This document shows positions 1-39,737 of a stretch of 39,737 nt of DNA, piece by piece. Below the pieces are notes generated by a model. That model was not told the DNA's origin. It saw nothing but the letters and a program-made list of their open reading frames with translations, and made no database searches. Each line of letters opens with the position of its first letter. The stretch's first letter is position 1. Source of the stretch: Nitrospira japonica (GTDB taxonomy: Bacteria; Nitrospirota; Thermodesulfovibrionia; Thermodesulfovibrionales; SM23-35); contig DYFC01000049.1 in NCBI GenBank assembly GCA_020725385.1, positions 1 to 39,737 on the forward strand, given 5' to 3'. The position numbers and the translations under genes were made by a program.

Positions 1-437
1 TCCTTTATCACCGGCTGTGCATCGTGCATTACTTTGTTTACTACCGGCATCATGTCAGCAAGCATTCCCTGCGCTATCTTCATCATGTCAAATAACTGCA
101 GGAAGAACGGGATATTATCTCCAACCTTCTTTAATAATTCTATTGTCTCTTCTCTCTCAAAACGCTCCCTGACGTCCTTTATCACCGGCTGTGCATCGTG
201 CATTACTTTGTTTACTACCGGCATCATGTCAGCAAGCATTCCCTGCGCTATCTTCATCATGTCCAGCAATTGTACAAAAGTAGGAATGTTGTCTCCTACT
301 TTCATAATTAGATCAAGAGTTTCATCACGCTCATATTTTATTCTCAAATCTTTTATAGTAGGTCGCAAATCTTTAGATATCTTTTCAAGCGCGGGCATCA
401 TGTCAGCGAGAATATTCTCTATCATGTGAAATTTTGA
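1..437. repeat. 174-bp-period coding tandem repeat; 1-89 identical to 175-263, degenerate copy at about 349-437
   Basis: TCCTTTATCACCGGCTGTGC...CATCATGTC occurs at 1-89 and 175-263; GGCATCATGTCAGC recurs at 46, 220 and 394. Confidence 0.95.
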
Positions 438-509
438 ATATATCTCATTCACCTGAATAGCCATTTTCTCGTTGCCATTTGACGGTTTAACTGTAGGGTT
501 CTCTGCCAT
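3..509 (-). CDS. DUF1641-like helical protein with 58-aa tandem repeats (partial; C-terminus runs off the window start)
   Basis: Manual translation of the minus strand from ATG at 509 (SD AAGGAG just upstream) is open to the window edge: MAENPTVKPSNGNEKMAIQVNEIYSKFHMIENILADMMPALEKISKDLRPTIKDLRIKYERDETLDLIMKVGDNIPTFVQLLDMMKIAQGMLADMMPVVNKVMHDAQPVIKDVRERFEREETIELLKKVGDNIPFFLQLFDMMKIAQGMLADMMPVV... It lies directly downstream of the SQR-like gene, the usual DUF1641 context. Family name is inferred. Confidence 0.75.
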   Translation of the reverse strand, partial: MAENPTVKPSNGNEKMAIQVNEIYSKFHMIENILADMMPALEKISKDLRPTIKDLRIKYERDETLDLIMKVGDNIPTFVQLLDMMKIAQGMLADMMPVVNKVMHDAQPVIKDVRERFEREETIELLKKVGDNIPFFLQLFDMMKIAQGMLADMMPVVNKVMHDAQPVIK

Positions 510-554
510 TTCAGCTCCTTTAAATTATATTGCTTATACTGAAAATAAATTCGT

Positions 555-1715
555 TTATAATAAACCCGGCATCATCATGTTCCAGTAAAGTCCCCTAAGC
601 ATATATACTTTTAATACCCAGTTTATATAACTTTCCTGTGCAGGAGATATACTTTCAGTATAATTAAAATGAGCAAACATTACCCTTTTATCCCTTGTAA
701 GAATCGGGCATATTATTTCACCGTCGTATATATCTTTATCAGAAAGAGGTTCACCTTTTATTTGTGCAGTCAATCTTTTCTCAAGAACTGCTGCTTGTTT
801 TCTTGCTCCTGAAGCTGTTTTCGATGTCGGAAAGTCTGAGGCATCACCAATAGTATAAATATTACTTACACGTTTACTATTCATTTTAAATTTATCTGCT
901 GTAACATAACCAGAAGCATCTCCTATACCTTCTGAGTCCTGAATAACTTGCTCACCTTCATGTGAAGGAGTAAAACAACACAAATCATACCTTAATTCTC
1001 TTCCATCATAGCCTCTTATAATCTTCTTTTCATGATCAATTTCTGAAGGAACATAGTTTGCAACAACTTCAATTCCTCTATTTTCGAATATTTTGCTTAA
1101 CTTCGAAGCATAAGGTTCCCTTGAAAAACACTTTGGCATTGGACTCGTGATAATGAATCTGAAATTGTCTCTTTTTCCGTTTCTTCTCATCATATCCTCA
1201 GCCATTGCAATATACTTTATTGGAGCTGCAGGGCATTTAATAGGAAGGTCAACAATTAAAGAAACAATTGTTCCTCCATCCATATTTTTTAATGTATCTC
1301 TCATCTTAAGTGCGCCATCGAATGTATAAAACATCCCGAAGCCATCACCTTTTGCAAGAGCTTCTTTTGCACCTTCGGGTTCAGCATAAACATATTTTGC
1401 ACCGGTCGCAATAACAAGATAGTCATAAGAAATGCTACCATTAGACTTTGTCACAACTTTATTATTTTCAGAATCAATCAATGTTGCCTCATCAATTATA
1501 AGTTTTATACCATCTGAAAATAAATCTCTTGTGTTTCTGATCAAATCTTCAGGTTCTACAAGTTCAAAAGCAAGTAATGTATAACCCGGTTGATAATAGT
1601 GTTTTTCACTTCTCTCGATTACTACTATTTCCAGATCATCTTTGTGGAATTTTCTTCTCATTCTGTTGGCAACCATAGTACCAGCACAACCACCACCTAA
1701 AATAACTAATCTCAT
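555..1715 (-). CDS. sqr: Sulfide:quinone oxidoreductase-like FAD-dependent oxidoreductase (type III/SqrC-like)
   Basis: GGGCAG Rossmann motif, HYYQPG, YDYLVIATGA, KCPAAP cysteine motif, IGDA FAD motif, C-terminal YDGEIIC cysteine; 386 aa. Confidence 0.8.
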   Translation of the reverse strand: MRLVILGGGCAGTMVANRMRRKFHKDDLEIVVIERSEKHYYQPGYTLLAFELVEPEDLIRNTRDLFSDGIKLIIDEATLIDSENNKVVTKSNGSISYDYLVIATGAKYVYAEPEGAKEALAKGDGFGMFYTFDGALKMRDTLKNMDGGTIVSLIVDLPIKCPAAPIKYIAMAEDMMRRNGKRDNFRFIITSPMPKCFSREPYASKLSKIFENRGIEVVANYVPSEIDHEKKIIRGYDGRELRYDLCCFTPSHEGEQVIQDSEGIGDASGYVTADKFKMNSKRVSNIYTIGDASDFPTSKTASGARKQAAVLEKRLTAQIKGEPLSDKDIYDGEIICPILTRDKRVMFAHFNYTESISPAQESYINWVLKVYMLRGLYWNMMMPGLL

Positions 1716-1989
1716 TTTAAAATACCCCCTGTTTTGTTAATTGCATTCTAGCAAATTTTTTATTATTTGGATTAATTAGATTAATAATACTTTTTATAAT
1801 TTGTCAACGTATAATTATATTTATTATGATAAATATAATTTCAGTTTTTTATTACTTAAATTTATAGATTTATATCTACTTATAACCAATTTTTTATGTT
1901 GACAAATTAAATTTGTATCTTGAAAAATATGTTAATAAGTTTAAATTAGAAGATTATAATAATATTACTTTACATATGGTCAAACTAAA

Positions 1990-2445
1990 ATGAACCTTTT
2001 TATTAACGGGAAATCTTTTGAAGTAGATATTGATGCTCAAGAAACATTATTACACGTTCTGAGAGATCGTCTTGGATTTATGCAAGACATAACAGAATGT
2101 GATTCTGGAGAATGTTCTGGCTCTTGTACTGTCTTAATAAATGGAAAAGGTAACCCAGCTTGCAAAGTAATTGTTGGAACTCTTAATGGAGACAGAATAA
2201 GAACTATTGAAGGCATACCAGAAGAACATCCTGTTAAAAAGATATGGAAAGAAGAAGGTATAGAAACATGTCCGATTTGCAAATCAGGACAAATAATGAA
2301 GGTAATATCTTTACTTGCAAGAATGTTAAATCCTGCTCCAATTGATATAAAAGAAGAATTAAATACACCACATTGTAAATGTGGAGAAAACCCCAAAATA
2401 ATCAAAGCAGTTAATAAAGCCTCAAAATACTGTTACGACTCCTGA
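1990..2445 (+). CDS. 2x[2Fe-2S] protein, CoxS/IorA-like small subunit of the xanthine oxidase family
   Basis: LLHVLRDRLG, CDSGECSGSCTV...AC, IRTIEG, CPIC, CKCG motifs. Confidence 0.85.
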   Translation: MNLFINGKSFEVDIDAQETLLHVLRDRLGFMQDITECDSGECSGSCTVLINGKGNPACKVIVGTLNGDRIRTIEGIPEEHPVKKIWKEEGIETCPICKSGQIMKVISLLARMLNPAPIDIKEELNTPHCKCGENPKIIKAVNKASKYCYDS

Positions 2446-2553
2446 GTACGTCCAAAAGCCCCTCTGGTAGAGAGGGAAAGCACAATTTATATATAATAAA
2501 AAATCTAAGTATAGATAATCTCTTTTGTATCCAGCACAACTTCCAAAAATATC

Positions 2554-2582
2554 TTGATTTTGATTTATCATTCACCTATAAT
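2554..2582 (+). promoter_or_regulatory. Putative sigma70 promoter for the tusE-like/radical SAM pair
   Basis: TTGATT-17 bp-TATAAT about 40 bp upstream of the 2623 start. Confidence 0.5.
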
Positions 2583-2622
2583 TTTAATTATCATATTTAA
2601 TAAATCAAGGACATTACGATAA

Positions 2623-2955
2623 TTGCAAACTATCATTTGTGAAGGATTAGAAATCCAATTGGATAATGAGGGTTTTCTCATTAATCCAAAGATATGGGAT
2701 GAAAATATAGCATGTGCTATAGCACGCAAGGAAGGTATTAAGGGATTAACTGAAGAGATGCTTGAAATAATTTATTTCATTAGAGATTATTATGAAACTA
2801 ATGATGCTTTCCCGTCATTAACATTTGTCGCAAAAAGTCTTAATAAATCCACCAGTCACGTTTTATCTCTTTTCGGACATCATGCGCGGGCATGGAAAAT
2901 AGCAGGACTACCTCAACCAAAAGGAGAACTTTCTTATTTACTCGGAGGATTTTAA
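2623..2955 (+). CDS. TusE/DsrC/DsvC-family protein lacking C-terminal cysteines (RspA-like)
   Basis: LDNEGFL..W, IAxxEGI, FIRDYY, KIAGLPQP motifs; ends ...PKGELSYLLGGF. Confidence 0.85.
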   Translation: MQTIICEGLEIQLDNEGFLINPKIWDENIACAIARKEGIKGLTEEMLEIIYFIRDYYETNDAFPSLTFVAKSLNKSTSHVLSLFGHHARAWKIAGLPQPKGELSYLLGGF

Positions 2956-2982
2956 TTAATATATTTTATTGAAAATTAAAAT

Positions 2983-3741
2983 ATGAGTATTGTTGAATCA
3001 CAGAAAAAACTAATTAATCCTATCGCACTTGCTTCATTTTTACAGAATTCAGTATGCAAAGGCTCTTCAGCAAGATATACTGATTTTCTTTGCACAGGAC
3101 CACGTGGAGGACTATCAACAGGATTTATAGCAGGATGCTGTTTACAATGTGCATTTTGTTATATTGATGATTCCAGAGACCATCCTGAAAAATACGGCAA
3201 GTTTTATACTCCAGATGAAGCTCTTGAAGAGATGCTTAAAAAAGCAAATATTAAAGGTGTAAAAAGGCTAAAACTCTCTGGAGGCGAACCCACACTTTGC
3301 TATGAGCATCTTTTTAAAATACTTGAAAGTATTCAAGATAAAGACATTATACTTACACTTGAAACAAATGGAATATTGCTGGGGTATAATAGAGAATATG
3401 TTAATCTTTTATCAAAATATAATCAATTCCACATTAGAATTTCTTTAAAAGCAGGGACTCCAAAAAGTTTTTCTAAAATAACAGGCGCTGAAGAAGAATT
3501 TTTTGAGCTTCCTTTTGACGCAATAAAATTCCTTATTTCAACAAAAATGTCTTTCCATGTATCTGCTATGACAGACCAAAGAATAATGCCGCCTGAAGAT
3601 AAAATATTACTAATAGAAAAACTTAGAGCAATAGGATATAAAGATTTTATTGAAGAAGAAACACTCTCCATATATCCTATAACAATTGCCAGATTAAAAA
3701 ACGCAGGTATAGTTTTTTTACAGGAAAAATACACAGACTAA
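2983..3741 (+). CDS. Radical SAM protein (COG5014-like, uncharacterised)
   Basis: GCCLQCAFC (CxxxCxxC), SGGEP, LETNG, RISLK motifs. Confidence 0.85.
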   Translation: MSIVESQKKLINPIALASFLQNSVCKGSSARYTDFLCTGPRGGLSTGFIAGCCLQCAFCYIDDSRDHPEKYGKFYTPDEALEEMLKKANIKGVKRLKLSGGEPTLCYEHLFKILESIQDKDIILTLETNGILLGYNREYVNLLSKYNQFHIRISLKAGTPKSFSKITGAEEEFFELPFDAIKFLISTKMSFHVSAMTDQRIMPPEDKILLIEKLRAIGYKDFIEEETLSIYPITIARLKNAGIVFLQEKYTD

Positions 3742-3958
3742 ACCATAAAAGCTAACAAGCCTACAAGCAAAAGAATCTAACAAAATAATAAGAATAGAAA
3801 ACTTTAAAATTAAGACTTGTAACTTGAGGCTGGACGTCAGCATTTTATTATCTGTTATTCGTTGTACGTATAAAATGAGGCACGGGTAATAGATACAAAA
3901 ATGAATTTCTCTCTAACTTAGTTTTATAAGCCTTTTAACTAAAGGCCGAAGGCATTCC

Positions 3959-4300
3959 TCAGACTCCACCGACACAAGTATTTGAAGGTAATCCAGCCCA
4001 TTTCAATAAACTTTGAATTGATAGTCCTCCAAATAATCTGTGCAGTTTTGCTATGGTAAAACCTGTACCTTTAGTAATCAAAAAAAGTATTTCACCATCT
4101 TTATTCGGCAACATACCTTTTTTATGTAAATCTCTAAGAAGTTCAAGAACAGACCACTGTTTTGGGTCATCTCCAAGTCCTTTAAATCCGTCATTAAGTG
4201 ATAATTTCTTAGCAATTTCTCTATTCCACTTGGAATAATCTTTTAAAAAACCGTTATCATCGAGTTCAATAATATCACCTTGAAATTCAATAGTTGGCAT
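3959..4300 (-). CDS. TusE/DsrC/DsvC-family sulfur relay protein (single Cys near the C-terminus)
   Basis: LDDNGFLKDYSKW, LHRLF, WAGLPSNTCVGGV; SD GAGGG upstream. Confidence 0.85.
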   Translation of the reverse strand: MPTIEFQGDIIELDDNGFLKDYSKWNREIAKKLSLNDGFKGLGDDPKQWSVLELLRDLHKKGMLPNKDGEILFLITKGTGFTIAKLHRLFGGLSIQSLLKWAGLPSNTCVGGV

Positions 4301-4482
4301 AAGTTCCCTCTTTTTTATTATTAAATTATCATATGTTACGAGTGAGTTTCAATAGTGCAAATAATTATATAAATAAAAACTCATTTATGTTTGTTCAATT
4401 TTTAGGTTAAAATAAACATCATACTTAATTAAAACTATTAATTTTAAGTATGTTTTCAAATATTTTATTTTGGAGGATAATA

Positions 4483-5226
4483 ATGAAATATAAAATACAT
4501 CCAATTGTAATGGGCACAAAAGCTTTTGATAAAGGTATGATGACCTATCAGCACGACTATGGTAAACCTTATACAATTCCTATTTATTGCTGGTATATCG
4601 AGGGAGGGGACAAAAAAATAATTGTTGATACCGGCGAATTTGCACCTCTTCAATCTAAAGAAAGAGAAGAAGCTATCGGAGGAAAAATTTATAAATTTGA
4701 AGAAGGACTTGCAAAGTGGGGATTAAAGCCAGAGGACATAGATATTGTTATTCATACCCATTTACACAATGACCACTGTGAGAATGATGACAAATGTATT
4801 AATGCTGTCTTTTATGTGCATGAAAAGGAACTCGAAAGCATTCACAATCCTCATCCATTAGACTTCCGTTATATGGAAGATTATATTTTGGACGTTGAAA
4901 AAAGAGGGCAAATAAAGAAGTTAAATGAAGATACAGAAGTTGTTCCTGGAATTAAAATGATTCACACACCGGCACACACAGAAGGAGGGATGACTGTTTT
5001 AATTGACACAGAAAAAGGTAAAGCAGCAATAACTGGGTTTTGTTTGATAATGGAAAATTTCAACCCTCCACCTAAAATAAAAGCAATGGAGATGGAGGTT
5101 ATTCCTCCGGGGACCTCTGTAAATCCAAAACAGGCCTATGACATAATGTTAAAAGTAAGAGATATGGCTGACATTTTAATCCCGTTACATGAACCAAAGT
5201 TTGCATCAATTGATACAATACCTTAA
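4483..5226 (+). CDS. Metallo-beta-lactamase-fold hydrolase (N-acyl homoserine lactonase-like family)
   Basis: IIVDTG, HTHLHNDH, TPAHT, IPLHE. Start moved to ATG 4483, which has GGAGG at 4472-4476. Confidence 0.85.
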   Translation: MKYKIHPIVMGTKAFDKGMMTYQHDYGKPYTIPIYCWYIEGGDKKIIVDTGEFAPLQSKEREEAIGGKIYKFEEGLAKWGLKPEDIDIVIHTHLHNDHCENDDKCINAVFYVHEKELESIHNPHPLDFRYMEDYILDVEKRGQIKKLNEDTEVVPGIKMIHTPAHTEGGMTVLIDTEKGKAAITGFCLIMENFNPPPKIKAMEMEVIPPGTSVNPKQAYDIMLKVRDMADILIPLHEPKFASIDTIP

Positions 5227-5233
5227 CTTTAAT

Positions 5234-5893
5234 TTATTTAAATATCTCACCTGTTTCTTTATACCAGAATAAAAAATCAAGGTGTGAAAGAGGAATACCT
5301 ATAGATTCTGAAAAATCCTTCATTTTTCGTTCAATCTCCAGATATTTTTTTCTACTTAGAGAAACCGGCATTTCGTTAATAACCCCGAGTGCATTGAGAT
5401 TTCTCAAAATATGCCTGTCAAGTATTGCAATATCTTCTCCAAACCCTATATTTCTCAGAAAATGCCCTGCTTCTTTATATCCGATTCCTTTAAGATTTTT
5501 CACAAGCCATTCCCTGCATTCGAATGAAGTCGAAAAACCTGCAAGAACTTTTTTTATTTGCAATCTACCATCTTTCTTAAATTTTTCTCTTGCTCCAAGA
5601 AGATAATCAGCCTTTTTATTATGAAATCTGACAAGTTTTTTTAAGATTAATCTTATATCTGAATTCTTGCCTTTAAGCAATAAATCTCTGTCATTTAGAA
5701 TACATACAGCTTCCCAGCATGATTTTGCCTTTGATTGCGGTGTAAGCAAACAAAAACATAGTTCCTTAAAAATATCCTCATCCGAACTTTTCCCATGGAG
5801 ATTTTTAAATTCATTTAAACGTTTTATAATCTCATATTTTTTCTTTGAATAAAGAGACTTTAATTTATTGATTAAACCTTTTTTTATTTTCAT
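5234..5893 (-). CDS. ogg: 8-oxoguanine N-glycosylase/DNA lyase (archaeal/Thermotoga-type OGG)
   Basis: ELCFCLLTPQ, VRFHNKKA, HhH motif GIGYKEAGHFLRNIG, AILDRH, LDFLFWY. Start uncertain (ATG 5893 vs ORF-track 5911). Confidence 0.9.
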   Translation of the reverse strand: MKIKKGLINKLKSLYSKKKYEIIKRLNEFKNLHGKSSDEDIFKELCFCLLTPQSKAKSCWEAVCILNDRDLLLKGKNSDIRLILKKLVRFHNKKADYLLGAREKFKKDGRLQIKKVLAGFSTSFECREWLVKNLKGIGYKEAGHFLRNIGFGEDIAILDRHILRNLNALGVINEMPVSLSRKKYLEIERKMKDFSESIGIPLSHLDFLFWYKETGEIFK

Positions 5894-6041
5894 GTTCTTA
5901 GGATAACACAATCTTTGATAATAGAGAATTCAAAACCCTTTTATCATTCCCGAAACAAAACTGGTATTGTAAAAATAAGATTTATAGAAATATAATATAA
6001 AACTTAATGTTTCCTTAATTTACTTTAAAAAAAGAGGGAGA

Positions 6042-7496
6042 ATGGTTTTTATGAATTCAAAAATAAACAGATATGTTTTTAGTTTATTTATTTTGACTAT
6101 TTTCACATTTTTAGTTAATTTTGCTAATAATACAAATTGCCACGCTAATGAAAACAAAATTTCGAAAGAAACTGTTGAGATTTTAAGTAAGATCGGTCAG
6201 GCTACTGCAGAAATAGTCGATGCTGTTAAACCTGCTGTTGTAAATATTTCAACTACAAGAACGATTAAAACACAGGGTGGTTTTGATCCTTTTTTTGATG
6301 ACCCTTTCTTCAGACGATTCTTCGGTGAGCGTTTTAAAGCTCCAAAAGAAAGAAAATCATCGGGTCTTGGCTCCGGTGTTATTGTTGAGTCTAATGGTTA
6401 TATACTGACAGCAAATCACGTTGTTCAGGGCTCTGAAGAAATTAAAGTTACTTTATCTGACAAAAGAGAATTCAAAGGAAAGATCGTAGGAACCGATGCG
6501 ATGTCTGATATAGCTGTAATAAAGATAGAAGCAAAAGATTTACCCGTAGTTAAGATGGGAGATTCAAGCAAGTTAAGAGTGGGGGAAACTGTGCTTGCCA
6601 TTGGTAGTCCATACGGATTGAGTCAGACTGTAACAATGGGTATTGTTAGTGCGGTAGGGAGAGCAAATGTTGGCATCGCTGATTATGAAGACTTTATTCA
6701 GACAGACGCTGCAATCAATCCCGGGAATTCAGGTGGCGCACTTGTTAATGTCAGAGGAGAACTTGTTGGAATCAATACCGCTATCTTTAGCACGAGTGGT
6801 GGTTATCAAGGAATCGGTTTTGCGGTTCCTACAAGCATGGCAAAAGCAGTCATGGAAAGTTTAATCAGCAAAGGTAAAGTTATAAGAGGCTGGATAGGTG
6901 TTGCTATACAGAACCTTACCCCGGAACTTGCAAAACAATTTAACCTTAGCGAGGAAAAGGGCGTCCTTATTGGTGATGTTGTTGAAGACGGACCTGCAGA
7001 TAAAGCCGGGTTGCAAAGAGGAGATGTGATTATAGAATTTGATGGTAAAAAAATAGAAGATCCAAACCAGCTTAGGAATAAAGTTGCAGTAACAGAACCC
7101 GGACAGGAAATTGAAGTTAAGATTATAAGAGATGGTACAAGTATTATGAAAAAGATTATTATTGGCGAACTACCCTCAGAAATTCATAAACCCGCAAAAG
7201 GTGAATATGATAATTCCTTAAGTGGAGTTTCTGTCCAGAATATAACACCCGAACTAATCGAAAGATTAGGACTTCCATCAAAAATATATGGAGTTATAGT
7301 AGAAGATATAGATGAAGAAAGCCAGGCTTTTGGCATACTAAAAGAAGGTGATATAATTTTGGAAATTAACAAACAAAGAATTACAAATATCAAAGATTAT
7401 GATAAAGTAGTCTCGAAGATTAAGCCAGGTTCAGAAATACTTCTTCTTATTTACAGAGAGAGGGCTTCTATATATATTACTTTACCGGGCAAATAA
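6042..7496 (+). CDS. degQ: HtrA/DegQ (Do) periplasmic serine endoprotease with two PDZ domains
   Basis: N-terminal hydrophobic segment, LGSGV, TANHV, IQTDAAINPGNSGG, two PDZ domains. Confidence 0.92.
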   Translation: MVFMNSKINRYVFSLFILTIFTFLVNFANNTNCHANENKISKETVEILSKIGQATAEIVDAVKPAVVNISTTRTIKTQGGFDPFFDDPFFRRFFGERFKAPKERKSSGLGSGVIVESNGYILTANHVVQGSEEIKVTLSDKREFKGKIVGTDAMSDIAVIKIEAKDLPVVKMGDSSKLRVGETVLAIGSPYGLSQTVTMGIVSAVGRANVGIADYEDFIQTDAAINPGNSGGALVNVRGELVGINTAIFSTSGGYQGIGFAVPTSMAKAVMESLISKGKVIRGWIGVAIQNLTPELAKQFNLSEEKGVLIGDVVEDGPADKAGLQRGDVIIEFDGKKIEDPNQLRNKVAVTEPGQEIEVKIIRDGTSIMKKIIIGELPSEIHKPAKGEYDNSLSGVSVQNITPELIERLGLPSKIYGVIVEDIDEESQAFGILKEGDIILEINKQRITNIKDYDKVVSKIKPGSEILLLIYRERASIYITLPGK

Positions 7497-7530
7497 CCCA
7501 AATAATATCTAAAATCAGCAGCAAGTAAGC

Positions 7531-8241
7531 ATGATAATAGGAAAAAATGAAATTCATGTTTGGGAAATTAATCTTTGCCTTAATTTGAATAAATTAGAAA
7601 ATTTTATTTCCATGTTATCCGATGAAGAAAAGAAAAAAGCTTTGGCTTTTCGCTTTTCTGATGATAGTAAAAGATACATAATCTCACATGCAGTTTTAAG
7701 ATTATTACTCGCAAAATATACTAAAAAAAAATCTGAAGAAATAATTTTCCATACTGACAATCGAGGCAAACCGCATCTTCTACTTAATCCTGATGAACCA
7801 AATATTTTTTTTAATCTATCACACTCTCATGAAATGGCTGTAATTGGTATCTCAAATGAATATGAAATTGGAGTGGATATTGAATATTTATTGAGAGAAG
7901 TAAATTCAGAAGATATAGCAAGAAGATTTTTTACAACCAATGAAAATAAAAAATTAAATAGCCTTCCGGAAAATTTGAAGAAAGAGGCTTTCTTAAGATG
8001 CTGGACAAGAAAAGAAGCTTATTTGAAAGCAAAAGGAATTGGAATCCACGGGTCATTAAAAAGTTTTGAGGTTTCATTATTTCCTGAAGAAATACCCGAA
8101 ATTCTTATAATAGATAGATTAACTTTGGAGAAAAATAATTGGAGTTTATTTGATATAATTCATATTCATAATTATATCGGAGCAGTTGCTGTTAACGGAA
8201 AATGCCAAACTGTAAAATATTTTAATTTTTATTTCAATTAA
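7531..8241 (+). CDS. Sfp-type 4'-phosphopantetheinyl transferase
   Basis: GKP, FNLSHS, IGVDIE, WTRKEAYLKAKG motifs. Confidence 0.92.
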   Translation: MIIGKNEIHVWEINLCLNLNKLENFISMLSDEEKKKALAFRFSDDSKRYIISHAVLRLLLAKYTKKKSEEIIFHTDNRGKPHLLLNPDEPNIFFNLSHSHEMAVIGISNEYEIGVDIEYLLREVNSEDIARRFFTTNENKKLNSLPENLKKEAFLRCWTRKEAYLKAKGIGIHGSLKSFEVSLFPEEIPEILIIDRLTLEKNNWSLFDIIHIHNYIGAVAVNGKCQTVKYFNFYFN

Positions 8242-9818
8242 CCGGTCTTGGTCAGATCCCTGAAGAACTGTTTATTCTCTGCGTAAAGAAGACCGTCCTC
8301 AAAAGTTATGAGGTCAGACTTGTATAAATTTGCGAGAGATATTTCCAGAGGTATAAAATCTTCGGTACCTATGGTTGTTTTTTGTGACCTTATCTGATGA
8401 GTTTTCCCTTCACGTATGAAATTTTTAATTCCAATACTGTTGATAATTGCCTCATAAGCGAGTATTCTTCCTTCTCCTGTTTTAAGAGGAATTAATTTTT
8501 GGGCAAAAATAAAAACAAGATTATCGGCAAGTCTTGTCCTTATAAATAACTGTTGATGTGGTGGAAACATATTTACTATTCTTTCGAGTGTTGTTACCGA
8601 ATTACTGGCATGTAATGACGCTATAACAAGATGACCTGTATCTGCAGCCTGTAAAGTAACATTAAAACTTTCAGCATCTCTGAGATCTCCAATTACAATA
8701 ACATCGGGATCCTGTCGATAAACATGCTTCATTCCTTCAATAAATGATAATGTATCGGTGCCGATTTCCCTTTGGTTAACATTGCTTTTTTTATGTTTGT
8801 GCAAATATTCTATAGGCTCTTCAAAAGTTATGATGTTACATTTTCTTGTTGAATTAATAATGTCAACTATTGTATTTAAAGTGGTTGTTTTTCCATGCCC
8901 GGCAGGACCTGAAATAAGTATAAGTCCCTGTGGCATTAGTATATATTCTTTAATCCATTCCGGGATATTAAGTTCTTCAATTGATGGAAGAATATCTTTT
9001 ATATATCTAAGAGTAATTGAAATCGAGTTTCGTTGTTTATACAAATTGACCCTGAAACGCCCGATTTCTGGAAAAGTTATTGCAGTATCAAAATCTCCTT
9101 TTTCCTGAAAAAGTTCCCACTTTTTATCTTTTAACAGTTCTTTTGCATAACGTATACAATCATCGGGTGTTAAAGCATTCATGGATGCTCTTCTAATATC
9201 ATTACCAAATTTTATTGATGGAGGCACACCTGCTGTAAGCATTAAATCAGTTGCAGGTGAATTCGAAAGATATTTCAAAAGATTTATTAAAGAAGGGGCT
9301 TTTCTAATCTCTATCTTGTGACTATCTTTTTCAATATTTGAACCTGAAATACCGTTTTCGGGATGTTCTACAAGTTTTTTTAGAACAGCTTCCATTTGCG
9401 ATGCTAAAACAACAACAGGATTAACTTTTTTGCCTAATGAAAATTCTATATCTCTAATGGCTATCATATCCTTCGGATTAACCATTGCAAGGGTAATAGA
9501 GTTTTCATCAAAAGTTACGGGGAGAACTTTCATTGCCTTTATTTTATCAATAGGCATTATTTTGATAACTTCAGGTGAAATGTCAATTTTGGATAAATTC
9601 AAAGAAGGTATACCAACCTGCTTGCTTAAGAAAGACAACATAGTATCGGTATCAACAAAACCCATTTCTACCAGAATTGAACCGAGATGGCCACCGACCT
9701 GTGCCTGTTTTTTTAAAGCATCTTTTAGCTGGTTTGTGTTTATTAGACCTTGTTCTACGAAAAGTTCACCAATACGTTGTTTTTTCTTTCCTAATAAAGA
9801 CATCTTTTTTTCTAACAT
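8238..9818 (-). CDS. PilT/PilU-family type IV pilus ATPase with N-terminal MshEN/T2SSE_N domain
   Basis: RIGELFVEQGLI...LKKQ MshEN repeat; GRFRVN, Walker A GPAGHGKTT, EEPIE, RQDPDVIVIGDLRD, TGHLV, IKNFIRE. Confidence 0.88.
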   Translation of the reverse strand: MLEKKMSLLGKKKQRIGELFVEQGLINTNQLKDALKKQAQVGGHLGSILVEMGFVDTDTMLSFLSKQVGIPSLNLSKIDISPEVIKIMPIDKIKAMKVLPVTFDENSITLAMVNPKDMIAIRDIEFSLGKKVNPVVVLASQMEAVLKKLVEHPENGISGSNIEKDSHKIEIRKAPSLINLLKYLSNSPATDLMLTAGVPPSIKFGNDIRRASMNALTPDDCIRYAKELLKDKKWELFQEKGDFDTAITFPEIGRFRVNLYKQRNSISITLRYIKDILPSIEELNIPEWIKEYILMPQGLILISGPAGHGKTTTLNTIVDIINSTRKCNIITFEEPIEYLHKHKKSNVNQREIGTDTLSFIEGMKHVYRQDPDVIVIGDLRDAESFNVTLQAADTGHLVIASLHASNSVTTLERIVNMFPPHQQLFIRTRLADNLVFIFAQKLIPLKTGEGRILAYEAIINSIGIKNFIREGKTHQIRSQKTTIGTEDFIPLEISLANLYKSDLITFEDGLLYAENKQFFRDLTKTG

Positions 9819-9908
9819 GTTTCCTTGAATTTGTCAAATTTTTTCTTTTTTATATAAAATTATGCTTAATATTTAAAGCAATGCTATAATTTTAAAAAGG
9901 GGTTTAAA

Positions 9909-11456
9909 ATGAAAGTTGTTACATCGGATGAAATGCGCAAGATTGACGAAAAAACTATTTCAGAATATGGTATACCTGGTTGCGTACTAATGGAAAGAGC
10001 AGGCTTTGCTGTTTCTCAAAAAATACAAAAAATATTCGAGCAAAAGAAAATACTGGTTTTTTCTGGAAGCGGAAATAATGGTGGTGATGGAATAGTCGCA
10101 GCACGTATTCTCAAAAATAAAGGGTATGATGTAAAAGTAATTCTTACAGCAGAGCCCGGGAAAATGAAAGGAGATGCTTTAGCTCAATATCAAACTGCTT
10201 TAAAATCTAATATTTCATTTTTTAATTCAGTATATTTTCTAAAAAATCCTGAAGAATTTCTCACTTATGACACAATTATTGTTGATGCAATTCTTGGCAC
10301 AGGCTTAAGTAAAGAAATAACAGGCAGGCTTGCAGAAATAATCAAACTGATTAATAGCTCAAAATTACCTGTAGTCTCTATTGATATACCATCCGGTATA
10401 TCCTCTGATACAGGTCATATTCTCGGAACCTCGATTAAGGCTGATTATACTATTACTTTTGGGCTACCCAAAAGAGGACACCTACTCTATCCCGGAATTG
10501 AAAATACCGGAAAACTTTTTATTGAAAATATAGGATTCCCTCAGGATTTGCTTGAATCTGATTCATTAAATATCGAATTGATTGAAAAAGACAATGTATG
10601 CAAATTAATTCCGGAAAGGAAAAAATATTCTCATAAAGGAAATTATGGACATATCCTACTGATTGCAGGCTCACAGGGTAAAACAGGTGCTGCATTTATG
10701 GCCGCTAAAGCATGTTTAAGGTCAGGAGCCGGGCTTGTTACAATTGGAATTCCTGAGAGACTTTCAGATATTTTTCAACAAAGAGTTACAGAAGAAATGA
10801 CATTGATTCTTCCTGATAACAGAGATGGTACACTTTCTGAAGAAGCTTTGAATAATATATTTGACTTTGCAGAGAGAAGTGCAGATTTAATTGCTATCGG
10901 GCCTGGCATAGGTGTAAACAAAGCAACAAAGAAAATAGTTAGGGCATTAATTACAGAATCTAAAATCCCTTTGATTATTGATGCTGACGGACTTAATTCA
11001 ATTTCAGATCCTAAAGCAGTTCTAAAAAAAGCAATTACTAAAATTATTTTAACTCCTCATCCAGGTGAAATGTCCCGACTTATTAACTTACCGGTTGCTG
11101 ATATTGAAAGAGATAGAATTAATAAAGCTATTTTATTTGCATCGGAAACAGGTGTTATAGTTGTGCTTAAAGGTGTCCCTACAATAATTGCTTCACCTGA
11201 TGGAAAAGCATATATTAATCCCACAGGAAATCCGGGGATGGCCACAGCAGGTGCCGGAGATGTACTTACAGGTATGATTTCAGGATTTCTTGCTCAAAAG
11301 CTTTTAACGCTTGATTCATGCTTGCTCGGAGTATATATGCATGGATTGGCAGGCGATTTAGCTGCAAATAATAAAGGAATGCATTCATTAATTGCATCGG
11401 ATATTATTAATAGCATACCAGAAGCATTCAAGGCTATTTTAGGAAATAAGGGCTGA
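9909..11456 (+). CDS. nnr: Bifunctional NAD(P)H-hydrate epimerase/dehydratase (YjeF)
   Basis: LMERAG, GNNGGDG, DAILGTG, DIPSG; SHKG, GPGIG, DADGL, TPHPGE, ATAGAGDVL. Confidence 0.95.
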   Translation: MKVVTSDEMRKIDEKTISEYGIPGCVLMERAGFAVSQKIQKIFEQKKILVFSGSGNNGGDGIVAARILKNKGYDVKVILTAEPGKMKGDALAQYQTALKSNISFFNSVYFLKNPEEFLTYDTIIVDAILGTGLSKEITGRLAEIIKLINSSKLPVVSIDIPSGISSDTGHILGTSIKADYTITFGLPKRGHLLYPGIENTGKLFIENIGFPQDLLESDSLNIELIEKDNVCKLIPERKKYSHKGNYGHILLIAGSQGKTGAAFMAAKACLRSGAGLVTIGIPERLSDIFQQRVTEEMTLILPDNRDGTLSEEALNNIFDFAERSADLIAIGPGIGVNKATKKIVRALITESKIPLIIDADGLNSISDPKAVLKKAITKIILTPHPGEMSRLINLPVADIERDRINKAILFASETGVIVVLKGVPTIIASPDGKAYINPTGNPGMATAGAGDVLTGMISGFLAQKLLTLDSCLLGVYMHGLAGDLAANNKGMHSLIASDIINSIPEAFKAILGNKG

Positions 11457-12401
11457 AATACTGCTTTTAAGTATTGAGGCGGATTTTTCAAGTAAAGATT
11501 GTTCTTCCGGTATCAATTTAGTTTCAATAATTCTCTCTATACCCAATCTTGATAGAATCACAGGTATTCCGAGACTCACATCCGACAGCCCGTACTCTCC
11601 TTGAAGAACGGCTGATACAGTTAAAATACTTTTTTCATTCCTTATGATTGCGCTTACAATTTTTAAAAGAGCCATTGCAATTCCGAAATATGTAGCACCT
11701 TTATAATCAATAATATGATAGGCGGATTTTCTTACAATATCTTCAATTTTTTTACGTTCTTCCATAAAATCTATGCATAAACCACATAGATTACAATAAC
11801 TGTTAATAGGAATACCACCTATATGAGCCATTGACCATGCTGCGAATTCACTATCTCCATGCTCACCGAGAATATATGCATGAATATTATGAACATTTAT
11901 TCCACATTTTTTACTGAGGAGATAACGTAATCGTGAACTATCAAGAACAGTACCGGAACCAATTACACGGTTTCTTTCCCATCCCGACCTTTTCCATGCT
12001 ATATAAGTTAAAATATCGACAGGATTGCTCACTATAATTATAGTTGCTTTTGATTTTTGTTTAATGATTTCGTCAATAATTCCTTCAATAATAGATTTGT
12101 TTTTTTCAAGAAGACTTAACCTCGATTCGTTACCACTAAACATTTTTACACCGGCAGTAATTACGATTACATCCGCATCCGAGTAATCGATATTGCTTCC
12201 CCCGTAAATTTCCACAGGAGGAAAAAATGGTTTACCATGCATGAGGTCGAGTACTTGCCCCTTAACAAGATCTTCATTCATATCGGTAATCGCAACTTCG
12301 TTAACTATACCATGCTGGGCAAGAGCAAAGGCAAAAGTTGAACCAACTGCTCCAGCACCCACAATAACCACTTTTCTTGCTTTCCATGTCTCGTCTTGCA
12401 T
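11439..12401 (-). CDS. ldh: L-lactate dehydrogenase-family 2-hydroxyacid dehydrogenase
   Basis: GAGAVG, SNPVD, GSGTVLDSSR, GEHGDS, KGATYFGI; the specificity loop is atypical. Confidence 0.85.
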   Translation of the reverse strand: MQDETWKARKVVIVGAGAVGSTFAFALAQHGIVNEVAITDMNEDLVKGQVLDLMHGKPFFPPVEIYGGSNIDYSDADVIVITAGVKMFSGNESRLSLLEKNKSIIEGIIDEIIKQKSKATIIIVSNPVDILTYIAWKRSGWERNRVIGSGTVLDSSRLRYLLSKKCGINVHNIHAYILGEHGDSEFAAWSMAHIGGIPINSYCNLCGLCIDFMEERKKIEDIVRKSAYHIIDYKGATYFGIAMALLKIVSAIIRNEKSILTVSAVLQGEYGLSDVSLGIPVILSRLGIERIIETKLIPEEQSLLEKSASILKSSISALIS

Positions 12402-12405
12402 GATT

Positions 12406-12909
12406 TTAACCTCTTTTTCTCAAAATTTGTTTTATATAATTTTCTATTTTAAACACCAAATCCATTTCCTTGCCTGTAATTTCTTGAACTCTAATTAGTT
12501 TCTTAAACGGTATTTTTTCTCTTAGAATAGAGCAAGTATAATTGATACAAATGACAGGTCTTGCTTTTAGACAACATCCTTTTTCTGTAAGAAAATGACA
12601 CAATTCAGGATAAAAGGGAAATTCGGGCAACGGTACATTCATCAACATATTTATTAAAAGAAGAGTTGTATCACATTTAAAGCCGGTTCTAAATGTGCAA
12701 CAGGTCTCCGCTCTCTGAAGGGAACATGATGCACATTCATTAACTATTCCGCTTTTAATCATTTCTTCCCTTGAGATATTGATTTTACTCTCTAATAATG
12801 ACAACATTTTTGCCAGATTTAAGTCTGAAAGCAATGTATCGCCGTGTATTTTAAAAAGATTTTTTGCAGAATAAATTGATTGTGTAATTAACTGTCCAGC
12901 TTTTTTCAT
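12406..12909 (-). CDS. Cys-rich hypothetical protein (YkgJ/CxxCxxCC-like metal-binding)
   Basis: CASC...TCC, CHFLTEKGCCLKARPVICINYTC. Confidence 0.65.
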   Translation of the reverse strand: MKKAGQLITQSIYSAKNLFKIHGDTLLSDLNLAKMLSLLESKINISREEMIKSGIVNECASCSLQRAETCCTFRTGFKCDTTLLLINMLMNVPLPEFPFYPELCHFLTEKGCCLKARPVICINYTCSILREKIPFKKLIRVQEITGKEMDLVFKIENYIKQILRKRG

Positions 12910-12934
12910 ACTGGTGATGATTTATATCTGTAGA

Positions 12935-13705
12935 TCAAGAAATATAATCATTTATTCCGGTTTGTTCTTTTAATTCCTGGTACAAAATCTCGGCTGTTTT
13001 AAATAAATTAACAGTATCTTCTTTGTTATATAAGATTAGCAAATCAAGAGCTTCGTTGCTTCCATTACAATAGTATTCCCATAGTTTTACAGCGTCATAG
13101 CCATTCAGACCCTGAACTGAATGATCTCTTTCAATTCCAAGAGCAGACTCAAGTTTTTTAAGCCCTCCTTTATATCCAACTTTTCTTGAACAAAAACAGG
13201 TATCAAAATGAGGCATATTGAATTCCAGACCACTCATTGTTCTCAATAAAAAAGGGACATCAAAACCTGTTCCGAAATATGTAACAAGAATTCGATAATT
13301 AGAAAGCTCTTTTTGTAAATCCTCAGAGTTAAGGTTAATATTTTGAATGAAACATTTATAATCGTATCCGTTGTATAGACCGACTACAGTAACATATCCT
13401 CCTTTATCAGGCATAAATCCATTAGTCTCAATATCGAGACATACTGCTGAATCTTTAAATTTCTCAAAAAATCTCCAGTGTTCCCGTCTTTTGATGTTGT
13501 TAGAAAGATATTTTGTGTTGCATTTTTCCAATTCCATATTTAGAATCGAAAGAATATCATTGTAGATTTTTTTATTATTTACTGATATAAAATCAATGCT
13601 ATCATTATTAATAAAATCATCCCAGGTAAGAACACCTTTCTTCCAGAGACGCTTTTCTGTTTTTTCCCCAATACCATCAAGAATACAGAAAGTATTTTGT
13701 ATCAT
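12935..13705 (-). CDS. RNase H-like (YprB/RNase_H_2) exonuclease-domain protein
   Basis: GIGEKTE HhH-like motif, LDIETNG, FDVPFL, GGLKKLE, YNKED. Confidence 0.85.
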   Translation of the reverse strand: MIQNTFCILDGIGEKTEKRLWKKGVLTWDDFINNDSIDFISVNNKKIYNDILSILNMELEKCNTKYLSNNIKRREHWRFFEKFKDSAVCLDIETNGFMPDKGGYVTVVGLYNGYDYKCFIQNINLNSEDLQKELSNYRILVTYFGTGFDVPFLLRTMSGLEFNMPHFDTCFCSRKVGYKGGLKKLESALGIERDHSVQGLNGYDAVKLWEYYCNGSNEALDLLILYNKEDTVNLFKTAEILYQELKEQTGINDYIS

Positions 13706-13716
13706 TGCCCATGCCT

Positions 13717-15408
13717 TTATTTTAAATTTAACTGCCTTAGGCCTTCTTGAGCTCTTTTACACGAACTGTTCAACTTAACAGCTTTTTCGAATGTTGATTT
13801 AGCCCTGAGCGGAAATCCAAGCTTGATATAAAGATACCCCAATTCTGCAAGATATTCTGCATTGGAAGGGTTAAGTTTAATTGCCTGATTTATTGATTTG
13901 ACAGCCTGATGAAATTGTTTTTCCTGATTATATGAAAGACCGAGATAATAATGATAAGCAGGAACAGAACTATCAAGATAAACAGCCTGCCCGAATAATT
14001 CTCGGGCTTCAGCATAAGAACCTTTTTTATAAGCTATCTCACCCTCCTGAAATCTGATTTTTGCCATATCAGAATTACTAAGATGAATAGGGGAAGGTTC
14101 TGATGATAAGCCTTCATCATATTTTATTCTCTCGGAAGGATTTGAAAGAACTTTATACACTTCTGTAAGATGAGAAAAAATAGAATTAAGTTTTGTTTTG
14201 AAGTCATCTGATTGAATTGATAAATGCCTGTCAGGATGGTATTCTTTTGCAGCTTTGTAGTAAGCTTTTTTAATGCTGTCTAAAGTAGCCCATTTTGGAA
14301 CTCCGAGAAAACTATAATAATCGATATTCTCCAACCTTTTAAAAAGATATTCTACTTTTTCAATAAATTCATTATCTATATTTTCAAGGTCATTTTTCAA
14401 AATTTCATCTTCCATATTAACCTGTTCGGCAGGCTGATTACTTTCCTTTATTGTGATTACACGTGTATTCAATAAAGCATAAATTGTCTTTGCTATTTGA
14501 AAAGTATCTTTTCCGGATTCAACTATTATAGCATTAATACTTTTTTTCCCGTCTATCTTATGAAGAATTTCCCTGTCATTTTCATCAAGTTTTAAATCCT
14601 GGAAGAGATCTATAGGGTCTGAAGAATAACATAAAATCGAATCCTTAGATGGCATGAGTTTATTTATCATAGATATATTTGTCATTTGTTTTATACCGCG
14701 ATATATCAGATTAGCAGTGCTTAATTTTAGCTGTATCATATGGTCAGTTACAACCGGACCTTCAACAAAAGAAAATTTACCGTCCAACGATTGAAACAGG
14801 CTTAAAATTATTTTTTCAACCTGCAGTTTAACAGCATCGATAATGTCAGCGGGCTTTAGAAACCCCAGTTCAACAAGTACAGAACCATGACTTTTATTTT
14901 TCTGTTTCGAAAGATTTACCACCTGATAGTACTGGTCAATGGTGATTCTTCCGGAACCAAGTAACACTTCAATAAAACGGTCCTCTTCAGCATTAGAAGT
15001 AGCATAGATTATATCCCCATTTTTAATGAAAACTTTTTTGATTGTATTTTGATTAGTAATGTCAAGTATGCCGTTCTTCATGCTTCTTTGTAAATCCATA
15101 AAAATGTCGGCCAATGGATAATGCCTCAGCATTCCGGATATATTTTTTCTTTTGATTCCACCTGTTATAATAGCTTTATCTTTTTTCGACCAGATAATCT
15201 GCCCAGATTCATTCAGATTAAGTTCTTTTATATTAAAGCTGACAACGGGTCCTAATGTAATTGGTGGTGAATTGTCTATACAAAAACCTATTCCTTCAAG
15301 TGAATAGTCTGTTGTAAAAGCTTTACAAGAAATATCTTTTGATTTGATTAATATTTCCGTCCTGGTTTTATATCTTTTGAATTCTCTTTTATCTTTCTGC
15401 TCGGACAT
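13717..15408 (-). CDS. PilZ - DUF4388 - DnaJ(J) - TPR multidomain protein
   Basis: REFKR and DYSLEG (PilZ); G.L....LADI...NGIL...KKVFIKNGDIIYA (DUF4388); DYYSFLGV...KKAYY...YHPD (J domain); C-terminal TPRs. Confidence 0.85.
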   Translation of the reverse strand: MSEQKDKREFKRYKTRTEILIKSKDISCKAFTTDYSLEGIGFCIDNSPPITLGPVVSFNIKELNLNESGQIIWSKKDKAIITGGIKRKNISGMLRHYPLADIFMDLQRSMKNGILDITNQNTIKKVFIKNGDIIYATSNAEEDRFIEVLLGSGRITIDQYYQVVNLSKQKNKSHGSVLVELGFLKPADIIDAVKLQVEKIILSLFQSLDGKFSFVEGPVVTDHMIQLKLSTANLIYRGIKQMTNISMINKLMPSKDSILCYSSDPIDLFQDLKLDENDREILHKIDGKKSINAIIVESGKDTFQIAKTIYALLNTRVITIKESNQPAEQVNMEDEILKNDLENIDNEFIEKVEYLFKRLENIDYYSFLGVPKWATLDSIKKAYYKAAKEYHPDRHLSIQSDDFKTKLNSIFSHLTEVYKVLSNPSERIKYDEGLSSEPSPIHLSNSDMAKIRFQEGEIAYKKGSYAEARELFGQAVYLDSSVPAYHYYLGLSYNQEKQFHQAVKSINQAIKLNPSNAEYLAELGYLYIKLGFPLRAKSTFEKAVKLNSSCKRAQEGLRQLNLK

Positions 15409-15482
15409 TAAATTTATTTTGAAATGAATTGAATTGTTTATAAATTAAGGGACATCTCGCGGTGATTATTTCGAAAAATAAT

Positions 15483-16181
15483 TCATGTTCCATTTTCCGG
15501 AAGATTCAACCTTATGACCTGTCCGGATTCACCAAGCTTACCGATGTCCTTACCATTGAAAAAAACCCGTATTCCACCTGCGTTGCCAATCTTCAGGGAA
15601 AATGAACTCTTTGCCTGACATTTGAAAGTCTCACCCGGTTGAATTAACATTTCCTGTGAGTTTGTATTATCCGAAACAATCTGAAGCCATGTAGGTTCGA
15701 TTGCTTTGATTTCAAGGGATTGTAAAACTTCGGAGCCGGTATTTATATTTTCGGGTATTTTTCTCTGAATGTTTTCTGTTTTAGCGATAACTTTCGTCTC
15801 GGAAATAGGCTTGTGTTTAAAAATCGTAGCAGCAATTATAATAGCAACCAATGAAATACTGATAGGGATAAAAAAATATTTGAAGGAATTTCTTTTTTTT
15901 TCATCTGAAACAGTAATATTGATAGTCTTAGCCACTGGTTCGGGAGGTTGAGAGTTACTATATGTTTTTAAAACACTGTCAGGATCGAGACCAAGCAACT
16001 TCGCATATGATAGAAGATAAGCCTTTACATATACTTCAGCGGGAAGATTCTTTAAATCATCTTCCTCAAGAGCTTTTAAGTATGAATATTTTATTTTTAG
16101 GGTCTCGGAGATTTCCCTGAGGTCTTTCCCCAGTTCTTCCCTTTTTCTTCTTAGAACCTCCCCGACCAATATTCCTCCCAA
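15483..16181 (-). CDS. rodZ: RodZ-like protein (HTH - TM - DUF4115)
   Basis: GEVLRRKRE...LKALEE..LP..YVKAYL..YAKLLGLD, a single TM segment, IGNAGGI. Exact start uncertain. Confidence 0.88.
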   Translation of the reverse strand: MGGILVGEVLRRKREELGKDLREISETLKIKYSYLKALEEDDLKNLPAEVYVKAYLLSYAKLLGLDPDSVLKTYSNSQPPEPVAKTINITVSDEKKRNSFKYFFIPISISLVAIIIAATIFKHKPISETKVIAKTENIQRKIPENINTGSEVLQSLEIKAIEPTWLQIVSDNTNSQEMLIQPGETFKCQAKSSFSLKIGNAGGIRVFFNGKDIGKLGESGQVIRLNLPENGT

Positions 16182-16283
16182 AAAATTCTTATTTTTTCAT
16201 AATATACCATATAATTTCTATAAGAGCAATAAATGCAATATATATATATTATGGAGATAAAATGGAGTGTCTTGATATATTGA

Positions 16284-17474
16284 TTATGCTGCCGGCAAAT
16301 ATATATGAAAAGACGTGCCTTTTCCGGGTGTAGATTCTACAGTAATTAGACCTTCATGTTTCTTGATTATTGAATAAGCAATTGTTAGCCCGAGTCCCAT
16401 GCCTTTCTGATAATATGTTTCCTTTGTTGAAAAATAAGGGTCAAATATTTTATGAACATTTTCTTCCGGTACACCTTTGCCTGTATCCGAGATGGTTAAT
16501 TTCACGTACTTGCTCTCTTTCAAAAGCAAATTTTCATTTATTACCGAATCAAAATTAATAGCATCAATTGAAATTAGTCCACCATTGGGCATAGCTTCAA
16601 CTGAATTTTCAAGTATTTTTGTTATAGCAATACTTATCTGGTTTTCGTCAATTTTGACCTTATATATATTTTCAGGAATAAAAAGGTTAATTTCGATCTC
16701 CGGGTTGAATTTAGTATGGTGTAACAAATCTATCAGAAGCTTTTTAATAGATGATTCTCTAAGAATAGGGTCTTCACCTTTCGAGAAAGTTATAAGCATA
16801 TTTGATAAAGTTTGAGCATTTATACATTGATTCTCAACCTTCTCGAGTGCTTTGATAACATCGGGTTCATGAGATTTCATTTTTGCTATAGCTATCCCCA
16901 TAATAATACCCTGAAATAAATTATTGAAATCATGTGCTATTCCACCGGCGAGAATACCTATGGATTCAAGTTTACGGGCTTTTAAAAGTTCTTCTTCGAG
17001 CTTTTTTCTTTCGGTCGTAACCTGAAAAAATACCGAGATTCCGCTTTCGAATGGATATACTCTTACATCAAACCAGTTTTTATAAGGTTCAACACCAAAA
17101 TAAGTCTCAAAATTTAAAGCTTTCCTTTCTCTAATTGCCTCAGTATATTTTTCTTCAAATATTGAACCTTTTGCTTCAGGGAAAGCCTCAAAAAGATTTC
17201 TACCAAGAATTTCTTCGGGTTTTCTGGCTAATAAAATTCCAGCAGATTTATTGAAATATGTAACGACGAAATTATTGTCGAGTGTAAAAAAACCATCACT
17301 AATACTCTCAATAATTGTTATTAAACGATCCCTTGATTTGCGGAGCTCATTGACTATATGTTTACGTTCAGTATTTTCTGTTTTAAGGAGGTTAATTATA
17401 TCCTTAAGTTCTTTTTGTTTATTTATAGAAAATGTTTTTGTCATGTATTTTGAATCAAAGGGAATTTCCGGCAT
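16284..17474 (-). CDS. PAS-domain sensor histidine kinase (cytoplasmic)
   Basis: ESISDGFF PAS, GGIAHDFNN H-box, ENSVEAM, DTGKG, FDPYFSTK, GMGLGL. Start uncertain (17444-17519). Confidence 0.9.
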   Translation of the reverse strand: MPEIPFDSKYMTKTFSINKQKELKDIINLLKTENTERKHIVNELRKSRDRLITIIESISDGFFTLDNNFVVTYFNKSAGILLARKPEEILGRNLFEAFPEAKGSIFEEKYTEAIRERKALNFETYFGVEPYKNWFDVRVYPFESGISVFFQVTTERKKLEEELLKARKLESIGILAGGIAHDFNNLFQGIIMGIAIAKMKSHEPDVIKALEKVENQCINAQTLSNMLITFSKGEDPILRESSIKKLLIDLLHHTKFNPEIEINLFIPENIYKVKIDENQISIAITKILENSVEAMPNGGLISIDAINFDSVINENLLLKESKYVKLTISDTGKGVPEENVHKIFDPYFSTKETYYQKGMGLGLTIAYSIIKKHEGLITVESTPGKGTSFHIYLPAA

Positions 17475-17650
17475 ATTAATTTGGTATCGGCTTATTCTGA
17501 GTAAAATAACACAATGCAAAAAAGTTTGTAAACGATTTTTTCAGAAAACGACTAGTTGATTTTATATTGACAAGTTTATCTATATGTAAAAATCAGCAAT
17601 AAGTTTTTTAATCCCTCAAATCCTAAAAAATTTTGCCCTTCTAAGAATTA

Positions 17651-17679
17651 TTGTACTACATATGCCTCTATGCTATACT
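17651..17679 (+). promoter_or_regulatory. Putative extended -10 sigma70 promoter of the cheY-cheC-DGC operon
   Basis: TTGTAC-17 bp-TATACT with TG at the extended -10 position (TGCTATACT). Confidence 0.5.
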
Positions 17680-17740
17680 GAAATATATTTTTAAAACTAA
17701 ACAAAATCTTAAAATTTTCAAGACAAAAGAAGGTGCTATA

Positions 17741-18115
17741 ATCGCAAAAATACTTATTATTGATGATTCAGCATTATCAAGAAGAATGCTTCGGGCTATA
17801 CTCGAAGCTGCAGGATATTCTGTTGTGGAAGCAGAAAACGGGATATCAGGAATAAAAAAATTTTTTTCTGATAAACCCGATGTTGTCTTACTTGACCTGA
17901 CAATGGAAGGCATGCCTGGTATGGAAGTTTTAAGAAAACTTAAGGATATGGACAAAAGCGCCAGGGTGGTCATCGCATCTGCTGATATTCAGACATCTAC
18001 TCAGAAAGAAGCCATAGAAGCCGGTGCAGAATCCTACCTGACAAAACCTTACACTCCTGAACAGGTTATTAAAGTTGTTAAAGGAATTTTAGAAGGGACA
18101 AATCATGATAATTGA
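17741..18115 (+). CDS. Single-domain CheY-like response regulator (probable ATC/ATA start)
   Basis: KILIIDD, VVLLDLTM phosphoacceptor, ASA, YLTKP; SD-like GAAGGTG at 17729-17735. Confidence 0.88.
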   Translation: MAKILIIDDSALSRRMLRAILEAAGYSVVEAENGISGIKKFFSDKPDVVLLDLTMEGMPGMEVLRKLKDMDKSARVVIASADIQTSTQKEAIEAGAESYLTKPYTPEQVIKVVKGILEGTNHDN

Positions 18116-18707
18116 TGATAGACAAAAGGATGCAATAACCGAGGTAATAAATATAGCTTTTGGACGTGCTGCTGATTCTCTATCGCAGATTACAGGACAA
18201 AGAGTTCTACTTGAGGTTCCAAAAATTTCTATATTACCGATATCTCAATTAGTGGAAGCCCTGTCAGAATACGTTAAGGGAGAACTTGTAACGATTCACC
18301 AGATTTTTACCGGAACAGTTAGTGGTGATGCGATGTTATTGCTCGATTATCAGAGTGCTCTCGAATTAAATAACCTTCTTTCAGAAGAGACTTTGAAAAT
18401 TGAAAGGATAACAGGCTCTGCACGGGATATCTTAACGGAAGTCGGAAACATTATACTTAATGCCTGTCTTGGAACATTCAGTAATCTTTTACATTTTAAA
18501 ATTTTATTCTCTGTCCCGAGATTACAGTTAAGTGAACTGGACACTATGATGAACTCGATTGTAATAGGCCAGGAAGAGATAAGATATGCAATGGTTGTTA
18601 CAGCAAAGTTCAGGGTTAAAGATAACGAAGTCGGAGGATATATGATAATAGTTCTTGGAGTAGCATCTCTTGATGTATTGATAAATGCTATTGATAAATT
18701 AGGGTGA
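18105..18707 (+). CDS. cheC: CheC-family phosphatase
   Basis: Two ExxN motifs (TEVINI, TEVGNI); overlaps the end of the CheY-like gene. Confidence 0.88.
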   Translation: MIIDDRQKDAITEVINIAFGRAADSLSQITGQRVLLEVPKISILPISQLVEALSEYVKGELVTIHQIFTGTVSGDAMLLLDYQSALELNNLLSEETLKIERITGSARDILTEVGNIILNACLGTFSNLLHFKILFSVPRLQLSELDTMMNSIVIGQEEIRYAMVVTAKFRVKDNEVGGYMIIVLGVASLDVLINAIDKLG

Positions 18708-18713
18708 TACTTA

Positions 18714-20381
18714 ATGCAGGAACTGATTAATAAAGATTTATTCAGTCTGGCAATCTTGAACTGGATCGACAAGATTGCCGATCAGGGGATATTCGCAACA
18801 GACACTGAATTAATAATCCGGAGCTGGAACTTATGGCTTGAAAGACAAACAGGTAAATTATCCAAAGAAATGATTGGCAAGAAGCTCTTCGAAGTTTATC
18901 CAGAACTTTCTGTAAAGAATATGAGTACATACTATATGGAAGCATTGAAAGGACAGGTAACGGTTCTTTCCCAGAGATTTCACAAATATCTTATACCTAT
19001 AAAACTTTCAAAGAGCGAGGCATTTTTTGAGCATATGCAGCAGAATGTAAAAATAGCTCCTTTAGTTGATGATGACAAAATTGTCGGAACAATTACTGTA
19101 ATTCAGGATATTACCGAAAGATTGCTCAGAGAACTTGAGCTTAAGAAAGAAAAAGATGAATGGGAGATGACATTTAATGCCTTACCCGATTTAATTGCTA
19201 TTATTGATAAAGATTATCGTATGTTAAAGATTAATAAGGCAATGGCAGAAAAATTAGGAATTTCTCAGGAAAGAGCAAAAGGTCTTTACTGTTATGAATA
19301 CGTTCATAGGAATAAATTTCAACCCGAACTATGTCCGCATAGAAGAACAATTTTAGAGGGAAAAACCTTCACAGAAGAAATCTACGAAGAAAATCTCGGG
19401 GGGTATTATTTAATATCAACTTCTCCAATATACGATGAAAAAGGCTTAATCAGGGGTTCAGTACATATCGCACATGATATTACCAAAAGAAAGCTCGCAG
19501 AAGAAAAACTGAAGGAATCAGAAGAAATATTCAGGGATTTCCTTGAAAATGCTCATGAACTAATACAGAGTGTTAATGAAAGCGGAAGATTTCTTTATGT
19601 TAACAAAAGGTGGAAAGAAGTTCTTGGCTACACCGACGAAGAAATAAAACATTTAACTTTGAAAGATATATTAAAACCAGAGAGCTATGAAAATTGCATA
19701 AAAAAATTTGAAGAGACAAAAAGCGGAAAAGTTCTGGAAAATGTTGAAGCTATATTTATAACAAAATATGGAGATGAAATTATTGCAGAAGGGAATATAA
19801 GTCCGCAGATTAAAAACGGGAAATTTATTTGTACAAGAGCTATTTTCAGAGATATAAGCATTCATAAAAGGATTGAAGAAACACTGCGGGCTCTATCAGT
19901 GCTGGATGCTCTTACAGGTTTATATAACAGAAGGGGTTTTGCTGCTATTGCAAGACAGCAACTCGAACTTGCTATCAGAATGAAAAGAAATGCAATTATG
20001 TTTTTTATAGATATAGACGGGATGAAATGGATTAACGATAATCTTGGCCATTCAGAAGGAGATAATGCGCTAATTGATACTGCTAATATCTTAAAGCAGA
20101 CCTTCAGGACATCAGATGTAATTGGAAGAATTGGTGGAGATGAGTTTGTTGTTTTTGCAATGAATATTGGCAAAGATAATGCGAAAATACTCTTTAAACG
20201 TCTTAATCAGAACGTTAATAATCTAAATAAACTTAAAAAACGTCCTTATAAATTATCTTTAAGCACAGGATTTACTGATATTGATATAGGACATCCTCCC
20301 ACTCTTGAAGAAATGATCCGGAAAGCAGATAATATTATGTATGAACAAAAAAAGAAAAAGAAAATTCAGAGGATAAATTGA
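18714..20381 (+). CDS. Triple-PAS diguanylate cyclase
   Basis: Three PAS/PAC segments, DALTGLYNRR, DIDGMKWIND.LGH..GD, RTSD I-site, GGDEF. Confidence 0.93.
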   Translation: MQELINKDLFSLAILNWIDKIADQGIFATDTELIIRSWNLWLERQTGKLSKEMIGKKLFEVYPELSVKNMSTYYMEALKGQVTVLSQRFHKYLIPIKLSKSEAFFEHMQQNVKIAPLVDDDKIVGTITVIQDITERLLRELELKKEKDEWEMTFNALPDLIAIIDKDYRMLKINKAMAEKLGISQERAKGLYCYEYVHRNKFQPELCPHRRTILEGKTFTEEIYEENLGGYYLISTSPIYDEKGLIRGSVHIAHDITKRKLAEEKLKESEEIFRDFLENAHELIQSVNESGRFLYVNKRWKEVLGYTDEEIKHLTLKDILKPESYENCIKKFEETKSGKVLENVEAIFITKYGDEIIAEGNISPQIKNGKFICTRAIFRDISIHKRIEETLRALSVLDALTGLYNRRGFAAIARQQLELAIRMKRNAIMFFIDIDGMKWINDNLGHSEGDNALIDTANILKQTFRTSDVIGRIGGDEFVVFAMNIGKDNAKILFKRLNQNVNNLNKLKKRPYKLSLSTGFTDIDIGHPPTLEEMIRKADNIMYEQKKKKKIQRIN

Positions 20382-20442
20382 GTGTCGAGTTAATTCATTA
20401 ATGATAACAATACATTTTGATTATTAATGGGGCTTTGATCAA

Positions 20443-21534
20443 GTGAATACTTCACCTGATTTTTTCAAAAAGATAAATACAATACTTGTTGTGGATGACG
20501 AAGCTTTTATGAGAGAATCTATATCTGATTTTCTCAAAGAGTATGGTTTCAATATAATTACAAGTCCGGATGCAACTGATGCACTCAATATTATTAAATC
20601 TGATGGTTCCATTGACATAATACTTTCAGATATAAGGATGCCGGGTATCAGCGGGATAGAACTTCTTGAAAGAATACATTCTTTAAGTCCTGAAAAACCA
20701 GTTATTCTTATGACTGCTTATGCAGATCTCGATGTAGCAATAGATGCGATTAGAAAAGGAGCTTTTGATTTCTTAATAAAACCCTACAAACCCGAGTACC
20801 TGCTGCATATTATTGAAAAAGCTGTTAATAACATAAAGCTTAAGATAATTGAGAAGGATTACAGAAGCATGCTCGAACATACTGTTAATGAGAGAACAAA
20901 AGAACTTGTTGATGCTTTGCAAATGGTTAAGCATATGAGCGAAGAATTAATGCAGAGATTAACAATTGTTGCTGAATACCGTGATGAAGAAACAGGAATG
21001 CACATCAAAAGAGTGGGGCTTTATGCAAAACAGATTGCTATTAATTTGAAATTACCCGAAGATTTCATTGAAATAATATCATTCGCCTGCCCAATGCATG
21101 ACATAGGTAAAGTCGGGATACCGGATCATATATTACTAAAACCTGGGCCCCTCAATGAAGAGGAATTCAATATCATGAAGATGCATCCTTCTATTGGCGC
21201 CAGCATTCTCTCGGGCTCAAAACATTATGGAATTCAAATTGCTGCATCGATAGCACTAACACACCATGAGAGATGGGATGGTACCGGCTATCCTAACGGC
21301 CTTAAGGGCGACCAGATACCCATAGAAGGAAGAATAGCCATGCTTTGCGATCAATATGATGCTTTAAGGAGCAAAAGACCTTACCGTGACTCATTAAGTC
21401 ATGAAATAGCATATAAAATAATAACCGAAGGTGATGGCAGGACCGAGCCCAAACATTTTGATCCAGCTATTTTAAAAGCATTTAAGGAAACTGCTTCTAT
21501 TTTTGATGAGATCTACGAACAACACAAGGATTAA
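20443..21534 (+). CDS. REC - HD-GYP cyclic-di-GMP phosphodiesterase (RpfG-like)
   Basis: [47 protein letters not shown]. Confidence 0.93.
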
Positions 21535-21623
21535 TTAAACCCTTCCTTTCTGAGAAATAATCATTGAAGCATTTGCTAAAATTTGTTATATTATGAAAAT
21601 AATTTTCAAGGGAGGAATTTGAA

Positions 21624-22628
21624 ATGAAAACGAGGGTTATGGTAATGTTGGCCATTGTCATCCTTTTCGGGGCAGGAATTGCTCTTACAATTGCAGAGGA
21701 TACACTTGACCCAAAGATTGTAATAAGAACTGCAAAAACAATGTATTTACTTGACCCTTTTTATTGGGTTTACAGTGCATCAAAATTTACTTTGCCCGGC
21801 CCAGGTAAAGTAAATCTACATTATTGGCCTGAAGAAGGACATGACATTACTGTGGATTTTTCTGTTACAGGAGTCAATTCAGGCGAGGCTCTTACTTTTG
21901 CAGTGAATGGTTTAACTTCTCCTAAAAGCGGCTTCTTAACAGAAGTAGGTTCAGGTATATATAAAGGCTCATTTGTTGTCAGTGAATCAGATGTTGGTGG
22001 AGAAGCTTTTAAACCCGGTATATTAGATAACTCTAACAAACCGGTCGTACCTAAAAATATTACTCTTTCGGTTTTTAAAACAATTCCTGATAGCGGTATG
22101 GTTTTAATTGCTCAAAGAGATGTATTTATAAATAGATGGGGATGTGATAGATGTCATTTAAGTAAAGATATTGCAATGCAAGTTTATCCTTGGTGTGAAC
22201 CAACAGGAGGTCTTTATGGCCCGCATTATTGGATTAATATTCTCGGAAGAAACGATGGAAGGCCGGGATTTACATACCAAAATCTAACCGATGCGACACT
22301 TACACATACTCCTACGGTTGGTGGATATGTGAATGGTATATATAAAACAAATCCACTTGATAGGCCGCCATATCATTTAAAGACAAACCAGAAACAGGTA
22401 TGGTGGACTCAGGGCAACTTGAAATGCTCACCATGCCATCAAGGACATGATGACGCTGTATGTACTGTACGGAAACCAGGATTCTGGGCTGGTGCTGGCA
22501 ATGAACTAAGTAGAGAAAAATCACTTGATGTAAAATGCAGCTACTGCCATGGCATTGATGGTGGATATGTTCCTTCAGACCCTAACAAACCTAAATGGGA
22601 AGACTGGAATATGTATAGCTGGCAATAA
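21624..22628 (+). CDS. Secreted/periplasmic multiheme (3x CxxCH) cytochrome c
   Basis: Signal peptide MKTRVMVMLAIVILFGAGIALTIA; CDRCH, CSPCH, CSYCH; SD GGGAGG. Confidence 0.8.
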   Translation: MKTRVMVMLAIVILFGAGIALTIAEDTLDPKIVIRTAKTMYLLDPFYWVYSASKFTLPGPGKVNLHYWPEEGHDITVDFSVTGVNSGEALTFAVNGLTSPKSGFLTEVGSGIYKGSFVVSESDVGGEAFKPGILDNSNKPVVPKNITLSVFKTIPDSGMVLIAQRDVFINRWGCDRCHLSKDIAMQVYPWCEPTGGLYGPHYWINILGRNDGRPGFTYQNLTDATLTHTPTVGGYVNGIYKTNPLDRPPYHLKTNQKQVWWTQGNLKCSPCHQGHDDAVCTVRKPGFWAGAGNELSREKSLDVKCSYCHGIDGGYVPSDPNKPKWEDWNMYSWQ

Positions 22629-22643
22629 AAAACTGGTTTTTGA

Positions 22644-22672
22644 TTGACAGATATGATCCATACTGTTAAACT
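22644..22672 (+). promoter_or_regulatory. Putative sigma70 promoter upstream of the slyD-like gene
   Basis: TTGACA-17 bp-TAAACT. Confidence 0.6.
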
Positions 22673-22728
22673 GAATATATAAATCTACATAGTTTAAGCT
22701 TGTCCAATATTTTAAAAATTGGTTGAGC

Positions 22729-22771
22729 AGTCGAACTCTGAACAATGCTCAGAGTTCGACTTTTGTTTTTT
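22729..22771 (+). terminator. Rho-independent terminator-like hairpin just upstream of the slyD-like RBS
   Basis: 13-bp perfect stem AGTCGAACTCTGA/TCAGAGTTCGACT, 7-nt loop, TTTGTTTTTT tail. Confidence 0.75.
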
Positions 22772-22785
22772 AGAAAGGAGAAAAA

Positions 22786-23214
22786 ATGGAAAAGGCAAAA
22801 ATTGGTGATACCGTTCAGGTTCATTACACGGGCAAACTACATGACGGAACTATATTTGATAGCTCTATAAGCAGGGAACCGCTTGAGTTTAGAATTGGAG
22901 AGGGAAGACTTATACCAGATTTTGAATCCGCAGTAGTTGGAATGAATATTAATGAATCAAAAACTATAACAATTGAAAGCGAAAAGGCATACGGTCCTCA
23001 TATTCAGGAATTGGTTGTTACTATTGATAGAGAACGGTTACCGCTTACTGTGCAACCCGAAATCGGACAGCATTTTCAACTTCAGAGTCCTGATGGCAGA
23101 ACATTTGTAGCAGAAGTTACAAATATTACAGAAAAAGCCGTAACTTTCGATGCTAATCACCCTCTCGCAGGCAAAGATTTAATTTTTGACATCGAACTAG
23201 TTGCAATTATATAA
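22786..23214 (+). CDS. slyD: FKBP-type peptidyl-prolyl cis-trans isomerase (SlyD/SlpA-like, no His-rich tail)
   Basis: VHYTG, FDSS, EKAYG, DANHPLAGKDL. Confidence 0.9.
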   Translation: MEKAKIGDTVQVHYTGKLHDGTIFDSSISREPLEFRIGEGRLIPDFESAVVGMNINESKTITIESEKAYGPHIQELVVTIDRERLPLTVQPEIGQHFQLQSPDGRTFVAEVTNITEKAVTFDANHPLAGKDLIFDIELVAII

Positions 23215-23545
23215 CCTTAAAATTCATTATCTAAGATATTAAGTTAACAAGAAATAAATTATAAAAGCATAGAGTAAAGTGTGAAGAACAAAAAACAGCC
23301 CGCTTCAATGGGATACCTTTCTTGATAAACTCAAAAAATGCAAATTGAAGTAATGTAGAGGTTGTGGAAAAATTTATTCTTTGATCACAACCCCATTATT
23401 TCCTCTTTTCTAAGGAGGATTTTTTAGTTTTTTTATAGTCTGATGTCTATGACATTATGTCTGAAGTCTCTTTAAAGTGAAATATCTGCATTCCATAGTC
23501 AACTATTTTTGATAAACATAAAATTATGGTATTCTAATTTAGACA

Positions 23546-24622
23546 ATGGAAAATAAATTTTATATTGAGCGCACTTTAAGACTTGCCAAAAAAGCAGCAG
23601 GGTTTACAAGCCCGAATCCAATGGTTGGTGCTTTATTGATTAAAAACAATCAAATAATAGCTGAAGACTATCACAAAAAGCCCGGGACACCTCATGCAGA
23701 AGCACTTGTATTATCCAGAGCAGGAGAAAAATCAAAAGGCTCAACTCTATATGTAAATCTTGAACCTTGTTGTCATACTGATAAAAGAACACCTCCTTGC
23801 ACTAAGGCTATAATAAATGCAGGGATTAAAAAAGTCGTAATTGCAATGCTTGACCCGAATCCAAAAGTAGCCGGTAAAGGTGTAGAAGAATTATCCGATG
23901 CTGGTATCGAAGTAATTCATGGAATTCTCGAGGATAAGGCAAAAAAATTAAATGAAGCATATATTAAATACATAACAACTAAAAAACCTTTTTTTACTCT
24001 TAAAATTGCAATGACACTCGATGGGAAAATCGCTACTCCCGAAGGTCAATCGAAATGGATTACAGGCGAGAAATCACGAAAATTAGTCCACCGAATTAGA
24101 AGCAGTTCAGATGCCGTAATGACAGCTATTGGAACGGTTAAAGCTGATGATCCCCGGCTTACTGCAAGAATAAAAAGAGGCAAAAACCCTATACGCATTG
24201 TTATCGATCCAGAACTTCAAATACCATTAAACTCACAAATTTTAAAGACCCCACCAGAAACCATTATTGTTACTAAGAATAATAATCCTCATATAGCAGA
24301 ATTTGAAAGATTAAATATTGAACTAATCAATTTTAATGATAAACTTGATCTAAATTGGCTTGCATCAGAACTCGGAAAGCGTGAAATAACCTCTGTTCTT
24401 CTTGAAGGCGGCTCATCTTTTAATTCTTATGTATTAGAACATGGTATTGTTGACAAAGTGATGTTTTTCATTGCTCCAAAAATTATTGGCGGAAAAGACT
24501 CTTTTCCGGCTGTAGGAGGCAAGTTATTTAAAAGATTGGAAGATGCGTATAATATTACAGATATAAAAGTTAAGAAAATAGGTTCTGATATATTAGTCGA
24601 AGGTTATTTAAAAAAATCTTGA
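23546..24622 (+). CDS. ribD: Riboflavin biosynthesis deaminase/reductase
   Basis: SPNPMVG, HAE, LEPCCH...PPC, TLDGKIA, SKWIT, DDPRL, LEGG. Confidence 0.96.
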   Translation: MENKFYIERTLRLAKKAAGFTSPNPMVGALLIKNNQIIAEDYHKKPGTPHAEALVLSRAGEKSKGSTLYVNLEPCCHTDKRTPPCTKAIINAGIKKVVIAMLDPNPKVAGKGVEELSDAGIEVIHGILEDKAKKLNEAYIKYITTKKPFFTLKIAMTLDGKIATPEGQSKWITGEKSRKLVHRIRSSSDAVMTAIGTVKADDPRLTARIKRGKNPIRIVIDPELQIPLNSQILKTPPETIIVTKNNNPHIAEFERLNIELINFNDKLDLNWLASELGKREITSVLLEGGSSFNSYVLEHGIVDKVMFFIAPKIIGGKDSFPAVGGKLFKRLEDAYNITDIKVKKIGSDILVEGYLKKS

Positions 24623-24669
24623 GTCTAAATTCTATATTTTGTCGTATATTATTATGAAGGGGGTAGTAT

Positions 24670-26019
24670 ATGAATGAAAAAAATATAATAATCATAGACA
24701 CTGATAATGAAACAACTTTGAAAATTAAGACCGTTCTTGAATCCGAAGGATATATAATTCATAATACCTCTGGCAAATCTGAAAGCTTATCCCTTGCAAA
24801 AAAACTCGTTCCATCTCTTATTTTTATTAACATCGCTATGCGTGATGTAAGCGGACTTGAGATCGCAAAAGCTATTCATGATACTGATACACTTTCAAAA
24901 ATCCCGATAATAATTATCACTCCTCATGGTGGAACTGTTGAACCCCGCTATACAGAAATGTACGGAATAGTGGATTTTCTGAAAAGATCCTTCACACCCG
25001 AAGAACTAATTTCAAAAGTAATTGATATAACCGAAACCCAACCTGAAATTGATAAAGTGGATGAAAAAGAAGTTTCAGATTTATCCGATGTAAAAACAAT
25101 AGGGCTTCACGAAGAGCCTGCTGAAATAGAGATTCCAATTGAGACTACAGCTTATTCTGAAGATACAAAATTCCAATCGGTTCTTATTGAAGAACAAAAG
25201 ATGAGTATAGAAGAAGAAAAAGCAAAACCAGAAGATATGCCCATTCATGATACTCCGGTATCAGAAGGACAATCAATTGAATCAAAGGCTGAAACACCAT
25301 TGAATGAAGAAAAGATACCCGGGTCAGAATCATCCAAAGAAGATAATATAACTGGCATTGACACATCGTCTGATTTGGCTTCAGAGAATATATTAGAAGA
25401 ACCACTTGTTGAAAAAAGGTCTGAAACAAAAAGTATAGCTCTGATAGCATCTGCAATTGCTGTTTTTGTTTTAATCATAGGAGCAGGGCTTTATTTATTT
25501 AGCAGCTTCTCTAAAAAAAGTGAGGTATCTCCTCCTATGAAATCGCCTGTTCAGGAAAAAGATATAATCACTGAAAAAATACCGGAACAAGAAAAAACTT
25601 TAACTCAATCAGAAACAATTCCGGATACTTCTAAGATAAAGCCCCCTACTGAAAAACAACAAGAATATTCTAAAGAATCAGCCCATATAAAGACACCACA
25701 AAAAACAACTGAGCCTACAGGTAAACAAAAAACCTTGTCTAAAACTCCTCCAAGTACCGAAAAGAAAAAGATAAAACAATTTTATAGTGTTCAATTCGGG
25801 GTTTTTAAAAATGAAAATTTTGCCAGATCTTTTTCAAAAGAACTTTCGAAAAATAACCTTAATACCTTTATCGAAAAAACAACCGGAAAAAATAATTCTG
25901 TTTTATATAGAGTCTTATCCGGAAAGTTTGCAAATAAAAAAGAGGCCGAAAAGTTTGCAAAAGAAATTCTGTCTAAAAATAAAATCAAAACAGTGATATA
26001 TAAAGTAACGGAAAAATAA
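24670..26019 (+). CDS. Pseudo-receiver - acidic linker - TM - SPOR domain protein
   Basis: N-terminal REC fold (IIIIDTD...IFINIAM..SGLE), Glu-rich linker, TM IALIASAIAVFVLIIGAGLYLF, SPOR (YSVQFGVF..NFA...YRVLSGKF...EA). Confidence 0.8.
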   Translation: MNEKNIIIIDTDNETTLKIKTVLESEGYIIHNTSGKSESLSLAKKLVPSLIFINIAMRDVSGLEIAKAIHDTDTLSKIPIIIITPHGGTVEPRYTEMYGIVDFLKRSFTPEELISKVIDITETQPEIDKVDEKEVSDLSDVKTIGLHEEPAEIEIPIETTAYSEDTKFQSVLIEEQKMSIEEEKAKPEDMPIHDTPVSEGQSIESKAETPLNEEKIPGSESSKEDNITGIDTSSDLASENILEEPLVEKRSETKSIALIASAIAVFVLIIGAGLYLFSSFSKKSEVSPPMKSPVQEKDIITEKIPEQEKTLTQSETIPDTSKIKPPTEKQQEYSKESAHIKTPQKTTEPTGKQKTLSKTPPSTEKKKIKQFYSVQFGVFKNENFARSFSKELSKNNLNTFIEKTTGKNNSVLYRVLSGKFANKKEAEKFAKEILSKNKIKTVIYKVTEK

Positions 26020-26044
26020 TTACCAAATAATTATTTATAATAAA

Positions 26045-27274
26045 TTGCTAAGATTTTATAATACATTAAGCAAAAAAATAGAAGTTTTTAATCCTACAAA
26101 TAAGAATGTAGTTTCAATATTTACATGTGGTCCTTCTGTATATCAAAGATCTCATATAGGGAATTTCAGAACATTTCTTTTTGAAGATATTCTTTTGCGT
26201 TATCTTGAATTTTTGGGTTATAGCGTCGTACGGGGCATGAATTTCACAGACATCGAAGATAAGGCTATTCAAGAAGCTGATAAAAAAAATCTTCCTCTTA
26301 AAACAATTACCGAAAATAATATAAGAAAATTCATTCATGAGATGCAAATGTTAAGGATGAAAAAACCCGATTTTTTGCCGAGAGCATCAGAAAATATAGA
26401 TATAGCTATTGATATAATTGAAATTTTGCTTCAAAAAGGATTAGCTTACAAACATAAAAATAATATATATTTCGAAGCACTTAAATTCAAAGATTTCGGG
26501 AAACTCTACGGACTTGATCTTTCTAAATGGCCTGATAAGAAAAAACGCTTTCACAAAGATACATATCCTGGAGTTCAATGGAATCTCGGAGATTTTATTC
26601 TCTGGCATGGATGTAAAAAAAATGATAAATATTGCTGGAATTCCCCTTTTGGTCCCGGGAGACCCGCATGGAATATTCAGGACCCTTCGATGATTTTGAA
26701 ACATTTCTCCGAGACACTATCAATTTATTGTGGCGGAATTGACAATCTTTACAGACATCACGATTATAGTCTTGCCATAATTGAATCAATTAAACCATAT
26801 CCAATGGCAAAATACTGGCTCCATTGTCACCATCTTTATATTAACGGGGAAAAGATGTCTAAAAGTAAAGGTAATATTATTTATATTGACGACCTCATAA
26901 AAAAAGGATTTTCCATGACAGAAATAAGATGTTTTCTATTATGCGGTCATTACAGAGAAATACTTAATTATTCTGAGCCAAGTCTAAGAAATATTTCATT
27001 ACAACTGAAAATGGCAAGGGAAAAAGTTGCTGAAATTAATAATATCGCAAAAAAATATAAGAACCGGAACTTGTCGGTGACAAGTAAATATAATAGAAAG
27101 CTTATTGGCATCTTTAAACAAAATATGAATAATGATCTTCGTGTAAAAGAAGCTTTTATTGCAATCACAGATTCTGTCTTGAGAATCAATACTAATAAAT
27201 TAAAACCTGAAAATGCTTGTGAAATAATCCATGCACTTAAGAAAATCGACAAAGTACTTATGGTAATATTTTGA
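26045..27274 (+). CDS. Cysteinyl-tRNA synthetase-like paralogue (C-terminally truncated, altered active site)
   Basis: CGPSVY..SHIGN, TDIEDK, DFILW, GRPAW, KMSKS, HYR; 409 aa; TTG start. Confidence 0.85.
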   Translation: MLRFYNTLSKKIEVFNPTNKNVVSIFTCGPSVYQRSHIGNFRTFLFEDILLRYLEFLGYSVVRGMNFTDIEDKAIQEADKKNLPLKTITENNIRKFIHEMQMLRMKKPDFLPRASENIDIAIDIIEILLQKGLAYKHKNNIYFEALKFKDFGKLYGLDLSKWPDKKKRFHKDTYPGVQWNLGDFILWHGCKKNDKYCWNSPFGPGRPAWNIQDPSMILKHFSETLSIYCGGIDNLYRHHDYSLAIIESIKPYPMAKYWLHCHHLYINGEKMSKSKGNIIYIDDLIKKGFSMTEIRCFLLCGHYREILNYSEPSLRNISLQLKMAREKVAEINNIAKKYKNRNLSVTSKYNRKLIGIFKQNMNNDLRVKEAFIAITDSVLRINTNKLKPENACEIIHALKKIDKVLMVIF

Positions 27275-27318
27275 ATTTTAAGTTTTGAATATTGAGTCTT
27301 GAGTTTTGAGTTTTGAAT
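27270..27318. repeat. Heptamer tandem repeat, 7 copies of consensus TTTGA(A/G)T
   Basis: tttgaat tttaagt tttgaat attgagt cttgagt tttgagt tttgaat. Confidence 0.85.
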
Positions 27319-27335
27319 TTTTACAGGAGGTTAAT

Positions 27336-28976
27336 ATGTTTTCAAATTTCAATAATGCAGCAGAATGCTGGAAGGAGATATTATCTAATATAGAAAAAAA
27401 CAGAAACCTGCTAACTATTATCGAGAAATTTGCTAGAGAAAACACTTCTCCATCGAAGATAGTTTTTGGAACATCAGGATGGCGAGGAGAAATCGGAAGC
27501 GATTTCACTTTCAATAATGTAAGGATTGTAACTTCAGCTATTGTTAATATGTTCAAAAATGCAAATGATACCTTATTGAAATCTCTTGGTGTTAAGGATT
27601 TTGAAGATGTAATGAAACGGGGAATTATAGTAGGCCATGACAATCGTTTTCTTGGTAAAGAATTTGCTATGGAAGTAATTGGAATTCTTCAAAAAGAAGG
27701 TATCAAAACATGGTATGCTGGAGAGGCTCCAACACCGCAATTTTCTGCCGGGATAGAAATCTTAAATGCTGCCTGCTCAATCAATCTAACTCCTTCTCAC
27801 AATCCTGCTAATTATGCCGGTTTTAAATTTAATCCATCTGATGGCGGACCAGCAGGACCGGAAATCACTTCCAAAATAGAGGAAATTGCTAACCACATGA
27901 TGAAAAAAATGGTTTCATTTCCACATGTAAAAGTCAAAGACATTGAATATCTAGACCTTAATGAATTATATATTCGCTATTTGAATGAAAGGAGAACCAT
28001 TGACCTCATCAAAATCAAGAAATTTATAGATACCGAAGATTGTTTCATTTGTGTTGATAATGTTCATGGTTCAACAAGGGGTTGTCTTGAAAAAATAATC
28101 GGGATCAATAACAAAATTGTCTATTTACGGACAGAGGACGATTACCTATTTGGTGGTATTTCTCCTGAACCATCTGAGAAGAATATGCAGAAGGTAGATG
28201 AAAAACTAAAAGGGAAAAAAGCAAAGTTTAAGCTCGGAGTTATAATGGACCCTGATGGAGACAGGATAAGATTTTCTGATGGAAATATGCAAATACCGAT
28301 GAATTATTTCGGAGCTATGGCATTTCATTATCTTCACAAGATTAAAGGCTTTAAAGGAATAGTTGCTAAATCTGTTGGAACAAGCAATCTGGTTAATGCT
28401 ATCGCAGAGAAACTCGGTGTGCCTGTTAGAGAGACAAAGGTTGGATTTAAAAACTTCAGACCATTTATGCTCAAAAATTCAAACGAAAAAGCAATTGTTG
28501 CTTTCGAAGAATCCGATGGCATTTCAGGGTATAATCATACTCTTGAAAAAGATGCTTTGTTTGGATTTCTCCTCGCCTTAGAAATGATTGCAGTAATAGG
28601 CAAGAATCTGAGTGAATATTTAAACGAGATTATGGCTGAGTTTGGTTATTACTATCCAGACAGGTCAGGAATAACAGTCTCTCCTGATTTGGTTGGCGAA
28701 CCTTTAATAAAAGGGCTCGCAAAGATAAGCGATAGATATAAGAAAGGTTCGGCTGTAACTATTGGAAACCATGATAGAATAATCAAGGATGTTATTACTA
28801 TCGATGGAACTAAACTTGTCTTTGACGATGGTTCATGGCTTATGATAAGACCGTCGGGAACCGAGCCAAAAGTTCGTTTTTATATAGAAGCACGAACAGA
28901 AGAAGGGAAAAAAGATGTCTTTATTTTAGCTGAAAAAATAACAAAAGAAGCTCTGCTTGATATTAAAAAGCCTTAA
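27336..28976 (+). CDS. Phosphoglucomutase/phosphomannomutase family protein
   Basis: FGTSGWRG, TPSHNP phosphoserine, DPDGDR, VGFK, EES, RPSGTEP. Start at ATG 27336 with SD AGGAGG. Confidence 0.95.
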   Translation: MFSNFNNAAECWKEILSNIEKNRNLLTIIEKFARENTSPSKIVFGTSGWRGEIGSDFTFNNVRIVTSAIVNMFKNANDTLLKSLGVKDFEDVMKRGIIVGHDNRFLGKEFAMEVIGILQKEGIKTWYAGEAPTPQFSAGIEILNAACSINLTPSHNPANYAGFKFNPSDGGPAGPEITSKIEEIANHMMKKMVSFPHVKVKDIEYLDLNELYIRYLNERRTIDLIKIKKFIDTEDCFICVDNVHGSTRGCLEKIIGINNKIVYLRTEDDYLFGGISPEPSEKNMQKVDEKLKGKKAKFKLGVIMDPDGDRIRFSDGNMQIPMNYFGAMAFHYLHKIKGFKGIVAKSVGTSNLVNAIAEKLGVPVRETKVGFKNFRPFMLKNSNEKAIVAFEESDGISGYNHTLEKDALFGFLLALEMIAVIGKNLSEYLNEIMAEFGYYYPDRSGITVSPDLVGEPLIKGLAKISDRYKKGSAVTIGNHDRIIKDVITIDGTKLVFDDGSWLMIRPSGTEPKVRFYIEARTEEGKKDVFILAEKITKEALLDIKKP

Positions 28977-28988
28977 CTTAAAAACAGT

Positions 28989-29321
28989 TTATTTTTTTGT
29001 TATCGAAAACAAAGGTTCTTTGATACTCTCACTCTTGCAAACAGGGCATTTCCCAGGTTTTCTAAGCTTTTCTCTTTTTATAAATTCAAAACCACATCTG
29101 TTGCAAACAGGAGGGATTATTTTTAATCTATACTCCTTCTTTCCTACAACAGTTTTTCTAATATGTTCAAGATGTTCATAAACTTCTTTTTCTGGAATTG
29201 CTATCTGAACCGATATTTCTTTTGCAGACAATTTTATTCCTTCAAGCACTCCAAGTATTGCCTGCCTTATTGTTTCTTTTCTTTCAACAGGCATGTAAGG
29301 TTTAAGCGATCTGTTTTTCAT
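28989..29321 (-). CDS. HTH + Zn-ribbon predicted transcriptional regulator (COG3357-like)
   Basis: TIRQ, SAKEIS...EKEVYEHLEHI, CNRCGF, CPVCKSE. Confidence 0.8.
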   Translation of the reverse strand: MKNRSLKPYMPVERKETIRQAILGVLEGIKLSAKEISVQIAIPEKEVYEHLEHIRKTVVGKKEYRLKIIPPVCNRCGFEFIKREKLRKPGKCPVCKSESIKEPLFSITKK

Positions 29322-29328
29322 TAATTTT

Positions 29329-30444
29329 TTATCCCGAAAGAACTCTATACATTGATTTAATAAAATTATCTAAAAGAAATGGATTAAACATCCCTTCTGA
29401 TTCATTTTTCATAACAAAAAGTATTTCTTCGAATTCCAGTTCTTTACGATATGGCCTTCTACTTCGTAAGGCGTCAAAATAGTCTGAGATTGCAACTATC
29501 TGCGAGCAAATATGCTGTTTCCTGCCATCATTTTTTATTTTAGGATAACCTTTTCCATCAAATCTCAGATGATGTTCATAAGCTACGATTGGTGCAAGAC
29601 GGGTTAGACTTTCTATTTTTGCGAGATATTTCGAACCATAGACCGTATGAAGTTTAATTTCATTCCATTCCTGTTCATCAAGTTTTCCTTTCTTTTCAAG
29701 AATATTAACATTGACGAAAATTTTGCCAACATCATGCAAAAGTGCAGCTATTCCTATATCATGCTTTATGTCATCTCTGACTCCAAGAGTTTCAGCCTGA
29801 AACATTGACAAGACAGCAACATTTGTTGCATGTACATATGTATATTCACTTGCGGATTTTATAGGGCATAATAGCTTTAAAATATTAGCTTCTTTCTTGA
29901 AAGCTGCAGCAAATTTTAAGACAATTTCTTCCAATCCGTAAGTTTCGAGTTTCTTAAAGTGTGACACATTAGTAAATATTTCCTTTACCCCATTTGCTTG
30001 TAATGCTGATAATTGACTTATATCTCCAATCCTAAAATCTTCTGTTAAATTTTGCCCCCCTAATCTTATATCAACAGCTCCGGTTAAAATATGTGGAAAT
30101 CCTTTTGTGACTTTATCTTTATCTAACAACGAAACAATAAAGTCTTTTATTTCCATAAATTCAACACCCTTCAAAATATCAACACGTGAGATACCTTTGC
30201 GCTTGAGTTTCCTTATCAGATTTACCACCTGAATCCCGGCATTTCTTATCAATGTTTTATTAATAACAATATCATCTTCTATAATCATAATCTCGAGAGA
30301 TTCTGAATCATTGAATAAAATATTTAAAGCATCTAATGCTTTCGTAATGAACTCGTTTACAGATGCATGTTCTCCCGAATAAAGAGAACAATTTAAGACA
30401 GCAGATGTAAATGATGAAAGGAACTTATTAATTGTCTCGATCAT
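29329..30444 (-). CDS. HD-GYP phosphodiesterase with uncharacterised N-terminal domain
   Basis: YTYVH, LHDVGK, EHHLRFDGKGYP, FDALRSRRPY. Confidence 0.9.
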   Translation of the reverse strand: MIETINKFLSSFTSAVLNCSLYSGEHASVNEFITKALDALNILFNDSESLEIMIIEDDIVINKTLIRNAGIQVVNLIRKLKRKGISRVDILKGVEFMEIKDFIVSLLDKDKVTKGFPHILTGAVDIRLGGQNLTEDFRIGDISQLSALQANGVKEIFTNVSHFKKLETYGLEEIVLKFAAAFKKEANILKLLCPIKSASEYTYVHATNVAVLSMFQAETLGVRDDIKHDIGIAALLHDVGKIFVNVNILEKKGKLDEQEWNEIKLHTVYGSKYLAKIESLTRLAPIVAYEHHLRFDGKGYPKIKNDGRKQHICSQIVAISDYFDALRSRRPYRKELEFEEILFVMKNESEGMFNPFLLDNFIKSMYRVLSG

Positions 30445-32588
30445 TTTTGAACCTTTTGGCTTAATCTTTTTGACTCGCTTCTAATAATCTCATTTTTTGA
30501 TTTCAAGCCTTCTTTTAAGATATCCTGAATACTATCAATTGGATAGTTTCTCAAAGATTTATATATTTCTTCATTAAGATGTTCGATAGCGTTCTTGAAT
30601 AGCAGTTTTTTTGAAACAAGCAGGTCTTTTAAAGTCTCTAAAGCACGTGGATCTCCTATTTCACCAAGTGCCCTGACAACCAGGACTTTTTGGTAAACAT
30701 CAGCACTACTTAAAGTCCTTTTCTTTAAAATACGCAAAAGATCATCAACAGCTTCATTAACCCTATACATACCTGAAAGATTTGCTGCCATTTCTATATC
30801 TTCAAATGAACCAGATTTTAGAGAATTCTTTAGAGATGTAATGCCATATTCATCACCGTAATTTAAGAGGCATCTTAAAGCTTCAAAACAAACTTTAGAA
30901 TTATTATAATTTGCATACGGTCTTATATAAGGTAATATTTCAATGTTTTTCGAATCGGCAAGAAGATAAAGCATATTCCTTTTTACGAACCATCTCTTAT
31001 CTTCAAGTCTTTTTAAAGCTTCTGGAATTAATTTATTTCCAAAACGTTTCAATAAATTTATTAAAAATTTTCTCATAATTGGCGATTCTTCATTAGAGAG
31101 AGCATCCATTAATAACGGGATAATAAGTTCTCCATAATAATCGCAGATAAGCCAAACTTCCTCTCTTGATTGTCGTCCGAATATTCTAAATGTATCAATC
31201 AGTCTTATTAGAAAATCATCCGAGTAAAAATATTTAATAAATTGTTCTGTTATTTCAGGGTATTTTTTATTTTTTTCATTGTAAGAAATTAATTTTAAGA
31301 GCTGGTATATCTGACCAAATTGTCCTGTATTTACAAATTCTTCAACTCTTTCATTAAGAAGGTTTATAAATATTCTATATTCCTCAATATCTGTAACAAA
31401 ATCTGATTGCAGTAAATCAATAATAATTTGACTAAAATATCTTTCAATATAATCGTCATTATATTCTTTATCGAATTCTTTAATGACATCGGACCCGGCA
31501 ATTGGCAATGAATATCCAAGGAGTTTTCTGATTTCAGACATATATTTTTCACTAACAAATTTTTTTTCATCCCCTTCCATCATTAGTTGCCTGGCATCTC
31601 CCGAAAGAAATATATCATCAATTATATAGTCACTTCCTGGGATAAAATGCTCATCAACCATAGAAGGCAGAGAAGAGAATTTGTCAATAAGATTTTTAAG
31701 GTTCTCGGGGATCATTAAATTTTGTTCATTTATTGAATTTATAAATTTTACTGCTTCATCTACACTTATTTCATTAAAAAATCTCTTTGCAGCTTGAACA
31801 TCCTTTGACACAACCCTGACAGTTGAAGCAAGAAATTGTTTCTTAATCTCGGGCTTCAATGCGTTGATTAATTCATTTAATTTCTTCATTTCTTGATCTG
31901 AGAATATATTTGAGGAAGGTCTACTTATATATGAAGTTATTACTTTATCATATGACTCTTCTTTTACCTCATCCGTGATAGTTCTGTTAAGATAACTGCC
32001 GAGAGCATCAGGGGAAATACCCTGAATCATATCAGACACATCTTCCGATTGAAGAGCACCTGTTAGCAATCCATATATGTATTTTTCCCAAATAGATGAC
32101 TTCTTTGAATTCTCCTCTACATTGGTGGAATCAACAAAAGAGAATGCATCATAATTAATAAAACCGATACTTAACTTTTTTAATGGTTGCTCAACAAACT
32201 TCTTTTCGATTAACTCGGGAGAATCAACCAATGTTTTATCTGTAATTGTTTTTTGAAATTCATATAGTTCATCTTTTGTAATGCCTTTTTTAAATGTTAT
32301 ATAAGCGACTCCCAATCTATTCATATATAGGGCAAAATCCTTATAAACAGGGTTTTTCTTTTCTAAAAAAAACTCATCTATAATAAGGGTATCTTTTGCA
32401 ATAGCGATTGTAATATCTTCTCTTAATTCAAAAATCTTTTGCAATAAATCAAAAGAACGGTTCAATGATTTCTCTACAGAAGGATGGTCTTTGGGATAAA
32501 TTGTTACATTACGCCTTGCTATATTGAGTTCAATTATAGCATCACTAAGAAGACGTGCATCTATGCTGAGTTCTTTTTCCCCTGGCAT
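30441..32588 (-). CDS. HEAT-repeat protein with uncharacterised N-terminal domain
   Basis: C-terminal HEAT-like repeats (LEDKRWFVKRN, VRALGEIGDPRAL); ATGA overlap with the HD-GYP gene. Confidence 0.82.
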   Translation of the reverse strand: MPGEKELSIDARLLSDAIIELNIARRNVTIYPKDHPSVEKSLNRSFDLLQKIFELREDITIAIAKDTLIIDEFFLEKKNPVYKDFALYMNRLGVAYITFKKGITKDELYEFQKTITDKTLVDSPELIEKKFVEQPLKKLSIGFINYDAFSFVDSTNVEENSKKSSIWEKYIYGLLTGALQSEDVSDMIQGISPDALGSYLNRTITDEVKEESYDKVITSYISRPSSNIFSDQEMKKLNELINALKPEIKKQFLASTVRVVSKDVQAAKRFFNEISVDEAVKFINSINEQNLMIPENLKNLIDKFSSLPSMVDEHFIPGSDYIIDDIFLSGDARQLMMEGDEKKFVSEKYMSEIRKLLGYSLPIAGSDVIKEFDKEYNDDYIERYFSQIIIDLLQSDFVTDIEEYRIFINLLNERVEEFVNTGQFGQIYQLLKLISYNEKNKKYPEITEQFIKYFYSDDFLIRLIDTFRIFGRQSREEVWLICDYYGELIIPLLMDALSNEESPIMRKFLINLLKRFGNKLIPEALKRLEDKRWFVKRNMLYLLADSKNIEILPYIRPYANYNNSKVCFEALRCLLNYGDEYGITSLKNSLKSGSFEDIEMAANLSGMYRVNEAVDDLLRILKKRTLSSADVYQKVLVVRALGEIGDPRALETLKDLLVSKKLLFKNAIEHLNEEIYKSLRNYPIDSIQDILKEGLKSKNEIIRSESKRLSQKVQK

Positions 32589-32625
32589 TCTTAATTAGCC
32601 TTAGTCGGTTGTTAATAAATTATTT

Positions 32626-33633
<1,008 letters not shown>

Positions 33634-33657
33634 TTACTTTCAATAACATTTTTTTAC

Positions 33658-33689
33658 AAAAAAAAAGGCGGGTTTTACACCCGCCTTTT
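33658..33689 (-). terminator. Rho-independent terminator after rplU-rpmA (possibly bidirectional)
   Basis: AAAAGGCGGGT-TTTAC-ACCCGCCTTTT with a long A-run on the left (U-tail on the minus strand). Confidence 0.85.
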
Positions 33690-33701
33690 GTATTTTCTTT
33701 T

Positions 33702-33971
33702 TTATAGCTGTGCAGGCATTTCAGGATAAACACTTATTTGAAGTCTTGTCCTGTCTTTTCTTTCAAAATTAACAAAGCCGTCTATCTTGGCAAAAAGTGT
33801 ATCGTCAGAACCTTTTCCAACATTTACACCTGGATGAAACTTTGTGCCGCGCTGCCTTACAAGAATATTTCCCGCACGCACAAACTGACCCCCGAATCTC
33901 TTGACACCGAGTCTTTTTGACTCGCTATCTCTTCCATTCCTTGAACTTCCAACTCCTTTTTTATGTGCCAT
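33702..33971 (-). CDS. rpmA: 50S ribosomal protein L27
   Basis: [16 protein letters not shown]...RQRGT. Confidence 0.98.
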
Positions 33972-33973
33972 AT

Positions 33974-34291
33974 TTATGCCTCCAGAATTATATCTTTTAT
34001 CTTTAATGATGTATAAAACTGCTTATGTCCGTTTGTTTTCCGGTAAACTTTACGTGGTCTTTGCTTATGCACAATAATTTTAGGATACCTTCCTATACCC
34101 TCAACAGTGGCAACTACTTTTGCCCCGGCAATATAAGGAGAACCGTAAATTATTTTATCATTCCCGGAGACCATTAGTATCCTATCGATTACAACATCTG
34201 CACCGTTCCCGGCATTAAGTTTTTCAACCTTTAATACTGAATCTTTTGTAACTCTGTATTGTTTTCCACCAGTTTCAATTATTGCATACAT
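33974..34291 (-). CDS. rplU: 50S ribosomal protein L21
   Basis: [12 protein letters not shown]...GHKQ; start at ATG 34291 after GGAGG. Confidence 0.97.
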
Positions 34292-34409
34292 ATATTCCAC
34301 CTCCGAATTAGTAATTTACCATAAAATACATTTAAAAAACAAGGTTTCTAAATGAACGTTGAATTACCCATACAAACAGTTTATTAGAGTTTTATCTGGT
34401 TCTTTAACC

Positions 34410-35096
34410 TTATAGTAGATCTTTTTCAAGTGAATTTATAAATGATACAAGTATGTCTTCATCCTGTTCTGACATTTTTAGAAATTCAATACCAACTTCA
34501 TATTTTGTCATATCATTACTTGCTTCTTCTTTTATATTCGAGATTCTTGTAAGAATCTTAAGGCTATGGGAATTAATAAAGAGTTCCATCTCACATTGTG
34601 TTTCAATTTCAAGTGGAATTTCTGTCTCTACAAGCATTCCGGACAAGCTTATTTTTTTCACTTTATATTCGTGAGGAACATCAACCTGCATCGTTTTATT
34701 GCCTGACAACTTAAATCTAACTCCACCAAGTCTGTTTTCAAGTTTTCTGGTTCGATTTTGATTGATAAAATTCTGAAGCATCATGGCTTTTTCGCTAAGT
34801 GTATCCGTAAATTTTATCCCGGCACGATAAACGGGAATTATTGAGCCTGTCTCTTTATTTACTTTTGAAATAAGGAATGCCCATACAACTTTTCCTTTGA
34901 GATTGAGCACAGTTTCAGAAAATTTTAACTTAAAAGTATATTCACGGTTTATTTCAAGACGCCTTGGTGTCTCAATTGCTGCACCGTCTATACTGATATT
35001 AAGCACATCTATATCAGAAGTATAAAGCACGTTGCCCTGCAATCCTTCAACAACATATCTTTTGTTTCTTCTATTTTCGCCTGGTTTATCTGTCAC
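34410..35096 (-). CDS. Tandem PilZ-domain protein
   Basis: RRNKR and NISIDG (domain 1); RLGGVRF and KISLSG (degenerate domain 2); G(I)xF C-terminal strands. Confidence 0.85.
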   Translation of the reverse strand: MTDKPGENRRNKRYVVEGLQGNVLYTSDIDVLNISIDGAAIETPRRLEINREYTFKLKFSETVLNLKGKVVWAFLISKVNKETGSIIPVYRAGIKFTDTLSEKAMMLQNFINQNRTRKLENRLGGVRFKLSGNKTMQVDVPHEYKVKKISLSGMLVETEIPLEIETQCEMELFINSHSLKILTRISNIKEEASNDMTKYEVGIEFLKMSEQDEDILVSFINSLEKDLL

Positions 35097-35896
35097 CTTA
35101 TTATAATACCTGCATAACCTACAACCTGTTCATAATCACCGCTAACTTCTCCTGAAGTTGCATACCTAACAAGTTTGGCTGATTCTGCACCAAGAGCTTT
35201 AGCTGCATAAAGCATAACCGTAACAGGAAGGTAACCACACATACTTATTCTTTCTACCAAAACAGTATTATAGAGTCCCTCCGGGTCAAGAGAAAGAATT
35301 TTTTTAATTGCCTTTTCGTCTTTTTTTCTTGCAACATTTTCAGGAACATAATGACTCATATCAGAACTTGCGACGAGCATTACAGGGTAACCTGCAGATT
35401 GAATCGCATTCGCTATTTCTTCACCAATATTTTTACACTCTTCAACTGTTGCCATAAGTATAGTAATAGGAACTATTTTTACCTTATCCGAGAAATAAGC
35501 AATAAAAGGAAGTTGCACTTCGAGTGAATGTTCAAACATATGAGCACTGTTATCCCTTGTTACAAAAGGAGAGTTTCTCAAAATATTATAGGCAAGTACT
35601 TTATCAATGGTAAAAGAACCTGTTGGAATCTCCCATTCTCCTTCATCCATTATAGATACCCGGGATCCTATTCCGGTATGATTCGGCCCCAAAAGCACAA
35701 AAGTTTCAGGGAATTCTATTTCTGAAAAAACAGCTCCTGCAACATGCCCTGAATAAATAAGCCCTGCATGTGGTGATACCACACCAATCGCTCTCTGTTT
35801 TTTTATTCCTTTAACAATATATTGTTCAACCTGATCTATCAGTTTTTGGGAGGAGCTATAATAAAATTGTCCTGCAACCGCCGGTTTTCTCTTCAA
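35093..35896 (-). CDS. amrB: MEMO1-family protein (AmmeMemoRadiSam system protein B)
   Basis: AVAGQFY, PHAG, GPNH, EHSLEVQLPF, SSDMSHY, SMCG, VVGYA. Confidence 0.93.
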   Translation of the reverse strand: MKRKPAVAGQFYYSSSQKLIDQVEQYIVKGIKKQRAIGVVSPHAGLIYSGHVAGAVFSEIEFPETFVLLGPNHTGIGSRVSIMDEGEWEIPTGSFTIDKVLAYNILRNSPFVTRDNSAHMFEHSLEVQLPFIAYFSDKVKIVPITILMATVEECKNIGEEIANAIQSAGYPVMLVASSDMSHYVPENVARKKDEKAIKKILSLDPEGLYNTVLVERISMCGYLPVTVMLYAAKALGAESAKLVRYATSGEVSGDYEQVVGYAGIIIR

Positions 35897-37263
35897 AATT
35901 CTTCTCCTTCATACTGTTGATATTCTCTTTCGGACATATTTACAAATCTTGTACAGTGTGAAAGATATGTAAGGTCAACTATACCTGTTGGGCCATTCCT
36001 CTGTTTTGCAATTATAACTTCAGCATGTCCTTTCTTAGCCTCCTTATTGTAAACCTCATCCCTGTATAAGAAAAGTATAACATCTGCATCCTGTTCTATT
36101 GCGCCTGATTCTCTAAGGTCCGCAAGAATAGGTTTTGGAGGTCTCCTTGCCTCAACGCTCCTATTTAATTGGCTTACAGCAATGACCGGGACACTTAGTT
36201 CTTTCGCTAAGGCTTTCAAAGAGCGGGATATATCTGATATTTCCTGTTCACGTCTTTCAAAACTGCCCTTGCCCTTCATCAATTGAAGATAATCAACAAT
36301 TACAATACTAAGACCATGTTCTATTTTTAGCCTTCTTGCTTTTGCCCTTAACTCAAGTACTGTAATAGCAGAAGAATCATCAATATAAATAGGAGCACCT
36401 GTAAGATTTCCTGCTGCAGCAGTTAATTTATGCCAGTCTTCTTTCTTTATAAACCCTTTTCTGATGCTGTTAGAGTTTACCATTGCCTCTGCACAGAGCA
36501 TTCTAAATGCAAGCTGTTCCTTTGACATTTCAAGGCTAAAAATAGCAACAGGTTCTTTCATCTCAAGCCCGACGTGCTGGGCAATATTAAGGGCAAAGGC
36601 TGTCTTTCCCATTGAAGGCCTTCCACCAACAATGATAAGGTCACCTTTCTGAAACCCGGTAGTCATTTCATCGAGATCCTTAAATCCTGAAGCGACACCT
36701 GTAATTGTTTCTTTTTTATCATAAAGATGCTCGATCATCTCAAAACTGCTTTTAATAACATCTTTAAGTGTTACAAAAGCAGTTTTAACTCTCTTTTCTG
36801 AAATGTCAAAAATTGATTTTTCAGCATAATCAACAATGTCTTCTGCATCAAGATTATCCTCATATACCTTGCTTGAAATTTCATTAACTGATCTTAAAAG
36901 CCCTCTTAATAACGACTTTTCTCTGACTATACTCGAATGGTAACGTACATTGGCTGCTGTTGGAACCATGTTAACCAATGTTGAAAGGTAAGCCACTCCG
37001 CCAATTACTTCTATATCGTTGTTTTTTTTAAGCTGGTCGGTAAGAGTGATAATATCTATCGGTTCATTCTTATCAAAAAGTTCTATCATAGCCTTGAAGA
37101 TTTTTCTATGAGCTATTCTATAAAAATCTTCTTCTTCAAGAATTTCAAGGGATTTTGGAAGTGCATTATTATCTATTAAAATAGCGCCAAGAACTGATTG
37201 TTCAGCTTCTAAATTTTGTGGAGGTAGCCTGTCAAGATTTACTGTAGCTTCTTTTGCTTGCAT
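35893..37263 (-). CDS. dnaB: Replicative DNA helicase
   Basis: PPQNLEAEQSVLG, GRPSMGKT, FSLEM, VDYLQL, SQLNR, LRESGAIEQDAD, KQRNGP; no intein. Confidence 0.97.
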   Translation of the reverse strand: MQAKEATVNLDRLPPQNLEAEQSVLGAILIDNNALPKSLEILEEEDFYRIAHRKIFKAMIELFDKNEPIDIITLTDQLKKNNDIEVIGGVAYLSTLVNMVPTAANVRYHSSIVREKSLLRGLLRSVNEISSKVYEDNLDAEDIVDYAEKSIFDISEKRVKTAFVTLKDVIKSSFEMIEHLYDKKETITGVASGFKDLDEMTTGFQKGDLIIVGGRPSMGKTAFALNIAQHVGLEMKEPVAIFSLEMSKEQLAFRMLCAEAMVNSNSIRKGFIKKEDWHKLTAAAGNLTGAPIYIDDSSAITVLELRAKARRLKIEHGLSIVIVDYLQLMKGKGSFERREQEISDISRSLKALAKELSVPVIAVSQLNRSVEARRPPKPILADLRESGAIEQDADVILFLYRDEVYNKEAKKGHAEVIIAKQRNGPTGIVDLTYLSHCTRFVNMSEREYQQYEGEEF

Positions 37264-37364
37264 GATTTACCAACTGAATAAGGTATTTAACTTATAATGT
37301 CAAATCCTGTTTAATAAAAAATATCCCTAACTAAAAAAGTCCAACCCTGTTATGATTTATTGAC

Positions 37365-37400
37365 TGGAGGATTTTATTTAACCCCTTGTAAAATCCTCCA
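37365..37400 (-). terminator. Hairpin downstream of rplI (possible terminator or stabiliser)
   Basis: 12-bp inverted repeat TGGAGGATTTTA/TAAAATCCTCCA; no clear U-tail on the minus strand. Confidence 0.5.
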
Positions 37401-37407
37401 ATGTTTT

Positions 37408-37851
37408 TTATTCAGGTACCACCTCTACATTAACCGTGGTTGTGACTTCAGGATGAAGCTTGACATTAACTGTATATGTACCGAGACGTTTAATTGGTTC
37501 TTCGAGTATTATTTTCTTTTTATCTATGTCTATGCCCTGATTTTTAAACGCTTCGGCTATATCCATTGAAGTCACAGAACCGAAAAGTTTTTCTTCCTCT
37601 CCTGCTTTTGCTTTTATAACCACATTAAGATTTGACATTTTTGCAGAGAGGTCTTTTGCCTGATTCATAATTTTCTTTGCTTTTTCCTGTATAATTCTTT
37701 TTTGATGCTCCAGAGCTTTCATATTCTTTACATTAGCTTCTAAAGCAACACCCTTTGGTATGAGAAAATTTCTTGCATATCCATCGGATACATCAATAAC
37801 CTGCCCCATATTCCCTAAACCTTTTACATCATCCTTAAGTATAACCTTCAT
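37408..37851 (-). CDS. rplI: 50S ribosomal protein L9
   Basis: MKVIL..DV..LG, GYARNFLIP, KLFGSVT, LHPEV. Confidence 0.97.
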   Translation of the reverse strand: MKVILKDDVKGLGNMGQVIDVSDGYARNFLIPKGVALEANVKNMKALEHQKRIIQEKAKKIMNQAKDLSAKMSNLNVVIKAKAGEEEKLFGSVTSMDIAEAFKNQGIDIDKKKIILEEPIKRLGTYTVNVKLHPEVTTTVNVEVVPE

Positions 37852-38105
37852 TCATTCTCTCCTTTATTTTAGAAAAAATCATATTTCAAAAAAGAAGCTA
37901 TTAATCATAGCATATTTTTCTTTCATGAAGAAAGTTTATGATACAAAAAGACCTCTTGAATTTAATAGTTTTTATTATAACATAATATTAAACAGTCAAA
38001 TATACCAAAATCATTTCACCTAAAAATTACATGGAATAAATCAGATATTAAGGCAATTTAATTAAAGGGAAATATCTTTTTTTTAAAAGTATTGTTTACG
38101 AAATC

Positions 38106-38144
38106 AAAAAAACCACAGATGACTGTTTAAAAGCCATCTGTGGT
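38106..38144 (-). terminator. Rho-independent terminator of the hsp20 operon
   Basis: ACCACAGATG...CATCTGTGGT stem with an A-run on the left (U-tail on the minus strand). Confidence 0.8.
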
Positions 38145-38164
38145 CTGTATGAACTGAAGATTGT

Positions 38165-38656
38165 TTATTCTGCTTTTACCGGGATCTTCTTGGTTTCTTT
38201 TATTGCTTTAGCTGTCTTAGGTAACGATACAGTAAGAACTCCTTTTTTGAATTCAGCTTTTGCCTTGTCTGTATCTATTTCTGCCGGCAAAGGAATAGTA
38301 CGGGTAAATGAACCATAGGACCTTTCCATTCTATAATAATCTTTGCCTTTGTCTTCCTTTTCCTGCTTCTTTTCACCTTTGATAGTTAAAGTATCTTTTG
38401 TGATCGAAACATCGAGGTCCTTGTCATCAATTCCAGGAAGTTCTGCTGAAACAGTAATCTCTTTATCTGACTCCTTAACATCAACTTTTGGAGTAAATGT
38501 TCCGACCCCGAATTTTTCCCATGACGGCCAGACATCAAAACCTCTGAAAAAGTTATCGAACAGAGAATTCATTTCCCTTCTTAAGAGCTCAAACGGGCTA
38601 TACTCTGTTCTTTTTACAGGAAGCTTCTCTTTTGTTGCAGGACTGTTTTTTGCCAT
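38165..38656 (-). CDS. Hsp20/alpha-crystallin small heat shock protein
   Basis: PKVDV.E, AELPG, ERSYGSFTR, AEFKKGVL, IPV. Confidence 0.95.
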   Translation of the reverse strand: MAKNSPATKEKLPVKRTEYSPFELLRREMNSLFDNFFRGFDVWPSWEKFGVGTFTPKVDVKESDKEITVSAELPGIDDKDLDVSITKDTLTIKGEKKQEKEDKGKDYYRMERSYGSFTRTIPLPAEIDTDKAKAEFKKGVLTVSLPKTAKAIKETKKIPVKAE

Positions 38657-38674
38657 ATCTTATACCTCCTTTTT

Positions 38675-39082
38675 TTATGCTTCAGCAGTTACTGCTATTT
38701 TCTTTGTTTTAGCAGCTTCTGCTTTCGGCAAGATTATTTTAAGAACCCCATTTTTTACTGTTGCCTGTATTTTCTCTCTATCGACCTCTTCGGTTAATGT
38801 AAAAACCCTTTTAAAATCTCCTATGCCATACTCACTAATATAAAGCGTATGCTTTTCAGGAACTAAAGGGTCAACCTTTCCATAGATGGTTAATTCATTT
38901 TTCTCAAGTGTAATATCAACAGATTTTTCATCAACACCCGGCATATCTGCAGTAAGAATAATATCGTCTTTTCTTTCAACAATATCAACATGTGGCATAT
39001 ATACTGTCACCGCTCTTGTGTGTTCACCTTTGTGTGGAGATTCAGCCTCTTTTTTCTGAATATCTTTTGTTGTATCTGACAT
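38675..39082 (-). CDS. Hsp20/alpha-crystallin small heat shock protein
   Basis: PHVDIVE, ADMPGV, F.R.F.L, ATVKNGVL, KIAV. Confidence 0.95.
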   Translation of the reverse strand: MSDTTKDIQKKEAESPHKGEHTRAVTVYMPHVDIVERKDDIILTADMPGVDEKSVDITLEKNELTIYGKVDPLVPEKHTLYISEYGIGDFKRVFTLTEEVDREKIQATVKNGVLKIILPKAEAAKTKKIAVTAEA

Positions 39083-39101
39083 ATTTTCTCACCTCCTAAA
39101 A

Positions 39102-39533
39102 TTATTCAGATTTTACAGTAATTTTTCTTGGTTTTTCAGCCTCGGCTCTCGGGAGTTTAATCTGTAAAACACCATTAATATATTTTGCTTCAACTTTACC
39201 GGATTCAATCGTAAAAGGCATCTCAATTGATTTTGTAAACTGGCCATGCCAGCGCTCCCTTCTGTGATATGTCTCTCCTTCCTTTAATTCTTCGGCTTGT
39301 CTTGAACCACGAATTGTTAACGTCTTATCAGCAACTGAAATATCAATGCTTTCAGGGTCAACTCCCGGAATCTCTGTTGTCAGAAGAGCTTCATCTGTTG
39401 AAACCCATACATTAACAGCAGGAAATTCGATGTCTGTAGAACTTGCCCATCTTGATAACGCTCGATGCATCCTGTCAAATTCTTTCCATGGATCAAAAGA
39501 CCAATCAAATCTCTCTAAATCTGACCAGAGCAT
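39102..39533 (-). CDS. Hsp20/alpha-crystallin small heat shock protein
   Basis: FPAVNVW, EIPGV, RRER..GQF, AKYINGVL, KITV. Confidence 0.95.
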   Translation of the reverse strand: MLWSDLERFDWSFDPWKEFDRMHRALSRWASSTDIEFPAVNVWVSTDEALLTTEIPGVDPESIDISVADKTLTIRGSRQAEELKEGETYHRRERWHGQFTKSIEMPFTIESGKVEAKYINGVLQIKLPRAEAEKPRKITVKSE

Positions 39534-39587
39534 TTTCTTGTACCTCCTTTTTGAAATATTTTGAATTTTTATTTATATTTCATCTAA

Positions 39588-39614
39588 TTAGCGCTCTCAA
39601 TCTTAGAGTGCTAA
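39588..39614 (-). promoter_or_regulatory. CIRCE operator (HrcA binding site)
   Basis: Minus strand reads TTAGCACTC-N9-GAGCGCTAA (one mismatch to consensus), upstream of the hsp20 cluster. Confidence 0.93.
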
Positions 39615-39623
39615 TTAGATTTT

Positions 39624-39651
39624 ATTATACCAAAAAAAATATTTTTGTCAA
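39624..39651 (-). promoter_or_regulatory. Sigma70 promoter of the hsp20 operon
   Basis: Minus strand TTGACA-16 bp-TATAAT with TG extension (TGGTATAAT), immediately upstream of CIRCE. Confidence 0.8.
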
Positions 39652-39737
39652 TAGCCCGAATTGCCTCATCAAAAATCTAACTGAAAATGATTCATTGCCT
39701 CATTTAAAAATCTAAATGAAATAGAAAGACATTACAA

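Follow-up and report, generated by a model that had tools for sequence, protein, structure and literature searches.

What does a relative of cysteinyl-tRNA synthetase (CysRS) activate, and to what does it pass it on, once its anticodon-binding domain is gone and the pocket that reads the side chain has changed? Truncated synthetase paralogues (MshC, GluQRS, PoxA/EpmA) have each defined new biochemistry, and the same question is raised by a gene at 26045..27274 on the + strand of the window (the whole stretch of DNA analysed, an entire 39.7-kb contig). It is the sole ORF at this position in the ORF listing and encodes 409 aa from a TTG start, which is credible because the N-terminus of the protein, MLRFYNTL, matches that of its relatives, MLxLFNTL. 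Upstream, at a spacing of 25 nt, lies a gene for a protein with response-regulator receiver and SPOR domains (24670..26019, +; Pfam Response_reg and SPOR); downstream, 31 nt separate the stop codon from the start of a phosphohexomutase gene (27306..28976, +; 556 aa; best NCBIfam match TIGR03990 with 207 bits, short of the cut-off of 439). A tblastn search in which the window protein and five canonical CysRS served as queries found no second CysRS-like stretch in the window, and 80 related loci showed no second CysRS-like gene. An SQR-like ORF elsewhere in the window (555-1715) was considered as a selenoprotein and ruled out, its stop codon not being TGA.

[quoted passage not shown] Pfam detects tRNA-synt_1e (PF01406) at E 3.7e-77, and TIGR00435 (cysS) covers profile positions 1-401 of 466; Pfam finds no DALR_2 in the window protein and no CysS_C (PF23493) even at E up to 10, whereas the nearest canonical representative, P0131 (Aminicenantes type), has tRNA-synt_1e followed by DALR_2 (355-411) and CysS_C (419-465). 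The family thus shares with canonical CysRS the class I catalytic core with its HIGH-type and KMSKS motifs but has no CysS_C and only a degenerate DALR_2, which in one relative (P0005) scores 21.4 bits, just under the cut-off of 22. The best sequence match of the window protein is the CysRS 8qhp_A (E 1.6e-69), also the best structure match (TMq 0.87) in a Foldseek search with the AF2 model (pLDDT 92.4, pTM 0.92); the same search gave TMq 0.84 and 0.82 to MshC (8hfn and 3c8z_A, respectively). In this model, whose weakest block is aa 171-180 in the connective-peptide (CP) loop (pLDDT 64), helices 311-335, 348-361, 367-379 and 388-405 make up the C-terminal part. By the predicted model and Pfam, the protein ends in this degenerate DALR_2-like helical bundle (26975..27271, +), and the initial annotation was right that it stops there with no downstream continuation, there being no CysS_C and the next gene following so closely.

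The same annotation had described the adenylation motifs and the first Zn ligand as intact, and so they are. The CGPSVY loop (aa 28-33, with CGP at aa 28-30) and HIGN (aa 37-40), at 26126..26164 (+), provide the first Zn ligand (Cys28), two alpha-amino binder positions (Gly29 and Ser31) and the ATP motif (HIGN), and the KMSKS loop (aa 270-274) is at 26852..26866 (+). The Zn ligands of CysRS are reportedly Cys28, Cys209, His234 and Glu238, a set ascribed to the 2002 work of Newberry and colleagues, and two of these four are altered here (Cys209 to Asp213, Glu238 to Ser242). GRPAWNIQD (aa 205-213; 26657..26683, +) replaces canonical GRPGWHIEC and puts Asp213 at the position of Cys209, which is described as a Zn ligand together with Cys28 (PMC5660078). 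In SIYCGGIDNLYRHHDYS (aa 226-242; 26720..26770, +), which replaces DIHGGGxDLxFPHHENE, His238 (Zn ligand H234) is retained, the fourth ligand E238 is gone, and Arg237, Asp240 and Tyr241 are newly present. Alignment by HMMER with 1li5_A (E. coli CysRS) and with 8qhp_A matches W209 to Ec W205, N210 to H206, Q212 to E208 and D213 to C209, and Y228, H238, H239, D240, Y241 and S242 to H224, H234, H235, E236, N237 and E238, respectively; the four substitutions named in the initial annotation (H206 to N, C209 to D, H224 to Y and E238 to S) are on this basis all real. The CP-domain loop, RFHKDTYPGVQWNLGDFILWH (aa 168-188; 26546..26608, +), is family-specific, is two residues longer than in canonical CysRS owing to an insert, and is a candidate acceptor-binding element.

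The searches gave 120 close relatives and, with a profile of distant members, 115 further ones; conservation was counted in 314 distinct full-length relatives of 401-456 aa. The window protein carries all parts of the resulting family signature (CGPS, HxGN, KDTYPGxxWNxGDF, RP[SA]WN[IV]QD, GGxDNxxRHHDY and KMSKS; 401-456 aa). Each of C28, G29, P30, H37, G39 and N40 occurs in 314/314 relatives, as does each of D233, R237, H238, H239, D240 and Y241. The rebuilt WNIQD segment is equally constant (W209 and D213 314/314, N210 and Q212 313/314), whereas the canonical residues at the positions of N210, Q212 and D213 are H, E and C in 124/124 canonical sequences, which were chosen via the WHxEC motif. 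In the CP loop, D172, Y174 and N180 are found in 314/314 and G176 and W179 in 313/314, these family residues being missing or gapped in the 124 canonical sequences. Ser31 is fixed in 125 family sequences, as against Thr in 123/124 canonical ones, and a comparison of these 125 and 124 sequences gave 17 positions, besides the insert residues, that are conserved within both groups yet differ between them. KMSKS is kept nearly throughout (K270 312/314, M271 314/314, S272 312/314, K273 314/314, S274 308/314). Two altered positions vary: Y228 is present in 225/314 relatives, and position 242 is T in 178, S in 43, N in 43, V in 34 and I in 13 of the 314, so that it is not a ligand.

The substitutions are therefore not unique to one genome, and homologues with WNIQD and HHDY could be collected with their motifs conserved. 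They are under purifying selection family-wide, with dN/dS of 0.067-0.247 in 16/16 measurable locus pairs, and the window gene is intact and no decaying pseudogene. That the protein might be an inactive relic or a pseudoenzyme without catalytic role would fit its score under the cysS cut-off, its missing domain and its variable neighbourhood; this reading is strongly disfavoured by the dN/dS values (0.07-0.25), by 61 invariant columns among 59 sequences, by catalytic motifs fixed in 308-314 of 314 relatives, by an intact frame in the window and a length of 401-456 aa in all 314 sequences, and by the confident structure model. The initial annotation was thus right that the gene is intact, and its substitutions go beyond chance, N210, Q212 and D213 being kept in 313-314 of 314 relatives.

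Curated models set the family apart from both cysS and MshC. On TIGR00435 the window protein scores 321.8 bits, below the cysS cut-off of 340, which was missed by 6/6 family members tested (five distant ones scored 260.7-315.6 bits), as against 456.5 and 486.6 bits for the canonical P0131 and P0153; on the MshC model TIGR03447 it scores 169.7 bits against a cut-off of 485.1, and distant members score 164-189 bits. In a tree that includes the 7 nearest canonical representatives, the family separates from canonical CysRS as one clade (SH-aLRT 100) with the window protein inside, and its stem length against those 7 is 0.98. Nitrospirota and Thermodesulfobacteriota are interleaved within it: the first label requires 6 changes and the second 11, at least 6 of which are forced by starred branches. 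In a search without a length filter, the family motifs occurred in 17 of the 150 best representatives, all 17 of them of at most 424 aa. Apparent fusion proteins were dismissed, the long ORFs being wrong-frame readings over the GC-rich gene for a MATE exporter and no representative with family motifs exceeding 424 aa.

The family is encoded in at least 587 species genomes (587 of the 599 pattern matches listed), and its metagenomic proteins number in the thousands. Among the carriers are the complete genomes OY970295.1, CP070704.1 and CP070657.1 and a contig of 2.46 Mb (CAVSHF010000003.1). Most hosts are anaerobes of the Nitrospirota and Thermodesulfobacteriota, and Bathyarchaeota and Lokiarchaeia appear among the source names of relatives; the family is thus old enough to span both bacterial phyla and, by these source names, the two archaeal groups. 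In databases its members go either under 'class I tRNA ligase family protein' or under the erroneous name 'cysteinyl-tRNA synthetase'. Our literature searches found no published work on it, the 30 best of 9,144 matches of a broad search being mostly about glutamate-cysteine ligase. This is, then, a large, strongly conserved and unstudied family of shortened CysRS look-alikes. Once its amino acid, metal and acceptor are known, a systematic error of annotation could be put right, one that can mask the true absence or presence of CysRS in metagenome-assembled genomes.

Invariant adenylation motifs make an active paralogue that forms adenylates the most natural interpretation. From the invariance of HIGN, KMSKS, the ribose-binding Asp233 and the alpha-amino binders Gly29, Ser31 and Thr68 we infer that ATP and an L-alpha-amino acid, bound in the CysRS/MshC pose, would yield an aminoacyl-adenylate. 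The side chain would be read at a remodelled site formed by Cys28, Asp213 and His238, probably still metal-bearing and with the fourth ligand gone; the site looks remodelled and not lost because these three residues are each found in 314/314 relatives, and Asn210, Gln212, Arg237, Asp240, Tyr241 and His263 are new invariant residues of the pocket. The activated amino acid would then be handed to an acceptor other than ordinary tRNA-Cys, probably gripped by the family CP-domain loop (W162, P163, R168-F-H-K-D-T-Y-P-G, W179-N and G-D-F). Our main reading, drawn in its mechanistic part from homology and given a probability of roughly 0.55, is that the window protein is a functional member of a family that split from CysRS, lost the anticodon domain, had its side-chain pocket rebuilt and acts as an ATP-dependent amino-acid ligase with a non-canonical acceptor.

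The closest precedent is MshC, likewise truncated, to the same length, and with a small molecule as acceptor (PMC9736012). Both have a CysRS fold of ~410 aa that ends after the helical bundle without an anticodon domain, and both have HIGH and KMSKS motifs. As described for MshC (PMC9736012), Cys43, Gly44 and Thr46 bind Zn and the alpha-amino group, and Cys43, Cys231 and His256 are the three protein Zn ligands; the family would correspondingly hold the alpha-amino group by equivalents of the Gly/Thr/Thr set and probably has a three-ligand metal site at equivalent positions (Cys28/Asp213/His238), which is Cys/Cys/His in MshC but Cys/Asp/His here. MshC moreover belongs to Actinomycetota, unlike this family of Nitrospirota, Thermodesulfobacteriota and archaea (there is no Actinomycetota among the named hosts of the 80 loci, which are Nitrospirota, Thermodesulfobacteriota and others), and a distinct CP loop and extra pocket residues further mark off the family.

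What amino acid the site selects bears directly on the proposal in the initial annotation that the enzyme adenylates something other than cysteine. Adenylation itself is predicted from the invariant motifs; as to the non-cysteine part, Cys28, Asp213 and His238 in 314/314 relatives would be compatible with a metal site and even with a thiol substrate. Judging from the pocket, a substrate other than cysteine is likely, and cysteine or another thiol amino acid less so. In its specific form, the latter view would make the protein a cysteine-specific, MshC-like ligase with a Cys/Asp/His zinc site, which couples cysteine to the amine or hydroxyl of an acceptor and so gives a low-molecular-weight thiol or a cysteine conjugate handled by the MATE exporter. 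Besides Cys28, Asp213 and His238, the invariance of Trp209 (Ec W205; 314/314) would suit such an enzyme, as would the fact that Zn in MshC is, by the published description, bound by just three residues of the protein together with the thiol of the substrate (PMC9736012), and full-length CysRS representatives with Asp209 do exist (WHIED...HHECE; for example P0153, at 486.6 bits on cysS). Those full-length forms, however, gain a Cys at 237, where the family has Tyr241 in 314/314; Cys209 is kept in all 124 canonical sequences (a set chosen by the WHxEC motif), six more pocket positions changed together and became invariant in the family, and its members reach only 164-189 bits on the MshC model against the cut-off of 485. 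Genes like mshA, mshB or mshD are also lacking among the recurrent neighbours (10 kb each side), although redox, thiol and Fe-S genes are scattered there (Trx2 in 6 loci, SOD in 3, and rubrerythrin, AhpC, NifU, IscS-like and SufBD). On balance we regard a cysteine-specific ligase as unlikely.

A paralogue that spares zinc was also considered and dropped. Zur-regulated CysRS paralogues are extra copies beside a housekeeping CysRS, as members of the present family may also be, but as described their zinc-binding residues are retained and their genes lie near COG0523, FolE2 and zinc-uptake genes (Haas et al. 2009, PMC2770081; CysS2 of Cupriavidus, PMC10882993). Here two ligands are changed and no such context is seen: neither the window annotation nor the recurrent neighbours include COG0523, ZnuABC or Zur. 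A CDF cation-efflux gene cluster is present in 3 loci.

The gene neighbourhood was examined in the 80 related loci, 10 kb on each side. In 52 of them a MATE exporter gene lies directly upstream on the same strand, mostly at a spacing of 3-60 nt, and this exporter matches MatE/TIGR00797 with 231 bits (cut-off 147). A pump is evidently dispensable, since a MATE gene is absent within 10 kb upstream in 25/80 loci and absent from the window, and its adjacency requires at least 10 changes on the tree. The slot held by Trx2 and MATE in most relatives is occupied in the window by the response regulator-SPOR gene, which we note as context only; in one locus (L006) the order is RR-SPOR, Trx2(-), MATE, CysRS-like gene, mutase. 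The phosphohexomutase, to which the initial annotation had drawn attention as a neighbour, is directly downstream in 9/80 loci, all of one Nitrospirota subclade, and was for that reason dropped as a general partner; the widespread neighbour is the MATE gene. A shared operator upstream of the MATE operon was sought by k-mer and inverted-repeat counts in 47 upstream regions and discarded, as these gave clade-level similarity alone. Among the neighbours no other biosynthetic gene is recurrently linked that would point to a pathway. Because a MATE exporter gene immediately precedes some two thirds of the related genes, a small-molecule acceptor or product that crosses the membrane is favoured, and the system may be an MshC-like ligase with a pump whose gene has been lost in the lineage of the window.

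With its many basic and aromatic residues, the conserved CP loop would equally suit an RNA acceptor. The enzyme could accordingly be tRNA-dependent and charge a dedicated or unusual tRNA or aminoacylate a modified base, and in the extreme case it would be the only CysRS of the organism. There are precedents for both forms. CysRS* of Desulfobacterales is encoded downstream of a selC* tRNA-Cys and selB*, and this tRNA is its proposed substrate for cysteinylation (Mukai et al. 2016, PMC5389517); by its description it is a second CysRS copy of sulfate-reducing deltaproteobacteria, as the present family may be, and like this family it has no anticodon-binding domain and has changed CP1 residues, so that a CysRS form of this shape is tied to a dedicated tRNA. 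GluQRS (YadB) is a class I paralogue that lost its anticodon domain, gained a new acceptor and works on tRNA (PMC9437257). Moreover, the helical bundle is kept, and the W/K/R/F/H/Y-rich loop sits where CysRS is described to read the first acceptor base pair (PMC5389517). Unlike CysRS*, however, the family has neither a recurrent tRNA neighbour in the loci scanned for tRNAs nor a selB-like or elongation-factor-like gene among the recurrent neighbours of the 80 loci; its residue at the position of Cys209 is Asp. ARAGORN found 0 tRNA genes in the window, and the 60 loci scanned (L061-L080 left out) gave no recurrent tRNA neighbour, only 7 unrelated tRNAs in 6 of them (Arg, Val, Leu, Ser, Leu, Pro and others). 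Rfam had no match in the window and, at 14 MATE-bearing loci, revealed no riboswitch or other RNA element and a single ordinary tRNA. GluQRS differs in deriving from GluRS, keeping the amino acid of its parent and targeting queuosine in tRNA-Asp, and no such target is indicated here. The interleaving of Nitrospirota and Thermodesulfobacteriota is unlike that of a vertically inherited essential synthetase, and the pocket is short of one Cys ligand, when the C28D and C28/209D variants of E. coli CysRS are described as losing translation activity (PMC5660078). Dependence on tRNA is thus rather improbable, more so than a cysteine-specific ligase.

A shortened CysRS might also have kept the second, ATP-independent and PLP-dependent activity of the enzyme and become a dedicated cysteine persulfide synthase that has lost tRNA charging. 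By the published account, the E. coli activity needs K73, K76, K266 and K269 but neither ATP nor tRNA, and the C28D and C28/209D variants keep persulfide synthesis with strongly reduced translation (PMC5660078). The hosts are sulfur-cycling anaerobes, some redox or Fe-S genes lie nearby, and K73 (314/314), K270 (312/314) and K273 (314/314) are conserved in the family. Yet the second KIIK lysine is not retained, position 76 being mixed (A in 90, K in 66 and R in 54 of 314), an ATP-independent activity gives no reason to retain H37, G39, N40 and Asp233 in 314/314, and Cys28 is invariant here while being dispensable, as described, for the E. coli persulfide activity. We therefore hold this to be a very improbable role.

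Returning to the ligase reading, a conserved and unstudied family with a rebuilt pocket and a usual pairing with an efflux pump probably stands for undescribed chemistry. Tentatively, we picture a widespread module of two genes in anaerobic bacteria, the ligase gene occurring in archaea as well, in which a CysRS-derived ligase with a Cys/Asp/His metal centre activates an amino acid other than cysteine, possibly a non-proteinogenic one, and transfers it to a small molecule, the product leaving the cell through a dedicated MATE pump; in a bolder variant, a dedicated RNA may be charged with a new amino acid. If the module is as pictured, it would bring a new class of aminoacyl-metabolites and a new amino-acid specificity in class I synthetase folds. 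Identifying the amino acid, the metal and the acceptor would also show how a zinc-thiolate selectivity filter can be re-engineered in nature and might uncover a metabolite that subsurface anaerobes secrete or keep in their envelope, and the question is experimentally tractable because at least one cultured host name, Desulfoferrobacter suflitae, is present among the carriers of the family.

The 409-residue CysRS-like protein (26045-27274, + strand, TTG start) begins with MLRFYNTL, in agreement with the N-terminus of all its relatives, and carries the class I (C) catalytic domain (Pfam PF01406, E 3.7e-77). Its top NCBIfam model is cysS (TIGR00435; 321.8 bits, below the cut-off of 340), aligned only over profile positions 1-401 of 466, and the MshC model gave 169.7 bits against a cut-off of 485.1. 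In alignments to solved CysRS chains, GRPAWNIQD lies opposite GRPGWHIEC and SIYCGGIDNLYRHHDYS opposite DIHGGGSDLMFPHHENE. With E. coli CysRS (1li5_A) as reference, W209, N210, Q212, D213 and Y228 correspond to W205, H206, E208, C209 and H224, and H238, D240, Y241 and S242 to H234, E236, N237 and E238; all substitutions listed in the initial annotation are thus present. The canonical relative P0131 comprises tRNA-synt_1e, DALR_2 (355-411) and CysS_C (419-465), and the window protein has tRNA-synt_1e alone of these three; in P0005, a member of the same family, a sub-threshold DALR_2 extends to the C-terminus. The annotated lack of a C-terminal anticodon domain, with no downstream continuation, was confirmed by these Pfam domains, by the 31 nt separating the stop from the next gene and by tblastn with canonical CysRS queries, which detected no further CysRS-like segment on the window.

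Among 5.8 billion proteins searched, at least 120 were close relatives (402-426 aa, 56-81% identity), labelled at source 'class I tRNA ligase family protein' or 'cysteinyl-tRNA synthetase'. When 1.84 billion representatives were searched exhaustively with HMMER and without a length filter, the family motifs occurred in 17 of the best 150, each of at most 424 aa, the remainder being canonical WHIEC/PHHENE enzymes of ~455-500 aa or other variants. A profile built from five distant full-length representatives added 115 members, all motif-bearing, with source names that include Desulfoferrobacter suflitae, Desulforhabdus, Syntrophobacteraceae, Candidatus Bathyarchaeota and Candidatus Lokiarchaeia; among the pattern matches listed in one-genome-per-species contigs (at least 599), 587 encode a relative. 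The best 80 loci, without exception from metagenome-assembled genomes, come from Thermodesulfovibrionia and other Nitrospirota, Syntrophales, Syntrophobacterales, Desulfatiglandales and a few others. In a maximum-likelihood tree of 93 rows, the family is separated from the seven nearest canonical representatives by a branch of length 0.98 (SH-aLRT 100). All six members tested fell below the cysS cut-off, which is passed by representatives that lack the anticodon domain and retain the zinc ligands. Nitrospirota and Thermodesulfobacteriota members are intermixed on the tree, their labels changing 6 and 11 times, which suggests transfer between phyla, although the labels given by submitters are noisy.

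Conservation was assessed over 314 distinct full-length family sequences (401-456 aa). Invariant in all are C28, G29, P30, H37, G39, N40, T68, D69 and K73, then D172, Y174 and N180 in a loop of the CP domain, and W209, D213, D233, R237, H238, H239, D240, Y241, H260, M271 and K273; N210 and Q212 are each kept in 313. Position 242 (E. coli E238) varies (T 178, S 43, N 43, V 34, I 13) and position 228 (E. coli H224) is Tyr in 225 of 314. In a comparison with 124 canonical sequences, each group has its own conserved residue at 17 positions, and CP-domain insert residues are peculiar to the family. By the Nei-Gojobori method, dN/dS was 0.067-0.247 in all 16 unsaturated locus pairs, both pairs containing the window being saturated. 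The substitutions are family-wide and so not private to this genome, and an inactive relic, contradicted by this conservation, is very improbable. The AlphaFold model of the window protein is confident (pLDDT 92.4, pTM 0.92) and resembles CysRS (TMq 0.87 to 8qhp_A and 0.86 to 1u0b_B) and, slightly less, MshC (0.82-0.84).

G44, T46 and T83, reported to hold the alpha-amino group in MshC (PMC9736012), are G29, S31 and T68 in the family. Since the fold, the ATP motifs and these MshC-type residues are retained, the window protein would still form an aminoacyl-adenylate from an L-amino acid; that no amino acid is activated seems improbable. In MshC, the zinc ligands are described as C43, C231 and H256 together with the thiol of the substrate (PMC9736012); in place of these three residues the family has Cys28, Asp213 and His238, each invariant. 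As the Cys and His never vary, a metal is probably still bound at this predicted site. Zinc sites of Asp/Cys/His that bind thiolates exist elsewhere, for example in protein farnesyltransferase. The initial proposal that the enzyme adenylates something other than cysteine stands as regards its intact ATP motifs, but the step from two changed ligands to a non-cysteine substrate is unsafe, because the metal site seems kept and such thiolate-binding sites are known. On the other side, Cys209 (E. coli numbering) is kept in 124/124 canonical sequences, a set chosen by the WHxEC motif; full-length forms with Asp209 (WHIED...HHECE) carry Cys at position 237, where the family carries Tyr; and Asn210, Gln212, Arg237, Asp240, Tyr241 and His263 are fixed together in the family. 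Weighing the invariant Cys and His against these changes, we put the probability of a non-cysteine amino acid substrate at about 0.6; cysteine or another thiol amino acid is possible, with roughly half that weight. MshC offers the closest likeness in working, yet the window protein falls outside it on three of four membership tests, and a cysteine-specific ligase of that kind is unlikely. The E. coli CysRS variants C28D and C28/209D are reported to keep ATP-independent persulfide synthesis and lose translation (PMC5660078), but HIGN is invariant in the family and the second KIIK lysine is not conserved (K in 66/314), making a dedicated cysteine persulfide synthase a poor candidate.

The ligase gene lies 25 nt downstream of a response-regulator/SPOR gene (24670-26019, +), with ribD farther upstream, and 31 nt upstream of a 556-residue phosphohexomutase (27306-28976, +); no terminator-like site was found on the + strand between it and the adjoining genes. 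The phosphohexomutase noted initially is indeed adjacent, but as a partner it recurs immediately 3' in only 9 of 80 loci, all in one Nitrospirota subclade. Neighbours across the 80 loci are variable except for a MATE efflux transporter of ~456 aa (Pfam MatE; TIGR00797 231 bits, cut-off 147), which is the adjacent 5' gene in the same orientation in 52 (gaps mostly 3-60 nt), one gene removed in one and absent within 10 kb upstream in 25, the upstream DNA being too short to tell in two; its adjacency changes at least 10 times on the tree. The window has no MATE gene. Locus L006 has the order RR-SPOR, Trx2, MATE, ligase, mutase, from which Trx2 and MATE seem to have been lost in the window lineage. 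Redox and Fe-S neighbours (Trx2 in six loci, SOD in three, and rubrerythrin, AhpC, NifU, IscS-like, SufBD, DsbD and a CDF transporter) form a loose theme, a lead only. No linked tRNA was found in the window or the 60 of 80 loci scanned, or with Rfam in the window and 14 loci. The tightly coupled MATE pump and the lack of a linked tRNA make a small molecule somewhat more likely than RNA as acceptor or product. The invariant, family-specific CP-domain loop is the lowest-confidence region of the model, as would be expected of a loop ordered by its substrate; CysRS is reported to read the first acceptor-stem base pair at that place (PMC5389517). A tRNA-dependent enzyme like CysRS* or GluQRS, in the extreme case the organism's only CysRS, appears rather unlikely.

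Canonical CysRS is the family's origin, yet the window protein differs from it in score, zinc ligand set and C-terminal domain. The CysRS* of Mukai et al. was ruled out, its selC*/selB* context being missing from the window and from the family loci scanned, as was a Zur-regulated CysRS paralogue, since these are reported to retain the zinc ligands (PMC2770081), which are changed in the family. We rate the family among truncated synthetase paralogues; the literature searched (main texts, with few subscription journals), including the available text of two synthetase-paralogue reviews (PMC9437257, PMC11580382), held no description of it, and an earlier mention is possible.

Six full-length CysRS representatives (P0153, P0176, P0210, P0218, P0226 and P0266; 455-467 aa) read WHIED...HHECE and so show what looks like a zinc-ligand swap (Asp at 209, Cys at 237) within genuine cysS; the TIGR00435 score of P0153 is 486.6 bits. 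Other CysRS-like groups without the anticodon domain (~360-413 aa; P0137, P0144, P0154, P0191, P0194, P0221, P0167, P0249, P0264) include some with the full zinc ligand set and scores above the cysS cut-off, and others reading WNVQC...HHENT, WHLQD...HHEAQ or WHILD...HHESI; none reaches the MshC cut-off. In Nitrospirota loci L006, L011, L013, L028, L029 and L042, Trx2 (a zinc ribbon plus thioredoxin) adjoins the MATE-ligase pair upstream of MATE and is encoded on the other strand. The 24670-26019 product is an unusual fusion: a receiver at the N-terminus is joined to a peptidoglycan-binding SPOR domain at the C-terminus by a long, acidic linker of low complexity, which includes a possibly membrane-spanning hydrophobic stretch. 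The phosphohexomutase is below all NCBIfam equivalog cut-offs (best, archaeal GlmM, 207 bits; cut-off 439) and ~70% identical across nine related Thermodesulfovibrionales loci. A small PF0610-like protein with winged helix and zinc ribbon (28989-29321, -) has homologues 3' of the ligase on the opposite strand in 11/80 loci. The sulfide:quinone reductase type III-like gene (555-1715, -) best matches a 'selenoprotein subtype' model (326.8 bits against a cut-off of 525) but ends in a stop other than TGA and is thus a non-selenoprotein form. The window is also rich in c-di-GMP signalling (PAS-GGDEF, 18714-20381; HD-GYP-like, 20443-21534 and 29329-30444), and contains a PilT-family ATPase with an N-terminal MshE-type cyclic-di-GMP-binding domain (8238-9818, -; NF053729) and three tandem Hsp20-family small heat-shock genes (38165-39533, -).
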